A model generated the notes under the pieces. That model saw nothing but the letters and a program-made list of their open reading frames with translations, was not told the origin of the DNA and made no database searches. From NCBI GenBank assembly GCA_965219085.1, contig OZ244720.1, forward strand, positions 2,688,001-2,752,000: DNA of 64,000 nt, written 5' to 3'. Positions 1-64,000 of this stretch are shown here, piece by piece (position 1 is the first letter of the stretch; every line of letters starts with the position of its first letter). Source of the stretch: Dehalococcoidia bacterium (lineage in GTDB: Bacteria; Chloroflexota; Dehalococcoidia; UBA2979). Made by a program: the position numbers and the translations under genes.

Positions 1-241
1 CCAGGGAGCAGAGCGCCAGCTCAGCGCCGTTGCCCTGCAAGGTCTTGGCGGTAACGAGCAGGACGCGCAGGCCGGCACTGCTGATGTAGGAGACTTGTTC
101 GAAGTCCAGGATGAGCGCGCGCTCGGCCTCCTGGATCACCGTGTCCAGGGCCTCCTGGAATTCGCGCGCATTGGAACCGTCCAGCCGCCCCGTTGGCGTC
201 GCTACGACGGTTCCACCATCCTTCTCGGTGCTGATTTCCAT
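1..241 (-). CDS. STAS-domain anti-sigma factor antagonist (3' end outside window)
   Basis: Manual translation MEISTEKDGGTVVATPTGRLDGSNAREFQEAL...LILDFEQVSYISSAGLRVLL carries the STAS phosphorylation motif; AGGAG RBS upstream; not in the ORF track because it runs off the window. Confidence 0.85.
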   Translation of the reverse strand, partial: MEISTEKDGGTVVATPTGRLDGSNAREFQEALDTVIQEAERALILDFEQVSYISSAGLRVLLVTAKTLQGNGAELALCSL

Positions 242-440
242 TTGGTCCGTCTCCTGAACCTTGCTCGGCACTCGAAGCATCGTACTACAGGGACGTCCGA
301 GCACGTGTCCGCCGCCTCCGACCTGGGAGTCGCCGTACAACCGGGTTGAGAGGCGCGGACGCGACCGGGGACGCTCGTGCCCATCATAGCCCTGCCGAGC
401 CGTGCGTGCCCCTCGCGCAGCCCACATCCGCGCCAGGCCG

Positions 441-1932
441 GCGGCGGTGTTCGGCGGGACGAAGTCCCAGATCTCCGGCCCGACGGGCCCCATGGCCGTG
501 GCCATGGCGGTGATTGTCACGACGCACGCCGAGACCCTCGCCGAGGCATTCACCATCGTGATCATGGCCGGGCTGGTCCAGATCGCGCTCGGCGTCATGC
601 GTATTGGACGGTTCGTCGCCTATACGCCGTACTCGGTGATAGCGGGCTTCATGTCGGGCATCGGGGTGATCATCATCTTGCTGCAGACCATCCCGTTCAT
701 GGGTGCTCCGGTCCGGACGGGAGGCCCGCTGGAGGCGGTCCGCGCCTGGCCGGAGACCATCGGCGATCTGAACTTCAACGCATTGACCATCGCGCTGGTC
801 ACGCTGGCGGTTGGCATCTTGTGGCCGGCTCAGCTCCGGAAGTACCTGCCACCTGCGCTCGCGGCGCTCATTGCCGGAACGGCGCTCAGCGTGCTCTGGT
901 TGAGCGACACGCCGGTCATCGGCGAGGTCCCGACGGGCCTTCCGAGCCTGCACCTGCCGGAGTTGGCGCCAGGACTGCTGGCGCGAGCCGTGGAACCGGC
1001 GCTGATCCTCGCCCTGCTCGGCTCCATTGACGGCCTGCTCACCTCGCTGGTGGCGGATGCAATGACCCGCACGCGCCACAACCCGAACCGCGAGCTGGTG
1101 GGGCAGGGCATCGGCAACACCATCGCCGGACTGATCGGGGCGACGCCGGGTGCGGGCGCGACGATGGGCACCGTGGTGAACATCCGCGCAGGCGGGCAGA
1201 CCCAGATCTCGGGGGGTGCTGCGAGCGGCCATCCTGCTCGCACTCGTGCTGGGCCTGGGGCGGTACGTCGAATCGATCCCGCACGCCGCGCTGGCGGGCA
1301 TCCTGATGAAGGTCGGTTGGGACATCATCGACTGGCGCTTCCTCACCCGGATCCACCGCGTGCAGCGTGAGCATTTGCTGGTGATGTTGATCACGCTGGG
1401 GCTCGCGGTGTTCCTCGACCTGGTCACGGCGGTGGCCCTCGGGTTGATTGCCGCCGGCATGGCCAGCGCCAGGGCGCTGGAGCGCCTGCAGCTGGACAGC
1501 GTCGTCTCGGTGCCGCTGCTGGACCACAGCTTCCTGCGCGACTCGGGAGACCCGGCAGAGGCCGATGCGTTCGCCGCGCGGGTAGGACTGGTGGCGCTGC
1601 GAGGTACGTTCTCCGTCGCGTCGTCGAGCGAGTTGATCACCACGATCAGCGTCGACATCCGCGATCACCAGGTGGTGATCCTCGACTTCACCGATACCGT
1701 CTATGTCGATGACAGCGCCGCGCTGGTGGTCGAGAGCATGATCGAAACGGCGATCGCCGAGGATACGGAGTGCATCGTCATGGGCCTGGCTGGCATGCCC
1801 GCGGTCACCCTCAATGCACTGAACGTGCTCCAACACGTTCCGGCGGATCGCTTCGTGGCGGACCTCGACGAGGCGAGGGAGGCAGCCGAGCGGGTGCTGG
1901 AGGCCCGAGCGCAGCGCGAGGGGGTGGCCTGA
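441..1932 (+). pseudogene. SulP-family inorganic anion transporter with C-terminal STAS; 5'-truncated and frameshifted
   Basis: Homology begins abruptly at AAVFGGTKSQISGPTGPM; NRELVGQGIGN motif; frame switches at the G6 run 1211-1216 between ORFs 402-1370 and 1216-1932; STAS VILDFTDTVYVDDSA. Confidence 0.8.
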
Positions 1933-2068
1933 GCCCGTAGGGCACGGTCGGCCCCGGGGGCGATCTGCGACGACGAAGAGCGCGCCAGCTTCATGTGGGT
2001 CGGACGCCACGAAGCCGTAGGGGCGGACCACCGCTTCGCGCTCCTTTGTTGGAGCGCCCCGAACCGGA

Positions 2069-3403
2069 CTACACGCTCGTCGCGTCGACGGCTGCGGCGG
2101 CCGTGAGCCCGCTGCGCACCGCCGACTCCATGGTCGCGGGCCAGCCGGTGTCCGTGTACGCGCCCGCGAGGTAGAAGTTCGCGAGCGATGTGCGTGGGCC
2201 CGGACGCCGGAGTCCCGGGGCCGGCACGAACGTCGCCTCCGGCTCCTTCACGACCGCGTAGTGCACCAGCGCCGCCTCGCGCGAGGCGGGGAGCGCGCGG
2301 TGCAGCTGCGGCAGCAGCCGGGCACGCAGCTCCTCCCGGCCGAGCGCGAAGAGCTCGCCCGGCGCGCTGATCGACACGACGAGGTGCTGGCCGCGCGACT
2401 CGTCCTCGCCGCCCGCGCGGCTGCGGTTGAACACCCACTGCACCTCGGAGCGCACGAAGGCGGCGAACGCGAAGTCCGCGACGGGCCGGTCGAACCAGAG
2501 GTGGACGTTGAGGATCGAGGCCGGCTCGAAGCTCGTGAGCGCCGCGAACGCTCCCTCGCCGCGCAGGTGGTCGGGCAGCAGCGGTAGCAGCCGCCATGGC
2601 GCGAGGGCGCTCACGTACGCGTCGAATGTGCGCTGCTCGCCGCCGCGCAGCGCAAGCGCGACAACCCGCCCGTCCTCGACCTCGATGCGCTCGACGGGTG
2701 CGCGCGTGGTCAGCGTCCCGCCGCGCGCCTCGATGGCGCGCATGGCCGGCTCGACGTGCAGCTTCGACAGTCCCACGGCAGGGACGCCGAGCGCCGCCGC
2801 GCCGGGGCCGCGCTGGAAGCCCTCTTCCAGCACGAACAGCGCCTGGCGCGCGCTCGCCTGCTCGGCGCGGCAGTTGAGGGTGGGGATCACGAGGAAGTCC
2901 CAGAACGCGCGGATCGTGTCGGGTGACTGGCCGCGTTCGCGGAGCCACTCCTCGAACGTCAGGTCGTCGAGGCGGGCGCGCTCGGCGCGGCCGAGCAAGC
3001 GGAGCGCGAGGAACGCGCGCGCGACCTGCGCCTTCTGACGCCACGTGAGGTGGCCGTAGCGCAGCAACGCGGGCGCCAGATGCAGGCCGAGGGGCAGGTT
3101 CGCGGCGCGCAGGTCGGAGCGCCTGCCATCCTCGTCGAACACCGGCACGTGCAGCCGCCGCTGGCGGTGCGTGAGCGCGAGCGTGCCGATACGTTCGAGG
3201 AACGCTGTGTAGGCCGTCGTGCATTGCATGAAGACGTGCTGGCCGTTGTCGACCTCGTCGCCCGTCTCTTCGTCGCGGAAGGAGTAGGTGGCGCCGCCGG
3301 CCCAGGGGCGACGTTCGAGCAGTTCAACCTCGTGGCCGCGGTCGGCGAGTTCCAGCCCCGCCGAGAGCCCGGCGAGGCCCGCACCGATGATCCCGACGCG
3401 CAC
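2069..3403 (-). CDS. hpnE: hydroxysqualene dehydroxylase (FAD-dependent)
   Basis: GAGLAGL FAD motif, VDNGQHVFM, GWPATMESAVRSG; directly downstream of two squalene/phytoene synthase homologues. Confidence 0.9.
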   Translation of the reverse strand: MRVGIIGAGLAGLSAGLELADRGHEVELLERRPWAGGATYSFRDEETGDEVDNGQHVFMQCTTAYTAFLERIGTLALTHRQRRLHVPVFDEDGRRSDLRAANLPLGLHLAPALLRYGHLTWRQKAQVARAFLALRLLGRAERARLDDLTFEEWLRERGQSPDTIRAFWDFLVIPTLNCRAEQASARQALFVLEEGFQRGPGAAALGVPAVGLSKLHVEPAMRAIEARGGTLTTRAPVERIEVEDGRVVALALRGGEQRTFDAYVSALAPWRLLPLLPDHLRGEGAFAALTSFEPASILNVHLWFDRPVADFAFAAFVRSEVQWVFNRSRAGGEDESRGQHLVVSISAPGELFALGREELRARLLPQLHRALPASREAALVHYAVVKEPEATFVPAPGLRRPGPRTSLANFYLAGAYTDTGWPATMESAVRSGLTAAAAVDATSV

Positions 3404-3416
3404 GATCGTGCCGGCG

Positions 3417-4337
3417 TCAGCCGGAGCGCGCCGGCCCGAGGAGGGCGGCGCCGGCCCAGAGCCGCGCGATCGCGGCCACCTTCTCGGGCCCGCTGAGGCG
3501 CACGCGCTCCGAGAGCACGTCGTAGTTGCGCGCCTCGATGCGCTTGAGCAGCTCGAAGTACACGCCCTGCAGCACGTTCACGCACATCCGCGAGCGCACG
3601 TCGAGCAGTGGCAGCAGGTTGCGGCCGAGGGCGAAGTAGTGGCGGGCGCGCGCGCCTTGCGCCGCCATCATCGCGGCGAAGCGCTCGTCGTAGCGGCACG
3701 TGAGGATGTCGTCCGCGGTGAGGCCGTGCGCGGCGAGCTCGTCGGCCGGGAAGTAGACGCGGCCACGGGTGGCGTCCTCGCGCACGTCACGCATGATGTT
3801 CACGATCTGCAGTCCCAGCCCCATGCTCGTCGCGAACTCACTGGCGCGCGGATGCGGCTTCGCCCCGAAGATCGCGACGCAGATGTGCCCCACGATCGAG
3901 GCCACGCGGTAGCAGTACTGCAACAGGTCCGGCCAGGTCGCGTAGCGGTCGATGGTGAAGTCCATCTCGACGCCACTGATCAGCTGCTCGAAGTACTCGT
4001 GCGGGATCCCGAAGCGGTCCACGGCCTCGCCGAGGGCGGTGAAGAGCGGGCCCTGGCGCTCGCCCGCGTAGCACTCCTCGACGCGCTGGCGGGCGAGTGC
4101 GATCTCGCGCTCCTGGCGCCCGCGGTCGGTGAGCTCGTCGGCGATGTCGTCGACGTAGCCGCTGAACGCGTAGGCGGCGTAGATGGCGTTGCGCTTGCGG
4201 GTCGGGAGGATCGTGAAGGCGTAGTAGAAGTTGGAGGCGCGATCCTTGGTGTAGGCGCGGCACCAGGCCGAGGCCTCCTCGGGCGTGTAGGGCTCGCTCC
4301 CGTGGGCTTCGAGTTCGGCCAGCACGTCGAACGCCAC
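3417..4337 (-). CDS. hpnD: presqualene diphosphate synthase
   Basis: SNFYYAF, DDIAD, YCYRVAS, NIMRDVREDA, GRVYFP motifs; hpnC-D-E order. Confidence 0.85.
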   Translation of the reverse strand: MAFDVLAELEAHGSEPYTPEEASAWCRAYTKDRASNFYYAFTILPTRKRNAIYAAYAFSGYVDDIADELTDRGRQEREIALARQRVEECYAGERQGPLFTALGEAVDRFGIPHEYFEQLISGVEMDFTIDRYATWPDLLQYCYRVASIVGHICVAIFGAKPHPRASEFATSMGLGLQIVNIMRDVREDATRGRVYFPADELAAHGLTADDILTCRYDERFAAMMAAQGARARHYFALGRNLLPLLDVRSRMCVNVLQGVYFELLKRIEARNYDVLSERVRLSGPEKVAAIARLWAGAALLGPARSG

Positions 4338-4353
4338 GCTCGCCCCCTCCCGA

Positions 4354-5250
4354 TCAGCGCCCGAGCAGCACGCGCGCGCCCTGGACGAGCATCAGCCACG
4401 CCTTCGCCGCGCGCGTCACGCGCGGCCGCGCCGTGAGCGTGTCATAGCCCGCGGCCTCGATCGCGTCGAGGATCGCCTCGCCGCCGAGGCGGAACAGGCG
4501 GATTTCGGTGCGCACTGAGCGTGAGACGAGGTCTTCGAGGGGCTCGCCGGCGGAAAAATGTGACCGCGCGCGTTCGACCTGGAAGCGCATCAACTCGCGG
4601 AAGCGATTGTCGAAGCGGGCCTCGATGATCTGCGCGTCGTCGCAGCCGAAGCTGCGCAGGTCCTCCTGCGGCAGGTAGACGCGACCCTTGCGGATGTCGA
4701 CGGAGATGTCCTGCCAGAAGTTCGCGACCTGCAGGCCGATGCAGATCTGGTCCGACAGCGCGATGCGTTCCGCATCGTGGTAGCCGAGCACGGCGAGCAC
4801 CATCTGCCCCACGGGTGTCGCCGAGTACGAGCAGTACTCGAGCACGTCGTCGTAGGTCTCGAACCGCGAGACGCGCTGGTCGATGCGGTTCGCCTCGATC
4901 AGCCGCAGGAACGGGTCGAGCGGCATCGAGCACTCCTCGATGGTGCGTGCGAGGGCGACGAAGAGCGGGCGCTGCGGCCTGCCGGCGACGGCCTCTCGAA
5001 GCTCGTGCTCCCACCCGTCGAGCATGGCGAGGCGGTCGCCCTCGGCCTCATCGCCGAGGTCGTCGGTGAAGCGGCAGAAGGCGTAGAGGGCGAAGAAGTG
5101 CGGCCGGAGCTTGCGCGGCAGCAGGAACGTGACGACGGAGAAGTTCTCGCTGTGCCGGCGGGCGTAGCGCTCGCACTCCCGGTACGCCTCGCGGAGCGAC
5201 ACAGGCTGTGGGGCGGGGCTGTGCAGTGTGGCGCCTGGGCTCGTCGTCAT
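4354..5250 (-). CDS. hpnC: squalene synthase HpnC (hydroxysqualene synthase)
   Basis: HSENFSV, DDLGDE, YCSYSATPVG, NFWQD, GRVYLP motifs typical of HpnC. Confidence 0.88.
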   Translation of the reverse strand: MTTSPGATLHSPAPQPVSLREAYRECERYARRHSENFSVVTFLLPRKLRPHFFALYAFCRFTDDLGDEAEGDRLAMLDGWEHELREAVAGRPQRPLFVALARTIEECSMPLDPFLRLIEANRIDQRVSRFETYDDVLEYCSYSATPVGQMVLAVLGYHDAERIALSDQICIGLQVANFWQDISVDIRKGRVYLPQEDLRSFGCDDAQIIEARFDNRFRELMRFQVERARSHFSAGEPLEDLVSRSVRTEIRLFRLGGEAILDAIEAAGYDTLTARPRVTRAAKAWLMLVQGARVLLGR

Positions 5251-5275
5251 CGCGGCCGGTCCCGGTGAGCGGCGG

Positions 5276-6208
5276 TCAGTGCGCCCCCGTGAGCACGGCG
5301 AGGCGCGCCTCGACCTCATCGATCGAGCTGTCCGGCGTCGAGGCGCCGGCGGTGAGGCCGATGCGGCCGGCGCCCACGAACCAATCAGGCTCGAGCTCGT
5401 GCGCGCTCTCGACCTGGAAGGTGCGCGTGCCTTCGCTCTCGCAGACCTCGCGGAGGTGGCGGGTGTTGGCGCTCTTGCGTCCGCCGACCACCACCATCAC
5501 GTCGACCTCGTGGGCGAGCTCGGCGGCGGCGGCCTGCTGGCCGGTGGTGGCGTGGCAGAGCGTGTTGACCACGTGCATCTCGAAGTTCGCCTCGCGCTGC
5601 AGCAGCATGAGGTTGCCGACGAAGCGGGCGAAGTCGTCCATGCGGTGCGTGGTCTGCGCCATGACGCCGATCTTGTTCGGGAAGCCGCCGGGGAAGGTCT
5701 CGATCACGTCGCGCAGGTGGTCTATGTCCGGATGTTCGATCACGGAGACCTGCGAGCGGCCCGTGGAGTCGAAGCCCCAGCCGGTGATGCCGCGCACCTC
5801 CTTGTGACCAGGGTCGCCGAAGATGAACACGTGCCAGTTCTCGCGCACGAACTTCTGCGCATAGCGCTGCGCGCGCGTCACCACGGGGCACGTCGTGTCG
5901 ACGATGTCGAGCCCGGCGCGTTCGAGGTCGATCAGCACGCGCTCACCGACACCGTGGGCGGTGATGGCGACGCGGCCGGCGCCGACACTCTCAGCAGTGA
6001 TGGCGCCGAAGTCCCCGTCGATGTCGTCGGGGCCCGGCAGCTGTCGAACGCCCGCGCGCTCGAGCTGATCGACGACGTGGGGGTTGTGGACGATCTCGCC
6101 GGCGCTGGAGATCGGGCGCTCCGGGGTCGCCTCGCTCTCCATCATCTGGACGGCGCGGCGTACGCCCATGCAGAAGCCCATTTCGCTTGCACGGATGATC
6201 ATGGCCAT
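5276..6208 (-). CDS. ispH: 4-hydroxy-3-methylbut-2-enyl diphosphate reductase
   Basis: GFCMGVRRA, IVHN, AHGV, DTTCP, TLCHAT, SANT, TAGASTP; GGAGG RBS before ATG at 6208. Confidence 0.95.
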   Translation of the reverse strand: MAMIIRASEMGFCMGVRRAVQMMESEATPERPISSAGEIVHNPHVVDQLERAGVRQLPGPDDIDGDFGAITAESVGAGRVAITAHGVGERVLIDLERAGLDIVDTTCPVVTRAQRYAQKFVRENWHVFIFGDPGHKEVRGITGWGFDSTGRSQVSVIEHPDIDHLRDVIETFPGGFPNKIGVMAQTTHRMDDFARFVGNLMLLQREANFEMHVVNTLCHATTGQQAAAAELAHEVDVMVVVGGRKSANTRHLREVCESEGTRTFQVESAHELEPDWFVGAGRIGLTAGASTPDSSIDEVEARLAVLTGAH

Positions 6209-6434
6209 CGCGTACCTCCGGCGATACGCCGCGAGAGTAAGTCGCAATAAGTATAGGCCAGAGCCGAGCGCCGTGCGCCTCCCGCTCGCGTGAGACCTCC
6301 GACCTTGCGCTGCCTTGGCGATGCGGTATGCTAGTTGGGCGGGCAGGGCTACGCTCGTCGGTGTCTGGTTTGGGCGGCGGGATCGAGAATTCCCGGTTCT
6401 AGAACGATCGTTGGAGAGGAGAATCAAGGCGCTT

Positions 6435-6797
6435 ATGAGCTAAACAAAGTCGCTCCGAAGAGAGCTTGAATTAACGTGGGGTTATACCGCCTTCCGGGCG
6501 GTCGTTGCGTTTAAGTCGAGAAATGAGGAGGAGAACCAAGATGTTGTAGCAAGAGCAAAGTATGGAAGTCATAAGATCGAGAATGCCGCCCTCTGGGCGG
6601 TTGAGTTGTATTGGAGGCGGGGAACCGTGAAACAGAGCGACGGAAAACCAAGCGACGTGCATCGTTCATGCATTATCAAGTTTCGGACAGTTACTACGCT
6701 TCGGGATGGTATTCGACACCGGGCTGACGAATACGGCTATCGAGCGTGGGCACTTCATTTCCGAGTCAGCAAGCCACCAGAGAAGGGTGAAGCATAG
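6435..6797 (+). pseudogene. hypothetical gene with premature stop at codon 3
   Basis: ATG AGC TAA at 6435-6443, then the same frame stays open to TAG 6797; AT-richer than flanks. Confidence 0.3.
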
Positions 6798-7072
6798 TGC
6801 GAAGACAACATATCAACGAAAGAAACTCTGGTCTGATGGCCACTGACATGCGGATTCGCTGGCACATGCCTGATGACCCGGACAAAGAGACGCGACGGGG
6901 CGTCGAGGCACTCTTGCGCCGCCCCCCGCTGCTTCTCACTGGCGAGACTGAGACTCGTCGCTACGTCTGGCTCGACGTGACGTTCGAGGTCACGTGGATA
7001 CGATCAGACCATGGCCCGTACAACGCCTATGTGAAGGCAGTGGGTTCAAATTGGCGTGAGCGGCTCAACTGA
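6797..7072 (+). CDS. hypothetical protein
   Basis: 91-aa ORF overlapping the preceding stop, inside an AT-richer insert. Confidence 0.5.
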   Translation: MRRQHINERNSGLMATDMRIRWHMPDDPDKETRRGVEALLRRPPLLLTGETETRRYVWLDVTFEVTWIRSDHGPYNAYVKAVGSNWRERLN

Positions 7073-7140
7073 TCCCTCAGCGCTCGAGCGGTAGGCCAAT
7101 GCCGACTTGAGCCCTGAGTACCGTTCCACCTCGCGACGGG

Positions 7141-7173
7141 CGCGCGTGACAGCCAATACGGCTGTCGCGCGCG
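7141..7173. terminator. hairpin between convergent genes
   Basis: CGCGCGTGACAGCC-AATAC-GGCTGTCGCGCGCG; no clear U tract. Confidence 0.45.
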
Positions 7174-7179
7174 TTCTCG

Positions 7180-8121
7180 TCAATACGCCCCCTGTGCGTC
7201 GAAGATGCGGCGCGGGTTGTCTACCACCATCGCGCGGATCTGCTCCTCGGTGACACCGAGGCGTTCGAGTTCGGGCAGCACGTGGTTCGGGATCGTGAGG
7301 AAGTGCCACTCCGGCGAGTTGCGCGCGATGGCCTCCAGCGGGACGCCCAGGAAGTGGCACGCGGCGTCGTGCGACAGCACCATCTGCGAGGCGAACCCGC
7401 GCCGGCACAGCTCCGCGATCGTGGCGATGCGCTCCTCGGTGCTCGCGAGCATCGACAGCCCGAAGCGGTCCATGCCGATCGTGCTGCCGCGTTCCATGAG
7501 CCCCGACAGGTAGTCGACATCCGTGGTGTCGCCGGAGTGCCCGATCACGACGCGTTCGAGGTCGACGCCCTCCTCCCCGAAGACGCGTTGCTGGTCCGCG
7601 CCCGAGCCGATGGTGGGGTTGCTGTGCGTCATCAGCGGGGCGCCGGTTGCGCGGTGCGCGCGCGCGGCGATGCGCAGTTGGAACTCGTTCTCCGGCGTGC
7701 ACTCCTCGGTCGCGATCTTGATCGCGCCCGCACGGATGTGGGTACCGGCGATGCCGTTGTTGAGGTCGCCCAGGTACAGCTCGAGGACCGGGTCGGGGTT
7801 GCGGCGCAGGAAGTAGCCCGGCGGATTGAGGTGGACCCCGGTCGCGACGACGATCTGCATCCGGGTACGCGCGGCGACATCGGCGACGAGCGCGATGTCG
7901 CGACCCAGGTCCACCGTGGTGAGGTCGACGATCGTGCGCACTCCGGCCTCGTACGCTTCATCGAGTGTTGCGGCGGCGCGTTCGACCTCGGCTTCGCGGT
8001 CGAAGAGCTGCGGGTAGCTCGCGTAGAGGTCATGCGAGAGCAGGAAGACGTGCTCGTGCATGAGCGTGAAGCCGAGGCCAGCGGTGTCGAGGTCGCCTGC
8101 GGCGGTGGGGATGAGGGTCAT
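7180..8121 (-). CDS. phosphotriesterase-family metallohydrolase
   Basis: TLMHEH, GVRTIVD, carbamylated Lys (AIKIA), MTHS, IGHS, LSHD motifs. Confidence 0.9.
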   Translation of the reverse strand: MTLIPTAAGDLDTAGLGFTLMHEHVFLLSHDLYASYPQLFDREAEVERAAATLDEAYEAGVRTIVDLTTVDLGRDIALVADVAARTRMQIVVATGVHLNPPGYFLRRNPDPVLELYLGDLNNGIAGTHIRAGAIKIATEECTPENEFQLRIAARAHRATGAPLMTHSNPTIGSGADQQRVFGEEGVDLERVVIGHSGDTTDVDYLSGLMERGSTIGMDRFGLSMLASTEERIATIAELCRRGFASQMVLSHDAACHFLGVPLEAIARNSPEWHFLTIPNHVLPELERLGVTEEQIRAMVVDNPRRIFDAQGAY

Positions 8122-8184
8122 CGTGTACCTCGCGGGTTGGCCGGGCGCGATCCGACGCGGGTCTGCCGCTGGTCGATGGGGGCG

Positions 8185-8259
8185 TGGTGGGCCCGGTGGG
8201 ACTCGAACCCACGCGCGACGGATTAAAAGTCCGCTGCTCTGCCACTGAGCTACGGGCCC
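8185..8259 (-). tRNA. tRNA-Lys(TTT)
   Basis: GGGCCCGTAGCTCAG...GGACTTTTAATCCG...GGTTCGAGTCCCACCGGGCCCACCA cloverleaf with encoded CCA. Confidence 0.96.
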
Positions 8260-8423
8260 GGCCGCATTTGACGCCCGGCCGCGCGCGCCTGTCCAGCCCG
8301 CGTCCGCCTACGCTCCAGTGCCACCCCCACGTCCGACGTAGCGCGCCATCCCTCGCACCCTGTCCTGGCTCGCCTCGCATCGTGAGGCGACGCGGAACTC
8401 GATGTGCGACGCGAGGGGGAAGA

Positions 8424-8684
8424 ATGGCGACAGCCAACCCACCAACCATCCAGCCGCTCGGAAAGCCGACGGGGAGCGTGCGCGCGTACCTCGCGCTCGG
8501 GATCCTCGCCGCGTTCCTGATTACGCACGCGCTGGCCGCCGCGTGGCTGCTGCACGCCGGGAACGTCGAGGCGGCCATTGGACTGCTCGGCGCGCTCGCG
8601 CTCGAGGCAGGGACGGTGACGGGGTTCTACTTCGGGAGCCGCTCGGCGCGGTCCGACGCCCCGACGGCGGACGCCGCCGTCTGA
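8424..8684 (+). CDS. small membrane protein (2 TM)
   Basis: MATANPPTIQPLGKPTGSVRAYLALG...GFYFGSR; purine-rich RBS; host-like codon use. Confidence 0.7.
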   Translation: MATANPPTIQPLGKPTGSVRAYLALGILAAFLITHALAAAWLLHAGNVEAAIGLLGALALEAGTVTGFYFGSRSARSDAPTADAAV

Positions 8685-8699
8685 GCACGCCTCGGCGCG

Positions 8700-9707
8700 T
8701 TACTCGGCGGCGTCGGGCTTCGGCTTGCGACGGCGCGAGGGCGCGACGCGCGGGGGTTCGTTCGGCTGCTTCGCGTAGTGCGGCGGCCACGGCAAGTCGG
8801 GCAGTCCGCGCTCGTCGTCGGCGTCGGCGAGCGCGAGCAGGCCGTCGAGACGGCCGGTCGCGTCGTCCATGCCGGCGGCAAGGTCGCCGACCTCGTCCCA
8901 TCGTTCGGCGAACCCGCGCAGGTCGAGCGCGAGCGGGTCGATGGTCGCGAGCTCGTCCCAGCGGAAGGGCGCGGAGACGCGGCCGGTCTCGCGCACGCTG
9001 TAGGCGCTCGCGATGGTCTTGTCGCGCGCGTTCTGGTTGTAGTCGAGGAATACGCCGCTGCGCTCCTCCTTCCACCACGCGGTGGTCGCCAGGCCCGGCG
9101 CGCGGCGCTCGACCTCGCGCGCGAAGGCGACGGCGGCGCGACGCACGTCGTTGAACTCCCAGCGCGGCTCGATGCGCGCGTAGATGTGGATGCCGCGCGA
9201 TCCCGAGGTCTTTGGCCAGCCCGTCAGGCCGTGCTCCCCCAGGAGCTCGCGGCAGACGGCCGCGACCTCGCGTGTGTCGTCGAAGGTCGCGCCCTCGGCG
9301 GGGTCGAGGTCGATGCGGAGCTCGTTCGGGTGGTCGAGGTCGTCGGTGGTGACGGGCCAGGGGTGGATGTCGATGCAGTTGAGTTGCGCCATCCAGATCA
9401 CGTCGCGCAGCTCGCGCGCGACGACCATGCGGCCGGGACGCGCGGCGGGGAAGCGGATGGGCGTGGTCTCGCGCGCGTCCTTCGGGGCGCGCTTCTGGTA
9501 GAACGGCGGCTCGCCCACGCCCTTCGTCCAGCGCTTGAGCATGCACGGCCGCCCGCGCACCGCGTTGAGGATGCCCGGCCCGCAGCGCAGGTAGTGCTCG
9601 ACGACGTCGAGCTTGGTCCAGCCCTGCTCGGGGAACATGACCTTGCCCGGGCTGGAGACGCGCACCGGCTCGCCGTCCGCGTCGACGTAGACCTCGTCCT
9701 TCGCCAT
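8700..9707 (-). CDS. LigD polymerase-domain / Prim-PolC-like primase-polymerase
   Basis: FYQKRAP, ELRIDLDP, KTSGSRGIH, FLDYNQNARDKTIASAYSVR. Confidence 0.9.
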   Translation of the reverse strand: MAKDEVYVDADGEPVRVSSPGKVMFPEQGWTKLDVVEHYLRCGPGILNAVRGRPCMLKRWTKGVGEPPFYQKRAPKDARETTPIRFPAARPGRMVVARELRDVIWMAQLNCIDIHPWPVTTDDLDHPNELRIDLDPAEGATFDDTREVAAVCRELLGEHGLTGWPKTSGSRGIHIYARIEPRWEFNDVRRAAVAFAREVERRAPGLATTAWWKEERSGVFLDYNQNARDKTIASAYSVRETGRVSAPFRWDELATIDPLALDLRGFAERWDEVGDLAAGMDDATGRLDGLLALADADDERGLPDLPWPPHYAKQPNEPPRVAPSRRRKPKPDAAE

Positions 9708-9735
9708 GGCGCCGCTCCGGCTCCTCGCCCCGCCG

Positions 9736-10551
9736 TCAGCTCCGCAGCTGCGACCGCCAGGCGTCGATCGCGCCGCGCACGCCCAACTCGCGCACGCTGT
9801 CGCGCATCGCCTCCACGTCGGGCGAGAAGTGCGCGATGGCGTCGAGTTCGGCGCCGGCGCGGAGAGCCGCGCGCATGCCCCGGATCTCCTCCACGCGGTT
9901 CGCGGAGAGCTTGTGGATGGCGAGCACGTCCTTCGGGACCATCGAGATGCGCTGCACGTAGTCCTCGACGTACTCGTCGAGGATCTCGGGGTGGATGGCC
10001 TCGTTGAACAGGCCGTACTCGGCGGCCTGGATGCCGGTGATGAACTCGCCGGACGGGAACGCGAACTGCTTCGCGCGCTTCGGGCCCATGTGCCACGCCC
10101 AGAACGCCGTGACATAACCGGCACCGAGGGGTAACTGCGGCCCGCTGCCGACGCGCGTGTCCTCGGCGACGAACGTCACGTCGCAGATCGCAGCGAGCTG
10201 CGTGGCGCCGGCGATGCAGTAGCCGTGCACCTTGGCGATGACCGGCAGCCGCAGCTCCGGGATGCGCAGCCACAGCCGCAGGCCGTCCTCGATATTGTCG
10301 CGGTCCGAGGTGGGCGAGTAGGGGCGGTCGCTGTCGGCGTCGCTCGGCGCGCCGAGCTGGTAGCCGGTGGAGAAGGCGCGGCCCGCGCCCTGGATCAGCG
10401 CGACATGCACGCCGTGGTCGCGCTCGGCCTCCTCGAGCGCCTCGATGATCTCGCGCTGCATCTGGCGGCTGATCGCGTTCAGGCGCTCAGGGCCGTTGAG
10501 CGTGATGGTCGCTATCCGTCCGTCGACCTCGTAGAGGATCTCCTCGGGCAT
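9736..10551 (-). CDS. enoyl-CoA hydratase/isomerase family protein
   Basis: ITLNGPERLNA, GAGRAFSTG, PVIAKVHGYCIAG. Confidence 0.88.
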   Translation of the reverse strand: MPEEILYEVDGRIATITLNGPERLNAISRQMQREIIEALEEAERDHGVHVALIQGAGRAFSTGYQLGAPSDADSDRPYSPTSDRDNIEDGLRLWLRIPELRLPVIAKVHGYCIAGATQLAAICDVTFVAEDTRVGSGPQLPLGAGYVTAFWAWHMGPKRAKQFAFPSGEFITGIQAAEYGLFNEAIHPEILDEYVEDYVQRISMVPKDVLAIHKLSANRVEEIRGMRAALRAGAELDAIAHFSPDVEAMRDSVRELGVRGAIDAWRSQLRS

Positions 10552-10667
10552 CACGCGCCTCCTCGCTCGGCATGCCGCCCCTCGGCGGGCGGAGTATAGC
10601 GGGCGCGTCCGCATACACTCGCAGCCGTGCCGGACCCGCCGGCATCGAGGGTCGAAGGGGTGGGGCC

Positions 10668-11537
10668 ATGCAGCTCGGCATCGTGGGGTTGGGCCGGATG
10701 GGCGCGGCGATGCGCGAGCGGCTGCGCCGCGGCGGCCACGAGGTGACGGGATTCGACCTCAACGCCGAGGTGAGCGACGTCGCTTCGCTGCACGAGCTCG
10801 TCGACGGCCTCGACGTGCCGCGCGTGGTGTGGCTCATGGCTCCCGCGGGCGAGACGACCGAGGCGCTCGTGGCGGAGCTGGCCGGGCTGCTCACGCCGGG
10901 CGACATCCTCGTCGACGGGGGGAACAGCCTCTACAAGGACTCGATCCGCCGCGGCGAGATGCTGGCCGGGCGCGACATCCGGTTCCTCGACGCGGGGGTG
11001 TCGGGCGGCATCTGGGGGTTGGAGCACGGCTTCTGCGTCATGGTCGGCGGCGACCGCGACGCCTTCGAGGTCGTCGAGCCGGTGATCGCCACGCTCGCGC
11101 CGGAGGACGGCTACCTGCACGTCGGGCCGGGCGGCGCGGGGCACTACGTGAAGATGATCCACAACGGCATCGAGTACGGGCTGATGCAGGCCTACGCCGA
11201 GGGCTTCGACCTGCTCCGCGCGTACGACGACGACCTCGACCTCCCCGCGATCGCGGCGCTCTGGCAACACGGCTCAGTGGTGCGGTCGTGGCTGCTCGAG
11301 CTCGCCGGCCGGGCGCTCGCCGATGACCCCGAGCTCGAGCGCTTGCAGCCGTACGTGGAGGACTCGGGCGAGGGGCGCTGGACGGCCATCGAGGCGGTCG
11401 AGCGAGGGGTGCCCGCGAGCGTGATCACCGAATCGCTGTTCGCACGCTTTGCCTCGCGCGACGAGCAGTCGTTTGCGCTGCGCATGCTCGCCGCGCTGCG
11501 GCAGCAGTTCGGGGGTCACGCGGTGCGCGAGGCGTGA
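10668..11537 (+). CDS. gnd: 6-phosphogluconate dehydrogenase (decarboxylating, short form)
   Basis: GLGRMG, DGGNS, VSGGIWG, KMIHNGIEYG, DSGEGRW, FGGH. Confidence 0.93.
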   Translation: MQLGIVGLGRMGAAMRERLRRGGHEVTGFDLNAEVSDVASLHELVDGLDVPRVVWLMAPAGETTEALVAELAGLLTPGDILVDGGNSLYKDSIRRGEMLAGRDIRFLDAGVSGGIWGLEHGFCVMVGGDRDAFEVVEPVIATLAPEDGYLHVGPGGAGHYVKMIHNGIEYGLMQAYAEGFDLLRAYDDDLDLPAIAALWQHGSVVRSWLLELAGRALADDPELERLQPYVEDSGEGRWTAIEAVERGVPASVITESLFARFASRDEQSFALRMLAALRQQFGGHAVREA

Positions 11538-11556
11538 TGGCCTCGACGTCGGCGGG

Positions 11557-12357
11557 CTACAGACCGTCCGCGTCTCCGTCGAGGGGGCTCAGTCCGTCGG
11601 CGCCGAGGGACCAGCCGTCGAGACTGGCGCAGCGCAGCAGCATGTGATCGCGCACCGCGCGGAGCACCTCGACACGGGCGTGGCGCTTGTTCTCACCCGA
11701 GATGAGGACCCACGGCGCGTCCTCGGTGTGGGTGCGCTCGAACATCTCGTCGGCGGCCGCGACGTACGCTTCCCAGTGCTGGCGGTTGCGCCAGTCCTCG
11801 TCGGTGAGCTTGTAGCGCTTGAACGGGTCGTCGGCACGCTCCTCGAAGCGGCGGAGCTGTTCGTCCGGGCTCACGTGCAGCCAGAGCTTGAGCACGGCGA
11901 TCCGGTCGTCGGCGTAGTGGCGCTCGAACTCGCGGATCTCGCGGTAGGCGCGCTCGTACTCCTCGGGCGACGCTAAGCCCTCGACGCGCTCGACCAGGAC
12001 GCGGCCGTACCAGGAGCGGTCGAAGATCACCATGTCGCCACGCGCGGGCATCCTGGCGTGGAAGCGCTGCAGGTAGTGCTGCTTCGCCTCCTGATCGGTC
12101 GGCGGGCCGGTGGAGTAGACGCGGTAGCCGCGGGCGTCGAGGTGGCCGGTGAGGCGTGCGATGGCGCCGCCCTTGCCGGACGCGTCGAGCCCCTCGAAGA
12201 CAATCGCGATGCCGCATTCCGCCTCGTCGCGGAGGTGCGACTGGATGTGGACGAGGTCGAGCTGCAGGCGGGTGCGCTCCAGCTTGTAGTCGGAGCTGCG
12301 AACCCGTTTCGTGGGGTCGAAGTCGGCGATGCGCGGGGGGCGCGTCAATACCTGCAT
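11557..12357 (-). CDS. ppk2: polyphosphate kinase 2 family protein
   Basis: FEGLDASGKGG Walker A, FDRSWYGRVLVERVEG, KLTDEDWRNR. Confidence 0.9.
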   Translation of the reverse strand: MQVLTRPPRIADFDPTKRVRSSDYKLERTRLQLDLVHIQSHLRDEAECGIAIVFEGLDASGKGGAIARLTGHLDARGYRVYSTGPPTDQEAKQHYLQRFHARMPARGDMVIFDRSWYGRVLVERVEGLASPEEYERAYREIREFERHYADDRIAVLKLWLHVSPDEQLRRFEERADDPFKRYKLTDEDWRNRQHWEAYVAAADEMFERTHTEDAPWVLISGENKRHARVEVLRAVRDHMLLRCASLDGWSLGADGLSPLDGDADGL

Positions 12358-12652
12358 CGGCTCGCTACTTTACGATCGGGATGGAAGGCCTGCACTGGCA
12401 CGGCGCTGTCAGAGGCATGCGCTGTCGCGATGCACCTGCGGCGGGTCCTGTTGGTCCACCACGGGCGTGCTGTTCCGAGTAGCACACCATAATGCTACGA
12501 TCGCCGCGCGGTTGGACGGCTCCCCTCGCTCCGGCCCCGTCGCCGGACTCAGCGCGGCCGCCGCCAGGCTTCAGCCATGGCCATAGCACGCCATGCCGCA
12601 TCACCGGGCGTACACGCCGGCGCACGCCGCCGCAGACCGCTGGAGTATCGAC

Positions 12653-13720
12653 ATGGCTCAACGGATTGCCGACGTCCACGTGCGCAACACCGTACCGCTG
12701 CCCACACCCCGAGAACTCGAGGCCGAGTTCCCCGTCTCCGACGAGGTGCGCGCCTCCGTGGTGCGTGGCCGCCAGGCCATCGAGGACATCCTCGACGGGC
12801 GCGACTCGCGCCTGCTCGTCATCACCGGCCCGTGCTCGATCCACGACGAGCAGGCCGCGCTCGAGTACGCCAGGCGCCTCGCCGAACTCAACGATGAGCT
12901 CGGTGACCGCGTCTGCATCGCAATGCGTGTCTACTTCGAGAAGCCGCGTACGACCGTCGGCTGGAAGGGGATGATCTACGACCCCGACCTCGACGGCTCC
13001 TTCGACATCGCCAGCGGGCTGCGGCGCGCGCGGCAGTTGCTGCTCACGATCGCTGGGATGGGCCTGCCGACGGCGACCGAGTTCCTGGACCCCATCACGC
13101 CACAGTACCTCGCCGACCTGATCTCGTGGACCGCCATCGGCGCCCGCACGACCGAGAGCCAGACGCACCGCCAGATGGCGAGCGGGCTCTCGATGCCGGT
13201 CGGCTTCAAGAACAGCACCGAAGGCAACATCCAGATCGCCGTCGACGCGATGCTCTCGTCGCGTGAGCCGCACGCGTTTCTCGGCATCGACGGCGACGGC
13301 CGCACGTGCACGGTGCTGACGAACGGGAACCCGCACGGCCACATGGTGCTGCGCGGCGGCGCCGACGGGCCGAACTACGCCGCCGACCACGTGCACGCCG
13401 TCTACGACCGCCTCGAAGCAGCCGGGCTGCCTCGCCAGGTGCTCATCGACTGCAGCCACGCCAACTCGAACAAGGACCACACGCGCCAGTCGATCGCGTT
13501 CCGCGACGTGCTTGCGCAGCGCACCGCGGGCGACACCGGTGTGATCGGCCTGATGGTCGAGAGCCACCTGCACGAGGGCAAGCAGTCGCTCGGCGGCGAC
13601 CCGGACGAGCTGCGCTACGGCGTGTCGATCACCGATGCCTGCATCGGCTGGGACGAGACCGTCGAACTGCTGCGCGAAGCAGCGGCCATGAGCCGCGAGC
13701 CCGCCACCGCGTCCGCGTAA
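12653..13720 (+). CDS. aroG: DAHP synthase, class I-alpha
   Basis: GPCSIHD, MRVYFEKPRTTVGWKG, IGARTTESQTHR, DCSHANS, YGVSITDAC; GGAG RBS. Confidence 0.92.
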   Translation: MAQRIADVHVRNTVPLPTPRELEAEFPVSDEVRASVVRGRQAIEDILDGRDSRLLVITGPCSIHDEQAALEYARRLAELNDELGDRVCIAMRVYFEKPRTTVGWKGMIYDPDLDGSFDIASGLRRARQLLLTIAGMGLPTATEFLDPITPQYLADLISWTAIGARTTESQTHRQMASGLSMPVGFKNSTEGNIQIAVDAMLSSREPHAFLGIDGDGRTCTVLTNGNPHGHMVLRGGADGPNYAADHVHAVYDRLEAAGLPRQVLIDCSHANSNKDHTRQSIAFRDVLAQRTAGDTGVIGLMVESHLHEGKQSLGGDPDELRYGVSITDACIGWDETVELLREAAAMSREPATASA

Positions 13721-13751
13721 GCGCGCCCCGGCGCGGCTACCCTGCCTCCGG

Positions 13752-14309
13752 CTATCGAGCCGTCCAGCGCGGCTCGTCGACGCCCGCCTGCGCGTTGACG
13801 CTGCGCGCCGCCACGAACAGGAAGTCGGACAGCCGGTTGAGGTAGCGCAACGCCTCGCCCGAGACCTCCTCGGAGGCCGCGAGGGTGACCGCGCGCCGCT
13901 CCGCGCGCCGGCACACCGTCCGAGCGTGGTGGAGCGAGGCCGCCGCGGGCGCGCCGCCGGGCAGGATGAACTGCGTCAGCGGCTCCAGGTCCTCCTCGAT
14001 CTCGTCGATCCAGCGCTCGAGCCGCTCGATCGACTCGACGGGCACCTGCGGGGCGAGTTGGCCCGCGGCCACGCGCTCGCGCACCGTCGGCGTCGCGAGC
14101 TCGCCGCCGAGGTCGAACAGCGTCGACTGCACCTCGAGCAGCATCTCGCGCAGCCCGGTCTCCGCGAGCGCGGCGACGGCGGCGCCGAGCACGGCGTTGA
14201 GCTCGTCGACGGCGCCGTAGGCCTCGACGCGCTGCGCGTCCTTGCGCACGCGCGGGCCGCCGAACAGCCCGGTCTCACCCTCGTCGCCGGTGCGCGTATA
14301 GATCTTCAT
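13752..14309 (-). CDS. pduO: cob(I)alamin adenosyltransferase, PduO type
   Basis: KIYTRTGDEGET, EAYGAVDELN, FILPGG, RTVCRRAER, YLNRLSD. Confidence 0.93.
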   Translation of the reverse strand: MKIYTRTGDEGETGLFGGPRVRKDAQRVEAYGAVDELNAVLGAAVAALAETGLREMLLEVQSTLFDLGGELATPTVRERVAAGQLAPQVPVESIERLERWIDEIEEDLEPLTQFILPGGAPAAASLHHARTVCRRAERRAVTLAASEEVSGEALRYLNRLSDFLFVAARSVNAQAGVDEPRWTAR

Positions 14310-14421
14310 GCGGCGCGGTCCTCCCTCGGTCACCGTAGCAGCATCCCCGGCCTGCGCGCAGCGGAGCTTCGAGGGCACTTGCGGGGTCGCTGCGCGCGTG
14401 GCGGTGCGGCAAGATGCGGGC

Positions 14422-15174
14422 ATGACGCCGCCTGCTGTGCTGTTGCCGCCGTACCGTTTCCCGGCGTGGTTCTTCGTGCGCTGGCTGTGGACCGTGCTCG
14501 TGCTGCGTCGGCGTCGGCACCCCGGCCGAGACGCCCTCGAGATGCTCGCGGGCCAACCGCAGCCGCGCGTCGAGGGCATCGAGCGGGTGCCGACGACGGG
14601 GCCGTGCGTGTTGGCGATGAACCACTACGAGCGGCCGGGGCTGCGCGTGTGGTGGGGCGTCGCGCTGATGAACGCGGCGGTATGGCAGCACCGCGGCGAC
14701 CCGCCGATGCGCTGGCTCATGACCGACCGCTTCGAGGGCTTCCGCGCGGGCATCCGCTGGCCTGACGCGATCATGGGGTGGCTCCTCGGCCGCATCGCGT
14801 GGGCGTACGGGCACATGCTCGTGCCGAAGCCGACCGGCGACGCCGCCCCGCGCGCGCTCGTGCTCCGCGAGGCGAGGCGCGCGCTGCGCGACGGCGGTGT
14901 GGTCGGCGTGACGCCGGAGGCGGCCAGCGGCTTCGGCTCGGAACTCGCGGCGGCCTGGCCGGGGTCCGGCGCGGCCCTCGCGTGGCTGTCGGGCGGGTCC
15001 GTACCAATCGTCCCGGTCGCGTTCTTCGAGGACGATGAGGCGCGACTCGTCGCCCGCGTCGGCGAGCCGTTCACCCTCGATCGCGTGGGCGACGATGAGG
15101 GCGCCGAGGCGGTGATGGGTGCGATCGCGGCCTTGCTGCCGCCCGAGTTGCGCGGGCGGTACGGCAGCGCGTGA
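14422..15174 (+). CDS. PlsC-like acyltransferase family protein
   Basis: VEGIERVPTTGPCVLAMNHY, GVTPEA, VPIVPVA blocks. Confidence 0.7.
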   Translation: MTPPAVLLPPYRFPAWFFVRWLWTVLVLRRRRHPGRDALEMLAGQPQPRVEGIERVPTTGPCVLAMNHYERPGLRVWWGVALMNAAVWQHRGDPPMRWLMTDRFEGFRAGIRWPDAIMGWLLGRIAWAYGHMLVPKPTGDAAPRALVLREARRALRDGGVVGVTPEAASGFGSELAAAWPGSGAALAWLSGGSVPIVPVAFFEDDEARLVARVGEPFTLDRVGDDEGAEAVMGAIAALLPPELRGRYGSA

Positions 15175-15207
15175 CCGATCTGCCGTAGCATCGTCTGCCC
15201 CCAGTAG

Positions 15208-16671
15208 ATGGCGCACTGGGATGGCGCGGAGGGCCCAGTGGCAAGCGACGCAGCGAGTACGTGGCGGCCGTTGCGGGTGAAGCTCGCCTACTCGGCGGGC
15301 AACTTGCCGGGCCAGGTGATCTCGCAAGCGTTCGCGCTGTGGCTCATCTTCTTCTACGCACCACCCGCCGGCGAGGACGCCCCGACGTTCATCCCCTCGC
15401 TCGGCCTGCCCGACCTCGACCTCGGGCTGTTCGCGCTGCCGGACGAGCTCGCGCCTAGGGTGCTACTCGGTCTCACGCTGACCATCGCGGGCATCGTCGA
15501 GGCGTTCGACGACCCGATCATCGGCTACCTGACGGACCGCACGAAGTCGCGGTGGGGGCGTCGCATCCCGTACGTCGTGCTGGCGACGCCGTGGTGGGCG
15601 TTCCTGTTCTTCCTGCTGTTCGTGCCGCCGTTCGGTGACGGCAGCATCGCGAACCTGCTGTGGCTGGTCGTGGTGCTCGAGGGCTACTGGCTGGCCAGCA
15701 ATATCTCAGGCGCTCCGCTCGAGGCGCTCATGCCGCACATTGCGAAGAGCCATGCGGACCGCGTATCGGTGGCCTCGATGCAGCTCGTGTTCGGCATCCT
15801 CGGCGCGTTCATCGGGCTCGCGGTCAGCTCGGTGCTGATCGACATCGTCGGGTTCCCGACGATGGCGGGCATCCTCGCGGTCGTCGCGTTCGTTGGGCGC
15901 TACGCGTCGTTGGCGGGGTGCTGGGACTACGCGCGGACGGACGACGAGCCCTCGACGCCCGGACTCGTGCGGTCGGTGCGCGAGACGCTCTCGAACCCGC
16001 ACTTCATCGCGTTCCTGCCGGGCTTCATCTTCTTCCGCATCGCGCAGATCATGATCACCGCGTGGATCCCCTTCTACGTCGCCGCAGTACTCGGGGATGT
16101 CGAGGCGTTCGGGTTCAGCGGCGCGGAGGACGAGGGCGCGTTCACGTCGGCGATGACGGCGCTGATCATCCTCGGGGTGCTGGCGGGGATCGCGATCTTC
16201 GCGCCGCTCGCGCGGCGCGCTGGCAAGGCGCGCGCGTTCCGCGTGTCGATGCTGTGGGGGGCGGCGACGCTGTTCCTGCTGTTCTTCGTCGGGTTCGTGC
16301 CGGGCGTGCCGAAGCTGGTGCAGACCGCCGTGACCGTGCTGTTCGCCGCCTTCCCGCTAGCCGGCGTGTTCATGCTGCCCAACATCCTCATCGCCGACAT
16401 CGTCGACCACGACGCGGAGCGCACCTCGACGCGTCGCGAGGGGATGTTCTACGGCACGCAGAACCTGCTGGAGAAGAGCGCCTCGGCGTTCGCGCCGCTG
16501 ATCTTCGCGCTCGTGTTGCTGGCCGGCGACAGCGCCGAGGACCCCCTCGGCATTCGCCTCGTCGGCCCCGTGGGCGGCGTGCTGCTCCTCATCGGCTGGT
16601 TCTCGTTCCGCCGCTACGCGCTGTACGACGATGTGCGCGGTGGCCAGGCGAGCGAGGTCGATGCAGGGTAG
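15208..16671 (+). CDS. MFS transporter, GPH/MelB-like
   Basis: DPIIGYLTDRTKSRWGRRIPY, ADIVDHD...RREGMFYG; about 12 TM segments. Confidence 0.88.
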   Translation: MAHWDGAEGPVASDAASTWRPLRVKLAYSAGNLPGQVISQAFALWLIFFYAPPAGEDAPTFIPSLGLPDLDLGLFALPDELAPRVLLGLTLTIAGIVEAFDDPIIGYLTDRTKSRWGRRIPYVVLATPWWAFLFFLLFVPPFGDGSIANLLWLVVVLEGYWLASNISGAPLEALMPHIAKSHADRVSVASMQLVFGILGAFIGLAVSSVLIDIVGFPTMAGILAVVAFVGRYASLAGCWDYARTDDEPSTPGLVRSVRETLSNPHFIAFLPGFIFFRIAQIMITAWIPFYVAAVLGDVEAFGFSGAEDEGAFTSAMTALIILGVLAGIAIFAPLARRAGKARAFRVSMLWGAATLFLLFFVGFVPGVPKLVQTAVTVLFAAFPLAGVFMLPNILIADIVDHDAERTSTRREGMFYGTQNLLEKSASAFAPLIFALVLLAGDSAEDPLGIRLVGPVGGVLLLIGWFSFRRYALYDDVRGGQASEVDAG

Positions 16672-16749
16672 CGGGGGGCAGGACTGTCGCCAGGGTCACA
16701 GGCTGAGTAGTGCCCGGGTAGCCCGTACTATCGTAATATTACAAACTCG

Positions 16750-19116
16750 ATGGCCATCGCGTATGAGCGGATCGAATACTCGGAGGGACCTGCCGTGGCG
16801 TGGGATTTCTTGGACGACATTCCGATGGATAAGAGCTACACGCTCGATCAGCTCACGGGCCGCTTCCAGTCCATGAGTAACGGGCTCCCGGAGCTCGTCA
16901 AGAACTCCAAGGACCAGTACATGAGACTGGGAGTGGATGAGCGCTCAGACCGACAGATTCTCGTGATCGCCTCTCCGACTCACGGAACGCTTGGTGTGAT
17001 CGATTTTGCGGGAGCTGGATTGGCGGATTTCGACGGTTGGCTAACCTGGTCGAGCCGCACGGCGGGTCGTGGCGACCTTTCTGGTGATATCGAAGCAGGG
17101 CACGGGAATGGCGGAAAGGCGTTCATGGTGCGTGGCTCCTCGGGCGAGTCCTTCATGGAGTCCTGCGCACTGGGCAAGCGAACGAAGATGGGCTTCGATA
17201 GCTCCTCCTCACGGTATCTATACATTCCGGCTTACGCTCGGGAGGGCAGCGTACAGGTCAAGGACGTAGACGAGAATGACGTTGTCGGTCGACTCGCTGA
17301 TGTGCTCACGGCCTTTGGCTTGGAATTCTCGGAAATCCCACCAGCGTGTCAGCGAGCGTTCGAACAAAGAAATGCCTTCACAGCTGTCGTGATCGGGGAC
17401 GTGCGGGACTGGCGAGGACGGAGAGCGCAGACTGTACAGCGACTCGCCGCCGAGATCCCCGAGGCCCTGTCCACGCACGCGCAAGCTTCGCTCACTATCG
17501 AGATGTGCGAGGTCCTGGTCATGGCAGGGAGCCAAGTCATCACGCCCGGACCGATCTCAGTCGAGTACCCCGATCCACGTGGGGGCTTCGAGGACCTGCC
17601 GCTGATTTCAGTGCCGAGCAGGTTGCCAGACCCCCGGACCAGAGAGCAGGTTTCCACCCTCGGTGAGCGGGGAGGCTCGGGGTCACTTCAGCTGCGAACG
17701 AGTGCCACCCACTTGCGCATGTCGGATCGGAACAAACCGCTAAACGTGATCAGGGTGCGCAACGCCCGCAACATCGTGGGCTCCTGGACCTTGGCCGACT
17801 TGGCACCGATTGCGGAGTCGGCCTTCGTCTACGGCGTGCTCTCGCTCCCCGCATTGAGAGGTGAACATCTCGCCGGCGCCGACCGGATGGGATTCGCCGA
17901 TACACCGCTGGTCCGCGCGGTGGCGAGCTGGCTGTCGGAACAGGTCGAGGATCTAGCGGAGCGAATCCGGGCCGCCAACGCAGCGCAGAACAGGCCCGAA
18001 GATCACGAGAAGGCGACGAACGCACTCGACAAGATGCGCGATCTGATGCGGAAGTATGTCGAGGCGAATAGGCCTGACGCTGGCCGTGGGCACGGTGAAG
18101 GGGAAGGCCAGGAAGGCCCGTTCCCTCCGCCACCGCCCGGTCCTCAGTGGGGCACAAGCGTTGACGAGATCGTACTTGAGCAAGGCAGCGATATGATCGC
18201 AGCGGCGGTCGGCACACAGGTTCCCCTAGTGTTCAGGGCTTACGAGATCACCGATTCAGGCGAGCGCCACCCGGTACGGCACGCAGAACTGGTTCTTGAG
18301 GCCGACGTTCCGGGGATAGTTGATCTTGAAGGGCGCGCTTTGCAAGTATTGAGTGAGGGCGCCACCGACGTGCGCCTTGTATCGCTCGACACGGGAGCAC
18401 GCTCAGATACAGTTCTTGTGGAGGCTGTTGTTTGCACCGGCGTGGACATCATCCCGCCCGGCGATCAATTGAAGCGGGGTCAGCGGTCACGGCTGACCGC
18501 GTCGTTCCATACTCCGTCAGGACACCGGACGGATCTGCTGATGCAAGCTTGGGTCGATGAAACAGACATGGGTACCTTGGGACGCACAGGTTACTTTACG
18601 GCCGGGTACTTGGAAGGCACCGCGACTTGTGCCGTACGCTATGGCGAGGCCAGGATCGATGTTCAGCGTGAGTTCGTAAACATCGGGCCAGAGGTCGCCG
18701 AGCGGCCTGGCGTCGGTGGGAGCGACATTCCGCTCATCCTGCTTTGTAGAACAGATGCTCCTGGCACCGAGGATCGCACCGCCGAGCAACGGACGCATCC
18801 GGGAGGGCCCGAGCACGCTACCATTATTGAGGAACCTCAGTGGCCTAACGTCGTTTGGATCAACCCTGAGAGTCAGGAAAGTCGGCGAGTTCGGCGGCGA
18901 GGGCCCGTAGGCCAAACGAGGATCACTACAAAGACGTACACTCAGTTCTTGGCGCTGAAGTGCTTCGAGATACTGAAGCGCCTGATAGTCCGCTCGGCCT
19001 TAGCTGGGGAGCGCGTTACTGAGGTGCGCTACACTGCTGAACTCACGCAGGCCGAGATGGATGCCGCAGGGTTCATCGATGACGCATATGCACTTGCCGA
19101 CGAGTTGACCCAGTGA
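16750..19116 (+). CDS. GHKL (MORC/Hsp90-like) ATPase-domain protein
   Basis: LPELVKNSKD (N-box), VIDFAGAG (G1), GHGNGGKAF (G2); then helical segment, poly-Pro and beta-rich C-terminal region; atypical codon use. Confidence 0.75.
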   Translation: MAIAYERIEYSEGPAVAWDFLDDIPMDKSYTLDQLTGRFQSMSNGLPELVKNSKDQYMRLGVDERSDRQILVIASPTHGTLGVIDFAGAGLADFDGWLTWSSRTAGRGDLSGDIEAGHGNGGKAFMVRGSSGESFMESCALGKRTKMGFDSSSSRYLYIPAYAREGSVQVKDVDENDVVGRLADVLTAFGLEFSEIPPACQRAFEQRNAFTAVVIGDVRDWRGRRAQTVQRLAAEIPEALSTHAQASLTIEMCEVLVMAGSQVITPGPISVEYPDPRGGFEDLPLISVPSRLPDPRTREQVSTLGERGGSGSLQLRTSATHLRMSDRNKPLNVIRVRNARNIVGSWTLADLAPIAESAFVYGVLSLPALRGEHLAGADRMGFADTPLVRAVASWLSEQVEDLAERIRAANAAQNRPEDHEKATNALDKMRDLMRKYVEANRPDAGRGHGEGEGQEGPFPPPPPGPQWGTSVDEIVLEQGSDMIAAAVGTQVPLVFRAYEITDSGERHPVRHAELVLEADVPGIVDLEGRALQVLSEGATDVRLVSLDTGARSDTVLVEAVVCTGVDIIPPGDQLKRGQRSRLTASFHTPSGHRTDLLMQAWVDETDMGTLGRTGYFTAGYLEGTATCAVRYGEARIDVQREFVNIGPEVAERPGVGGSDIPLILLCRTDAPGTEDRTAEQRTHPGGPEHATIIEEPQWPNVVWINPESQESRRVRRRGPVGQTRITTKTYTQFLALKCFEILKRLIVRSALAGERVTEVRYTAELTQAEMDAAGFIDDAYALADELTQ

Positions 19117-19129
19117 AGGTGAGGCCACG

Positions 19130-19798
19130 ATGCCCCCGACGGCTGCACAGGTCGTTGTGCTTGCCGCTGTAGACCTCGTTGATACGGGGAGTGACGAATT
19201 CTCCGAGTGGGACTTGACCGTCGCGGCCTGGAAGCGCGACGCCAGTCGCTTCGGATGCCGCGGATACGAAGATCTCTATCCGGACCACAAGCGTGTGATG
19301 ATGGAGATCATGAGCCGGAAGAAGAAGGATAACCCGCTGCGTCGAGGCTGGATGGAGAAGGTACGGCCGAACTACTACCGGGTTACTCCGCTGGGGGTCG
19401 CTGAAGCTCGAAGGATCGGCGGATCTGGCCTGACTCCGTCGGCAGCTCCGGCGCCTCACGCGGTGTACGATGCTGTAATCCGTTACGTGGAGCATCCAGT
19501 TTTTCGTCGCTACCTTGAGGACAGCGATGAGCCAAGATCATGGGTGAGTGCCGCGTCATTCTTGAATCTCAATCAAATGACCGCCCTTGAGCTGGATGAC
19601 ACCTTGCGAGCAGCCTCAGGGGCGGCACGGGCGGCGTGCGAGTGGTTCCGAGAGTCAGGGGAGGTCACCCTTCGGAGGGGCCAAGGCGGTGGCGGACGAT
19701 CGATCCTGCGAGCCGAAGTAGAGCGGCTCCCGGAGTTCCTTGGTACCCTCGAGGCGCGTTTCGCCCCCCAGATGGAGGCACTCCGCGAGCGCACTTGA
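19130..19798 (+). CDS. hypothetical protein, probable N-terminal winged helix
   Basis: 222 aa, GAGG RBS, 13 nt after the ATPase stop; RRGWMEKVRPNYYRVTPLG resembles a wHTH wing. Confidence 0.7.
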   Translation: MPPTAAQVVVLAAVDLVDTGSDEFSEWDLTVAAWKRDASRFGCRGYEDLYPDHKRVMMEIMSRKKKDNPLRRGWMEKVRPNYYRVTPLGVAEARRIGGSGLTPSAAPAPHAVYDAVIRYVEHPVFRRYLEDSDEPRSWVSAASFLNLNQMTALELDDTLRAASGAARAACEWFRESGEVTLRRGQGGGGRSILRAEVERLPEFLGTLEARFAPQMEALRERT

Positions 19799-19827
19799 GG
19801 AAGCGACTGCTTGGGATGCAACGATCT

Positions 19828-20810
19828 CTATTGGAGTGAGATGTCGCGGAAACGTGCCTCCGAAGTCGCGGCGTACGTCTCGTCAGCTTCGATAGCTAGC
19901 CATCTACGCTCGAGCGATTCCGCGACAAAGCCTGTAGTGTTACTGCCGGCGAACGGATCTAAGATAGTGTCACCGGGATCAGTAACGAACTTCACAAAGA
20001 ACTCTACGAGCTTCTGCGGCATTCGGGCGGGATGTGGATCTAACCCGTGCTTTCGACAGAACTCTTGGTAAGGATCGGCCGATCGAGTATTTGCGATCGG
20101 CAGGACGTCGTAGAGATCCATTAGGAGATCCTCAGCTGGTGGCGCCAAGACGTTCGGTGGAACGGCACCACCGCGATCGTTCAGGAACGATGTCTGTCCT
20201 ATCAGGTGCTCTGACGGTCGAGTTCCAGCGTTGTACGTGCCACGCCGCAGTAGACGCTTCATGGCGTCGCTATACTCTGTAAGGACGTGATGGTTATCTG
20301 CTTTCGGGCGCTCACTCGGAGCGAGCCACCACACACGTGTGAAGGCATCCTTTACGCGGATGTGCTCGACGTTCACCCATTGGACGGGTGATGGTAGACG
20401 GGCAGGGTTGAAGCAGATGAACTCTTGGCAAAGATGGAGCCCGGCGGATTCTTGAAATTCGAGAAGAGCCTTGAGCGGAAGGGTCGACATGGTCGGACTT
20501 CCTGGCTCCCAAGCGTTGCCTATTCGAGCACAATCGATCCATCAGGGGCCACATAGTCGCGGAACGTACTCGCAAATGAGGCGAGCCACGTCACATATGC
20601 TCGACCGGTGAGATTGCCGTACTTCTTCTTGCGATTGAGTGGGAAAGGTGGCGAGGTCAAGATGAGCTGTATGTGCTTGCGGTGTGCAGTGATTGGTTCT
20701 GCTTCAAGCAATGACTCTGCTTTGCCATAGAACATTGAGCCGCGGTGCGTGGAGTACAGAGGCTCCGCCGGGCGGGGGGATCTAGGCACCGCGAGCAACC
20801 TGCCTGCCAC
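19828..20810 (-). pseudogene. beta-class N4-cytosine DNA methyltransferase (M.PvuII-like), frameshifted
   Basis: TSPPF, FNPARLPSPVQWVN, HPARMP, DPFAGSNTTG; restoring one A at ~20523 joins the ORFs as IVLE-IGNAWEPGSPTMSTL. Confidence 0.85.
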
Positions 20811-20948
20811 AACAGCTGGCAGTCAGCGGCGGGTAGGCTAGGGCGGACAGCCAGTGCATGCGTGCACCGTATCACGCCGCCCCGCGCGGGCGCGATGTAG
20901 ACTGCGCCCCGGCCCGCCGCGCGGCGGGCGCTTCGAAAGGACGACGCG

Positions 20949-21908
20949 ATGCCGCTACATCCACAGGCGCAGGCATTCCTCGAAGTGGTCGAGGCAGCCA
21001 ATGCCGCGCTCCCGCCGCTCGAGGAGCGCGACCCGGCAACGTGGCGGCAAGAGGGCCTCGACCTGGCCGCGCAGGCGCGCGACCTGCCGTTCAGCCCGCC
21101 CGTCCACGCCGAGACCGACCGCACGATCCCGGGCCCGGCCGGTGACATCCCGGTGCGCGTGCTCACGCCGGCCGCGGGCGGCCCCTACCCCGTGCTCGTG
21201 TGGTTCCACGGCGGCGGCTGGGTACTCGGCGGGCTCGACGGCGGCATCCACGCGCTGCGGCTGCTCGCCAACGTCGCGAACTGCGTGATCGTCTCGGTCG
21301 ACTACCGGATGGCGCCCGAGCATCGCTTCCCCGCGGCCGTCGACGACTGCCTGACCGCGACGCGGTGGGTGGCCGCGCACGCCGCCGAGGTCGGCGCGGA
21401 CCCGTCGCGCATCGCCGTCGGCGGGGACAGCGCGGGCGGCAACCTCGCCGCGGTCGTGGCGCAGCTGGCGCGTGACGGCGGGCCGGACCTCGCGTTCCAG
21501 CTCCTCGTCTGCCCCGTCACGGACTCGGACTTCTCGCGCAAGTCGTACATCTCGAACAACGAGGGCTACCTGCTCAGCACCGAGATGATGGAGTGGTTCT
21601 GGGCGCAGTACATGGGCCCCGACGGCGACCGCACCGACCCGCGCGTCGCGCCGATGCGCACCGAGGACCTCGGCGGCCTGCCGCCCGCGCACGTCATCGC
21701 CGCCGAGTACGACCCGCTCGCCGACGAAGCCGTCGCGTACGCCGAGGCGATGGAGGCCGCAGGCGTCGACGTGACGCTCGTGGTGGCCGAGGGGCACATC
21801 CACGACTACGTGATGAACCTCGGGATCATCGACGACGCCGAGACCGCCATCGCCGACGTGGCGCGCAACATGACGCGGGCGTTCCAGCTCGCCGGAAGCG
21901 AGGACTGA
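20949..21908 (+). CDS. alpha/beta hydrolase, HSL/Aes-family esterase
   Basis: HGGGW oxyanion motif, GDSAGG nucleophile, AEYDPL, GHIH. Confidence 0.92.
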   Translation: MPLHPQAQAFLEVVEAANAALPPLEERDPATWRQEGLDLAAQARDLPFSPPVHAETDRTIPGPAGDIPVRVLTPAAGGPYPVLVWFHGGGWVLGGLDGGIHALRLLANVANCVIVSVDYRMAPEHRFPAAVDDCLTATRWVAAHAAEVGADPSRIAVGGDSAGGNLAAVVAQLARDGGPDLAFQLLVCPVTDSDFSRKSYISNNEGYLLSTEMMEWFWAQYMGPDGDRTDPRVAPMRTEDLGGLPPAHVIAAEYDPLADEAVAYAEAMEAAGVDVTLVVAEGHIHDYVMNLGIIDDAETAIADVARNMTRAFQLAGSED

Positions 21909-21909
21909 G

Positions 21910-22449
21910 ATGGGCAGTATGCCTGCGGACGCGGGGATACCCCGCCGGGCGCCTGCGGACGCGGGGATACCCCGCCGGCGAGCCGAAGGCTGGGTGAAGC
22001 GCCTGGACGCGGCGTTCGAGGGTGACGCCGCGTCCGTCATCGCCAACCTCGCGACCGTTCGCGAGGAGGACTGGACGTGGCTGCCGCCCGGCGGCGCCCG
22101 CTCGATCCGCGACCTCGTCCAGCACATCGGCAGCTCGAAGCTGTTGTACGCGGACGCCGCCTTCGCCGACGGCAAGCTCGGGTTCGACGACCCGATCGTC
22201 GAGGGCGAGGGGTCGCTCGGCACGGTCGGGCTGGGGGTCGCGTGGCTGCGCGCGGCGCATGCCGCGCTGCGCGCGGGCGTCGCCACGCTCGACGACGCTG
22301 CCCTCGACGCCGAGATCGGCATGCCGTTCGGCCGCACCGCGAACGCCGAGGAGATGCTGGATCAGCTCGCGCGGCACGAGGTCTACCACACGGGCGAGAT
22401 CAACCACCTGCGCGCCCTCGCGCAGGACGACGACGCATGGGCCTGGTAG
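21910..22449 (+). CDS. DinB/YfiT-family protein
   Basis: RSIRDLVQHI and HEVYHTGEI metal-binding His motifs; N-terminus contains a duplicated 10-aa unit. Confidence 0.82.
   Translation: MGSMPADAGIPRRAPADAGIPRRRAEGWVKRLDAAFEGDAASVIANLATVREEDWTWLPPGGARSIRDLVQHIGSSKLLYADAAFADGKLGFDDPIVEGEGSLGTVGLGVAWLRAAHAALRAGVATLDDAALDAEIGMPFGRTANAEEMLDQLARHEVYHTGEINHLRALAQDDDAWAW
21921..21978. repeat. 30-bp-period tandem palindromic repeat, 2 copies
   Basis: GCCTGCGGACGCGGGGATACCCCGCCGG at 21921 and 21951; internal stem GCGGGG-ATA-CCCCGC. Confidence 0.92.
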
Positions 22450-22468
22450 CGCAGGCAGCACGCGGGGG

Positions 22469-23422
22469 CTAGAAGACGGCGCGGCTGTCGAGGTCCTCGG
22501 AGGACATCGGCTCCGCGAAGACCTCGGGGACGGGGCCGTCGCCCCACCACTCGATCTCGGGTTGCAGGCGCACGCCCGCATGGTCGAGCACGCGGCGTTG
22601 CACCTGCGCCATGAGCTCGACCATGTCGGCCGTGGTCGCGGTGCCGTCGTGGACGAAGAAGTTGGCGTGCAGCTCGCTCACCGTCGCAGCGCCGACCGCG
22701 AGCCCCTTGCACCCCGCCGCCTCGATGAGCCGCCCCGCGTAGTCGCCCTCGGGGTTGCGGAAGACCGAGCCGGCGTTCGGGCCGGCGGTCGGCTGCGTGG
22801 CCTGGCGGTGTTCGAGGAGCGTGCGCAGCTCGGCCTCGATCTCCTCCTTGGGGCGCGGCTGCAGCCGCAGCGTCGCGCCGAGCACCATCACGCCCGCCCC
22901 GCGCAACGATGAGCGCCGGTAGCCGAAGAACAGCTCGCTGCGCGGAATCGTCGAGCGCCCGCGCCCGCCGAGCACCTCGACCTCCTCGACGAGCAGGCCG
23001 ACCGAGCGGCCGTCGCCGATGCCCGCGTTGCTGTTGAGCGCCCCGCCGACCGCGCCCGGTATGCCGATCGCGAACTCGAGCCCGCCGAGGCCGCGCTCGG
23101 CCGCCGCGCGGCTGAGCGCGGGCAGCATCACCGCCGCCCCGGCCACGACGCGCTCGCCGATGAACGTGAACGATCCGGCCGCCCGCCTAAGCGAGACGAC
23201 GAGCGCGTCGATGCCCTCGTCGGCGACAAGCAGGTTGGAGCCCCCGCCGAGCACGCGCAGCGAGAGCCCCTCGGCGCGCGCCCAGCCGAGCAGCTGCTGC
23301 AACTGCTCGATGTCCTCGGGAATCGCGAGGTAGCGCGCGGGGCCGCCGAGGCGCAGGTAGGTGTGCCGCGCGAGCGGCGCGTGCTCGTGCACCTCGATGT
23401 CAGCGGGAGGGGGTGCGGTCAT
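22469..23422 (-). CDS. murB: UDP-N-acetylenolpyruvoylglucosamine reductase
   Basis: LGGGSNLL, GIPGAVGGA..NAG, FGYRRS, NAGSVFRNP, HANF, LQPEI. Confidence 0.94.
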   Translation of the reverse strand: MTAPPPADIEVHEHAPLARHTYLRLGGPARYLAIPEDIEQLQQLLGWARAEGLSLRVLGGGSNLLVADEGIDALVVSLRRAAGSFTFIGERVVAGAAVMLPALSRAAAERGLGGLEFAIGIPGAVGGALNSNAGIGDGRSVGLLVEEVEVLGGRGRSTIPRSELFFGYRRSSLRGAGVMVLGATLRLQPRPKEEIEAELRTLLEHRQATQPTAGPNAGSVFRNPEGDYAGRLIEAAGCKGLAVGAATVSELHANFFVHDGTATTADMVELMAQVQRRVLDHAGVRLQPEIEWWGDGPVPEVFAEPMSSEDLDSRAVF

Positions 23423-23515
23423 GGTTCGTATGGTAGGGGAGGGACCGGATGGCGGCTGGCGACCAGGGTGAGGGCAGCGTCCCGAGGACGCGGCCTATGG
23501 TTTGATGCCACCAGC

Positions 23516-23734
23516 GGGCAGGCGCACGCGAACGGCATCGAGAGCTTCTGCTCGATGCTCGAGCGCGGCTACTACGGGACGTACCACCGGATGAGCCCGA
23601 AGCTCCTGGCGCGCTACGTCGCCGAGTTCTGGGGCCGCCACAACATCCGCGACCTCGACACCATCACACAGATGGCCGTCGTCTCACGCGCGATGGTGGG
23701 CCGCCGCCTCACCTACGAGCGGCTGATCAACTGA
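23516..23734 (+). mobile_element. IS1595-family transposase C-terminal remnant
   Basis: GQAHANGIESFCSMLERGYYGTYHRMSPKLLARYVAEF...RRLTYERL; N-terminal Zn ribbon and most of the DDE core absent. Confidence 0.85.
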
Positions 23735-23785
23735 GGCGTGACAGTTTGGGTAGATCGGGCGTAGGCCGATGACTAGGGTGAGATT

Positions 23786-23857
23786 TGGCGCGGGGGCGTG
23801 CCACCTGCTCGGGGCCGAAAAGCCTGTCCGGGTGGGAAACCCCACTCCCCCGCGCCA
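23786..23857. ncRNA. candidate structured RNA (multi-stem)
   Basis: Perfect 11-bp outer stem TGGCGCGGGGG/CCCCCGCGCCA enclosing GGC-CGAAAA-GCC and GTGGG-AAAC-CCCAC hairpins. Confidence 0.4.
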
Positions 23858-23914
23858 TCCAAACACACTGTAAACTACGTGCCGGTCAGCGCCAGACTCC
23901 GACCGCGCCGATTG

Positions 23915-24088
23915 TCAATCGTGCCGCTCATCAGCGTTGCGCCACCAGTTAGCGATGATCAGTCCGGCAAGAAACGCCACGAGGATCGGCCCGAGTGCCT
24001 TGAAGATGGCGAAGGCGACGAACGCTGCAATGGCGAGGCCGATCGCACCGAGGACGGCGATGGTCACCCATGCCGTTACCTCGCTCAC
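23915..24088 (-). CDS. small membrane protein
   Basis: GTG start overlapping the upstream TGA; hydrophobic 57-aa product. Confidence 0.6.
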   Translation of the reverse strand: MSEVTAWVTIAVLGAIGLAIAAFVAFAIFKALGPILVAFLAGLIIANWWRNADERHD

Positions 24089-25167
24089 GCCGGCTCGCAC
24101 TTGATGAGCGCCGAGGTGAGCGGATACCGCATCCAGACCTCGACTCCGTACGGAGGGTTGAACGTTGGCCACTGGCCGGGGCGAGCGGCACCGAACCAGA
24201 TGTACTGCGTGCCGGCCCCATTGCTGATCTTGGCTGTTGGCTCTCCGTCAGCGTCTCGCCCCCACACAGCCCACTGAGCGTCCTTGGCCTGCCCCTCACC
24301 GCGCACACCATAGAACTCGACGTAGCAGGCCAGCCTGCCCGCTGGTACGTAGGGGAGATCGATAATCCCCTCGCCGAGTACGTGCAGGTGCGGCGGTCTG
24401 CCGCTCGTGTCGCCCCGTACGGCGTACTCGAAGCCGCGCGCTTCCGGTAGCGGGTCGACCGGATCGCATCGCACCGTCCACTCGCCGCGCGGAGCCACAC
24501 CCACACCCAACGTGTACGGGGCGAGGAGCGAGCGCGGCCGCTCCTCGCCGTCGAACTCCCCGAAGTAGATCACCTTCGGGGGCAACTCCCCGGCGGCCGT
24601 TTCTTGATGGTAGCCGACCCATGCGCTGACGCGCGTGCGTTGCAGCCCGATCCGCCCGTCGCGCGGCCGGAGCCCCGTACCCGAGACATTTACGCCGAAC
24701 CCATCCGGGCGCCCGGATTCCATCCTGTTGCCGGTGACCTCTGCGCTACACACCAGATGTCCGGACGCCTCAACCTCTGTGGCGCCTGGCCCTTGCCCGC
24801 TGATGGTGAACCCCCGGGCGGGCTGCGCGGCGGTGGGCGTCGGCGCAGCCGTGGGAGTCGCCGTCGGGGTGGGCGCGGGTGTCGGCGTGGACGCGGGCGC
24901 GGGCGCGGGCGCCGGTGTCGGCGGCGGCGGCCCCTCGACGATGCGTGTGCCGTACTTGCTGAGGAACGTCCCGTTGACGATCTCGGGCGCGCCAGCGATC
25001 CACGTCGTCCAGCTGTCGTCGTGCTCCCTGACGTAGATGCCCCGGATGTCCGCGAACCAGATCAGCGCTCCGTTGGTCTCCCACTCATCGTCCGAGAGCG
25101 CCGCCGGCCGCATCACCAGCGCGAGGAGCAGCCCGATGGTGGCGGCGACGAACAGGCGCGGGAGCAT
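24085..25167 (-). CDS. secreted protein with Pro/Thr/Ala linker
   Basis: MLPRLFVAATIGLLLALV signal peptide, GGAGG RBS, PTPAPAPAP linker, beta-rich domains. Confidence 0.7.
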   Translation of the reverse strand: MLPRLFVAATIGLLLALVMRPAALSDDEWETNGALIWFADIRGIYVREHDDSWTTWIAGAPEIVNGTFLSKYGTRIVEGPPPPTPAPAPAPASTPTPAPTPTATPTAAPTPTAAQPARGFTISGQGPGATEVEASGHLVCSAEVTGNRMESGRPDGFGVNVSGTGLRPRDGRIGLQRTRVSAWVGYHQETAAGELPPKVIYFGEFDGEERPRSLLAPYTLGVGVAPRGEWTVRCDPVDPLPEARGFEYAVRGDTSGRPPHLHVLGEGIIDLPYVPAGRLACYVEFYGVRGEGQAKDAQWAVWGRDADGEPTAKISNGAGTQYIWFGAARPGQWPTFNPPYGVEVWMRYPLTSALIKCEPA

Positions 25168-25491
25168 CGGGTGCCTCCCCGAGGTGGGCGGACTCCCGGT
25201 CCTCGACGAGAGGTCCCCGACACTGCAAGGGGAGGCATGATGCCGCGCCCGCGTATCGGGTCTGCCGTCAAGAATCTTCAGTTCCCGCCGTTCAGCCTCA
25301 GTATGTAGTCCCACTCTATGGCGGACAAGTATTTGCGTGGCCGGACAACTCCTCCTGCTGGATTGAATGGGCGGCCCAACGAAGGCTACCAGGGCAGTAC
25401 CACCACCGCCGGTTGACCGCCGATCGCGCGCTGCCTACGCTCGCCTGACCGCCACCCCGACCACGGACGAACCGACGAGGCCGCCCGCGCG

Positions 25492-26028
25492 ATGATCGAC
25501 TTTGGCCTGGTGGATGCCGTCGACGCCGAGGCCCTCGGCGAGCCGGGGGAGCGCACGTTCCGCCTGCGCGCCATGGCCGGCGCCAACCGCGCCGCGCTGT
25601 GGATGGAGAAGGAGCAACTCGCTGCCCTCGGCCGCGCCATCTCGCGGCTGCTCGCCGAACGCGCGGCACGCCGCGAGGAGCCGTCGCGGTCCAGCGGGGA
25701 CCTCAGCGGCTTCGGCAACCACCCCGACGTGGACTTCCGGGTCGCCCGGCTGGGGCTCGACTTCGAGAACGAGGGCGAGCGCCTGCTCATCCTCGCCGAC
25801 GACGAGGAGGCGCTCACCGGCGGCAACACGCCGGCGTTTCGCATGGAGATCGGCCGCGCCGCCGCGCGCGCCCTCGTCACGCAGATCACCGAGGTGGTCG
25901 CGGCCGGGCGGCCGCGCTGCCCGCTCTGCGGCCAGCCACTGGAGGGTGACGGGCAGCACTTCTGCCCCGGTTCGAACGGCCACTCGCAAGAACTCGAGAT
26001 CCCGACCGACGAGACCGAGCAGGCCTGA
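25492..26028 (+). CDS. DUF3090 family protein
   Basis: [29 protein letters not shown]...HFCPGSNGH. Confidence 0.85.
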
Positions 26029-26135
26029 CGCCCGTCGCGCGCGCCTCGGGCGTTGCAGCGGTAGGATCACCCCGGGTTGGGCACCCCGGACTTGGGCGGA
26101 CTCGCATCACGCCGCGCACCGACGGAGGCACAGAC

Positions 26136-27809
26136 ATGACGTTCGACACCCGGCATCGCAGCCGCACGCTCGTCGACGGGCCGGACCGCGCGCCCGCGCG
26201 CTCGTACCTGAAGTCGGTGGGGCTGAGCGGCGAGGACCTGCAGCGGCCGCTCGTGATGGTGGCGCACAGCTGGATCGGCACGATGCCGTGCAACTACAGC
26301 CAGCGCGAGCTGGCGCAGCACGTCATGGCCGGGGTGCGCGCCGCGGGCGGGACGCCGATGGAGGTCAACACCGTCTCCATCAGCGACGGCATCTCGATGG
26401 GCACGCAAGGCATGAAGGCCTCGCTGATCAGCCGCGAGCTCATCGCCGACTCGATCGAGTTGTGCGGCGTCGGTTACGGCTTCGACGCGGCGGTCGTGCT
26501 CGTTGGATGCGACAAGACGATCCCGGCCGCGACCCTCGCGCTGGCGCGCCTCGACATCCCGAGCCTCGTGCTCTACAGCGGCTCCATCGACCCCGGCGTG
26601 CTCGACGGGCAGGACATCACGATCCAGGACGTCTTCGAGGGTGTCGGGCAGCACGCGGCCGGCACGATCACCGACGAGCAGCTCGCCGCCATCGAGGACG
26701 CGGCCTGCCCCGGCGCGGGCGCGTGCGGCGCGCAGTACACCGCCAACACGATGGCGATGGTGCTCGAGTTCCTCGGCATCGCGCCAATGGGCAGCGGGTC
26801 GGTCGGCGCGACCGACCCGCGCAAGGACCGCGTCGGCTTCGAGGCCGGGCAGCTCGTCATGGACGTGCTGCGGCGCGGCCAGCGGCCGAGTGACATCTTC
26901 ACGCGCGAGGCGATCGAGAACGGCATCGCCTGCGCCGCCGCCACGGGTGGCTCCACGAACGTCGTGCTGCACCTGCTCGCGCTCGCGCGCGAGGCGGGCA
27001 TCCCGCTCGAGATCGACGACTTCGACGACATCAGCGAGCAGACGCCGCTGATCGGCGACCTGCGGCCCGGCGGCCGCTACGTAGCGCTCGACCTCGATCG
27101 TGCGGGCGGGATCCAGCTCGTCGCGAAGCGGCTCGTCGAGGGCGGCAAGGTCCACGGCGACGTGCCGACGGTGACCGGCCGGACGCTCGCCGAGGAGGCC
27201 GCGGAGGCCGTTGAGACGCCCGGCCAGGACGTGGTGCGCGCGCTCGACGACCCGCTCAAGGAGACGGGCGGGCTCGTGATCCTGCACGGCAGCCTCGCGC
27301 CCGAGGGCGCTGTGGTGAAGGTCGCGGGCTACGAGCGGACGCAGCACCGTGGCCCCGCGCGCGTCTTCGAGCAGGAGGAAGACGCCCTCGAGGCGGTCCT
27401 CGCCGGCACGATCAACGAGGGCGACGTGGTCGTGATCCGCAACGAGGGGCCGGTCGGCGGGCCGGGCATGCGCGAGATGCTGGGCGTGACCGCTGCGCTG
27501 GTCGGCGCGGGCCTCGGCGAGACGGTCGCGCTGCTCACCGACGGGCGCTTCAGCGGCGCCACACGCGGGCTCATGGCCGGCCACGTCGCGCCCGAGGCTG
27601 CCGCGAGCGGCCCCATCGCCGCCGTGCACGAGGGCGACATGGTCGCGTTCGACATCGACGGCCGCACGCTCGACCTCGAAGTCGACGCGGCGGAGATCGC
27701 ACGCCGCCTCGACGCATGGACGCCGCCGCCGCCGCGCTGGGAGCGTGGCGTGTTCGCGAAGTACGCACGCTCGGTGTCGAGCGCGGCGGAGGGCGCGGTT
27801 ACGGGGTAG
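26136..27809 (+). CDS. ilvD: dihydroxy-acid dehydratase
   Basis: PCN, SDGISMG, GCDKTIP, GGSTN, GPGMREM, TDGRFSG, GHVAPEA. Confidence 0.96.
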
Positions 27810-28161
27810 CGGGAGGTAACGGCCTCACCCGAACGCGGTCGTCGGTGACGACCGCGAAGTGGTCGTCCCAGTCTTCGCGAGTAACCAATGCCGCGGAGAC
27901 GACGTCCGCCTGCTCCTGCGACGAACCGCGCAGGTGCAGCAGGATGACGCCGCTGCTGGCTACTCGCCGGAAGCGGAATACGATCTCGCCGAAATCGCTG
28001 TCGGCCGTGATGAGTATGCGCTCCTCAGGCGTCGCGCGATCCAGCACCTGTGGATCGTCACGCTCCGGCGAATCGGGACGGATCCAGGCCACATCGTGGC
28101 CTTCGCGGCGCAACACATTGACGACATCGCGGGGAAGATTCTCGTCGGCGAGAAGGCGCAT
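27799..28161 (-). CDS. DUF5615 PIN-like toxin
   Basis: [24 protein letters not shown]; downstream of a DUF433 gene. Confidence 0.88.
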
Positions 28162-28167
28162 GCCGTG

Positions 28168-28398
28168 CTACACGCGAAGCGGGTAGACGCTTTCGCCTCG
28201 CAGTCGCGTGCTCGCGTAGTGCAGGCAGGCGCGGATATCGTCGCGATCGAGCGACGGATACTGTTCGAGGATGGTGTCCTCATCCCAGCCGTCAGCGAGC
28301 CGCTCGATCACGAGCTCCACGGCGATCCGGGTGCCTCTGACGATCGGTTTGCCCACAAGTACGGCGGGGTTGAGTTCGATGCGCTCTTCCCAGTCCAC
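28168..28398 (-). CDS. DUF433 antitoxin
   Basis: NPAVLVGKPIVRGTRIAV...EQYPSLDRDDIRACLHYA. Confidence 0.92.
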   Translation of the reverse strand: MDWEERIELNPAVLVGKPIVRGTRIAVELVIERLADGWDEDTILEQYPSLDRDDIRACLHYASTRLRGESVYPLRV

Positions 28399-28471
28399 AG
28401 GTGCGCCTCCTCGACTCGCCGCCGGGATTCGGCTCTGGCGCCACGCTTAGGATAACCGCACTCGCCAGCGG

Positions 28472-29284
28472 TTACGCGCTGTCCGGGTCGAGGATCGCGT
28501 TCCAGGCCGCGAGGCCGAACCCGCCGTCGAGGTGGATCGTCTGGCCGACGAGCATCGGTGCTTCGTCGGAGCAGATCCACGCGACCGCGGCAGCCACGTC
28601 CTCGGGCGACACGTTGCGGCCCGCGGGCACGTTCGGACGCACGGCGTCGGAGACGTTGCCGCGGTACGAATGCTCGCCCTCGGACGCCTCGACCCAGCCG
28701 GCCGAGACGGCGTTGACGCGGATCCCGCGCGGCGCCAGCTCGACGGCGAGGTAGCGTGTCAGCGAGGCGAGCGCGGCCTTGCTCACCGCCACCGCCGAGT
28801 AGTCCGGCATGTACTGCCACGCGCCGGGCGAGAGCAGGTTGACGATGGCCCCGCCGCCGCGCTGCTCCATCAGCGGCACGGCGGCCTGTGCCGCCTGCCA
28901 CGGCCCGAACAGGTTCACGTCCATCGTTGCGTGGAGGTGGTTCGGGCGCTGCGTCATCGCCGGCCTCGGCCGTTCGAGGCCGCGCGCGGCGTTGTTGATC
29001 AGCACGTCGACGCCGCCCCACGCCTCGGCGTGCCGGAGGAGCGCGGCGAGGTCGTCGCGGTCCCCGGCGTCGGCGCGGAAGGCCTCGGCCTCGACGCCGT
29101 GGGCGCGGCACTCGGCGGCGGTGGCCTCGGCGGCGTCGGTGCTGCGTGCGTAGTTCACGAGCACGTGGCAGCCCTCGGCGGCGAGCCGCAGCGAGATGGC
29201 GCGGCCGATGCCGCGCGACCCGCCGACCACGACGGCGCGCTTGCCGGCCAGCGAGGGGTAGCGGGCGGGCCCGTCGTCGGTCAC
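28472..29284 (-). CDS. SDR-family oxidoreductase (FabL/FabG-like)
   Basis: GGSRGIG, INNAA, YSAVAVSK, GIRVNAVS, LDGG. Confidence 0.85.
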   Translation of the reverse strand: MTDDGPARYPSLAGKRAVVVGGSRGIGRAISLRLAAEGCHVLVNYARSTDAAEATAAECRAHGVEAEAFRADAGDRDDLAALLRHAEAWGGVDVLINNAARGLERPRPAMTQRPNHLHATMDVNLFGPWQAAQAAVPLMEQRGGGAIVNLLSPGAWQYMPDYSAVAVSKAALASLTRYLAVELAPRGIRVNAVSAGWVEASEGEHSYRGNVSDAVRPNVPAGRNVSPEDVAAAVAWICSDEAPMLVGQTIHLDGGFGLAAWNAILDPDSA

Positions 29285-29769
29285 GGCGCTGCCACCTCGT
29301 GCGGCCCGAACGGCCCCTTCGCGGGCTCGATCAGGACGCCGACCGCCCACTCGTAGCCGTCGGGGTCGCGCACGAGCGTCTCGCGCCAGCCGTGGCCCTT
29401 GTCCGTCGCCGGCGCGACGAGATGCGCGTCGTGCTCGCGGGCCCGCGCCTCGACGGCGTCGGGGTCGATGCCGAGCAGCCGCACCTGTGCGCCGACGCCG
29501 CGCGTCGCGCCGCCGGCGAGTTCGCCGCTCCACGGGTGGTCGTCGTGGGTGTGATCGGCGTGCAGCATCACCTCGGCGGGACCGACGCGGACGGCTGCGA
29601 AGTCGATGTCCTGATAGTGGACCTCGGCGTCCAGGACGTCGCGGTAGAAGGCGGCGGCGCGCTCGGTGTCGCGCACGATGAGGTTGAGGGCGAGCGGTGG
29701 CAGCAGCGCGCCGTAGCGGAAGCCCGGCATCCACGGCATCGTGCCTTCGGGGCGCAGTCGGGTTCCCAT
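29281..29769 (-). CDS. VOC/glyoxalase family protein
   Basis: AAAFYRDVL, HGWRETLVRDPDGYEW. Confidence 0.82.
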   Translation of the reverse strand: MGTRLRPEGTMPWMPGFRYGALLPPLALNLIVRDTERAAAFYRDVLDAEVHYQDIDFAAVRVGPAEVMLHADHTHDDHPWSGELAGGATRGVGAQVRLLGIDPDAVEARAREHDAHLVAPATDKGHGWRETLVRDPDGYEWAVGVLIEPAKGPFGPHEVAAP

Positions 29770-30275
29770 CAGGGCTCCTCCCGTGGCGGCAGCGCGCGCA
29801 GCGCCGCGATCTGCGTGGCGTGGTCGCGGTCGTGGTTGGTGAGGTGTTCGAGCATCCCGAGGACCGAGAGTGCGCGACCGGGTGACGGATGCGGCGAGGT
29901 GAGATCGATGGCATCGGCGAGCCCGCCGAACAACTCGAGCGTGGCGGCGCGGTGCTCATCGAGGCTGTCGAGGAGGTGCTGCAGGCGGTTGCGCTCGGCG
30001 GGCCGGCGCGCGCCGCGGAAGCGGGTGACGGCCTCGCCGCGCATGGCAGCCTCGGCCCACTCGCGCCAGCAGCGCTCGCTGTCGGCGACGTGCCACAGCA
30101 CCTCGCGGATCGACCAGCGAGCGTCGTGCTCCTCGTCCGGCTCGGGCGGGCGGCGCGAGAAGGCCGCCTGATCGAGGCCGTCCAGCGCGTCGAGCAGCGC
30201 GCGGCGTGCCTCGTCGAAGGCGACGAGGCGCTCGGTCAGCGCGGTGGTGTGGGAGCTGGTTTGGGTGTCTGGCAC
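29769..30275 (-). CDS. DinB-family protein
   Basis: WSIREVLWHVADSE, HLTNHDRDHATQI; GTG start 6 nt after TATCCT. Confidence 0.82.
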   Translation of the reverse strand: MPDTQTSSHTTALTERLVAFDEARRALLDALDGLDQAAFSRRPPEPDEEHDARWSIREVLWHVADSERCWREWAEAAMRGEAVTRFRGARRPAERNRLQHLLDSLDEHRAATLELFGGLADAIDLTSPHPSPGRALSVLGMLEHLTNHDRDHATQIAALRALPPREEP

Positions 30276-30803
30276 GAGAGCAGGATAGCGCGGGTCGGCT
30301 GTCGCGGGGCGTGCGGACACGACCCGATCGCAGCCGCCAATCTACGGCTCTGCTCCTGCCTCGCCGTGGATGCTCTCCCAGCAGAGCGTGGAGTCCCACA
30401 CCTCCAGATCGACGCGCGCCTGCCACTCCTCGTACGTCTCGTCCGACTCCCAGTACCAGTTCGGCTCGTGGCACTCCTGACTGACGCGCCAGTCTTTGTA
30501 GCGCTCGTCACACTCCACCATCCCGAAGATGGCCGCGACGACGAGGGCGAGAAGGGTGAATCCCTTGACGGACTCCCAGCGCCTACTACCGTGCCAGCGG
30601 TGGTTCAAGTACCGCATCGGGTGCGGGATGAAGGTTCGGTGTTCGGCGTACCGGCCGCAGCGATCGCAGTGCGTTGCGGGTCCGGTTTCGACAGGTCTGG
30701 GCCAGCCCCTTGGTCACCCTGGCGAGCAGGACGGGGCGACGAGCCGCTCGCTGAGCGCGGCGGGCGTCGAGGTCGTGTGGGCGTCCGGCACGCTAGCAGG
30801 ATA
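30219..30803. repeat. diverged 69-bp direct repeat pair (30219-30287 and 30735-30803)
   Basis: 53/69 identical by manual ungapped alignment; both copies encode TATCCT, GTG and the first 19 codons of the DinB-family gene. Confidence 0.85.
30342..30617 (-). CDS. hypothetical single-TM protein
   Basis: 91 aa, one TM then an acidic Trp/Cys-rich tail; lies between the direct repeats. Confidence 0.55.
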   Translation of the reverse strand: MRYLNHRWHGSRRWESVKGFTLLALVVAAIFGMVECDERYKDWRVSQECHEPNWYWESDETYEEWQARVDLEVWDSTLCWESIHGEAGAEP

Positions 30804-30924
30804 CAGCCGAAGGCGCGTTGGGAGCGCTCGCTGAGCTCGCTACGCGGTCGTGCAGCACCAGGCTGAGCCGCCGATTGTCCCCCGCTCGCCGGGCGGCCTA
30901 CGCTCGGAGCCGCGAGGTGTAACG

Positions 30925-31857
30925 ATGCGGATCACCGTGCTGGCCGGGGGCGTGGGAGCCGCGAGGTTCCTCGAAGGGCTGTGCCGCGCCGTCGATCCGG
31001 CGGACGTGACCGCGATCTGCAACGTCGGCGACGACTTCGAGTGGCACGGCCTGCACGTCTCGCCCGACATCGACACGGTCATCTACACGCTCGCCGGCCT
31101 CGAGGGCGAGTTCGGCTGGGGCGTGCGCGGCGACACCGTGGCCGCGCTCGGCGAACTCGCCGAACTGGGCGAGGAGCCGTGGTTCCGGATCGGCGACCGA
31201 GACCTCGCCACGCACGTGTGGCGCACCGAGCGCCTGGGCGCGGGAAGCTCGCTGAGCGAGGTCACGGCGGAGCTCGCGCGGCGGCGAGGGCTCGAACTGT
31301 CGCTGCTCCCGGTGACGGACGACCCGCACCCGACCGTCGTGGTCACGCCCGACGGGCCGCTCGACTTCCAGGACTACTTCGTGCGTGGGCGCGCGTCGGC
31401 GGAGGTGGTCGGGATCGAGTTCCCCGAGGCGGCGTCGGCGTCCCCGGCGCCCGGCGTCCTCGACGCCGTCGCCGCGCCCGACGTGCTCATCGTCGCGCCG
31501 AGCAACCCGTTCGTGTCGATCGAGCCGATCCTCGTCGTCCTGGGCGTCAGCGAGGCGCTCCGCGACACCTCGGCGCCGGTGGTGGCGGTGAGCCCAATCG
31601 TGGGCGGCGCGGCGGTAAAGGGCCCGGCTGCCGCCATGATGCGCACGCTCGGCCACGAGGTCTCCGCGCTCGGCGTGGCGCGCCTGTACGCGGGGCTTGT
31701 CGACGTGTTCGTGCTCGACGAAGTCGACCGCGCGCTCGCCCCGGCGGTCGAGGAGCTCGGTATGCGGGCGGTCGTGACCGACACGATGATGACGAGCCCG
31801 GAACGGCGGCTCGATCTCGCCTCGACGGTGCTCGACGCGGCAGGGGGGGCGCGCTGA
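30925..31857 (+). CDS. cofD: 2-phospho-L-lactate transferase (F420 biosynthesis)
   Basis: LAGGVGAARF, NVGDD, SPDIDTV, GDRDLATH, FQDYFV, PSNPFVSI, KGPA. Confidence 0.95.
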   Translation: MRITVLAGGVGAARFLEGLCRAVDPADVTAICNVGDDFEWHGLHVSPDIDTVIYTLAGLEGEFGWGVRGDTVAALGELAELGEEPWFRIGDRDLATHVWRTERLGAGSSLSEVTAELARRRGLELSLLPVTDDPHPTVVVTPDGPLDFQDYFVRGRASAEVVGIEFPEAASASPAPGVLDAVAAPDVLIVAPSNPFVSIEPILVVLGVSEALRDTSAPVVAVSPIVGGAAVKGPAAAMMRTLGHEVSALGVARLYAGLVDVFVLDEVDRALAPAVEELGMRAVVTDTMMTSPERRLDLASTVLDAAGGAR

Positions 31858-32510
31858 TGGCGGGCACCCAGGCGCCCGCCCCGTGCGTGATCGTGCCCGT
31901 GCAGGCGCTGGCCAGCGCCAAGTCACGGCTCGCCGAGGTGCTGCCCGACGACGACCGAGCCGAGCTCGTGCTCGCGATGGTGGGCGACGTGCTGGATGCC
32001 GTGCGCGCCGCCCACGACGGCCCGCTGCTCCTCGTGACCCCCGACGAGCGGTACGAGCCCGCCGCGGCGGTGGCGCGCGCCACGCTGCTCATCGACGCGG
32101 GGACGGGCTACAACGAGGCTGTACGGCTCGCGCTCGCCTCGCCCGAGGTGGAGGCGGCGGGCGCCGCCGCCGTCGTCCCCGCGGACCACGCCCGCGCGCG
32201 GGCCGGCGAGCTACGCACAGCCCTCGCCGCGGTCGCAACACATGAGGTGGTTGTGGTGCCGTCGCTCGACGGCGGGACCGGGCTGCTCGGACTGCGGCCG
32301 CCGGACGCCATCGAACCGGCGTACGGGCCGGGCTCGGCTGCGGCGCACGAGCGCGCGGCGCGCGCGGCGGGCCGCTCGCTCGCCGTGCTGCGGCTCGCCT
32401 CGCTGGAGCGGGACATCGACACCGCCGGGGACCTCGCGGCGGCGGAGCCGCCACTCGGCCGGCGCACGGCGGCGTTTGTCGCCGCGCGGCGTGCGCTGCT
32501 CGCCGGGTAG
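31857..32510 (+). CDS. cofC: 2-phospho-L-lactate/PEP guanylyltransferase
   Basis: IVPV...AKSRLA, DGGTG, YGPGSAAAH, DIDTAGDL; ATG overlaps the cofD stop. Confidence 0.85.
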   Translation: MAGTQAPAPCVIVPVQALASAKSRLAEVLPDDDRAELVLAMVGDVLDAVRAAHDGPLLLVTPDERYEPAAAVARATLLIDAGTGYNEAVRLALASPEVEAAGAAAVVPADHARARAGELRTALAAVATHEVVVVPSLDGGTGLLGLRPPDAIEPAYGPGSAAAHERAARAAGRSLAVLRLASLERDIDTAGDLAAAEPPLGRRTAAFVAARRALLAG

Positions 32511-32598
32511 CCCCGCGCAGGCCTCGGGGCCATCTCGGGCCGCGCCGGTGCTACGCTGGCGCGCGGCGAGCTGGTGACGCGAGGCGGGAGGTCGTGCG

Positions 32599-33486
32599 AT
32601 GTCCGAGGTGCGCAAGGTCGGGGTGCTGGGGTGCGGGCTCATGGGCGGCGGTATCGCCCAGGTCTGCGCGACCGCCGGTTTCGAGACGGTCGTCCGCGAG
32701 GCCGACCAGGATCCGCTCGATCGCGGCATGGCGGGCATCAGCCGCTCGCTCGACGGCGCCGTGCGCCGCGAGCGCATCACGGCCGAGGACCGCGAGGCGA
32801 TCGGCGCGCGGCTGCACCCCACGACGAACATCGAGGACCTCGCCGACTGCGACATCGTGATCGAGGCGGTGACTGAGGACCTCGCGCTCAAGCAGCAGGT
32901 GTGGGCCGAGGTGGACGGCGCCGTGCAGCCCGGCGCGATCTTCGCGTCGAACACATCGAGTCTCACGATCGCGGCGATGGCGAGTTCGACGGGGCGCGCC
33001 GAACGCTTCGTCGGACTGCACTTCTTCAACCCCGCCCCTGCCATGCGGCTGGTGGAAGTCGTGCGCACCGTGACGACCTCGGACGAGGCGTTCGAGGCGA
33101 CCATGGACTTCGCGCGAGCGCTCGGCAAGGAGCCGGTCGCGGCGAAGGATCACTCCGGCTTCATCGTGAACCTGCTGCTCATCCCCTACCTCCTCGACGC
33201 CATCCGCGCAGTCGAGCGGGGCGTGGCGAGCGTCGAGGACATCGACGTCGGGATGCGGCTGGGCGCGGCGCACCCGATGGGGCCGCTCACGCTGGCCGAT
33301 TTCATCGGCCTCGACACGCTCAACAGCATCGCCGAGAACCTGCACGCCGAGCATCACGAGCCGCGCTACGGTGCGCCGCCTCTGCTGAAGCGTATGGTTC
33401 TCGCGGGCATGTACGGACGGAAGTCAGGCCAGGGGTTCTACGACTACTCGGCGGACCCGCCGGAGGTGGCTCGACTCGGGATCTAA
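32599..33486 (+). CDS. 3-hydroxybutyryl-CoA dehydrogenase
   Basis: GCGLMGGGIA, IEAVTE, SNTSS, GLHFFNP, HPMGPL, GRKSGQGFY. Confidence 0.92.
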   Translation: MSEVRKVGVLGCGLMGGGIAQVCATAGFETVVREADQDPLDRGMAGISRSLDGAVRRERITAEDREAIGARLHPTTNIEDLADCDIVIEAVTEDLALKQQVWAEVDGAVQPGAIFASNTSSLTIAAMASSTGRAERFVGLHFFNPAPAMRLVEVVRTVTTSDEAFEATMDFARALGKEPVAAKDHSGFIVNLLLIPYLLDAIRAVERGVASVEDIDVGMRLGAAHPMGPLTLADFIGLDTLNSIAENLHAEHHEPRYGAPPLLKRMVLAGMYGRKSGQGFYDYSADPPEVARLGI

Positions 33487-33511
33487 CCCCGCCCTGAGCT
33501 ATCCTTAATGC

Positions 33512-34690
33512 ATGACGATCGATAGCTCGATATTCGACACCGACCGCGCCATCCTCACACGCCTGCTCGGCCATCCCAGCGAGGCCGACGACACGTTCGT
33601 GCGCTGGGTCAACGCCGAACTCATCGACGGGAGCGGCGGCGCTGCAACCGCGGCCGCCTACGACACGCTCCACCACGAAGAGGTCCTCTACCACCACGAC
33701 GCCGCCTCCGGACTGCGCGCGATCATCGCGATCCACTCGACGGCCCTCGGGCCCTCGCTTGGCGGCACGCGCTGGTACCCCTACGCCGACGCAGAGGCGG
33801 CTCTGCGCGACGTACTGCGCCTCTCCATGGCGATGACCGCGAAGTCCGCCGTCTGCGGCCTCGACCTCGGCGGGGGCAAGGCTGCGGTCATCGGCAACCC
33901 CGCCGACCGCACGCCCGAGCAGCTCGCGGCCTACGCGCGCGTTATCGATCGTTTCGAGGGCCGCTACATCACCACCACCGACGTCGGCACCACGACCGCC
34001 GACCTCGACGCGCTCTCCGAGCTGACGCGCTACGTCACGGGCGCGTCGCGGGAGCGCGGCGGGAGCGGCGACACCTCGGCGCTGACCGCGGAGACCGTGA
34101 TGCTCGGGATGCGCGCGGCGCTGCGCGTCGCGTTCGGGGACGAGTCGCTTGAGGGGCGACGGATCGTCGTCGTGGGCGTCGGCAAGGTCGGCGGGCGGGT
34201 CGCGCGCGCGTGCGCGGCCGGCGGCGCGAGCGTCGCCGTGGCCGACGTGTGGCGCGACGGCGCCGAGCGGCTCGCGGCCGAGATCGGCGCCGACGTGCTC
34301 GACGTCGAGGGCGTCTACGCCGAGCCGTGCGACGTGCTCTCGCCGAACGCCCTCGGCGGCGTGCTCAACGAGGAGTCGATCCCAGCGCTGCGCTGCCGCG
34401 TCGTCTGCGGCGCCGCGAACAACCAGCTGCTGCGCGACCCCGAGGACGCCGCACTGCTCGCCGAACACGGCATCCTCTACGCGCCCGACTACGTCGTGAG
34501 CGCGGGCGGGGTGATCAACGTCGCGGTCGAACTCGACGGCTACAGCGAGGAGCGCGCGCGCACCATCGCCGCCAGCGTGTACCCGACGACGCTCGAGATC
34601 CTCGAGATGTCGCAGCGGCTGGGCATCTCGACGGCGGAGGCGGCATTGCGCCGCGTCGAGGACCGGATCGCGGCGGCGCGGGTGGCGTGA
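33512..34690 (+). CDS. Glu/Leu/Phe/Val dehydrogenase (leucine/valine DH-like)
   Basis: IAIHSTALGPSLGGTR, GGGKA, GVGKVG, GAANNQL, YAPDY. Confidence 0.9.
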   Translation: MTIDSSIFDTDRAILTRLLGHPSEADDTFVRWVNAELIDGSGGAATAAAYDTLHHEEVLYHHDAASGLRAIIAIHSTALGPSLGGTRWYPYADAEAALRDVLRLSMAMTAKSAVCGLDLGGGKAAVIGNPADRTPEQLAAYARVIDRFEGRYITTTDVGTTTADLDALSELTRYVTGASRERGGSGDTSALTAETVMLGMRAALRVAFGDESLEGRRIVVVGVGKVGGRVARACAAGGASVAVADVWRDGAERLAAEIGADVLDVEGVYAEPCDVLSPNALGGVLNEESIPALRCRVVCGAANNQLLRDPEDAALLAEHGILYAPDYVVSAGGVINVAVELDGYSEERARTIAASVYPTTLEILEMSQRLGISTAEAALRRVEDRIAAARVA

Positions 34691-35430
34691 CCTCCCCGAT
34701 CTACGACCGCATCGGCCGCGGTTACTCCACGACGCGCCGGCCCGACCCTCGCATCGCCCGACGCATCCTCGACGCCCTCGGCGGCGCGGAGCGCGTGCTC
34801 AACGTCGGCGCCGGCGCGGGCTCGTACGAGCCCGAGGCAGCGCGAGTCGTCGCGGTGGAGCCATCGAGCGAGATGGTCGCGCAGCGCGCGTCCCCCGCGC
34901 CAGTGGTGTGCGCGACCGCCGAGGCGCTCCCGTTCGCGCCGCGATCGTTCGACGCGGCGATGGCGGTGCTGACGATCCACCACTGGGACGACTGGCGCGC
35001 GGGCGTCGCGGAGATGCAGCGCGTTACGACCTCGCGGGTCGTGATCCTGACGTGGGATCCCGACCCGGGGGCGAGCTTCTGGCTGCTCGAGTACTTCCCG
35101 GGCATCCTCGAACTCGACCGCCGCCGCTTCCCGCCCCTCGACGCGCTGCGCGCGGAGACCGGCGGACGGTCGTGGGTGCTGCCCGTGCCGCACGACTGCA
35201 GAGACGGCTTCCTCGGCGCGTGGTGGCGCGAGCCCGGCGCGTACCTCGACGCCGACGTGCGGGCCGCGATGTCGGGCTTCGTGCTGCTCCCCGACGACGA
35301 GGTCGAGCGCGGCGTGGCGCGCCTCGACGCGGACATCCGCAGCGGTGCGTGGGAGCGGCGGTTCGGCGCGCTGCGGGCGCGCGAGGCGCTGGACCTCGGC
35401 TACCGCGTGGTGGTGGCCGAGGTGACGTAA
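34687..35430 (+). CDS. class I SAM-dependent methyltransferase
   Basis: VLNVGAGAGSYEP, AEALPF, TIHHW, DCRDGF; GTG overlaps the upstream stop. Confidence 0.85.
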   Translation: MTSPIYDRIGRGYSTTRRPDPRIARRILDALGGAERVLNVGAGAGSYEPEAARVVAVEPSSEMVAQRASPAPVVCATAEALPFAPRSFDAAMAVLTIHHWDDWRAGVAEMQRVTTSRVVILTWDPDPGASFWLLEYFPGILELDRRRFPPLDALRAETGGRSWVLPVPHDCRDGFLGAWWREPGAYLDADVRAAMSGFVLLPDDEVERGVARLDADIRSGAWERRFGALRAREALDLGYRVVVAEVT

Positions 35431-35450
35431 GGGCGTCGGGCTGCGGTTGT

Positions 35451-35525
35451 TGGTAGCAGGGGCCGGATTCGAACCGGCGACCGACGGCTTATGAGTCCGC
35501 TGCTCTGCCTCTGAGCTACCCTGCC
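35451..35525 (-). tRNA. tRNA-Met(CAT), elongator-like (Ile2 not excluded)
   Basis: GGCAGGGTAGCTCAG...ACTCATAAG...GGTTCGAATCCGGCCCCTGCTACCA. Confidence 0.9.
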
Positions 35526-35606
35526 ACCTGCTATTTCAAACGAGCGCGTGCGCGCTGTCCACTCCCCCGGCGGCATTGCCCTTCCACTACGTTGTATGAT
35601 TTCCGC

Positions 35607-36449
35607 ATGGATCGTTCAGCGCTGTTGATTGATGCGGGCTATTTGCTCCTCGGAGCCGGAGGCGTGGTGCTCGGCGCCGACCGCCGCGAGGACATCGACT
35701 GCGACTATGCCGCGGTGCATGACGCCCTCAGCGACTACATCGAGGACCATTCCGGACTCCCCAAGCTGCGCACTTACTGGTACGACGGCGCTCCCGGCCC
35801 GCACGGCGAGCCGACCTCCGACCATCGGCGCATCGGCGCGCTGCCCAGGCTGAAGCTGCGCCTCGGTCGCGTGATCCAGGGACAGCAGAAGGGCGTCGAC
35901 ACCCTCATCACCCTCGACTTGCTCACGTTGGCGCGGGAACGGGCCATCGCCACGGCCTACCTGCTGACCGGCGACGAGGACCTCCGCGAGGCGGTCCTCG
36001 CCGCACAGTCGCTCGGCATCCAGGTCGTGCTGCTCGGCACGCCTCCGATCGAGGGCAGCCGCCAGTCGTTCGCGCTCATCGACGAGTGCGACGAGCACAT
36101 CGTGCTGGAGGACGAGTTCTGGGAGCCGTACTTCAGCCCGGTGCAGCACATGCCTCGCCCGTACGTCCCGCCCTCGGAGGACGACGAGGAATGGGACGCT
36201 CCCGAGGAGGAGCGCGCGCGCCGCTTCGGCACGCGCTACTGCGAGCTGTGGCTGAGCGAGGCGTACCCGGACCAGGTGGACCAGGTAACCGAGCGGCTGC
36301 CCGGCATCCCCGTCGAGGTCGACGCGCCGATGTTGCGCGCAGCCGAGGTGGAGTTCGGTCCGCTGCGCGAGCGCGAAGACCTGCGCCGCGCCGTGCGACA
36401 GGGGTTCTCGGCGTACTTCGTGTCCGCGGTGTTGCCGGACACCGAGTAG
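35607..36449 (+). CDS. NYN-domain (LabA/DUF88) protein
   Basis: LIDAGYL, RTYWYDG, QQKGVD, LTGDEDL, LIDECD. Confidence 0.9.
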   Translation: MDRSALLIDAGYLLLGAGGVVLGADRREDIDCDYAAVHDALSDYIEDHSGLPKLRTYWYDGAPGPHGEPTSDHRRIGALPRLKLRLGRVIQGQQKGVDTLITLDLLTLARERAIATAYLLTGDEDLREAVLAAQSLGIQVVLLGTPPIEGSRQSFALIDECDEHIVLEDEFWEPYFSPVQHMPRPYVPPSEDDEEWDAPEEERARRFGTRYCELWLSEAYPDQVDQVTERLPGIPVEVDAPMLRAAEVEFGPLREREDLRRAVRQGFSAYFVSAVLPDTE

Positions 36450-36456
36450 ACCCGCG

Positions 36457-36951
36457 TCAGGCCGTCGCGCCGCCGAGCCGGGCCTCCAGCGCCATCGCGC
36501 AGCGCGCCCCCGTCCTCAGCAACACGTCTACCAGCACCCGCCGGAGCCGCTGCTCACCCCACGGCGTCGCATGCTGCTCGTCGAGCCTCGGCTCGAGCGT
36601 GCGCGCGAGCGAGGCGACGAGGCGTCGATCCTGCTCGACCCGGCCAAGCAGCGCCGGCACCGAGGGCGCGGCGTACATCACCGCGGCGACGAGCTCGGGG
36701 CGCCGGTCGACGCGAGGCGCCGCCGCCTCTCCGCCGGCAACGATCGCTGCGAGGGTGAGTCCGGCCAGTTCGAGCGTTGCGGCGAGGGACGCGACCTCGC
36801 GGCGTGGGGTGAGCCCGTTCGCATCCGGCGTATCGGCGCGCAACTCGCCAATCGCGCGCAGCGCGGCCGCGATGCGTCGATGCAACTCGCCCGCCGCCTC
36901 CTCGATCTCGGCGAGGGTGAGGGCGTCGAGGGCCGGATCGTTCGCGGGCAT
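36457..36951 (-). CDS. hypothetical protein
   Basis: 164-aa ORF with host-like codon use filling the gap. Confidence 0.6.
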   Translation of the reverse strand: MPANDPALDALTLAEIEEAAGELHRRIAAALRAIGELRADTPDANGLTPRREVASLAATLELAGLTLAAIVAGGEAAAPRVDRRPELVAAVMYAAPSVPALLGRVEQDRRLVASLARTLEPRLDEQHATPWGEQRLRRVLVDVLLRTGARCAMALEARLGGATA

Positions 36952-36989
36952 GGCTTCCTGTAGGCTGGCGAGGCGTCCCGGAGGCCGCC

Positions 36990-37199
36990 GTGGGGCTGTG
37001 GCGTCATCTTCTCGTCTTTGGCGCGCTCGTCGTCAACCTCTGGGTCGGCGGCGACATCGTCGAGGCGATGGCGGGTGGCGCGGCGCGGACGGCGTTCGAG
37101 CTGGTGTTGATCACCGGCTACCTGTGGTTCGTGATCGGGCTCGGCAGGCTGCTGCGCGGGGAGCCCGACGAGACGCGGCCCGAAGACCGGCCGCGTTGA
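36990..37199 (+). CDS. small membrane protein (2 TM)
   Basis: GGAGG RBS, two hydrophobic segments. Confidence 0.6.
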   Translation: MGLWRHLLVFGALVVNLWVGGDIVEAMAGGAARTAFELVLITGYLWFVIGLGRLLRGEPDETRPEDRPR

Positions 37200-37261
37200 C
37201 CCCTCGATCCCACAGTGCCTAGCATCGAGGTGCTGCCGCGAGGTGCTCGCGGCAGGCGTGG

Positions 37262-37338
37262 GGGCGATTAGCTCAGGTGGCTAGAGCGTCCGGTTTACAC
37301 CCGGGAGGCCGAAGGTTCGAGTCCTTCATCGCCCACCA
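37262..37338 (+). tRNA. tRNA-Val(TAC)
   Basis: GGGCGATTAGCTCAG...CGGTTTACACCCGG...GGTTCGAGTCCTTCATCGCCCACCA. Confidence 0.95.
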
Positions 37339-37502
37339 TTTCCGGCCGTGGCGTACCGTACTGCGAACTGGTTCGACGGCTGCACTCCCACAATGCTGGC
37401 CGGGGCGGATGCTGTGGGGCGCTCGCTCACCCGAGGCTCTGGAGGCGAGCAGCGCAGTCCCTCCTGGCGGGCCGCCAACGAGGCTTCACGGCCCGGTGAT
37501 GC

Positions 37503-37756
37503 CTACTCGATCGTGACGATGTTGGTGAATGCGGAGCAGCCAGCCTTGTTGCACGCCCTGACCTTCCACTGGTCAGCGTGTACTCCCCGAAGAAGGCTCT
37601 GTTGGGGGCAATATCGAAGGACTCGGCTTCCAGCGGAGCGTTTATCGCTACCAACAGCTCACGAATCGCCAGCGAGCTGATTCGGGCGTGGACCGATGGG
37701 GCGAGCGCGAGCTTCGGTTCGAGTGCCTCCAGGCAATCCCGCAAGGCGTTCGTCAT
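37503..37756 (-). pseudogene. gene remnant with FN3-like C-terminal strand
   Basis: ORF ...APNRAFFGEY continues in another frame as DQWKVRACNKAGCSAFTNIVTIE-stop (TAG at 37503-37505). Confidence 0.35.
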
Positions 37757-37939
37757 CTCGCGTCCGCGGTGAAGATGCCCCGGAAGCGCCGAGACGAGTA
37801 GCGACTCCTGCTGTACGGGTAGCCCCCGTTGTGCGAGCGCCCCGATCAGGTCTGCTACGACGGCGAGAGCGGACTCTTGAGAGCACTCCGGGCCTTCAAG
37901 AGTCGAACGGAGGGCCCGACTTCCTTTCGTCCGCTTAGC

Positions 37940-39640
37940 TTAGAACAACGCTTCGAGGTTCTCCCGGAGGTTCCGCCACCACCCCCGGTCCGACCCGAAA
38001 TTCGGTACGAAATCGACCGCATATGTGCCGTCCTCCTCCACCCTGAGCCATCCGGCCAGGGTCACCACGCGGCCCGCGGGGATTGCTTCGAAGAAGTCCG
38101 CAGGTACGTGGACGCTCACCCGTTGCACATACTCGCCCCGGTCCATCTCAAGCAGTAGCTCGTCGATGTCCTGGAACACGAGCGTGCCGCGGACCCTCAC
38201 GCACTCATCCCGGAACAGGTCGCTGGCCACCGCAATCTGCGCGGGCGACGGAATCCCGGGAGATTCCAGGGGACACGGCTTGGCGCGCGGCGAGACCACG
38301 TCGAGGCTGAACAGGACGACCAGGACCAGCACCCCTATGCCCACCGTGCCTATCACCCATGTGAAGCACCCGCGGAGGCACCCGCCGCCTTTCGCCTTCT
38401 CAGCCGGCCCCTCCCACCACTGCGTCTGATACTCCGTCGACAGCGCCCCCGCCGGGGCTGCCGGAGGACTGCTCTGCGCCTCCAACTCAGGCGCAATCTC
38501 TCCAGTTTCGTCGGCGGCCCCGCGGTGCGCAGCCTCCTCGGTATCCGGCGACTCAAATTCGAGCAGTTCGAGCTCTGATTCATAACCTAGCTCCGCAGCC
38601 GCGTTCGCCGCGTCGCCCGACCGCCCGGTCAAGCCCCACTGCAGCGCGTGCATGAAGCCGGAATAGGCCACGCCCAGGTCGGCGTCCTGTAGGGAGGATG
38701 CCCTGTCGGATCCGAACCACGGTGGAGCCGAGACCGCAACGCCGAGCCACGGCTGGGCCACATTCAGGGCGACGGCGTAGGCCAGCATGGAATCTGATTG
38801 GTCCTGAGCGCCCGTCCGTTCAGATCCGGCCAGGGTCTCTTTCAAACCAAGCCACTGACTTATCTCGAGTGCCCCCGCCGGCGTTGGCGTCAGCATGCCC
38901 GTTGGTACCGGTGCCGCCATCAGCAGATATACGAAGCCCGCGAGCGCGCCGATTAGTGCGTTCGCCCACCACTGGGCCAGCCAGAGAGCCGTCCAGAGCC
39001 CGCTGCCAACGCCCATCAAGGCCCCGGCCAACATGGCCCATTCGATCCCGTCCCCGGGATTCTCCCTCCTTACTCGTACCGGGTTGTCATGGAACAGGCC
39101 ACGCTGCTGCAGGTACTCTCCCAACTGGTCACCGATGGCGTCTTGGCGCTTGCTTATCGCTTCATGCAGCGCATCGATCGTTGTGAAGCGCGACGGCAGG
39201 CTGTCGCATATCGTTCGCTCCCAGTCATGCTGTGTGGGACCCTGCCGGGACAGCCGGTACAGGAAGCCGACCCGCGTTCCCGCGGCCTCGATTCGCAACG
39301 TGCCGCGCTGGCACATCTCGATGATGGAGGCCAGCATCGTTGGGGCCCATATCATGTGGCCTTCCAGCGCAGATACCGCCGCGGCGGGCATTGAACCGGG
39401 CTGCGGGGTCCCCGAGTACCCTGGGCGCTGGCGCCGGTGCTTGGGCCACAGCCACAGCACGACAATAAGCAGTTGCGCTGCGACTACGCCTATCGTTCGG
39501 AAGCCCCATGCCGTCAGCTGCTGCCAGTCCATCGCCCGATAGTCGGGAAAGCCGCTTTCGGCGATGACCCCGCCCGGGTCCACCGCGAACAGTAACCCGA
39601 TGATGGCGAGGGCTGCGACCGCTACCACCACACTTACCAT
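37940..39640 (-). CDS. membrane protein, DUF2207 C-terminal-like, with possible OB-fold tail
   Basis: PAAAVSAL, LASIIEMCQRGTLRI, TPAGALEISQWLGLK, LAYAVAL motifs; several TMs. Confidence 0.65.
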   Translation of the reverse strand: MVSVVVAVAALAIIGLLFAVDPGGVIAESGFPDYRAMDWQQLTAWGFRTIGVVAAQLLIVVLWLWPKHRRQRPGYSGTPQPGSMPAAAVSALEGHMIWAPTMLASIIEMCQRGTLRIEAAGTRVGFLYRLSRQGPTQHDWERTICDSLPSRFTTIDALHEAISKRQDAIGDQLGEYLQQRGLFHDNPVRVRRENPGDGIEWAMLAGALMGVGSGLWTALWLAQWWANALIGALAGFVYLLMAAPVPTGMLTPTPAGALEISQWLGLKETLAGSERTGAQDQSDSMLAYAVALNVAQPWLGVAVSAPPWFGSDRASSLQDADLGVAYSGFMHALQWGLTGRSGDAANAAAELGYESELELLEFESPDTEEAAHRGAADETGEIAPELEAQSSPPAAPAGALSTEYQTQWWEGPAEKAKGGGCLRGCFTWVIGTVGIGVLVLVVLFSLDVVSPRAKPCPLESPGIPSPAQIAVASDLFRDECVRVRGTLVFQDIDELLLEMDRGEYVQRVSVHVPADFFEAIPAGRVVTLAGWLRVEEDGTYAVDFVPNFGSDRGWWRNLRENLEALF

Positions 39641-40072
39641 GGCTAACCTTGCTTCTCGGGTCGTACTGCCTTACTTGACCCCGCCGGACATCCGTCCTTC
39701 ATACTGCTCTCAGAGAGGAGCTGTCGCCATGCGATACCCGCGCCCAGCCGTGTCGGAGGCGATCCCCTGGAGGCAGAGGATAGCGGCGTAGGCGTCCGGG
39801 ACGGCAACTACGGCCTCCCTGGCCAGCTTCCCCTTCCAGACGACGGGCCGGGCTATGGCGGTGTAGCCGCTGCCCTGGGTTGGCGGACCCCTCCCCCAAT
39901 AGGACCTCCCAGCGGAACGTTCGCAGTACAGTACGTGTAGGCGCACCACTCAAGCTCACGGCGGCGGACACGGGGAGAACAGCAATCGCTCCGAGGTCGG
40001 CCAGGAGCGCCGGTTCCCCGGACCGGTGCGCCGGTATCGGCATCGTTCGCGGGCATGGTGTGGATGGTGGTC

Positions 40073-40507
40073 ATGCGGTCGGATGCGAGTGAGGGGCAAG
40101 AGCCCACTTCCGAGCTGATCACGGCAGGGATCCGGGAGCTGGGAGACTGGCGCGGCGACAAGCTCGCCCTCGTCCGAAGGCTCATTCACGAGGCCGACCC
40201 GGCCATCCTCGAGGAATGGAAATGGCGAGGAACGCCCGTCTGGTCGCACGACGGAATCGTTTGTACCGCTGAGGCCTACAAGCAGACCGTCAAGCTGACC
40301 TTCGCCAAGGGCGCCCTCCTCGCGGACCCCCACCATCTGTTCAACGCGGGGTTGACGGGAAACGTCCGTCGAGCGATCGACCTTCGGGTCGAGGATGAGG
40401 TCGACGGCCCCGCGCTCCGAGACCTGATCCGGGAGGCCGTCGCCTTCAACCAGGACCATCCTCCCAGGCAACGCCGGTCCGCAGGAAAGGGCTCGTCGGG
40501 TCGATGA
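40073..40507 (+). CDS. DUF1801 (YdhG-like) protein
   Basis: LGDWRG, EEWKWRGTPVWSHDG, VKLTFAKGA, RRAID. Confidence 0.88.
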   Translation: MRSDASEGQEPTSELITAGIRELGDWRGDKLALVRRLIHEADPAILEEWKWRGTPVWSHDGIVCTAEAYKQTVKLTFAKGALLADPHHLFNAGLTGNVRRAIDLRVEDEVDGPALRDLIREAVAFNQDHPPRQRRSAGKGSSGR

Positions 40508-40676
40508 GCGCTCCCGTGCGCGGCCCGGCTGACGCCATGCCCCGCGCCATCCCAACAGCGGACCTCGGACTGGGACCGGCACCCGACACCGGTCGGCCTC
40601 ACGCCACGCGTAGCCCTGCGACGCCGCTGTCACGAGCATGCTTGTTACACGCGGCTCCTGCGCGAACACTCCTGCC

Positions 40677-41417
40677 ATGCCCGCGATCCAGGTAGTGCCG
40701 TCTCTGACCCCGTCGCATCGTCCACCGGTGGTGCTGGTGCACGGCGCCGCGAACTCCTCGGCGGTGTGGCGGTTCTGGCAGGAGGCGCTCGCCGAGCGAG
40801 GGTGGAGCAGCCATGCCGTCGACCTGCGAGGCCATGGCGAGAGTGAGGGCTCGGTCGATGGGGCGACGATGTCGGACTACGCCGACGACGTGACGGCCGT
40901 GGTCGACGGGCTACCCGAGACGCCGATCGTGGTGGGGTGGAGCATGGGCGGCCTCGTGGCCATCATGGTCGCCGCCCGTGGCCGGGCGAGGGCGTGCGTA
41001 GGCCTGGCGCCGAGTACGCCGGCGGCGCGGCGCGACGAGGGCGTCGAGGTGCGCCCCGGCGTGTTCGGCCCCGAGGAGTACGGGATCACGAGCGAGGATC
41101 CTGCCGAGCAGCCCACCATGCCCGACCTCGACATCGAGGAGCGGGTGGTCGCCATCGAGTCGCTGTCACCGGAGTCGAGGACGGCGCGCGACGATCGCAA
41201 GGCCGGGATCGTGATTGATGCGTTGCCGTGTCCGCTCCTCGTGGTCACGGGCAGCGCGGACCGGGACTGGCCGCGGTCGGCCTACGACGGTATGCACCTC
41301 CCGGCCGAGTACCTCGAGGCACGCGGCGCGTCGCACTGGGGGCTCATGCTGAACCGCCGCGTGCTGCCGGGCCTGTCGAAGCAGGTGACCGATTGGCTCG
41401 ATGCGAACGTGACGTAA
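40677..41417 (+). CDS. alpha/beta hydrolase
   Basis: VLVHGA, DLRGHGES, GWSMGG, ASHW. Confidence 0.88.
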   Translation: MPAIQVVPSLTPSHRPPVVLVHGAANSSAVWRFWQEALAERGWSSHAVDLRGHGESEGSVDGATMSDYADDVTAVVDGLPETPIVVGWSMGGLVAIMVAARGRARACVGLAPSTPAARRDEGVEVRPGVFGPEEYGITSEDPAEQPTMPDLDIEERVVAIESLSPESRTARDDRKAGIVIDALPCPLLVVTGSADRDWPRSAYDGMHLPAEYLEARGASHWGLMLNRRVLPGLSKQVTDWLDANVT

Positions 41418-41452
41418 CGCGGCGCTGTCGGCTCATCGCAGTGGACGCCAAA

Positions 41453-41485
41453 CGGCCGCGCTCGGAAGAGCGCGGCCGCTTGTTT
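41453..41485. terminator. intrinsic terminator between convergent genes
   Basis: CGGCCGCGCTC-GGAA-GAGCGCGGCCG flanked by AAA and TTGTTT. Confidence 0.8.
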
Positions 41486-41504
41486 AGTCGCCGTGCGGAA
41501 GTGG

Positions 41505-42719
41505 CTAGCCGCGAGGCAGGCCGAGGCCGCGGGTGGCGATGATGTTGCGCTGGATCTCCGAGCTGCCGCCGGCGATCGTCGCGGGAATCGTCGTCACGTA
41601 GCGGTGCGTGAACTGCGCGCGAGCCGGGGCCCGCGGGTCGTTCTCGTCCCAGAGGTTCGCGTACAGCCCGAACAGGCGCGTGCCCGCGCGCTGCGTCCGC
41701 TGGTTCACCTCGGAGATGAACATCTTCGCCGTCGAGGCCTCGTAGTTCGGCAGCACCCCCGCGGCCTGCATCGAGATGATGCGGAACGAGAAGTTGAAGC
41801 CAACCTCGCACTCGATGTAGCAGTCGGTGATGAAGTTGCGGACCGCCGTCGTGACCCGAGCCGACTCCTGGTCGGAGTTCGCCGCGTCGATCAGCCGCCG
41901 GATGTCGCGCTGGAGCGCGACGGCGCCGCTGATGTTCGAGCGCTCGTAGTCGAGCAGCGTCATGCCGACGTACCAGCCGCGGTCGACCTCGCCGAGCACG
42001 TTCTGGGCAGGCACGCGCACGTCCTCGAAGAACGTCTCGTTGAAGCCGTGCTTCCAGGCCGCGTTGATGAGCGGGCGGATGTTCAGGCCCGGCGTGTGGA
42101 TGTCGTCGATCAGCATGAACGAGATGCCGCGGTGCTTCGGGGCATCCGGGTTCGTGCGCACGAGCGCGAAGAGCGAGTCGGCGTGGTGCGCGCCGGACGT
42201 CCAGATCTTCTGCCCGTTGATGACGTACTCGTCACCGTCGAGCGTGGCGCGCGTCTGCAGCGAGCCGAGGTCGGAGCCCGCGCCGGGCTCGGAGTAGCCC
42301 TGCGCCCAGACGACCTCGCCGGAGAGGATGCCGGAGAGGTGCTTGGCCTTCTGCTCGTCGGTGCCGTGCACGATGATCGTCGGCCCGAGCAGCGAGACGC
42401 CGCCGCCGCCCACGCTCGGCGCGCCGGCTTCGGCCATCTCCATGTTGTAGATGAACTGCTCCATCGGCGAGAGTCCGGCGCCGCCGTACTCCTGAGGCCA
42501 ATGCGGTGCGAACCAGCCCTCGGCGGAGATAGCGTCGCCCCACTCGACGGCGGCGTCGCGTAGCGCCTCGTTGTCCGAGTTGCGGTCGCCGATCCAGCCC
42601 TGGGGGTCCTCGAGGCCCTGCGCGAGCAGGTCCTTGTAGTGGCCGGGCAGCTTCGCCTCGATGACGTCCTTGACGCGCTGGCGGAATGTCGCCTGTTCTG
42701 GAGTGTCTGCCCAGTCCAT
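41505..42719 (-). CDS. acyl-CoA dehydrogenase family protein
   Basis: WAQGYSEPGAGSDL, INGQKIWTS, FNETFF, TIAGGSSEIQRNII. Confidence 0.92.
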   Translation of the reverse strand: MDWADTPEQATFRQRVKDVIEAKLPGHYKDLLAQGLEDPQGWIGDRNSDNEALRDAAVEWGDAISAEGWFAPHWPQEYGGAGLSPMEQFIYNMEMAEAGAPSVGGGGVSLLGPTIIVHGTDEQKAKHLSGILSGEVVWAQGYSEPGAGSDLGSLQTRATLDGDEYVINGQKIWTSGAHHADSLFALVRTNPDAPKHRGISFMLIDDIHTPGLNIRPLINAAWKHGFNETFFEDVRVPAQNVLGEVDRGWYVGMTLLDYERSNISGAVALQRDIRRLIDAANSDQESARVTTAVRNFITDCYIECEVGFNFSFRIISMQAAGVLPNYEASTAKMFISEVNQRTQRAGTRLFGLYANLWDENDPRAPARAQFTHRYVTTIPATIAGGSSEIQRNIIATRGLGLPRG

Positions 42720-42952
42720 ATAGATTCCCTTCGTTTCATGCCGGCGCGCCTCCACGCCGGCTGTGTGACGGCGCGTGCATCGGCGTTCGCATCATAGCGC
42801 GCCACGGCGGGTGGTGCCGACCCGGATCGCCGGCCGCGATGCCCGGCGGGCGAGTGAGCAACTCGCACCGCGGGGCCGCGAGCCTCCGCTTCACTACGTG
42901 ATGGTTGCCGTTTCATCACGCCCGGACGCACCGGCTGGGCTACACTCAATCC

Positions 42953-43147
42953 ATGGACCAACAGGCAGTCGACGCGTACCGCGAGGCGTACGAGGCGTGG
43001 CAGAAGCACCTGGAGCAGGTCCACGCTTTCATGCTCGACGGTGAGCCGCTCCACCCGACCAGGATCAAGGGCCTCCTCAACCGCGAGGCCACCGCCAAGG
43101 ATCGCTACGACGAGGCACGCCGAATGCTGCTCGGCATCGGCGACTGA
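42953..43147 (+). CDS. small hypothetical helical protein
   Basis: MDQQAVDAYREAYEAW...LLGIGD; TACACT 6 nt upstream. Confidence 0.7.
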   Translation: MDQQAVDAYREAYEAWQKHLEQVHAFMLDGEPLHPTRIKGLLNREATAKDRYDEARRMLLGIGD

Positions 43148-43162
43148 GCGAGGGGCGACGCG

Positions 43163-43957
43163 ATGACGGCATCCACCTCGAGCGCGGTAATGAGCCCCCC
43201 CTGGTACCGCAGCGGGTACCCGCGATCGCTCACCATTGGGGCGGCGTTCTCGGTGGCGTGGTCACCGTGCATCGGCCCGATCCTCGGCATCGTGCTGACG
43301 CTGGCGGCGACGTCCGGGACGGCGGCGCAGGGCGCGCTGCTGCTGATCTTCTACGCACTGGGGCTTGGGGTATGGTTCCTGGCGTTCGGCGCCGCGTTCG
43401 GCTGGCTGACGCCGCAGTTGCGCAAGATCCAGCCGTACATGCCCGCGCTGATGGTCGTGTCCGGCGCGCTCTTCATCGTCGTCGGCGGGTTGATGTTCCT
43501 CGGTGAGTTCTCACAGCTCAACGCGCGGTTCCAGAGCTTCGGCTTCCTGTTCCAGCAGACCGCTTCCGCCGAGGAGACCCTGTCCGGGAGCACCGACGGG
43601 TTCCTCGGGCCCGGCATCGCCTTCTTCGGCGGGATCGTCTCGTTCCTCTCGCCGTGCGTGCTGCCGCTCGTCCCCGTCTACCTCGCGAACCTCGCCGGCG
43701 AGGCGATGCGAGGCACGGGCGACGCCAGGGCCGACCGGCGTCGCGTGTTCCTCCACTCGGTGGTGTTCGTGATCGGCTTCACGCTGGTGTTCGCCTTCGT
43801 CGGCGCGTCGGCGGGATTCCTCGGGACGCTGGTGCAGGAGCAACTCGACACGGTCACGCGCGTCGGCGGAGTGCTGCTCGTCGTCTTCGGGATGCAGATG
43901 AGCGGGCTCATCCACATCCCGTACCTGGAGCGCACCTACCAGCTTCCGGCCGGGTAG
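43163..43957 (+). CDS. ccdA: CcdA-type thiol:disulfide transmembrane electron transporter, circularly permuted
   Basis: Both PC motifs present, but WSPCIGPIL precedes SFLSPCVLPL. Confidence 0.85.
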   Translation: MTASTSSAVMSPPWYRSGYPRSLTIGAAFSVAWSPCIGPILGIVLTLAATSGTAAQGALLLIFYALGLGVWFLAFGAAFGWLTPQLRKIQPYMPALMVVSGALFIVVGGLMFLGEFSQLNARFQSFGFLFQQTASAEETLSGSTDGFLGPGIAFFGGIVSFLSPCVLPLVPVYLANLAGEAMRGTGDARADRRRVFLHSVVFVIGFTLVFAFVGASAGFLGTLVQEQLDTVTRVGGVLLVVFGMQMSGLIHIPYLERTYQLPAG

Positions 43958-44042
43958 CGGCGGGCCCGGGGCTCCGGGCTCACCGAGACAACGAGGCCGT
44001 CCGGTGTCGCGTGCGTCGGACGTGCCTGCTAGGATCGGCGCA

Positions 44043-44492
44043 ATGGCCACGGAGTACGGCGGACTCGACATCGACGAGATGGGCCGCGTCATCGACGAGG
44101 CCGGGGTGCTCGTCATCCGCTTCCACGTGATCTCCCAGCGCCTGCTGGTGGATGCGCGGATCACGGACGACGAACCCCCGCTCATCCAGCTCGTCCCTCC
44201 CGTCTCCTCGGCCGAGGAGCGCTACCGCCACCTCAAGCAGCTCCGCCCCTCGATGCCGCTGCCCGAGCAGATCACCGTTCTCAGCTGGCCTCGCTACGTC
44301 GAGGTCATGCGTGACGCCGGGCTGTGGCGGCGAATCGAAGAGCGTCTCATCAGCCTCGGCGGCGAGCCGCTCGCCGGCCGCTGCCGCGAGGTGTTCGAGG
44401 AAGTCCGCTCGGCCGAGCGCGCCGAGGTTGTCGCAGCCATCCTCGGCGGCGAGGGTTACGAGTCGCTCTGGGAGCGCTCGGCCACCCGCTAA
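44043..44492 (+). CDS. hypothetical protein
   Basis: MATEYGGLDID...GYESLWER; TAGGAT 7 nt upstream; host-like codons. Confidence 0.75.
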   Translation: MATEYGGLDIDEMGRVIDEAGVLVIRFHVISQRLLVDARITDDEPPLIQLVPPVSSAEERYRHLKQLRPSMPLPEQITVLSWPRYVEVMRDAGLWRRIEERLISLGGEPLAGRCREVFEEVRSAERAEVVAAILGGEGYESLWERSATR

Positions 44493-44548
44493 TCGTCCTG
44501 CCACCGGCCGCGCGCGATCACAACCCCGGGCTTTGCTAGCCTCGACCC

Positions 44549-45355
44549 GTGCTCAGCATCGCCGGTTCCAGACGACCGAGGCCCCGCCTGACGTCCTCGC
44601 GGTTGCGTGGATGCCTCGCCGTGATCGCCGTCGTGCTGCTCGGCACGCTCCTCGCGGCGTGCTCCAGCAGCGCGCGCGTCGCCGAGACGGACAGCGTCGT
44701 CAGCCGGGTCGCGTTCATGGATGGCGAGGTCTACGAGTACCGGCTGGTCGACCGAAACGGCGAGGTCGCCGGCGCCGGTACGTTCACGACGGACCGCGAC
44801 GACGGGGCGTGGCTGCTGACGCAGACGTACGAGAACACCGACGGCGTCGTGGTCGACGAGTCGCGCGTCGTCGTGGATGCGCTGACGCTGCAACCCCGCT
44901 CGACCGAACGCGTCATCGTCCGCAACGGTGAGACCGAGGTACTCACGGCGGCCTACGGCACGGACGCCGAGGGCAGCCGTACCGTGCGAACCACGCACGT
45001 CACACACGTCCAGGGCGGCGACGAGCGCGAACGCACCATCGACATCAACGAGCACGACTACGAGGACCAGTCCTCGCTGTGGCTGTGGCGCACGCTGGCC
45101 CTGGGCGAAGGCCTCGACGTGCGCTACACCGCAGTCGACCCGCGCGAGGGCGGGCGGGTGACGGCGAACGTGATGCAGGTCGACCGCCAGACGCTGGAGA
45201 CGCCGTTCGGCCTCACGTACGATACGTGGGTGCTCCAGATCCGCACGGGGCGCGAGACGGTGAACGTGTGGATCCACGTCAATCCGCCACACGAGGTCGT
45301 GCGCTTCGACAACGGCCGGCTGTTCTTCCAGCTGGAGTGGGCCGGCATCCGCTAG
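44549..45355 (+). CDS. lipoprotein, DUF3108-like beta-rich
   Basis: LLAAC lipobox after a hydrophobic stretch; start codon uncertain. Confidence 0.7.
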   Translation: MLSIAGSRRPRPRLTSSRLRGCLAVIAVVLLGTLLAACSSSARVAETDSVVSRVAFMDGEVYEYRLVDRNGEVAGAGTFTTDRDDGAWLLTQTYENTDGVVVDESRVVVDALTLQPRSTERVIVRNGETEVLTAAYGTDAEGSRTVRTTHVTHVQGGDERERTIDINEHDYEDQSSLWLWRTLALGEGLDVRYTAVDPREGGRVTANVMQVDRQTLETPFGLTYDTWVLQIRTGRETVNVWIHVNPPHEVVRFDNGRLFFQLEWAGIR

Positions 45356-45381
45356 CCCCTGCTTGCTCGCCGGTAAGGCGC

Positions 45382-46041
45382 CTACCAGAGGGCCTCGATC
45401 TCACCCCAGTCGAGGACGTTCTCCCGTCGCATCCATTGCTGATCGAGCATGAACCGGACCTGCTTCTTCTTGTGTATCTCCTCGATGTCGTCAGCCACGA
45501 CGAACGGGACAACCTCTTTATGGAGGCCCAGCAGGTCCAGGAGGACGTGTGCGGTCACGTATTGTCGGATGAGTTGATGCGTGAGGACGTCGCTACTGCT
45601 CGTGCCGAAGGACATCTCGTGCTTCGCCTCACCAATGAACAGGTGGGTCGGTGACTCAAGCACAATGTCGAACTCAGTATTCCGGAGGTTGCTCTCGAGC
45701 CGGGACCGCTTCTCCGCGGTGTCGGCCCTGTAGTTCCAGGCCTTCAGGCGACGGAACTCGTTGAAGTCGGTGACCTCTCGACGCAGGGCCGGGAACAGGC
45801 GCTCGTAGCGCTCGGCAAAATCTGCGGCATCCGGGCTGCTCCCGCCACGTTGCGAAATGTAGTCGCGGATACCGCGCCAGAATAGTTCGAGGCGGACATC
45901 GCTCGGCTGAAGCGCGGCCTGCTCCTGAGCGTGAGCGAGCAACCGTCTCGCGACCCGCGCACTGGCCTGTCCGAACAGCGGTGCGAAGTAGGTTGCGGTC
46001 TTCCAGTTCTCGGTCCTGTTCGTGATCCCCAGAATCGCCAT
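45382..46041 (-). CDS. putative PD-(D/E)xK nuclease
   Basis: TEFDIVL...IGEAK...HQLIRQY; GAGG RBS; atypical codon use. Confidence 0.6.
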   Translation of the reverse strand: MAILGITNRTENWKTATYFAPLFGQASARVARRLLAHAQEQAALQPSDVRLELFWRGIRDYISQRGGSSPDAADFAERYERLFPALRREVTDFNEFRRLKAWNYRADTAEKRSRLESNLRNTEFDIVLESPTHLFIGEAKHEMSFGTSSSDVLTHQLIRQYVTAHVLLDLLGLHKEVVPFVVADDIEEIHKKKQVRFMLDQQWMRRENVLDWGEIEALW

Positions 46042-46075
46042 GACGACCTCTCACCCGACTGCGCACGTGGGCAGG

Positions 46076-46669
46076 CTACGGCATCACCGGCGTGATCGCC
46101 GACTGGAGCCGCTCGGCGAGGGGGCCCCACCCCGCACGTGCCGCCTCGATGCGCTGAGAGAGAGCCTCCGCGTCACCGTCGGAGGCGAGGACCACGCCCC
46201 CGGCGCGGAACTGCTCACGCTCCTCGACCGTCGGGCCGGCGAAGACGGCGAGCATGTCCGTGCCGTCCGCCAGCGCCGCGATCGCCGACAGTAGTTCCTG
46301 CGCCTGCCACTCGAACGCGGGCGGCTCGGCGGGCAGCGCAAACGCCCACAGCGCCCGCACCCCACCGGCAGGCGGCATCGAGTTGGCGCCGAGGGCGATC
46401 GAGGCGCTCCACATCCCGCTCGTGGCGTTGGCGACGCCCTCGATCACGAAGCGCATGTGCTCCGGCGCAGCCGCGAACCCCTCGATGCGGTCGCGGCGGT
46501 CGATCCACACCGCCGCCGTCAGCGCCGTCTCGTTACGTCCAACGACGCACGTCTGCACGCCCTCGATCCCCGCGAGGTCGCCCGCGAGGCTCGCCGCGTG
46601 GTCGCGGTCGGCGTCGGGAGCGTCGGGGCGCAGCGCGGCGACGACGAGGTGCAGCAGCTCGGCGCTCAC
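46076..46669 (-). CDS. Dabb/stress-responsive alpha-beta barrel-like protein
   Basis: HLVVAALR...LAGIEGV...FAAAPEH. Confidence 0.5.
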   Translation of the reverse strand: MSAELLHLVVAALRPDAPDADRDHAASLAGDLAGIEGVQTCVVGRNETALTAAVWIDRRDRIEGFAAAPEHMRFVIEGVANATSGMWSASIALGANSMPPAGGVRALWAFALPAEPPAFEWQAQELLSAIAALADGTDMLAVFAGPTVEEREQFRAGGVVLASDGDAEALSQRIEAARAGWGPLAERLQSAITPVMP

Positions 46670-47378
46670 GGCGGGTCGCCGCCCGCACGCGCCTGCGGCG
46701 GCTCGACGAGGCGCACGCGCGCCTCAGCGCTCGGGGCACGCACCTCGCCATCGATGAGTTCGAGGGCGCGGCCGGCGAGCGCGACAACCGACGCGTCGTC
46801 GGTGGCCACCACCACGGCGCCCTGGCGTGCGGTCACGGGCGCGAGCAGGCGCAGCACGTCCTCGGCGACATCGGCGGGCGGCTCGTCGACCAGCACGATC
46901 CGCGGACGCAGGGCGAGGGCGCGCGCCACGGCGGCGCGCCAGCGCGCCCCCGTGTCCACCTCGTGCGGGGAGCGTCGCGCGTCCGCGCCCAGCCCGGCCA
47001 GGTCGACCAACTCGTCGCGGCGTGCGCCGCGGTCGCGGCGTCCGAGTCTTGCCCAGCGCAGCGGCTGCTCGATCTGTTCGGAGAGCGAGCGGTCGGGCAC
47101 GAGTCCGCCGCCCGCGGGGACGATGGCGAGCAAGCCGCGGCGCAGCTCGCGCCGCCTCGACACGCTCGCCCGCCACACGTCCTCGTCGTCGAGGCGCACC
47201 GACCCGGCGTCGGGTCGCAGCAGCCCCGCGACGACGTGCAGCAGGGTGGTCTTGCCCGCACCGGGCAGCCCCGTGAGGGCGACGAGCTCGCCGGGGGCGA
47301 CCTCGAACGTGGCGTCGCGCAGCACCGGGCGCGCAAGGTCGCCCGTGTGCGCGGCGTACCCGACGGCCTCGACGGCGA

Positions 47379-47394
<16 letters not shown>
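46666..47394 (-). CDS. ABC ATP-binding protein, degenerate motifs
   Basis: GLPGAGKT and VLVDEP present; signature and H-loop altered. Confidence 0.8.
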
Positions 47395-48290
<896 letters not shown>

Positions 48291-48291
48291 G

Positions 48292-51200
48292 TCACGCCTC
48301 CCGCAACTGCAGCGCGCGGCCCCACGACCATCCTCGGTAGCGTAGTGCCGCTGCCGCAACCACGAGCGCGAACGAAACGGCCAGCGCCACGCCCGCGACG
48401 AGTAGCGGCTCCGCGGTAACCTCGATGCGCGGCGGTGGGACGATCACCGTCCCGGCGGGGTCCGCGCCGAGGATGTCGAGCAGCCACCGGCCGAGCACGA
48501 TCCCCAGACCGACGCCGAGCGCGGCCGCGGCGACGAGCCGCGCGAGCACGGCGAGCACGACGGTCGCGAGCTGCTCTCCTCCGCTGCCGCCGATCGCCTC
48601 CGCCACGGCCGCCGCACGCTCCGCCGCTCGCAGGGCCGCGACGCCCTCGACGGCGACGGCGACGAGCGCCAGTACGAGGAGCGCGCCGAAGCCCAGCGTG
48701 AGCACGCCGCGCCATCCGCGGGCCAGCGTGCGCGCGCCGGCGAGCGCGGCAAGCTCCGTCTCGCGGTCGACGAGGGTTGCGGCGTCGAAGCCGCCACCGG
48801 TGAGCGCCGACGCGGTAGCCGCCGGCGTCGAGGTGGCGAACCACGCTTCGCCGGAGCGCAGTGCCGCGCCGGGCGAGGCGTTCACGGCGGCCAGCAGGCG
48901 CTCGAGGTTCGCCACGGCGAACGCCCCACCATCGAGCCCGAGGGTGGGGAAGTGGTCCACCACCCCGGCCGCCTGCGCGTTGAGGAGGCGGCCGGCGACC
49001 TCGAGCCGGAGCTCGTCCCCGACGGCCGCGCCGAGGTCGTCGAGTGTGCGGCGGGACGCGTAGAGCAACACCGGCGCGCCGTCGGTCTCCTGTCGCAGCC
49101 CGCGAACGCGCACGGCCGGCACGCCCGGCGGCGTCGGCGGCCAGTCGAGGCGCGTCGAGCCGGTGGCGCCCGGCGCGGTCGGCGGCTCTGCACGCACCGA
49201 CTGCGACGTGCCGCCCGCTGCCAGGTCCGCGATCGGCTCGAGGCCGGCCGTAGTCGAGAGGTCGTGGAGGATCGCGCGTCGCGCGAACTCCGACGATCGG
49301 GGCACGAGCAGCTCGATGGCGTCGAGCGGCGCCTCGGGAGCGTCGAGGCTCGACATGAGCGGCCCGAAGCTGATGCCGCCGTCGTTCGCGGCGACCTCCG
49401 GGCTGAGGTGGGCGTAGTACGCGTGGATGGTGAGCGGCGTCTCGATCGGAGGGCCGCCGATCGGTGTGCCGTCGAGGCCGATCGGCGTCGCGAGGTCGGC
49501 GGCGAGGAAGCCCCAGTGCACGAGCGCGCCGGGGCGCAGGCGACCGATCAGCAGCTCGTACGAACGGCCCGTCGCGTCGGTGAGCGACAGCGCGACGCGC
49601 AGCTCGCCCGCGATCCCGTGCAGTCGCACCCACGCGCCGAGCTGGCGCGTGCCCGGCGGCGCGGTGATGCCGCCGAGGGCCGTCGAGTTGGTTGCGAGCG
49701 CGCCGAGCATGGCGTCGACGGGTTGCGTCGCGAAGTCGTCCCGGACCGCGGCGACGTTGCCGAAGGTTTCAGGCTCCACGCCGAGCAGTTCGATGGTGAC
49801 GGGCTGCCCCGAGCCGTCCTCGGACGTCAGCGTGGCGGCGACGCGCGCGGCCGGTGAGGCGGGATCGGCGGGGACGGTGGCGATGGCCGCGCGGAACGCG
49901 GACTCGCCCGCGCCCTCGAGCCCCCGCAGGCCCGACGCGCGAACGTCGGCGCCCGCGGCGTGGGCCGCGCGCTCGCCCGGCGACCGGTCGAGGCCGTCCG
50001 GCAGCGTCGCGAGCAGCACGGCGGCGGCGGCCGCGACGACGACGAGGGCGAACGCCGCCCCCGCCGGCCGGCGCGCCACGGTGCGTAGCGCCTCGAGCCA
50101 CACGATGCTCGGACTCAGCGCCACGGCGCGGGCGAGCGGCCGCGCGAGGTGCGGCAGCAGCCACCACGCGCCGGCGGCGGCCGGCAGCAACAGCGCGGCG
50201 GGCGCGAGCAGCAGCGCATGGTCGGGCGCCACGGGGCCCTCGAGGGTGAACAGGTGGTCACCGCGCGTCAGCGCCCAGAAGCCGCCACCCGCCGCGGCGA
50301 GCAGCAGCGTGACGGCGGCCGCCACGAGGCCGGGACGCCCGGCCCGATCGGGCATCGGCGCCTCCGCGCCACGCCGCGCGACCAGCGCTGCGGGGATGAG
50401 CGCGAGCGCGAACGCAGCAGCGGCTCCGCCCGCCCCGTACAGCACCACCTCGGGCGTCAGATCGAAGCGGAGCCAGGTGCTGCCCGCGAACCCGCCGATG
50501 GCGTCGAGCCGGCCGAGCGCGGCGACGCTCGCGGCAGCGAGCAGTGGCCCGAGCACCAGCGCGGCGAGGGCGGCCGGGAGCACCGTGAACGCCTCGATGG
50601 TTGTGCGCTGCGCCGGGCTCGCGCCGCGCAGCGCGAGCGCCTCGTGGCGGTCTCGGCGCCCCCGCGCGAGCTGCGTCGAGACGGCGGCGACGAACACGCC
50701 CGCGGCGGCGGCGACCTGGCCCAGCAGCAGGGTGAGCGCCGTGCGGCCGAGGCCGGTGACCTCGCCCGCCTGCGCGAGCGCGCGCGGGAGGTCGCTCTCG
50801 ACATGGGCGCTCGGCAGCGCGTCGGGGTCTTCGGCGAGCGTGCGCACGCGCTCGATGAGCGGCGCGGCGTCGCTCGCCCGAACCTCCGAGGCGCGGATCG
50901 CGTAGCTCGCCTCGAACGACGCGTCGACGCTGCCGAACAGGTCGGCGGCAGCGCCGAAGAACGTCGCCTCCGGCGCCAGCAGCGCGAACGTCGCGCCATC
51001 GGTGCGTTCGAGGAGTTGGGGATTGCCGGACCAGTACGGGTCGCGCGCATCCAGCGGGCGGGCCACGCCGACCACCGCGACGACCGTCGGCAAATCACTG
51101 ATGGCGCCGATCGTGTGCAGGGCGAGCCTGGAGCCCGCGCTGACGCCCAGCGTCTCGGCCGTGCCCGCGCCGACCAGCACCGGGATGGGATCGTTGCCGC

Positions 51201-51666
51201 CCCGTGGCTGTGCCTGCGGGTAGGCGCCCTCGACGAGCGCGACGTGGTCCTCGATGCCGGAGCGGAATCGCAGCGCCACCGTCCCGACGAGCGAGGACAC
51301 GAGGCGTCCGTCCTGGACGGCCACCTCGTGCAGCGCGAAGGCGTCGGTGGTGCCCATCCGCACCTGCGAGCCGCCTGCGCCCGCGAGCGCCGCGCCGACC
51401 GCCGCGTCGGTCTCCGCCTGTGCGTTGCTGTACGAGGTGCGGTCGAGCGGGATGCCGTCGCGGGTGACGCGCACCTGCATGTCGGTGAGTTCGACGCTCT
51501 GCAACGCCTCGCGCAGCGCCAGGTCGCGCAGCACGCCGTCGAAGGCCGGCACGGCCGCGAGCGCCGCGGCGACGAGCGTCGCGCCGGCCGCGAGCGCGAG
51601 CGTCCCGCGCCACTGCCGGCGCGCGGCGCTCATCGCGAGCCGCACGAGAAGGCGGAGCTGGGTCAT
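48292..51666 (-). CDS. large FtsX/MacB-like ABC permease
   Basis: About 1120 aa, two TM clusters with ALALRGAS-type motif and large extracytoplasmic domains; followed by two ATPases. Confidence 0.72.
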   Translation of the reverse strand: MTQLRLLVRLAMSAARRQWRGTLALAAGATLVAAALAAVPAFDGVLRDLALREALQSVELTDMQVRVTRDGIPLDRTSYSNAQAETDAAVGAALAGAGGSQVRMGTTDAFALHEVAVQDGRLVSSLVGTVALRFRSGIEDHVALVEGAYPQAQPRGGNDPIPVLVGAGTAETLGVSAGSRLALHTIGAISDLPTVVAVVGVARPLDARDPYWSGNPQLLERTDGATFALLAPEATFFGAAADLFGSVDASFEASYAIRASEVRASDAAPLIERVRTLAEDPDALPSAHVESDLPRALAQAGEVTGLGRTALTLLLGQVAAAAGVFVAAVSTQLARGRRDRHEALALRGASPAQRTTIEAFTVLPAALAALVLGPLLAAASVAALGRLDAIGGFAGSTWLRFDLTPEVVLYGAGGAAAAFALALIPAALVARRGAEAPMPDRAGRPGLVAAAVTLLLAAAGGGFWALTRGDHLFTLEGPVAPDHALLLAPAALLLPAAAGAWWLLPHLARPLARAVALSPSIVWLEALRTVARRPAGAAFALVVVAAAAAVLLATLPDGLDRSPGERAAHAAGADVRASGLRGLEGAGESAFRAAIATVPADPASPAARVAATLTSEDGSGQPVTIELLGVEPETFGNVAAVRDDFATQPVDAMLGALATNSTALGGITAPPGTRQLGAWVRLHGIAGELRVALSLTDATGRSYELLIGRLRPGALVHWGFLAADLATPIGLDGTPIGGPPIETPLTIHAYYAHLSPEVAANDGGISFGPLMSSLDAPEAPLDAIELLVPRSSEFARRAILHDLSTTAGLEPIADLAAGGTSQSVRAEPPTAPGATGSTRLDWPPTPPGVPAVRVRGLRQETDGAPVLLYASRRTLDDLGAAVGDELRLEVAGRLLNAQAAGVVDHFPTLGLDGGAFAVANLERLLAAVNASPGAALRSGEAWFATSTPAATASALTGGGFDAATLVDRETELAALAGARTLARGWRGVLTLGFGALLVLALVAVAVEGVAALRAAERAAAVAEAIGGSGGEQLATVVLAVLARLVAAAALGVGLGIVLGRWLLDILGADPAGTVIVPPPRIEVTAEPLLVAGVALAVSFALVVAAAALRYRGWSWGRALQLREA

Positions 51667-51727
51667 GCGTCGATCGTATACCGGACGCGCGACAGCACTG
51701 GGTAGGGGTCGCTGGAGCGAGGCGGCG

Positions 51728-52138
51728 TTACTCGATGCCGCGGCGCTGGAGGTAGCGCGGGTTGCCGACGCGCACCGCGTCGAGGGTGGTGGTGCGCACG
51801 TGGGCGAGCGCCCCGGTGCGGCGCGGCTCCTCGTCGAATGCGCCGGCGCGGATGTCGGCCGCAAAGCGTGCGGTCAGCTCGTTGAGACGCGCGCGCCACT
51901 CGCCGTCCGTCGCGGGCTCCCCGTACAGCGCTTCGAGGCGCGCAAGCGCAGCCCGCGCCGGACCTTCGCCCGCTTCGAGCTCGCGCGACGCGATGCCGAT
52001 CGCGTTGTTGGCCATGAGCAGCTCGTAGCGGCGGTCCCCGGGGACGGCGGGGCCGACCTGCTCCATCAGCGTCTCGCTCGCGATGCGGAGTAGCTCCACG
52101 CCGTCGAGGCCATCGAGTGCGCCTTGCTGCTCAGCCAC
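51728..52138 (-). CDS. DUF6285-like protein
   Basis: MANNAIGIASRE...NPRY; coupled to an APH-family gene. Confidence 0.7.
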   Translation of the reverse strand: MAEQQGALDGLDGVELLRIASETLMEQVGPAVPGDRRYELLMANNAIGIASRELEAGEGPARAALARLEALYGEPATDGEWRARLNELTARFAADIRAGAFDEEPRRTGALAHVRTTTLDAVRVGNPRYLQRRGIE

Positions 52139-53195
52139 CGAACTCGCCCCGTTCCGCCTCGTCGATCATCGTGAGCACCTCGATCTCGACCTCGTCGGGG
52201 ATACGGCCCGTGAGCGCGAGCTCGAGCGAGGGTTGGCGGCCGCTCGTGTGGCGCTCGCCCTGGTGGATGGCGATGAGCGCCCAGCGCACGTGCGCCATCA
52301 CCTCCCAGTAGTGCACGGCCGCCGGGTCGAGGTCGCCGATGCCGCCCGCCTCGCGGTAGCCGCGCTCGAAGTCCTCGCGCGGCCCGAGCCCGCCGACGGG
52401 GCGGTCGAAGCGGTTGGCGCGCCAGCAGCGCGCGGTCAGCCAGCCGATGTCCTCGATGGGGTCGCCCCAGCGGGCGAACTCCCAGTCGAGCACGCCGCGC
52501 AGGCCGTCGTCGTCGGCCATGAAGTTGCCGTTGCGGTAGTCGCCATGCACAAGCACGAGTTGCTGCGTGGGGCGCGCGTTGCGCTCCAGCCAGCGCAGGC
52601 CCCACTCGAGCGCGGGGCGAGGGCGCGGGTGCGCGTCGAGCGCTGCACGGAACTCGGCGACGGCGGCGAGGGCAGGGCTCGGCTCCGGCCTGGGCAGGAA
52701 CGCCAGCGACGGTGTGTCGAGCGGCACCGTCTGGAGGCGCGCGAGTTCCTCGCCGAGCCGCGCGAGCAGCACCGGGCGCGACCCGCCGAGCTCCTCGTTG
52801 CGCACGAGCAGGTGCGCGGCGGCGACGCCGGGCGCGAAGCGGTTGACGGCAAATGGCCGGCCGAGCACCGAGGCGTCCTCGCAGCACCACAGGGGCTCCG
52901 GGACGGTCGTGCCGACGTCGGTCGCGGCTCGCGCGACGGCGAACTCGCTCACGAGGTCCAGGCTCTCAGCGAGCGTGGCGTCACCGGCCGCGCGCACGAC
53001 GAGCTCGTGCTCGCCCTCGAACGCCCCGCGGTCGAAGCGGGCGTCGAGGCGCCAGTGGAGGTGGATCGCGCCCCCGCCGAGCGGCTCGACCGCGGCGATC
53101 GCGACCTCGGTCGCCTCGGTCTCGGTGACGAGCCAGGCCGCGAGGGCGGCCTGTGCGTCGTCGTCCTCGAGGTCGAGCGGCGTGACGTCGGGCAT
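52131..53195 (-). CDS. APH-family phosphotransferase (ACAD10/11-like kinase)
   Basis: LVHGDYRNGN, VLDWEFARWGDP. Confidence 0.88.
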   Translation of the reverse strand: MPDVTPLDLEDDDAQAALAAWLVTETEATEVAIAAVEPLGGGAIHLHWRLDARFDRGAFEGEHELVVRAAGDATLAESLDLVSEFAVARAATDVGTTVPEPLWCCEDASVLGRPFAVNRFAPGVAAAHLLVRNEELGGSRPVLLARLGEELARLQTVPLDTPSLAFLPRPEPSPALAAVAEFRAALDAHPRPRPALEWGLRWLERNARPTQQLVLVHGDYRNGNFMADDDGLRGVLDWEFARWGDPIEDIGWLTARCWRANRFDRPVGGLGPREDFERGYREAGGIGDLDPAAVHYWEVMAHVRWALIAIHQGERHTSGRQPSLELALTGRIPDEVEIEVLTMIDEAERGEFGG

Positions 53196-53199
53196 GGCG

Positions 53200-54219
53200 C
53201 TAGCCCGCTGCCGCCGACGCGACGCGCGCGAGGTGCGGCTGGACGGCCTCGTACAGCGGCAGGCGGTGGTCGATGGACACTTGCGCGGACTTGAGCAGCG
53301 ACTCGGAGGGTTGCCGCGCGCGCATGGAGAGCGGCGCGACGGTGTTCCAGAGTTCGCTCGCCACCATCAGCGGCGGGATCAACTCGGCCTCGCCGCCGTC
53401 GAGCCGCGGACTGGCGTGGGCGGCGTAGCCGGCGAGCCAGCTGCGCACCTTCTGGTTATCGGAGCCGCAGTCGATCACGAGGCTGCGAGCGATGTCCGCC
53501 ACCCGGGCGTCCTCGTGCGCCATGTCGAAGTCGAGCAGGCCCGTGACGGTGTCCTCCACGAACAGCACGTTGGCGCCGAGGCACTCGTAGTAGATGACGC
53601 TGTCGGGCTGCTCGCCGTAGCCGCGCGCATCCAGGTCGGCGACGTTGCGCTGGCGCGTCTCGGCGAGCGCGGCGGCGCGCTCGGGATCCTCGTCGGCGTA
53701 CCACGCGAGGAAGTCCTCGAACGACCGGAACCCCTCCGGCGCGACTGCGGCGTCGAGGTCCGTCACACGCCCGAACGTCGGGCGCTGCCCGGGCGACGGC
53801 CACTCGTCGAGGTCGGTGTGCAGCAGCGCGAGCAGGGAGCCCTTGCGCTGCAACACGAGCTCGCTGCGATCGGGTGGAGCGCCGCGCATGAACGGGAACA
53901 GCGCCCAGCGGCCCTCGTCGGTCTCGACGACGGTCCTGCCCTCATCGGTCGCGATCGGCGCCGGGACGGGCCATTTGCGGTCGGCGAGGAAGCGCAGCAG
54001 ATCGTGCTCGTAGGGGAGCGACTCGGTGGCGCGGCGCGGGTGGTAGCGGCGCAGGACGCGCGGGCCGGCCTCGGTCTCTGCGCGCCAGTGCTCGTTGGCC
54101 GCGCCGCCGCTGAGGCGCTCGGTGGCCGCGCCGGCGATGCCCCACGCCGCCAGCGCCGGCTCGACGGCGGCCGCGCCGCTGACGCCGTTGTCCGTGCCCG
54201 GTTGCTGCGAGGTGCTCAC
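53200..54219 (-). CDS. APH/type II homoserine-kinase-like phosphotransferase
   Basis: LSGGAANE, YEHDLL, GLLDFD; catalytic loop is atypical (IYYECLGAN). Confidence 0.7.
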   Translation of the reverse strand: MSTSQQPGTDNGVSGAAAVEPALAAWGIAGAATERLSGGAANEHWRAETEAGPRVLRRYHPRRATESLPYEHDLLRFLADRKWPVPAPIATDEGRTVVETDEGRWALFPFMRGAPPDRSELVLQRKGSLLALLHTDLDEWPSPGQRPTFGRVTDLDAAVAPEGFRSFEDFLAWYADEDPERAAALAETRQRNVADLDARGYGEQPDSVIYYECLGANVLFVEDTVTGLLDFDMAHEDARVADIARSLVIDCGSDNQKVRSWLAGYAAHASPRLDGGEAELIPPLMVASELWNTVAPLSMRARQPSESLLKSAQVSIDHRLPLYEAVQPHLARVASAAAG

Positions 54220-54429
54220 GTCGGCCCCGTCTGTGCTGCTCGCCTATGGTAGAGCAAGCTCGGATCTCCGTCGCAGCATGTTTCCGTCCTCGCGTGGCCG
54301 CATCGGTCGGGAATTGGCGCAGATGGGATTACAGATCGTGCTGGATCGCCTACAGTGTGCGCACGCACCCTGGTTGGTGCGCCAGAGCACGTTACGCAAG
54401 TGGATACGAATCACTGGAGGGATAGGCCC

Positions 54430-56712
54430 ATGGTAGCGACGGACCGACCGCTGAAGGTTGTCGGCACACGCCCGGTGCGTCCGGACGGCGTGGACAAGGT
54501 GACGGGCCGCGCCACGTACGGTGGCGACGTGCGCTTCACAGGCATGCTCTACGGCCGCATCCTGCGCAGCCCGCACGCGCACGCCATCATCAAGAGCATC
54601 GACGCCTCGAAGGCGCTCGCACTCGACGGTGTGCGCGCCGTCGTCACCAACGCCGACTTCGCGCGGCAGCCGGACGAGGAGGTCGCGCTCGGCGAGCTCA
54701 GCGCGAACCTGAGCGAGATGCTCGACCAGGTCGTGGCGGGCGAGAAGGCGCTGTACCGCGGCCACGCGATCGCCGCCATCGCCGCGACCGACCCGCACAT
54801 CGCCGAGGACGCCCTCGACCTCATCGAGGTCGAGTACGAGGTGCTCGATGCGGTGCTCGACCCGCAGGAGGCGATGCGCAGCGGCGCCCCGCAGCTGCAC
54901 GCGGGCATGACAACCAAGGAGATTGGCGGGCTGTTCGACGGCGCCACGGGCGAGAGCGGCACCGAGGAAACAAACGCCGCTCAGCATGTGCAGTTCACCA
55001 AGGGTGACATCGCGGCCGGCTTCGACGAGGCGGACATCGTCATCGAGCGCGAGTTCGACACGGGGATGTACCACCAGGGCTACATCGAGACCCACAACGG
55101 CACCGCGATGTGGAACAAGGACGACCGCCTCCAGATCTGGTCCAGCACACAGGGGCAGTTCGAGGTGCGCGACCAGACCGCGATGCTGTGCGGCCTGTCG
55201 CCGTCTCGCGTGACGGTCGAGCCGGTCGAGATCGGCGGCGGCTTCGGCGGTAAGACGCACGTCGTCATGGAGCCGCTGGCGGCCATACTCTCGAAGAAGA
55301 CCGGCCGTCCGGTGAAGATGATCATGACGCGCGTCGAGGTCTTCGAGGGCACCGGCCCCACCTCCGGGACGCACATCCGCGTCAAGATCGGCGCGAAGCG
55401 CGACGGCTCCATCACCGCCATGGACGCTGAGTTGATCTTCGAGGCGGGCGCCTACGCCGGCTCGCCCTTCACCGCGGGCGCGATGTGCGCCTTCGGCCCC
55501 TACGACGTCGACAACATCGAGGTCGAGGGCTGGGACGTGGTGGTCAACAAGCCCAAGGTCGGCGCGTACCGCGCGCCCGGCGCGCCGGCGGCTGAGTACG
55601 CCGTCGAGTCGGTCATCGACGAGATCGCCGAGCGACTGGAGTTGGACCCGCTAGAGTTCCGGCTGCAGAACGCAGCCCAGGAGGGCACCGTCCGCGCCGA
55701 CGGCGCGGCGTTCGGGGTGATCGGCAACGTCGACACCCTGCAGGCCGTCCAGCAGAGCGACCATTACCGCTCCGAGCTGTCCGGTGAGAACCGCGGCCGC
55801 GGCGTGGCGTCCGGCTTCTGGTTCAACGTCGGCTTCACCTCGGCGGCCCACGCCAGCGTGCAGTCCGATGGCACCGTGGCACTCGTGCTCGGCTCCGCCG
55901 ACATCGGCGGCACCCGCGCGGCGATCGCGATGCAGTTCGCCGAGACGCTCGGCATCCCGTACGAGTCGGTGAACCCGCAGGTCGTCAACACCGACGCGGT
56001 CGGCTACACGATGGTCACCGGCGGCAGCCGTACCGCCTTCGCCGGCGGCTGGGCCGCCCACGAGGCCGCCCTCGACGTCCAACGCCAGCTCGAAGAGCGC
56101 GCGGCGGCGATCTGGGAGTGCGACCTCGACGCCGTCAGCTACGAGGACGGCGTGATGAGCGGGCCCGACGACCAATCCATGACGTTCGTGGAGATGTGCG
56201 CGCAGCTGCCGCACACGGGCGGGCTCATCCAGGGCAAGGCCGACGTGTCGCCCGAGACCTCGGGCCCGGCCTTCGCCTGCCACGTCGTGGACGTCGAGGT
56301 GGACCCGGAGACGGGCAAGGTGGACATCCTCCGCTACACGGCCGCACAGGACGTGGGCACTGCGGTGCACCCCTCGTACGTCGAGAGCCAGATGCAGGGC
56401 GGCGTCGCCCAGGGCATCGGCATGGCGCTGCACGAGGAGTACGTCTTCGACGAGGGTGGCAACATGGAGAACCCGACGTTGCTCGACTACCGCATGCCGA
56501 CCACGTTCGACCTCCCGATGCTCGACACGATCCTCGTCGAGGTCCCGAACCCCGGACACCCGTACGGGGTGCGCGGCGTCGGCGAGATCCCGATCGTGCC
56601 GGCGCTCGCGGCGGTTGCGAACGCGATCCACGACGCGATGGGCGTCCGCGTCACGCGGCTCCCGGCAACGCCGGACCGCATGCTGCAGCAGCTCGAGGAG
56701 CAGGGCAGCTAG
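54430..56712 (+). CDS. xanthine dehydrogenase-family molybdopterin-binding subunit
   Basis: DKVTGRATY, LRSPHAHA, IGGGFGGK, AYRAPG, QMQGG..QGIG, GVRGVGE; GGAGG RBS. Confidence 0.92.
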   Translation: MVATDRPLKVVGTRPVRPDGVDKVTGRATYGGDVRFTGMLYGRILRSPHAHAIIKSIDASKALALDGVRAVVTNADFARQPDEEVALGELSANLSEMLDQVVAGEKALYRGHAIAAIAATDPHIAEDALDLIEVEYEVLDAVLDPQEAMRSGAPQLHAGMTTKEIGGLFDGATGESGTEETNAAQHVQFTKGDIAAGFDEADIVIEREFDTGMYHQGYIETHNGTAMWNKDDRLQIWSSTQGQFEVRDQTAMLCGLSPSRVTVEPVEIGGGFGGKTHVVMEPLAAILSKKTGRPVKMIMTRVEVFEGTGPTSGTHIRVKIGAKRDGSITAMDAELIFEAGAYAGSPFTAGAMCAFGPYDVDNIEVEGWDVVVNKPKVGAYRAPGAPAAEYAVESVIDEIAERLELDPLEFRLQNAAQEGTVRADGAAFGVIGNVDTLQAVQQSDHYRSELSGENRGRGVASGFWFNVGFTSAAHASVQSDGTVALVLGSADIGGTRAAIAMQFAETLGIPYESVNPQVVNTDAVGYTMVTGGSRTAFAGGWAAHEAALDVQRQLEERAAAIWECDLDAVSYEDGVMSGPDDQSMTFVEMCAQLPHTGGLIQGKADVSPETSGPAFACHVVDVEVDPETGKVDILRYTAAQDVGTAVHPSYVESQMQGGVAQGIGMALHEEYVFDEGGNMENPTLLDYRMPTTFDLPMLDTILVEVPNPGHPYGVRGVGEIPIVPALAAVANAIHDAMGVRVTRLPATPDRMLQQLEEQGS

Positions 56713-56751
56713 GGAGTAGCCTGTAGCGCACTAGCGAGCGTGAACACGCAG

Positions 56752-56784
56752 CGGCCGGGGGCATCGCCCCCGGCCGTTTGCTTT
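56752..56784 (+). terminator. intrinsic terminator
   Basis: CGGCCGGGGGC-ATC-GCCCCCGGCCG followed by TTTGCTTT. Confidence 0.85.
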
Positions 56785-56939
56785 GCACGAGGAGATCCCC
56801 GCGCCTGCCTATCCGTATCGTTGTATGGTTGTGAATAGTTGAGATACGGGAGTATGCTCGTCTCGGCAAACGAAGGAGCCGACCACGATGAGCGTGCAAC
56901 AGCCCGGCTGGCGAACGTCGCAGCGGTCCTGACCAGACG

Positions 56940-57404
56940 ATGCCGATCGTCGGCCCGTCCCGCGTTGGACGGGCGATGCTGCTACTTGCGGTCCTCGTTG
57001 CCGTTAGTGTCGTTGCTGTCCTGTACGACCATAACGGATGGGATTTCCTCGGGAACACCGGCCTGGACGGAGCTCCCTCGGGCATTGTGAAGACGGGTGG
57101 CTCGCTTGCACCGCTCGTCGTTGTGTCGGTTACGCTGATGATCCTCGTAGTCGAGGGGGGAACGATGGTTGCAGACACATTCCGGAAGCAGCTCCAGGAG
57201 CGAGCACGCCAGCGAGGTCACGAAGAGGGTCTCGTCAGGGGTCGAGAAGAAGGTCGCGAAGAGGGTCTCGTCAGGGGTCGAGAAGAAGGCCGCGACGAAG
57301 GCCGCGACGAAGAGCGCGCGAGGTGGCAGGAGTGGCTTGAGAGGAAACAAGCCGCGGAGCTCGAAGAGCGCCCGTTCGACGAGCCACCACCCCGCGAGGA
57401 GTAG
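56940..57404 (+). CDS. 2-TM protein with EEGR-repeat helix and PFDEPPP tail
   Basis: Two hydrophobic segments, internal ATG at 57165 behind GAGGGGGG, internal 36-bp tandem duplication at 57222-57293. Confidence 0.7.
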   Translation: MPIVGPSRVGRAMLLLAVLVAVSVVAVLYDHNGWDFLGNTGLDGAPSGIVKTGGSLAPLVVVSVTLMILVVEGGTMVADTFRKQLQERARQRGHEEGLVRGREEGREEGLVRGREEGRDEGRDEERARWQEWLERKQAAELEERPFDEPPPREE

Positions 57405-57417
57405 GACTCGCTCGTCG

Positions 57418-57573
57418 ATGGTTGCAGACGCATTCCGCGAACAACTCCGCGAGCGCGAGCGTCGGCGGGTTCGCGAGGAGGAACGGGCGAGGTGGCGGGA
57501 GTGGCTCGCTCGGAAGCAAGCTGCCGAACTCGAGAACCGCCCGTTCGATGAGCCCCCGCCGGGCGAGGAGTAG
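57418..57573 (+). CDS. 51-aa variant copy of the C-terminal module
   Basis: MVADAFREQL...EEERARWREWLARKQAAELENRPFDEPPPGEE. Confidence 0.6.
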   Translation: MVADAFREQLRERERRRVREEERARWREWLARKQAAELENRPFDEPPPGEE

Positions 57574-57588
57574 GACCCCGCGTCGCCG

Positions 57589-57867
57589 ATGGTTGCCGAC
57601 GTATTCCGGGAACAACTACGCCTCAGCAGCGAGCGCAAGCGCCTGCGCCGTCGCGAGGAGGGACGCGAGAAGGGTCGCCGGGAAGAGCGAGCACGCTGGC
57701 AGGCATGGCTCGCGCGGATGCAGGCGGCGGAACTGGAGAACCGTCCGTTCGATGAGCCACCGCCGGGCGAGGGAGGCCTCGCCGACGCACGGGTGGTGGC
57801 ACGCTATAGGGCCGGGATGGGGCCTCGGCCGCTTGCCTGTCTCTGGCCCCTTGCGATCAGCCGGTGA
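57589..57867 (+). CDS. third variant copy of the C-terminal module (stop lost, read-through tail)
   Basis: MVADVFREQL...EERARWQAWLARMQAAELENRPFDEPPPGE; homology ends at ~57771. Confidence 0.55.
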   Translation: MVADVFREQLRLSSERKRLRRREEGREKGRREERARWQAWLARMQAAELENRPFDEPPPGEGGLADARVVARYRAGMGPRPLACLWPLAISR

Positions 57868-58687
57868 CGGTCTCGAAGTAGCGCTGCACCGCCGAGGGCG
57901 TCTGCGTCTCGAGCATCTCGATGACCGAGTCCGGCATCGCTTCCATCGCCTCGGCCGCTGTCTCGACGCCCGCGCAGGTGCGGCTGAGCGTCTCGAACGT
58001 GCTCGCCTGCTCGGAGACGAACATCGAGTCGACGATGAGGCCGTGGCCGGGCACGTAGCGGTCGACCATCGCCGCGCCCAGCTTGCGCAGCGTCGGCCCC
58101 CACTCGGCCGGGAAGGCCTCGCCCGTGATCGGCGGGCCCGACTGCTCGATCAGGTCGCCGGCGAACGCCACGCCCGCGCCCTCGACGCCGATCGCGATGT
58201 CGTTGTCGGTGTGCGCACGCCCGAGGTACGCGAGCCGCAGGTCGACGCCGCCGAGGTGCACGTCGACGTACTGCTCGAACGTGAGCGTGGGAGGCGCGAT
58301 CGGGACGGCGCGCACCTGCTCCTCGATCATCGGCATGTGCGACGCCATCGTGTCGCGGTGCGAGGCGCCCTCGTCGCCGACGAGCTTCAGCCGGCAGCGC
58401 GCATGGCCGACGGTGATAGCGGGGAGGAACCACCAGTTCCCGAAGCTGTGATCGCCGTGGTGGTGCGTGTTGATGACGTAACGGACGGGCTTGTCCGTCA
58501 CGCTCGACACCGCGTTCAGCAGTGAGCGCGCGTCCGACTCGGTCGTGCCGGTGTCTATCACGGCCACGGCGTCGTCACCGACGATGATGCCGGTGTTGAC
58601 CATGATGAAGCCCGTGATCGTGTAGACGAAGACGCCGTCGGCGAGCTCGCTGAGCCCGGCGACGGGTCTTGCGCCCTCGGTTGTCAC
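57857..58687 (-). CDS. MBL-fold metallo-hydrolase
   Basis: NTHHHGDHSFGN, AHTDND, FAGDL, VPGHG. Confidence 0.9.
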   Translation of the reverse strand: MTTEGARPVAGLSELADGVFVYTITGFIMVNTGIIVGDDAVAVIDTGTTESDARSLLNAVSSVTDKPVRYVINTHHHGDHSFGNWWFLPAITVGHARCRLKLVGDEGASHRDTMASHMPMIEEQVRAVPIAPPTLTFEQYVDVHLGGVDLRLAYLGRAHTDNDIAIGVEGAGVAFAGDLIEQSGPPITGEAFPAEWGPTLRKLGAAMVDRYVPGHGLIVDSMFVSEQASTFETLSRTCAGVETAAEAMEAMPDSVIEMLETQTPSAVQRYFETVTG

Positions 58688-58962
58688 GAGGCGGTCGCGA
58701 TCTCACCCAGCTCTCGCTCGCCGCGGTCGATCGCGGCGAGCAGCGCCCGCACGAGCTCGCGCCCGGACTCGGCGGTGAGCTCCACGGCCACGCGCGCCCC
58801 GGGCCCCGCCGAGGCATCGACGAAGTCGATGCTCAGCGCGTGGTCCTCGGGGAGGTTGAAGGGGTGGTCGAACATCACGTTGACGCGGTCGACATGGAAC
58901 CAGCCCTTCGGCCCCTTGCCGCTGCCGGAGATGTCGGCCTGCTCAACGATCATCGTGCACAT
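58684..58962 (-). CDS. DUF6295-like protein
   Basis: MCTMI...GSGKG..GWF...DHP...HALSIDF...RVAVEL. Confidence 0.75.
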   Translation of the reverse strand: MCTMIVEQADISGSGKGPKGWFHVDRVNVMFDHPFNLPEDHALSIDFVDASAGPGARVAVELTAESGRELVRALLAAIDRGERELGEIATAS

Positions 58963-59008
58963 CGTCAGTCCTCGATTCGTTCGATGTTGGTGGTGGTGGG
59001 CGCGACTC

Positions 59009-59770
59009 CTAGGTGAGGTGCTCGCCGTAGAACTCGAAGATGTGCTGCCACGCGTCCATCGTCGCCTCGGGGCGGTACATGGCCGTGTGGTGGTACATGA
59101 AGCCGTGCCCGGCGCCCTCGTAGCGGTGGAACTCGTAGTCCTTGCCGTGCTGCTTCAGGATCTCCTCGTGCTCGTCGACCTGCGCCGCCGTGGGGCTCAC
59201 GTCGTCGTTGCCGAACAGCCCGAGCAGCGGGATCGACAGGTTCTCGGTCATGTCGATGGGCGCGACGGGCGCCTTCTCGTTGAGGTCGTCCTCGCCCATG
59301 ATCACGCGCCCGCCCCAGCAGTCGACGGCCGCGTCGAACTGGTCCGAGCTGCACGCCACGAGGTAGGTGTGACGCCCGCCCGAGCAGGTGCCGATGAGCC
59401 CCGCCTTACCGTTGAAGTAGGGCAGACCGTCGAGGTAGGCCTTGGCGCCCTCGATGTCCGCAATCACCTGCGCGTCGGAGATCCCGCCGGCTGCGCGGAC
59501 CGCCGCCGCCACATCTTCGGGCGTGCCGTGGCCGTCGCGCTCGTAGAGGTTGGGGCAGATGGCGATGTAGCCGTGGTGCGCGAAGCGACGCGCCATCTCG
59601 CGGTTGTACTCGTCCCAGCCGGGGATGTGGTGGATCATCACCACGCCGGGGAACGGCCCCGCGCCGAGCGGCCGCGCGAGGTAGGTGTGGAGCGGGTCGC
59701 CGTTGTCGCCGGCGACCGTCACGGTCTCCGCGATCATGCCCTCGTACATGTCGGTCGTGTATTCGTGCAT
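59009..59770 (-). CDS. dienelactone hydrolase family protein
   Basis: GTCSGG nucleophile motif, FGNDD, YEGAGHGF. Confidence 0.9.
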   Translation of the reverse strand: MHEYTTDMYEGMIAETVTVAGDNGDPLHTYLARPLGAGPFPGVVMIHHIPGWDEYNREMARRFAHHGYIAICPNLYERDGHGTPEDVAAAVRAAGGISDAQVIADIEGAKAYLDGLPYFNGKAGLIGTCSGGRHTYLVACSSDQFDAAVDCWGGRVIMGEDDLNEKAPVAPIDMTENLSIPLLGLFGNDDVSPTAAQVDEHEEILKQHGKDYEFHRYEGAGHGFMYHHTAMYRPEATMDAWQHIFEFYGEHLT

Positions 59771-59823
59771 CGATGCCTCCTTGAGCGCTGCTTCCTGCTT
59801 GTGTTGCCTGCCTGGTCGCGGGT

Positions 59824-60834
59824 CTACTCGCCCGCGATACGTACCACCATCTTGCCGATGTTTGAGCCGTCGAACAGCCCGAGGAACGCCTCGGGCGCTC
59901 GCTCCAGCCCCTCGACGACTGTCTGCCGGCTGCGCACCTCGCCCTCGCCCAGCCAGCGCCGCATGTCCGCGAGGAACGCCTCGCGGCGGTCGGCGTGGTC
60001 GGAGACGATGAATCCCTGGATCCTCAGTCGCTTACGCACGATGTGGCTGAGGTTGTTCGGGCCGGGCTGCGCCTCCGCTGCGTTGTAGCCCGCGATCGAG
60101 CCGCACGCCACCACCCGCCCGTGGTCGTTCAGGTGGTTGAGCGCCGCCTGCAAGTGATCGTGCCCGACATTGTCGAAGTACACGTCGACGCCGTCGGGCG
60201 CGTGCTCCGCGAGCGCCACCTCGAGATCCTCGGCGCGGTAGTCGATGGCTGCGTCGAACCCCAGGTCGTCGACGAGCCACGCCGTCTTCTCGGGCGAGCC
60301 CGCGCTGCCGATCACGCGGCAGCCGCGCAGCTTCGCGATCTGCCCGACGACGCTGCCGACCGCGCCCGCAGCCGCGGAGACGAACACGGTCTCGCCCTCG
60401 CGCGGCTGCCCGAGGTCGAGCAGCCCGACGTACGCGGTATGCCCGGGCATCCCGAGCACGCCGAGGTAGTCGGCGGTGTTTTCGACATCCGGGTCGAGCG
60501 CCGTGAAGGCCGCGGCGGGTCCGAGCGCGAGGTCGCGCCACCCGAGGTTGCTGGACACGAGGTCGCCGGCGGCGAGGGCCGCGTCGCCCGAGGCGACCAC
60601 GCGGCCGACTGCGCCGCCCAGCATGACCTCGTCGATGGCCCAGGGATCGGAGTACGAGGGCTCGTCGCGCATGCGGCCGCGCATGTAGGGGTCGACGGAC
60701 ATCCAGTCGTTGCGGACCAGTACCTCGCCCGCGGCGGGGTCGGGCACGTCCACCTCGACGAGTTCGAAGTCGGCGGCGGCGGGCAGCCCCTCGGGGCGCG
60801 TGCGCAACCGTATCTCGCGGCTTCGATGGCTCAT
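59824..60834 (-). CDS. NADP-dependent oxidoreductase (CurA/PTGR-like)
   Basis: SVDPYMRGRM, LGMPGHTAY, AAAGAVGS, YFDNVG, GSNIGK. Confidence 0.9.
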   Translation of the reverse strand: MSHRSREIRLRTRPEGLPAAADFELVEVDVPDPAAGEVLVRNDWMSVDPYMRGRMRDEPSYSDPWAIDEVMLGGAVGRVVASGDAALAAGDLVSSNLGWRDLALGPAAAFTALDPDVENTADYLGVLGMPGHTAYVGLLDLGQPREGETVFVSAAAGAVGSVVGQIAKLRGCRVIGSAGSPEKTAWLVDDLGFDAAIDYRAEDLEVALAEHAPDGVDVYFDNVGHDHLQAALNHLNDHGRVVACGSIAGYNAAEAQPGPNNLSHIVRKRLRIQGFIVSDHADRREAFLADMRRWLGEGEVRSRQTVVEGLERAPEAFLGLFDGSNIGKMVVRIAGE

Positions 60835-60890
60835 CAGGGCTCCTCGTGATCGCCGGGCCGCCGCGATGATAGCGGAGTGCGCGCCTGCGG

Positions 60891-62378
60891 GTGCGACGTG
60901 CGCGGCGGGTACGCAGCGCACGGGTGGGCTACGATGCCACATCGCCCGAGTTCGACCGAACGCGAGCAACCCTCGCGGGGGTTCCACCGAACGCGAGCAA
61001 TCTCGCAGGGTCTGACCGAACGCGAGGAAACCTCGCAGGGTCTGACCGAACGCGAGGAAACCTCGCAGGGCTCGCCGAGGAGGCGCGTATCGCCGGCTGG
61101 CTGCTCCGTCCGGGCGCCGGCGGGCCGTTCTACGGCTGGGTGATCGTCGCCGTCGCGTCCCTGATCGCCTTCAGCTCCGGTCCCGGCCAGTCCTACGTCT
61201 TCTCCGTCTTCCTCGACTCCATCATCGAGGACACCGGGCTGTCGCGGACGACGATCTCGGCGCTCTACGCCGTCGGCACCGGCCTGAGCGCGTTGATGGT
61301 CGCGTACGTCAGCCGGATGGCGGACCGCTTCGGGCCCAGGCTCGTCGTGATCTTCGTCGCGGGGGCGCTCGGTGTCGCCTGCTTCGGGATGGCGTTCGCG
61401 CAGGGTTTCATCGCGTTCTTCATTGCCTTCGCCGCGCTGCGCGCGCTCGGGCAAGGCTCGACGCCCATCAACGCCACGCTCATGACTGCGCAGTGGTTCG
61501 TCGTGCATCGCGGCCGGGCGATGGCGGTCATGGGCTTCGGTTTCGCTGCCTCGCTCGCCTTCATGCCGCCCTTCGCCCGCGCGCTCATCGACACGCTCGG
61601 GTGGCGCGAGGCGTACATCGCGCTCGGCGTGCTGGTGTGGTTGCTCGTGATCCCCGCCACGGCGCTGTTCGCGCGCAACACGCCCGAGGAGGTGGGGCTC
61701 CACCCCGACGGCGCCGACCACCCGCCACTCGAGGCGGTCACGGTTGCCGAGGGCGAGCGCGACGACCGCCGCGTGCTGACCTCGCTGAGCTTCTGGCTGC
61801 TGGCGATGCCGCTGACGACCTCGCCGTTCGTGGTCACGGCGCTGGTGTTTCACCAGACCGGCATCTTCGAGGCGAACGGGCTCAGCGCGACGGTCGCTGC
61901 GGGCGTGTTTGTGCCGTTCGCCGTCACCACCGCCATCACGTCGGCGCTGGCGGGGCTCGCGATCGACCGCGTGGGGCCGCGGCCGCTGTTCGTGCTGGCG
62001 ATGCTGCTCCTGCTTGTGGGCCTCGGCGTATCGAGGCTCATCGACGGCGTCCTGATGGCGACGGTCTATGCGTGCGTGCTCGGTGCGGGCAGCGGCGTGC
62101 AGCAGATCGTGCAGACCACGATCTGGGCGCACTACTATGGCCGGCGCGGCCTCGGGCGCGTGCAGGGCTCGGCGACCTCGATCATGATCATGATGTCGGC
62201 GATCGGCCCGCTGCCCCTCGCCGCGATCGAGGGCGTCACCGGCTCCTACACCATGGGCATTCTGCTCATGGCGGCGATGCCCGTGCTCTCCATCATCGGC
62301 GTCTCGCTCGCGCGGGCGACACCACCAACTGTTCAGGTGCGCGAGGAGCCGGCCGAGGCCGCGGCGCGCGGCGGCTGA
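60891..62378 (+). CDS. MFS transporter (start uncertain)
   Basis: FYGWVIV, GPGQSY, ADRFGPR, YGRRGLGRVQG; about 12 TM segments. Confidence 0.85.
   Translation: MRRARRVRSARVGYDATSPEFDRTRATLAGVPPNASNLAGSDRTRGNLAGSDRTRGNLAGLAEEARIAGWLLRPGAGGPFYGWVIVAVASLIAFSSGPGQSYVFSVFLDSIIEDTGLSRTTISALYAVGTGLSALMVAYVSRMADRFGPRLVVIFVAGALGVACFGMAFAQGFIAFFIAFAALRALGQGSTPINATLMTAQWFVVHRGRAMAVMGFGFAASLAFMPPFARALIDTLGWREAYIALGVLVWLLVIPATALFARNTPEEVGLHPDGADHPPLEAVTVAEGERDDRRVLTSLSFWLLAMPLTTSPFVVTALVFHQTGIFEANGLSATVAAGVFVPFAVTTAITSALAGLAIDRVGPRPLFVLAMLLLLVGLGVSRLIDGVLMATVYACVLGAGSGVQQIVQTTIWAHYYGRRGLGRVQGSATSIMIMMSAIGPLPLAAIEGVTGSYTMGILLMAAMPVLSIIGVSLARATPPTVQVREEPAEAAARGG
60955..61070. repeat. ~30-bp tandem palindromic repeat, 4 copies
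   Basis: ACCGAACGCGAG(G/C)AA..CTCGC(A/G)GGG units at 60955, 60986, 61015 and 61045. Confidence 0.92.
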
Positions 62379-62465
62379 GCGTCCGCCGGGGGCGGCCCCG
62401 TGCTCTAGCATGCGTGGCGATGCCCCGGGGCTTCGGAGCACACTCGGGGCGGGGGGAGCGTCACG

Positions 62466-63044
62466 ATGGCGGGCCTGCGGCAATCGATCGAGTCGACGCT
62501 GGAGGATCGCGACAAGACCATCGGGATCGCGTTCCTCATCCTCTTCGTCGTCTCGATCGTCGGGGCGAACTGGGCGCTGCTCACGTTTGGGATCAAGCCC
62601 GTCGGGTTCGGGCTCGACGCGCCGGCGAGCGTCTACTTCGTCGGGCTGACGTTCACGTTCCGCGACGGGATGCGGGAGCGCCTGGGCTTCAACAGCACGC
62701 TGATCGCGATCGCGATCGGCGGCATCCTCAGCTACGCCCTCGAGGTGCGGGTCGGCGGCGACTGGTTCGCGCGGATCGCACTCGCGTCGGCGACGGCGTT
62801 CGTCGTCTCCGAGTTCGCCGACGCCGTGGTCTACGAGCGCATCCGGCAGTACTCGCGAGTGCTCGGCATGGCCGCCAGCAACACCGTCGGGCTGGTGGTG
62901 GACTCGGCGTTCTTCCTCACGCTCGCGTTCGGGTCGCTGGAGTTCCTCACCGGCCAGGTGGTCGGCAAGTTCTACATGACGGCGCTCGCGCTGGTGCTCA
63001 TCGTGGCGTGGGAGCGTGGGCAGCGGATGCAGCAGCCCGCGTAG
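62466..63044 (+). CDS. VUT-family (YhhQ-like) membrane transporter
   Basis: ANW, FTFRD, RIALASATAFVVSEFAD, SNTVGLVVDS..F...AFG, GQVVGK. Confidence 0.8.
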   Translation: MAGLRQSIESTLEDRDKTIGIAFLILFVVSIVGANWALLTFGIKPVGFGLDAPASVYFVGLTFTFRDGMRERLGFNSTLIAIAIGGILSYALEVRVGGDWFARIALASATAFVVSEFADAVVYERIRQYSRVLGMAASNTVGLVVDSAFFLTLAFGSLEFLTGQVVGKFYMTALALVLIVAWERGQRMQQPA

Positions 63045-63128
63045 ACGAGCTGCGTCCGCTCACCGGCAGGCCGCGGACGAAGCCGCCCGCGGCCTGCTCG
63101 ATACGGTTCGACGCTCGATGCGGTCCAG

Positions 63129-64000
63129 CTACGGCGCGGCCATCTCGAGCAGCTTGGGCGGTGGCGCCTGCGTCCAGTGCGGGATGCCGTGCTCGGGCTT
63201 CGCGATGGCCATGTTGTCGTCGTTGACCTCGGCCCAGTGCGAGTGGTTCGCCTGGTGGAGCGTGAAGCACGCCTGCAGCGCGTTGTAGAAGCCCTGCATG
63301 TCCTGCGTCTGGTTCACCGACTCCTTGACGAGCATCGAGGTCACCGTCGGCAGCGAGGCGATGCGGCGCGCGTACTCGAGTGTCTGGTCGGCGAGGTCGT
63401 CGCGGGAGAAGACCTTCGCGACCATGCCGAGCTGGTGGGCGTCCTGCGCGGTCAGCGAGTCGCCGGTGAGGAGCAACTCCTTGGTCTTGCGCGCGCCGAA
63501 CTCCCACGGGTGTGCGAAGTACTCGAGGCCGCACATGCCGAGCCTCGTCCCGACCACGTCGGCGAACTCGGCGTCGTCGGAGGCGACGATGAGGTCGCAG
63601 GCCCAGGCGAGCATGAGCGCGGCGGCGTAACACTTGCCCTGCACCTGCGCGACCGTGATCTTGCGCAGGTTCCGCCAGCGCAGCGTGTTCTGCAGGAAGA
63701 AGTGCCACTCCTGGCGGTAGCGGTTCTCGAGGGCGAGCGCCGTGCCGCCGTAGCCCTGCACCGTCTCGTGCTGGTCGGGGCCGGGCATGCGCTCGGTGAC
63801 CGCCTCGGGTGTGCCGAGGTCGTGCCCGGCGGAGAAGTGGGGTCCCTCGCCGCCGAGGATGACGACGCGGACGTTGTCGTCGGCTTCCGCAGCGAGCATC
63901 GCGTGGTCGAGCTCCACGAGCAGGCCGCGGTTCTGCGCGTTCCGCTCGTTCGGGCGGTTGAGCATGATCCGCACGATCGATCCGTCGTCGAGCGGCTCGG
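63129..64000 (-). CDS. enoyl-CoA hydratase family protein (5' end outside window)
   Basis: LNRPNERNAQ, FSAGHDLG, ITVAQVQG, WACDLI; frame open to the window edge. Confidence 0.88.
   Translation of the reverse strand, partial: EPLDDGSIVRIMLNRPNERNAQNRGLLVELDHAMLAAEADDNVRVVILGGEGPHFSAGHDLGTPEAVTERMPGPDQHETVQGYGGTALALENRYRQEWHFFLQNTLRWRNLRKITVAQVQGKCYAAALMLAWACDLIVASDDAEFADVVGTRLGMCGLEYFAHPWEFGARKTKELLLTGDSLTAQDAHQLGMVAKVFSRDDLADQTLEYARRIASLPTVTSMLVKESVNQTQDMQGFYNALQACFTLHQANHSHWAEVNDDNMAIAKPEHGIPHWTQAPPPKLLEMAAP

Follow-up and report, generated by a model that had tools for sequence, protein, structure and literature searches.

The three genes A, B and M, which lie together on a low-GC island in the window (the whole 64,000-nucleotide stretch of contig OZ244720.1 that was analysed), are conserved as a trio across bacteria and archaea. 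We read this cassette, tentatively and at somewhat less than even confidence, as a conflict module that moves horizontally, is complete in itself and is tied to methylation in the way of restriction-modification systems. At its core would be an ATP-gated clamp on DNA, and entrapment of DNA would be a likelier outcome than cleavage by a canonical nuclease. Its architecture and set of partners, an ATPase (A), a winged-helix protein (B) and a DNA methyltransferase (M), appear to be undescribed so far.

The island (16674..20885, no strand) was delimited by its low GC content and by empty-site joints. GC per 500-nt bin is 0.56-0.65 across 16500-20999 and 0.68-0.77 in the adjoining bins, and the 4.2 kb hold only A, B and M, in agreement with the sequence-only reading, which had described a codon-atypical insert of three genes. 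In contigs of run X6, position 16673 is followed by 20886 after 21 other letters, and 16213 by 20904 after 25 letters, so some relatives have the island and others do not. The flanking genes encode a MelB-like transporter and an Est8-like esterase (E 5e-85), and no convincing terminal repeats or target duplications were found at the island ends. A perfect 10-bp palindrome read from the sequence, GTAATATTAC (16733..16742, no strand), ends 7 nt before the start codon of A and may be considered a candidate operator; the number of sites from promoter and terminator scans did not exceed that in shuffled sequence.

GHKL proteins are recognised by motif I (ExxxNxxD), motif II (DxGxG-like) and motif III (GxxGxG). 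Gene A (16750..19116, + strand; 788 aa) encodes a GHL-type ATPase with two Ig domains and a C-terminal domain without a match, and was modelled with a pLDDT of 89.7. The motifs that had been quoted for it were all located, namely ELVKNSKD (residues 48-55), DFAGAG (85-90) and GHGNGGK (117-123), besides a PPPPP run near 456-463 and VWINPES at 702-708. Motifs I-III are represented by E48-N52-D55, D85-G88 and G117-K123, the G1 box DFAGA having a variant spacing, and the ATP-site boxes are N (E48/N52/D55), G1 (D85/G88) and G2 (G119-K123); E48, K51, N52, D85, G88, G119, G121 and K123 are invariant in 77 A sequences, down to 20% identity. The GHKL (Bergerat) ATP-binding domain, assigned from Foldseek and VIA matches and from the invariant motifs, covers residues 25-235 (16822..17454, +) and is followed by an S5-like transducer domain at residues 240-385 (17467..17904, +), the succession by which the GHL branch is recognised. 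Foldseek matched the GHKL fold to MORC2 (9cdj, E 8.5e-10), and the structural neighbours found by Foldseek and VIA are MORC, Hsp90, MutL and SMCHD1. Judging from the model, A is a very divergent GHKL+S5 ("GHL") ATPase module. Of the earlier designation as a GHKL/MORC-like ATPase, the GHKL part stands on fold and motifs, while "MORC-like" is too specific, because Hsp90/TRAP1, MutL and SMCHD1 tie with MORC as structural neighbours. Pfam HATPase_c and HATPase_c_3 gave no match to A at E<=0.1, and the best of 34 distant relatives (P0251) reached 19.3 bits, below the cut-off of 25; in an hhalign comparison of A2 with a bona fide HATPase_c_3 protein the N box alone aligned (E 0.16), a non-significant link that we counted against our reading.

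Residues 386-465 of A (17905..18144, +) are modelled as a helical hairpin (386-440, with helices 386-412 and 416-439) and a low-confidence Pro-rich linker (pLDDT <50 at 445-462), the linker having a mean pairwise identity of 0.22. Two Big_2 bacterial Ig-like domains follow at residues 466-650 (18145..18699, +); these segments had looked Ig-like by eye, and a profile search against the PDB identified positions 458-638 as Big_2 (E 1.6e-18). They are the least conserved folded part of A.

The most conserved part is the C-terminal domain (residues 658-788; 18721..19113, +), an alpha/beta plus three-helix domain with a mean identity of 0.55. Across the 77 sequences P661 and N705 are invariant and P696 and S708 near-invariant; only these four positions of the domain are conserved at >=90%, none of them acidic, and D294 is the only acidic residue of A outside the ATP site to reach that level. 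The close family also keeps the polar residues R681, E/D694, N705, S708, E710, R715, K737 and E769. Pfam matched this domain in 0 of 15 members, a PDB profile search returned chance matches only, and an atlas feature search yielded nothing beyond clusters without a name (0.93) and DUF6551 (0.90), scores that chance can produce. DUF6551, which a search of 41 related genomes did not recover and one of the controls did not either, was discarded as an identity for the domain, as was ParB (hhalign probability 0.06).

Gene B (19130..19798, +; 222 aa), previously noted as a probable wHTH protein, indeed folds as a winged helix (residues 1-100) with a helical C-terminal domain. Identity is ~50% across phyla, Y46 and Y83 of the winged helix are invariant, and so is the recognition helix YPDHKRVM, whatever the type of the adjacent methylase. 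B as a specificity reader co-varying with the methylase is not supported, on account of this constancy. A specific relation to kleisins (MukF/JetA-like) was rejected: the whole-chain Foldseek match is weak (E 0.017, TM 0.31), and the alignment is confined to the winged helix (2-99), which MarR, PadR and ORC winged helices match equally well. No fused longer forms of B were seen in a search that is weak evidence on this point, and the predicted complex of A(22-788) with B scored 0.00, which is uninformative in either direction.

Gene M (19828..20810, - strand) encodes an M.PvuII-like beta-class N4-cytosine-type DNA methyltransferase and is frameshifted, as established from PF01555, PADLOC (MTase_II, PDLC03323) and the reading frames. 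The N piece (20520-20810, -; 96 aa) carries SPPF and matches over profile positions 7-82 (2.5e-16), the C piece (19828-20490, -; 220 aa) carries FAGSNTTG and matches PDLC03323 over positions 101-296 (6.2e-62), and the intact homologue of locus L008 aligns with M.PvuII (1boo) at E 1.1e-70, so that the convergent M.PvuII-like methyltransferase recognised beforehand is borne out. The pieces are in different frames, overlapping at 20520-20541, with a 1-nt deletion at ~20521. One extra A behind 20521 restores the frame in a contig of run X6, and because this sister population is ~99.6% identical (over 1401 nt, 5 letters differ and there is 1 gap) the lesion appears recent. The deletion is shared by contigs from X2 and X4, runs that may be the assembly's own source sample and so give it no independent support. 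The genome encodes a second PvuII-like methylase elsewhere, 39% identical to M. In this genome A and B are intact beside the frameshifted M, and tolerance of the broken gene could reflect a very recent mutation or cover by another methylase.

The homologue search gave 198 matches for A, whose family comprises at least 247 representatives at 50% identity, and the B family at least 519 clusters. Among 56 non-redundant loci whose flanks were long enough, 55 have B directly downstream of A; the stop of A overlaps the start of B in 41 of 57 loci, and in the other 16 the two are <=25 nt apart. An N6_N4 methylase is found in 41 of 43 loci, and M, where placed by tblastn, is convergent and directly after B in 31 of 40. 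The linkage to methylation that the sequence-only reading had put forward, with co-occurrence in other genomes as its check, is supported by these counts. Even a deep subfamily at 28% identity has the same trio in the same layout (B versus B: hhalign probability 99.6, E 3.5e-24). In one homologue of A (P0067) the protein is fused to the methylase-associated MTaX1 domain, for which the available text of PMC10853773 gives a potential role in telling modified DNA apart.

The hosts belong to several bacterial phyla and to DPANN archaea, with one copy on a conjugative plasmid. A scan with an alignment query of one genome per species (185,579 species) recovered 21 loci, an earlier one with a single protein query having returned 134 pattern matches and no relative; a true homologue was present in 0 of 18 same-genus genomes, and INPHARED phage records gave no match. 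The loci neighbour serine recombinases, primases, toxin-antitoxin pairs and a McrB-like AAA_5 protein. Mobility is argued for by the empty-site contigs, the absence from congeners, the recombinase, primase and toxin-antitoxin neighbours and the plasmid copy. The genes upstream of A are swappable between loci, and the accessory genes U1 and U2 had no Pfam match and no nuclease motif by eye. The conserved C-terminal part of U1 has a winged-helix look, by eye only. Pfam searches on 51 and 103 neighbouring ORFs of the 21 loci found no helicase or nuclease conserved beside A-B, SNF2 (L005) and Lhr (L020) being single neighbours only.

PADLOC gave no match for A or B in the window nor for any of 32 family members, and no match explaining A or B came from Pfam, NCBIfam, PHROGs or PDB-sequence searches; the listed homologues are unnamed or 'hypothetical', apart from one B homologue labelled 'PadR family'. 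Searches for nuclease families were negative for A, for B and for the accessory genes upstream, and no nuclease fold was seen in A or B by searches that barely covered their C-terminal domains. The locus had been called uncharacterised and devoid of a recognisable nuclease, and both descriptions hold, the latter within this coverage.

In the conflict module that we favour, M would mark host DNA, probably as m4C given its homology to the beta-class M.PvuII, and A and B would be co-produced from one transcript. A may act as a dimer held via its C-terminal part, and ATP binding would close its N-terminal GHKL+S5 gates into a clamp around DNA, as in other GHL ATPases (MutL, Hsp90, MORC and type II topoisomerases). 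The winged helix of B would couple the clamp to DNA, a function to which an exchangeable DNA reader encoded upstream, or an MTaX1 fusion, may contribute in other loci. Unmarked DNA would then be disabled, most likely by being trapped or compacted in an ATP-dependent manner, so that replication and transcription are blocked, as with MORC/SMCHD1. ATP-site invariance, the A-B-M linkage, the deep-subfamily trio, the MTaX1 fusion and the signs of mobility were counted for this proposal, and a role in defence is suggested by the patchy distribution, with no copy among the same-genus genomes, by the mobile-element neighbours and by analogy. On the other side we counted the setting of several loci (L012, L014, L019 and L021) among housekeeping genes, the invariance of YPDHKRVM across methylase types, which sits uneasily with the reading of a specific unmethylated site, and the fact that broken-M tolerance may come from recent mutation or second-methylase cover. 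A sharper version, possible but rather speculative, would be a nuclease-free, methylation-reading silencing of DNA, a prokaryotic counterpart of MORC/SMCHD1, with a B-loaded GHL clamp topologically entrapping or compacting DNA without the N4-methylcytosine mark of the cassette, and the two cytoplasmic Ig domains or the C-terminal domain as sensor of DNA or of the mark.

The alternative that survives best, although we consider it doubtful, is methylation-linked defence with a cryptic nuclease, in which the C-terminal domain of A (less likely the helical domain of B) would cut unmethylated DNA under licence of the GHL module, as in MutL, Tiamat and GHKL-Shedu. C-terminal nucleases do occur in known GHL defence proteins: the available portions of the sources give a DUF4263 nuclease for VcSduA, a GHKL-Shedu (PMC12137116), and a PD-(D/E)xK nuclease for Tiamat (10.64898/2026.09.30.754977). 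The high conservation of the domain and its polar residues kept in the close family also fit, as does locus L045, where a PLDc_2 protein replaces B and A is short of its last ~55 residues. Against it, no sequence profile matched a nuclease family or solved chain, the C-terminal residues conserved at >=90% are not acidic, and the frameshift in M, with A and B intact, is tolerated by the strain. This missing nuclease family, the few conserved acidic residues and the intact A and B weigh against a canonical nuclease; a non-canonical one is quite possible, since the domain is the most conserved of A and the close family keeps E710, E769 and an acidic position at 694.

It is improbable that the cassette serves no defence at all and is a MutL-like, methylation-coupled module for DNA maintenance or repair, or a regulator of its carrier element. 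The loci among housekeeping genes, a copy adjoining a UDG-family gene (G033) and the tolerance of M loss would agree with it, but the occurrence is extremely patchy (21 loci in a scan of 185,579 species, one genome each, and no true homologue in 18 congeners), the island is present or absent among relatives, recombinase, primase and toxin-antitoxin neighbours are frequent, and the upstream accessory genes are swappable. We give little credence to an inactive, decaying remnant in this genome: the M deletion recurs in the X2 and X4 contigs and at least one other locus (L018) has both A and M in pieces, but A and B retain every family-invariant residue, the intact frame in the sister population dates the lesion as recent, and X2/X4 may not be independent. 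Hardly any weight can be given to an ordinary Type II restriction-modification pair, with B as the fast-evolving endonuclease cognate to M and A as an accessory ATPase, for although B and M are convergent neighbours in most tblastn-placed loci and 222 aa is a typical size for Type II endonucleases, B has a winged helix and helices in place of the alpha-beta-beta-beta-alpha-beta nuclease core, is ~50% identical between phyla and invariant in its recognition helix, unlike such enzymes, and was never found without A in the loci examined (55/56).

In plants and animals, GHL ATPases of the MORC type bring about the silencing of DNA that is methylated or foreign. With three genes in 4.2 kb, many phyla, no helicase and no recognisable nuclease, the cassette is a compact test case that could show whether a GHL clamp and a methylase suffice for self/non-self discrimination, which function cytoplasmic Ig domains have on DNA, and whether restriction without a nuclease occurs beyond BREX-like systems. 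Two protein families without annotation (A and B) and one highly conserved domain without a match come with it.

Compared with known systems, the cassette resembles Tiamat and GHKL-Shedu (VcSduA/paraMORC3), GHL ATPases that, in the accessible parts of the sources, act in phage defence, sometimes adjoining methylases. Tiamat has DUF3684 and a C-terminal PD-(D/E)xK, Shedu DUF4263, and both can act as single genes, whereas A has neither set of domains by Pfam and no PADLOC model matched it or the 32 family members. Unlike MutL, A has inserted Ig domains and a C-terminal part without any Pfam match, and its gene is mobile, not core. Topoisomerase VI-like proteins combine a Toprim domain with conserved E and DxD and a winged helix with a catalytic Tyr; B has the invariant Y46/Y83, Pfam found no Toprim, and the C-terminal domain of A has no conserved acidic pair in 77 sequences. 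The ATPase modules of eukaryotic MORC2/3/4 and SMCHD1 are 9-15% identical to A, with Hsp90/TRAP1 and MutL scoring within 1 Z unit of them, and A, encoded in a prokaryotic operon, differs in having no CW, coiled-coil or hinge domains. With the PvuII system the cassette shares an M.PvuII homologue with SPPF, convergent to its partner genes; in contrast, no R.PvuII-like or PD-(D/E)xK endonuclease was found, the partner being a two-gene unit of ATPase and winged-helix protein. That MORC and paraMORC ATPases work in operons resembling restriction-modification systems, the broader class to which the cassette belongs, has been a prediction since 2008 (Iyer, Abhiman & Aravind, PMC2292703), and the available text of a 2026 preprint (10.64898/2026.09.30.754977) still calls that role proposed. 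According to the accessible portions of PMC2292703, paraMORC methylases are mostly cytosine and rarely adenine enzymes, and SF-II helicase/nuclease genes define most of the operons; here the methylase is of the beta-class N6_N4 (PvuII-like) type and no such gene is conserved beside A-B. The same portions mention a MORC-specific sequence motif by which that family is unified. A further differs from paraMORC in its lack of a Pfam HATPase_c or HATPase_c_3 match, its two Big_2 domains and new C-terminal domain, and its obligate winged-helix partner. What it shares with prokaryotic MORC/paraMORC1-5, as these are described in the same portions of that paper, is an N-terminal GHKL+S5 module with intact ATP motifs, a family-specific C-terminal extension, and a sporadic, laterally mobile cassette with a DNA methylase.

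A, B and M, encoding a GHL-type ATPase, its winged-helix partner and a PvuII-like methylase, form a conserved unit. In the window, ORF calling confirmed the three genes at the positions proposed by the sequence-only reading, and every motif quoted there was found in A. A (788 aa, 16750-19116) and B (222 aa, 19130-19798) lie on the + strand, while M lies on the - strand in two ORFs, an N-terminal piece of 96 aa (20520-20810) and a C-terminal piece of 220 aa (19828-20490). Among 21 loci from species-representative genomes (Acidobacteriota, Planctomycetota, Alphaproteobacteria, Armatimonadota, an Exiguobacterium bin, Woese- and Pacearchaeota bins), B directly follows A in 16 by tblastn, the remaining five being contig-end cuts or partial A genes; all 16 A-B loci have an N6_N4 methylase, 15 via Pfam and L018 via tblastn (two pieces). 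We enlarged this set with 3 IMG/VR and 80 metagenome loci, for a total of 104 in 81 groups at 95% nucleotide identity over the A region; groups with incomplete A or insufficient flank were left out before counting, and the A 3' end is complete in 62. B follows A on the same strand in 55 of the 56 groups with at least 750 nt downstream, the exception (L109) having a divergent 896-aa A-like gene. A methylase is present in 41 of the 43 groups with at least 2300 nt downstream (40 placed by tblastn with seven methylase queries, L077 by Pfam); the two others are L109 and L057, where an AbiEii gene follows. In the 40 tblastn cases M is convergent right after B (31), co-directional after B (2), upstream (6) or further downstream (1). 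The A stop overlaps the B start in 41 of 57 loci and a gap of 0-25 nt separates them in 16, counts biased to short gaps since the in-frame start nearest the A stop was taken for B.

The gene content is unchanged in G033, a same-class genome whose A-like protein (779 aa, with Big_2) is 28% identical to A and belongs to a deep subfamily: the locus also has a PF01555 methylase, an ORF of 122 aa and a B-like protein of 225 aa, which matches the B profile (probability 99.6, E 3.5e-24). Directly after this cassette comes a UDG-superfamily gene (L034:5964-6593), then RNase J and FtsK. An annotated copy is carried by a conjugative Ensifer adhaerens plasmid, whose annotation gives A, B and a small ORF upstream as 'hypothetical protein'.

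In the window the GC content is 0.56-0.65 in nine 500-nt bins (16500-20999), against 0.68-0.70 in the upstream and 0.70-0.77 in the downstream neighbours; the genes to either side encode a MelB-like transporter, whose best PDB sequence match has E 5.5e-13, and a family-IV esterase that matches Est8 at E 5.1e-85. Logan contigs from four public runs were compared with window 16000-21600. Those of runs X2 and X4, which belong to one study, possibly the source of the assembly itself, show no difference from the window over 16471-21290, the deletion in M included. In run X6, from a different study and with a different organism label, contigs show two empty-site joints: at depth 4.3, 16673 is joined to 20886 through 21 other letters, and at depth 10.2, 16213 is joined to 20904 through 25 letters. 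Because these joints skip it, the island can be delimited to 16674-20885, with A, B and M only, and is polymorphic among relatives: it is a discrete insertion, carried by some and missing from others. Close relatives with the island (contigs at depth about 2) and without it (joints at depth 4-10) occur side by side in run X6. A search of the island ends for terminal repeats was negative. None of 18 same-genus genomes had a true A homologue (one had a 95-residue match, E 1.1e-5), and one same-class genome, G033, has a distant relative. Only 78 nt, AT-rich, separate the transporter gene from A; this gap contains GTAATATTAC, a perfect palindrome of 10 bp (16733-16742) close to the A start codon, and no obvious Shine-Dalgarno sequence precedes the A start. 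Further downstream, a 123-aa ORF (23363-23734, local GC dip 0.65) may, by eye, resemble an IS-type transposase C-terminal fragment.

Judged by its sequence, M is a clear M.PvuII relative: the motif SPPF is in the N piece and FAGSNTTG in the C piece, and the intact methylase of locus L008 matches 1boo with E 1.1e-70. From stop to stop the two M frames (20520-20822 and 19828-20541) overlap in different frames, the hallmark of a single-base indel near 20521. A 1401-nt X6 contig over 19525-20924 differs from the window by 5 letters and one gap, an extra A behind 20521 that restores the M frame. The lesion is polymorphic among relatives, and it is recent. Besides M, the genome encodes five PF01555 methylases that are intact. 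One of them is PvuII-like: it lies outside the window, at about 1.03 Mb (G000:C1, L026:488-2415), shares 39% identity with the L008 methylase over 327 aa and is directly followed by a co-directional 326-aa ORF without Pfam match. The two are probably a separate Type II R-M pair, whose methylase could conceivably cover for the broken M.

A had no match in Pfam (one 15.6-bit chance match only), PADLOC, NCBIfam, PHROGs or PDB sequences. We found 198 homologues at E<=1e-3 (8000 candidates scored) and, on clustering at 50% identity, 247 representatives, of which 85 reach E<=1e-30; among the matches listed, A and B homologues are unnamed or 'hypothetical', except for one B homologue with the JGI name 'PadR family'. 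In an AlphaFold2 model built from a 77-row alignment (mean pLDDT 89.7), residues ~20-413 are predicted to form a GHKL domain and an S5-like transducer. With Foldseek the best match was MORC2 (9cdj, E 8.5e-10), then TRAP1, Hsp90, MORC3, SMCHD1 and MORC4; since the MORC, TRAP1/Hsp90 and SMCHD1 matches are tied, 'GHL-type' is a safer label than 'MORC-like'. The ATP-site residues E48, K51, N52, D85, G88, G119, G121 and K123 are invariant in 77/77 sequences, down to 20% identity. The model continues with a helical hairpin (386-440) and a low-confidence Pro-rich stretch (445-462), and at the end of the protein it places a C-terminal domain of 130 residues with three short strands and four helices. 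Conservation within A peaks in this last domain (mean pairwise identity 0.55, against 0.50 for GHKL, 0.48 for S5, 0.35 and 0.44 for the first and second Ig domains). The 15 close-family sequences aligned all share R681, N705, S708, E710, R715, K737 and E769, and each has an acidic residue at position 694; when the deep subfamily is added, P661 and N705 are invariant, P696 and S708 are kept in at least 90%, and no others. The deep alignment keeps no acidic residue in this domain, where misalignment at 20% identity could mask one. The domain had no match in Pfam (0/15 members), a PDB profile search or atlas features; a relation to ParB was tried and failed. One A homologue of 1020 aa (P0067) has at its N terminus the 'methylase-associated X1' domain MTaX1 (E 3.9e-10), which is described as potentially involved in discriminating modified DNA and as present in several R-M systems (PMC10853773).

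For B, the same five collections gave no match except Fis at 17.7 bits (cut-off 122), and 519 homologues were found (3567 candidates scored). Its model (mean pLDDT 91.6) is predicted to be helical outside the winged helix, without assigned family. The recognition helix (YPDHKRVM-E-M) is identical across main-family loci; only the deep subfamily has a different one (YPDSNRVFAEIMG). Because this helix does not change whichever methylase type adjoins, B is probably a general DNA- or A-coupling subunit and not a specific-site reader, unless the methylases all share one site.

The genes upstream of A vary. In the 63 groups whose upstream flank reaches 1000 nt or more, we counted U1 (~205-270 aa) in 11, U2 (~70-85 aa) in 21 and the archaeal type U3 (~323 aa) in 5; 26 have none of them, like the window. 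These upstream genes had no Pfam match; the conserved C-terminal half of U1 has, by eye, a winged-helix look, and U2 is a small helical protein. Mobile or conflict genes often adjoin the cassette: large serine recombinases (L003, L006, L022), Prim-Pol/D5 and DUF3987 primases (L007, L009), PIN-MazE (L003), YaaC (L010), a McrB-like AAA_5 protein (L004), Fic and HATPase_c_3 proteins (L002) and FRG (L011). Housekeeping genes surround L012, L014, L019 and L021. No cassette matched the cultured-phage records of INPHARED, and three IMG/VR contigs did match.

In L045:1165-5125 a PLDc_2 (HKD) protein takes the place of B, a 209-aa N6_N4 methylase ORF follows and A misses its last ~55 residues. L018:917-4927, from an alphaproteobacterial bin, is a decaying copy with the A region over several ORFs and the methylase match in two overlapping pieces. 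Two loci, L004:3020-7180 and L023 (Ensifer plasmid NZ_CP118613.1), have the methylase ~4 kb upstream; between it and U2-A-B stand two genes in the opposite orientation, for an AAA_5 (McrB-like) ATPase and a 409-aa protein, perhaps a second system that sits inside the cassette. In L002:517-5713 the cassette adjoins a paraMORC-type HATPase_c_3 protein of 501 aa, an unknown protein of 292 aa and one with a Fic domain, and an SMC gene lies downstream.

Solved GHL ATPases dimerise via their C-terminal part, and their N-terminal gates close on ATP binding. By analogy, A would dimerise through its C-terminal part, and ATP binding would close its N-terminal gates into a clamp able to hold DNA. A module handling marked and unmarked DNA differently is suggested by three features: the close coupling of A to B, their linkage to a methylase and the fusion with MTaX1. 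The patchiness and mobility of the cassette are in keeping with a conflict system. As to the effector, we would tentatively put nuclease-free entrapment or silencing slightly before a cryptic nuclease, neither reaching an even chance. No nuclease family or fold was found in A, B or the accessory genes, in fold searches with little reach into the C-terminal domains of A and B, the deep alignment keeps no conserved acidic cluster and the accessory modules look like DNA binders, all of which argue for entrapment or silencing. The window strain, which survives with M broken but A and B intact, argues the same way, though weakly, since the lesion is recent and the five other PF01555 methylases are intact. 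The sequence-only reading holds in part, for an uncharacterised, methylation-linked unit, while the defence role and effector that it proposed are still only inferred.

The kind to which the cassette belongs is already known as a prediction. MORC and paraMORC1-5 GHKL+S5 ATPases in restriction-modification operons are described in the text of Iyer, Abhiman and Aravind (2008, PMC2292703), where the operons also encode SF-II helicases, nucleases and methylases, the last mostly acting on cytosine; a passage of the 2026 Tiamat preprint still calls this R-M role 'proposed' (10.64898/2026.09.30.754977). We found no published description of the A-B-M architecture in the open full-text literature. On its domain content the cassette is neither Tiamat nor GHKL-Shedu: the A family is without DUF3684, DUF3883 and DUF4263, and PADLOC matched none of 32 members. 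Compared with the MORC/paraMORC operons, the cassette is without a conserved adjoining helicase or nuclease and the GHKL domain of A is too divergent for Pfam detection, whereas A has two Ig domains and a new C-terminal domain, and the cassette has an obligate winged-helix partner, B, and a methylase of the PvuII type.
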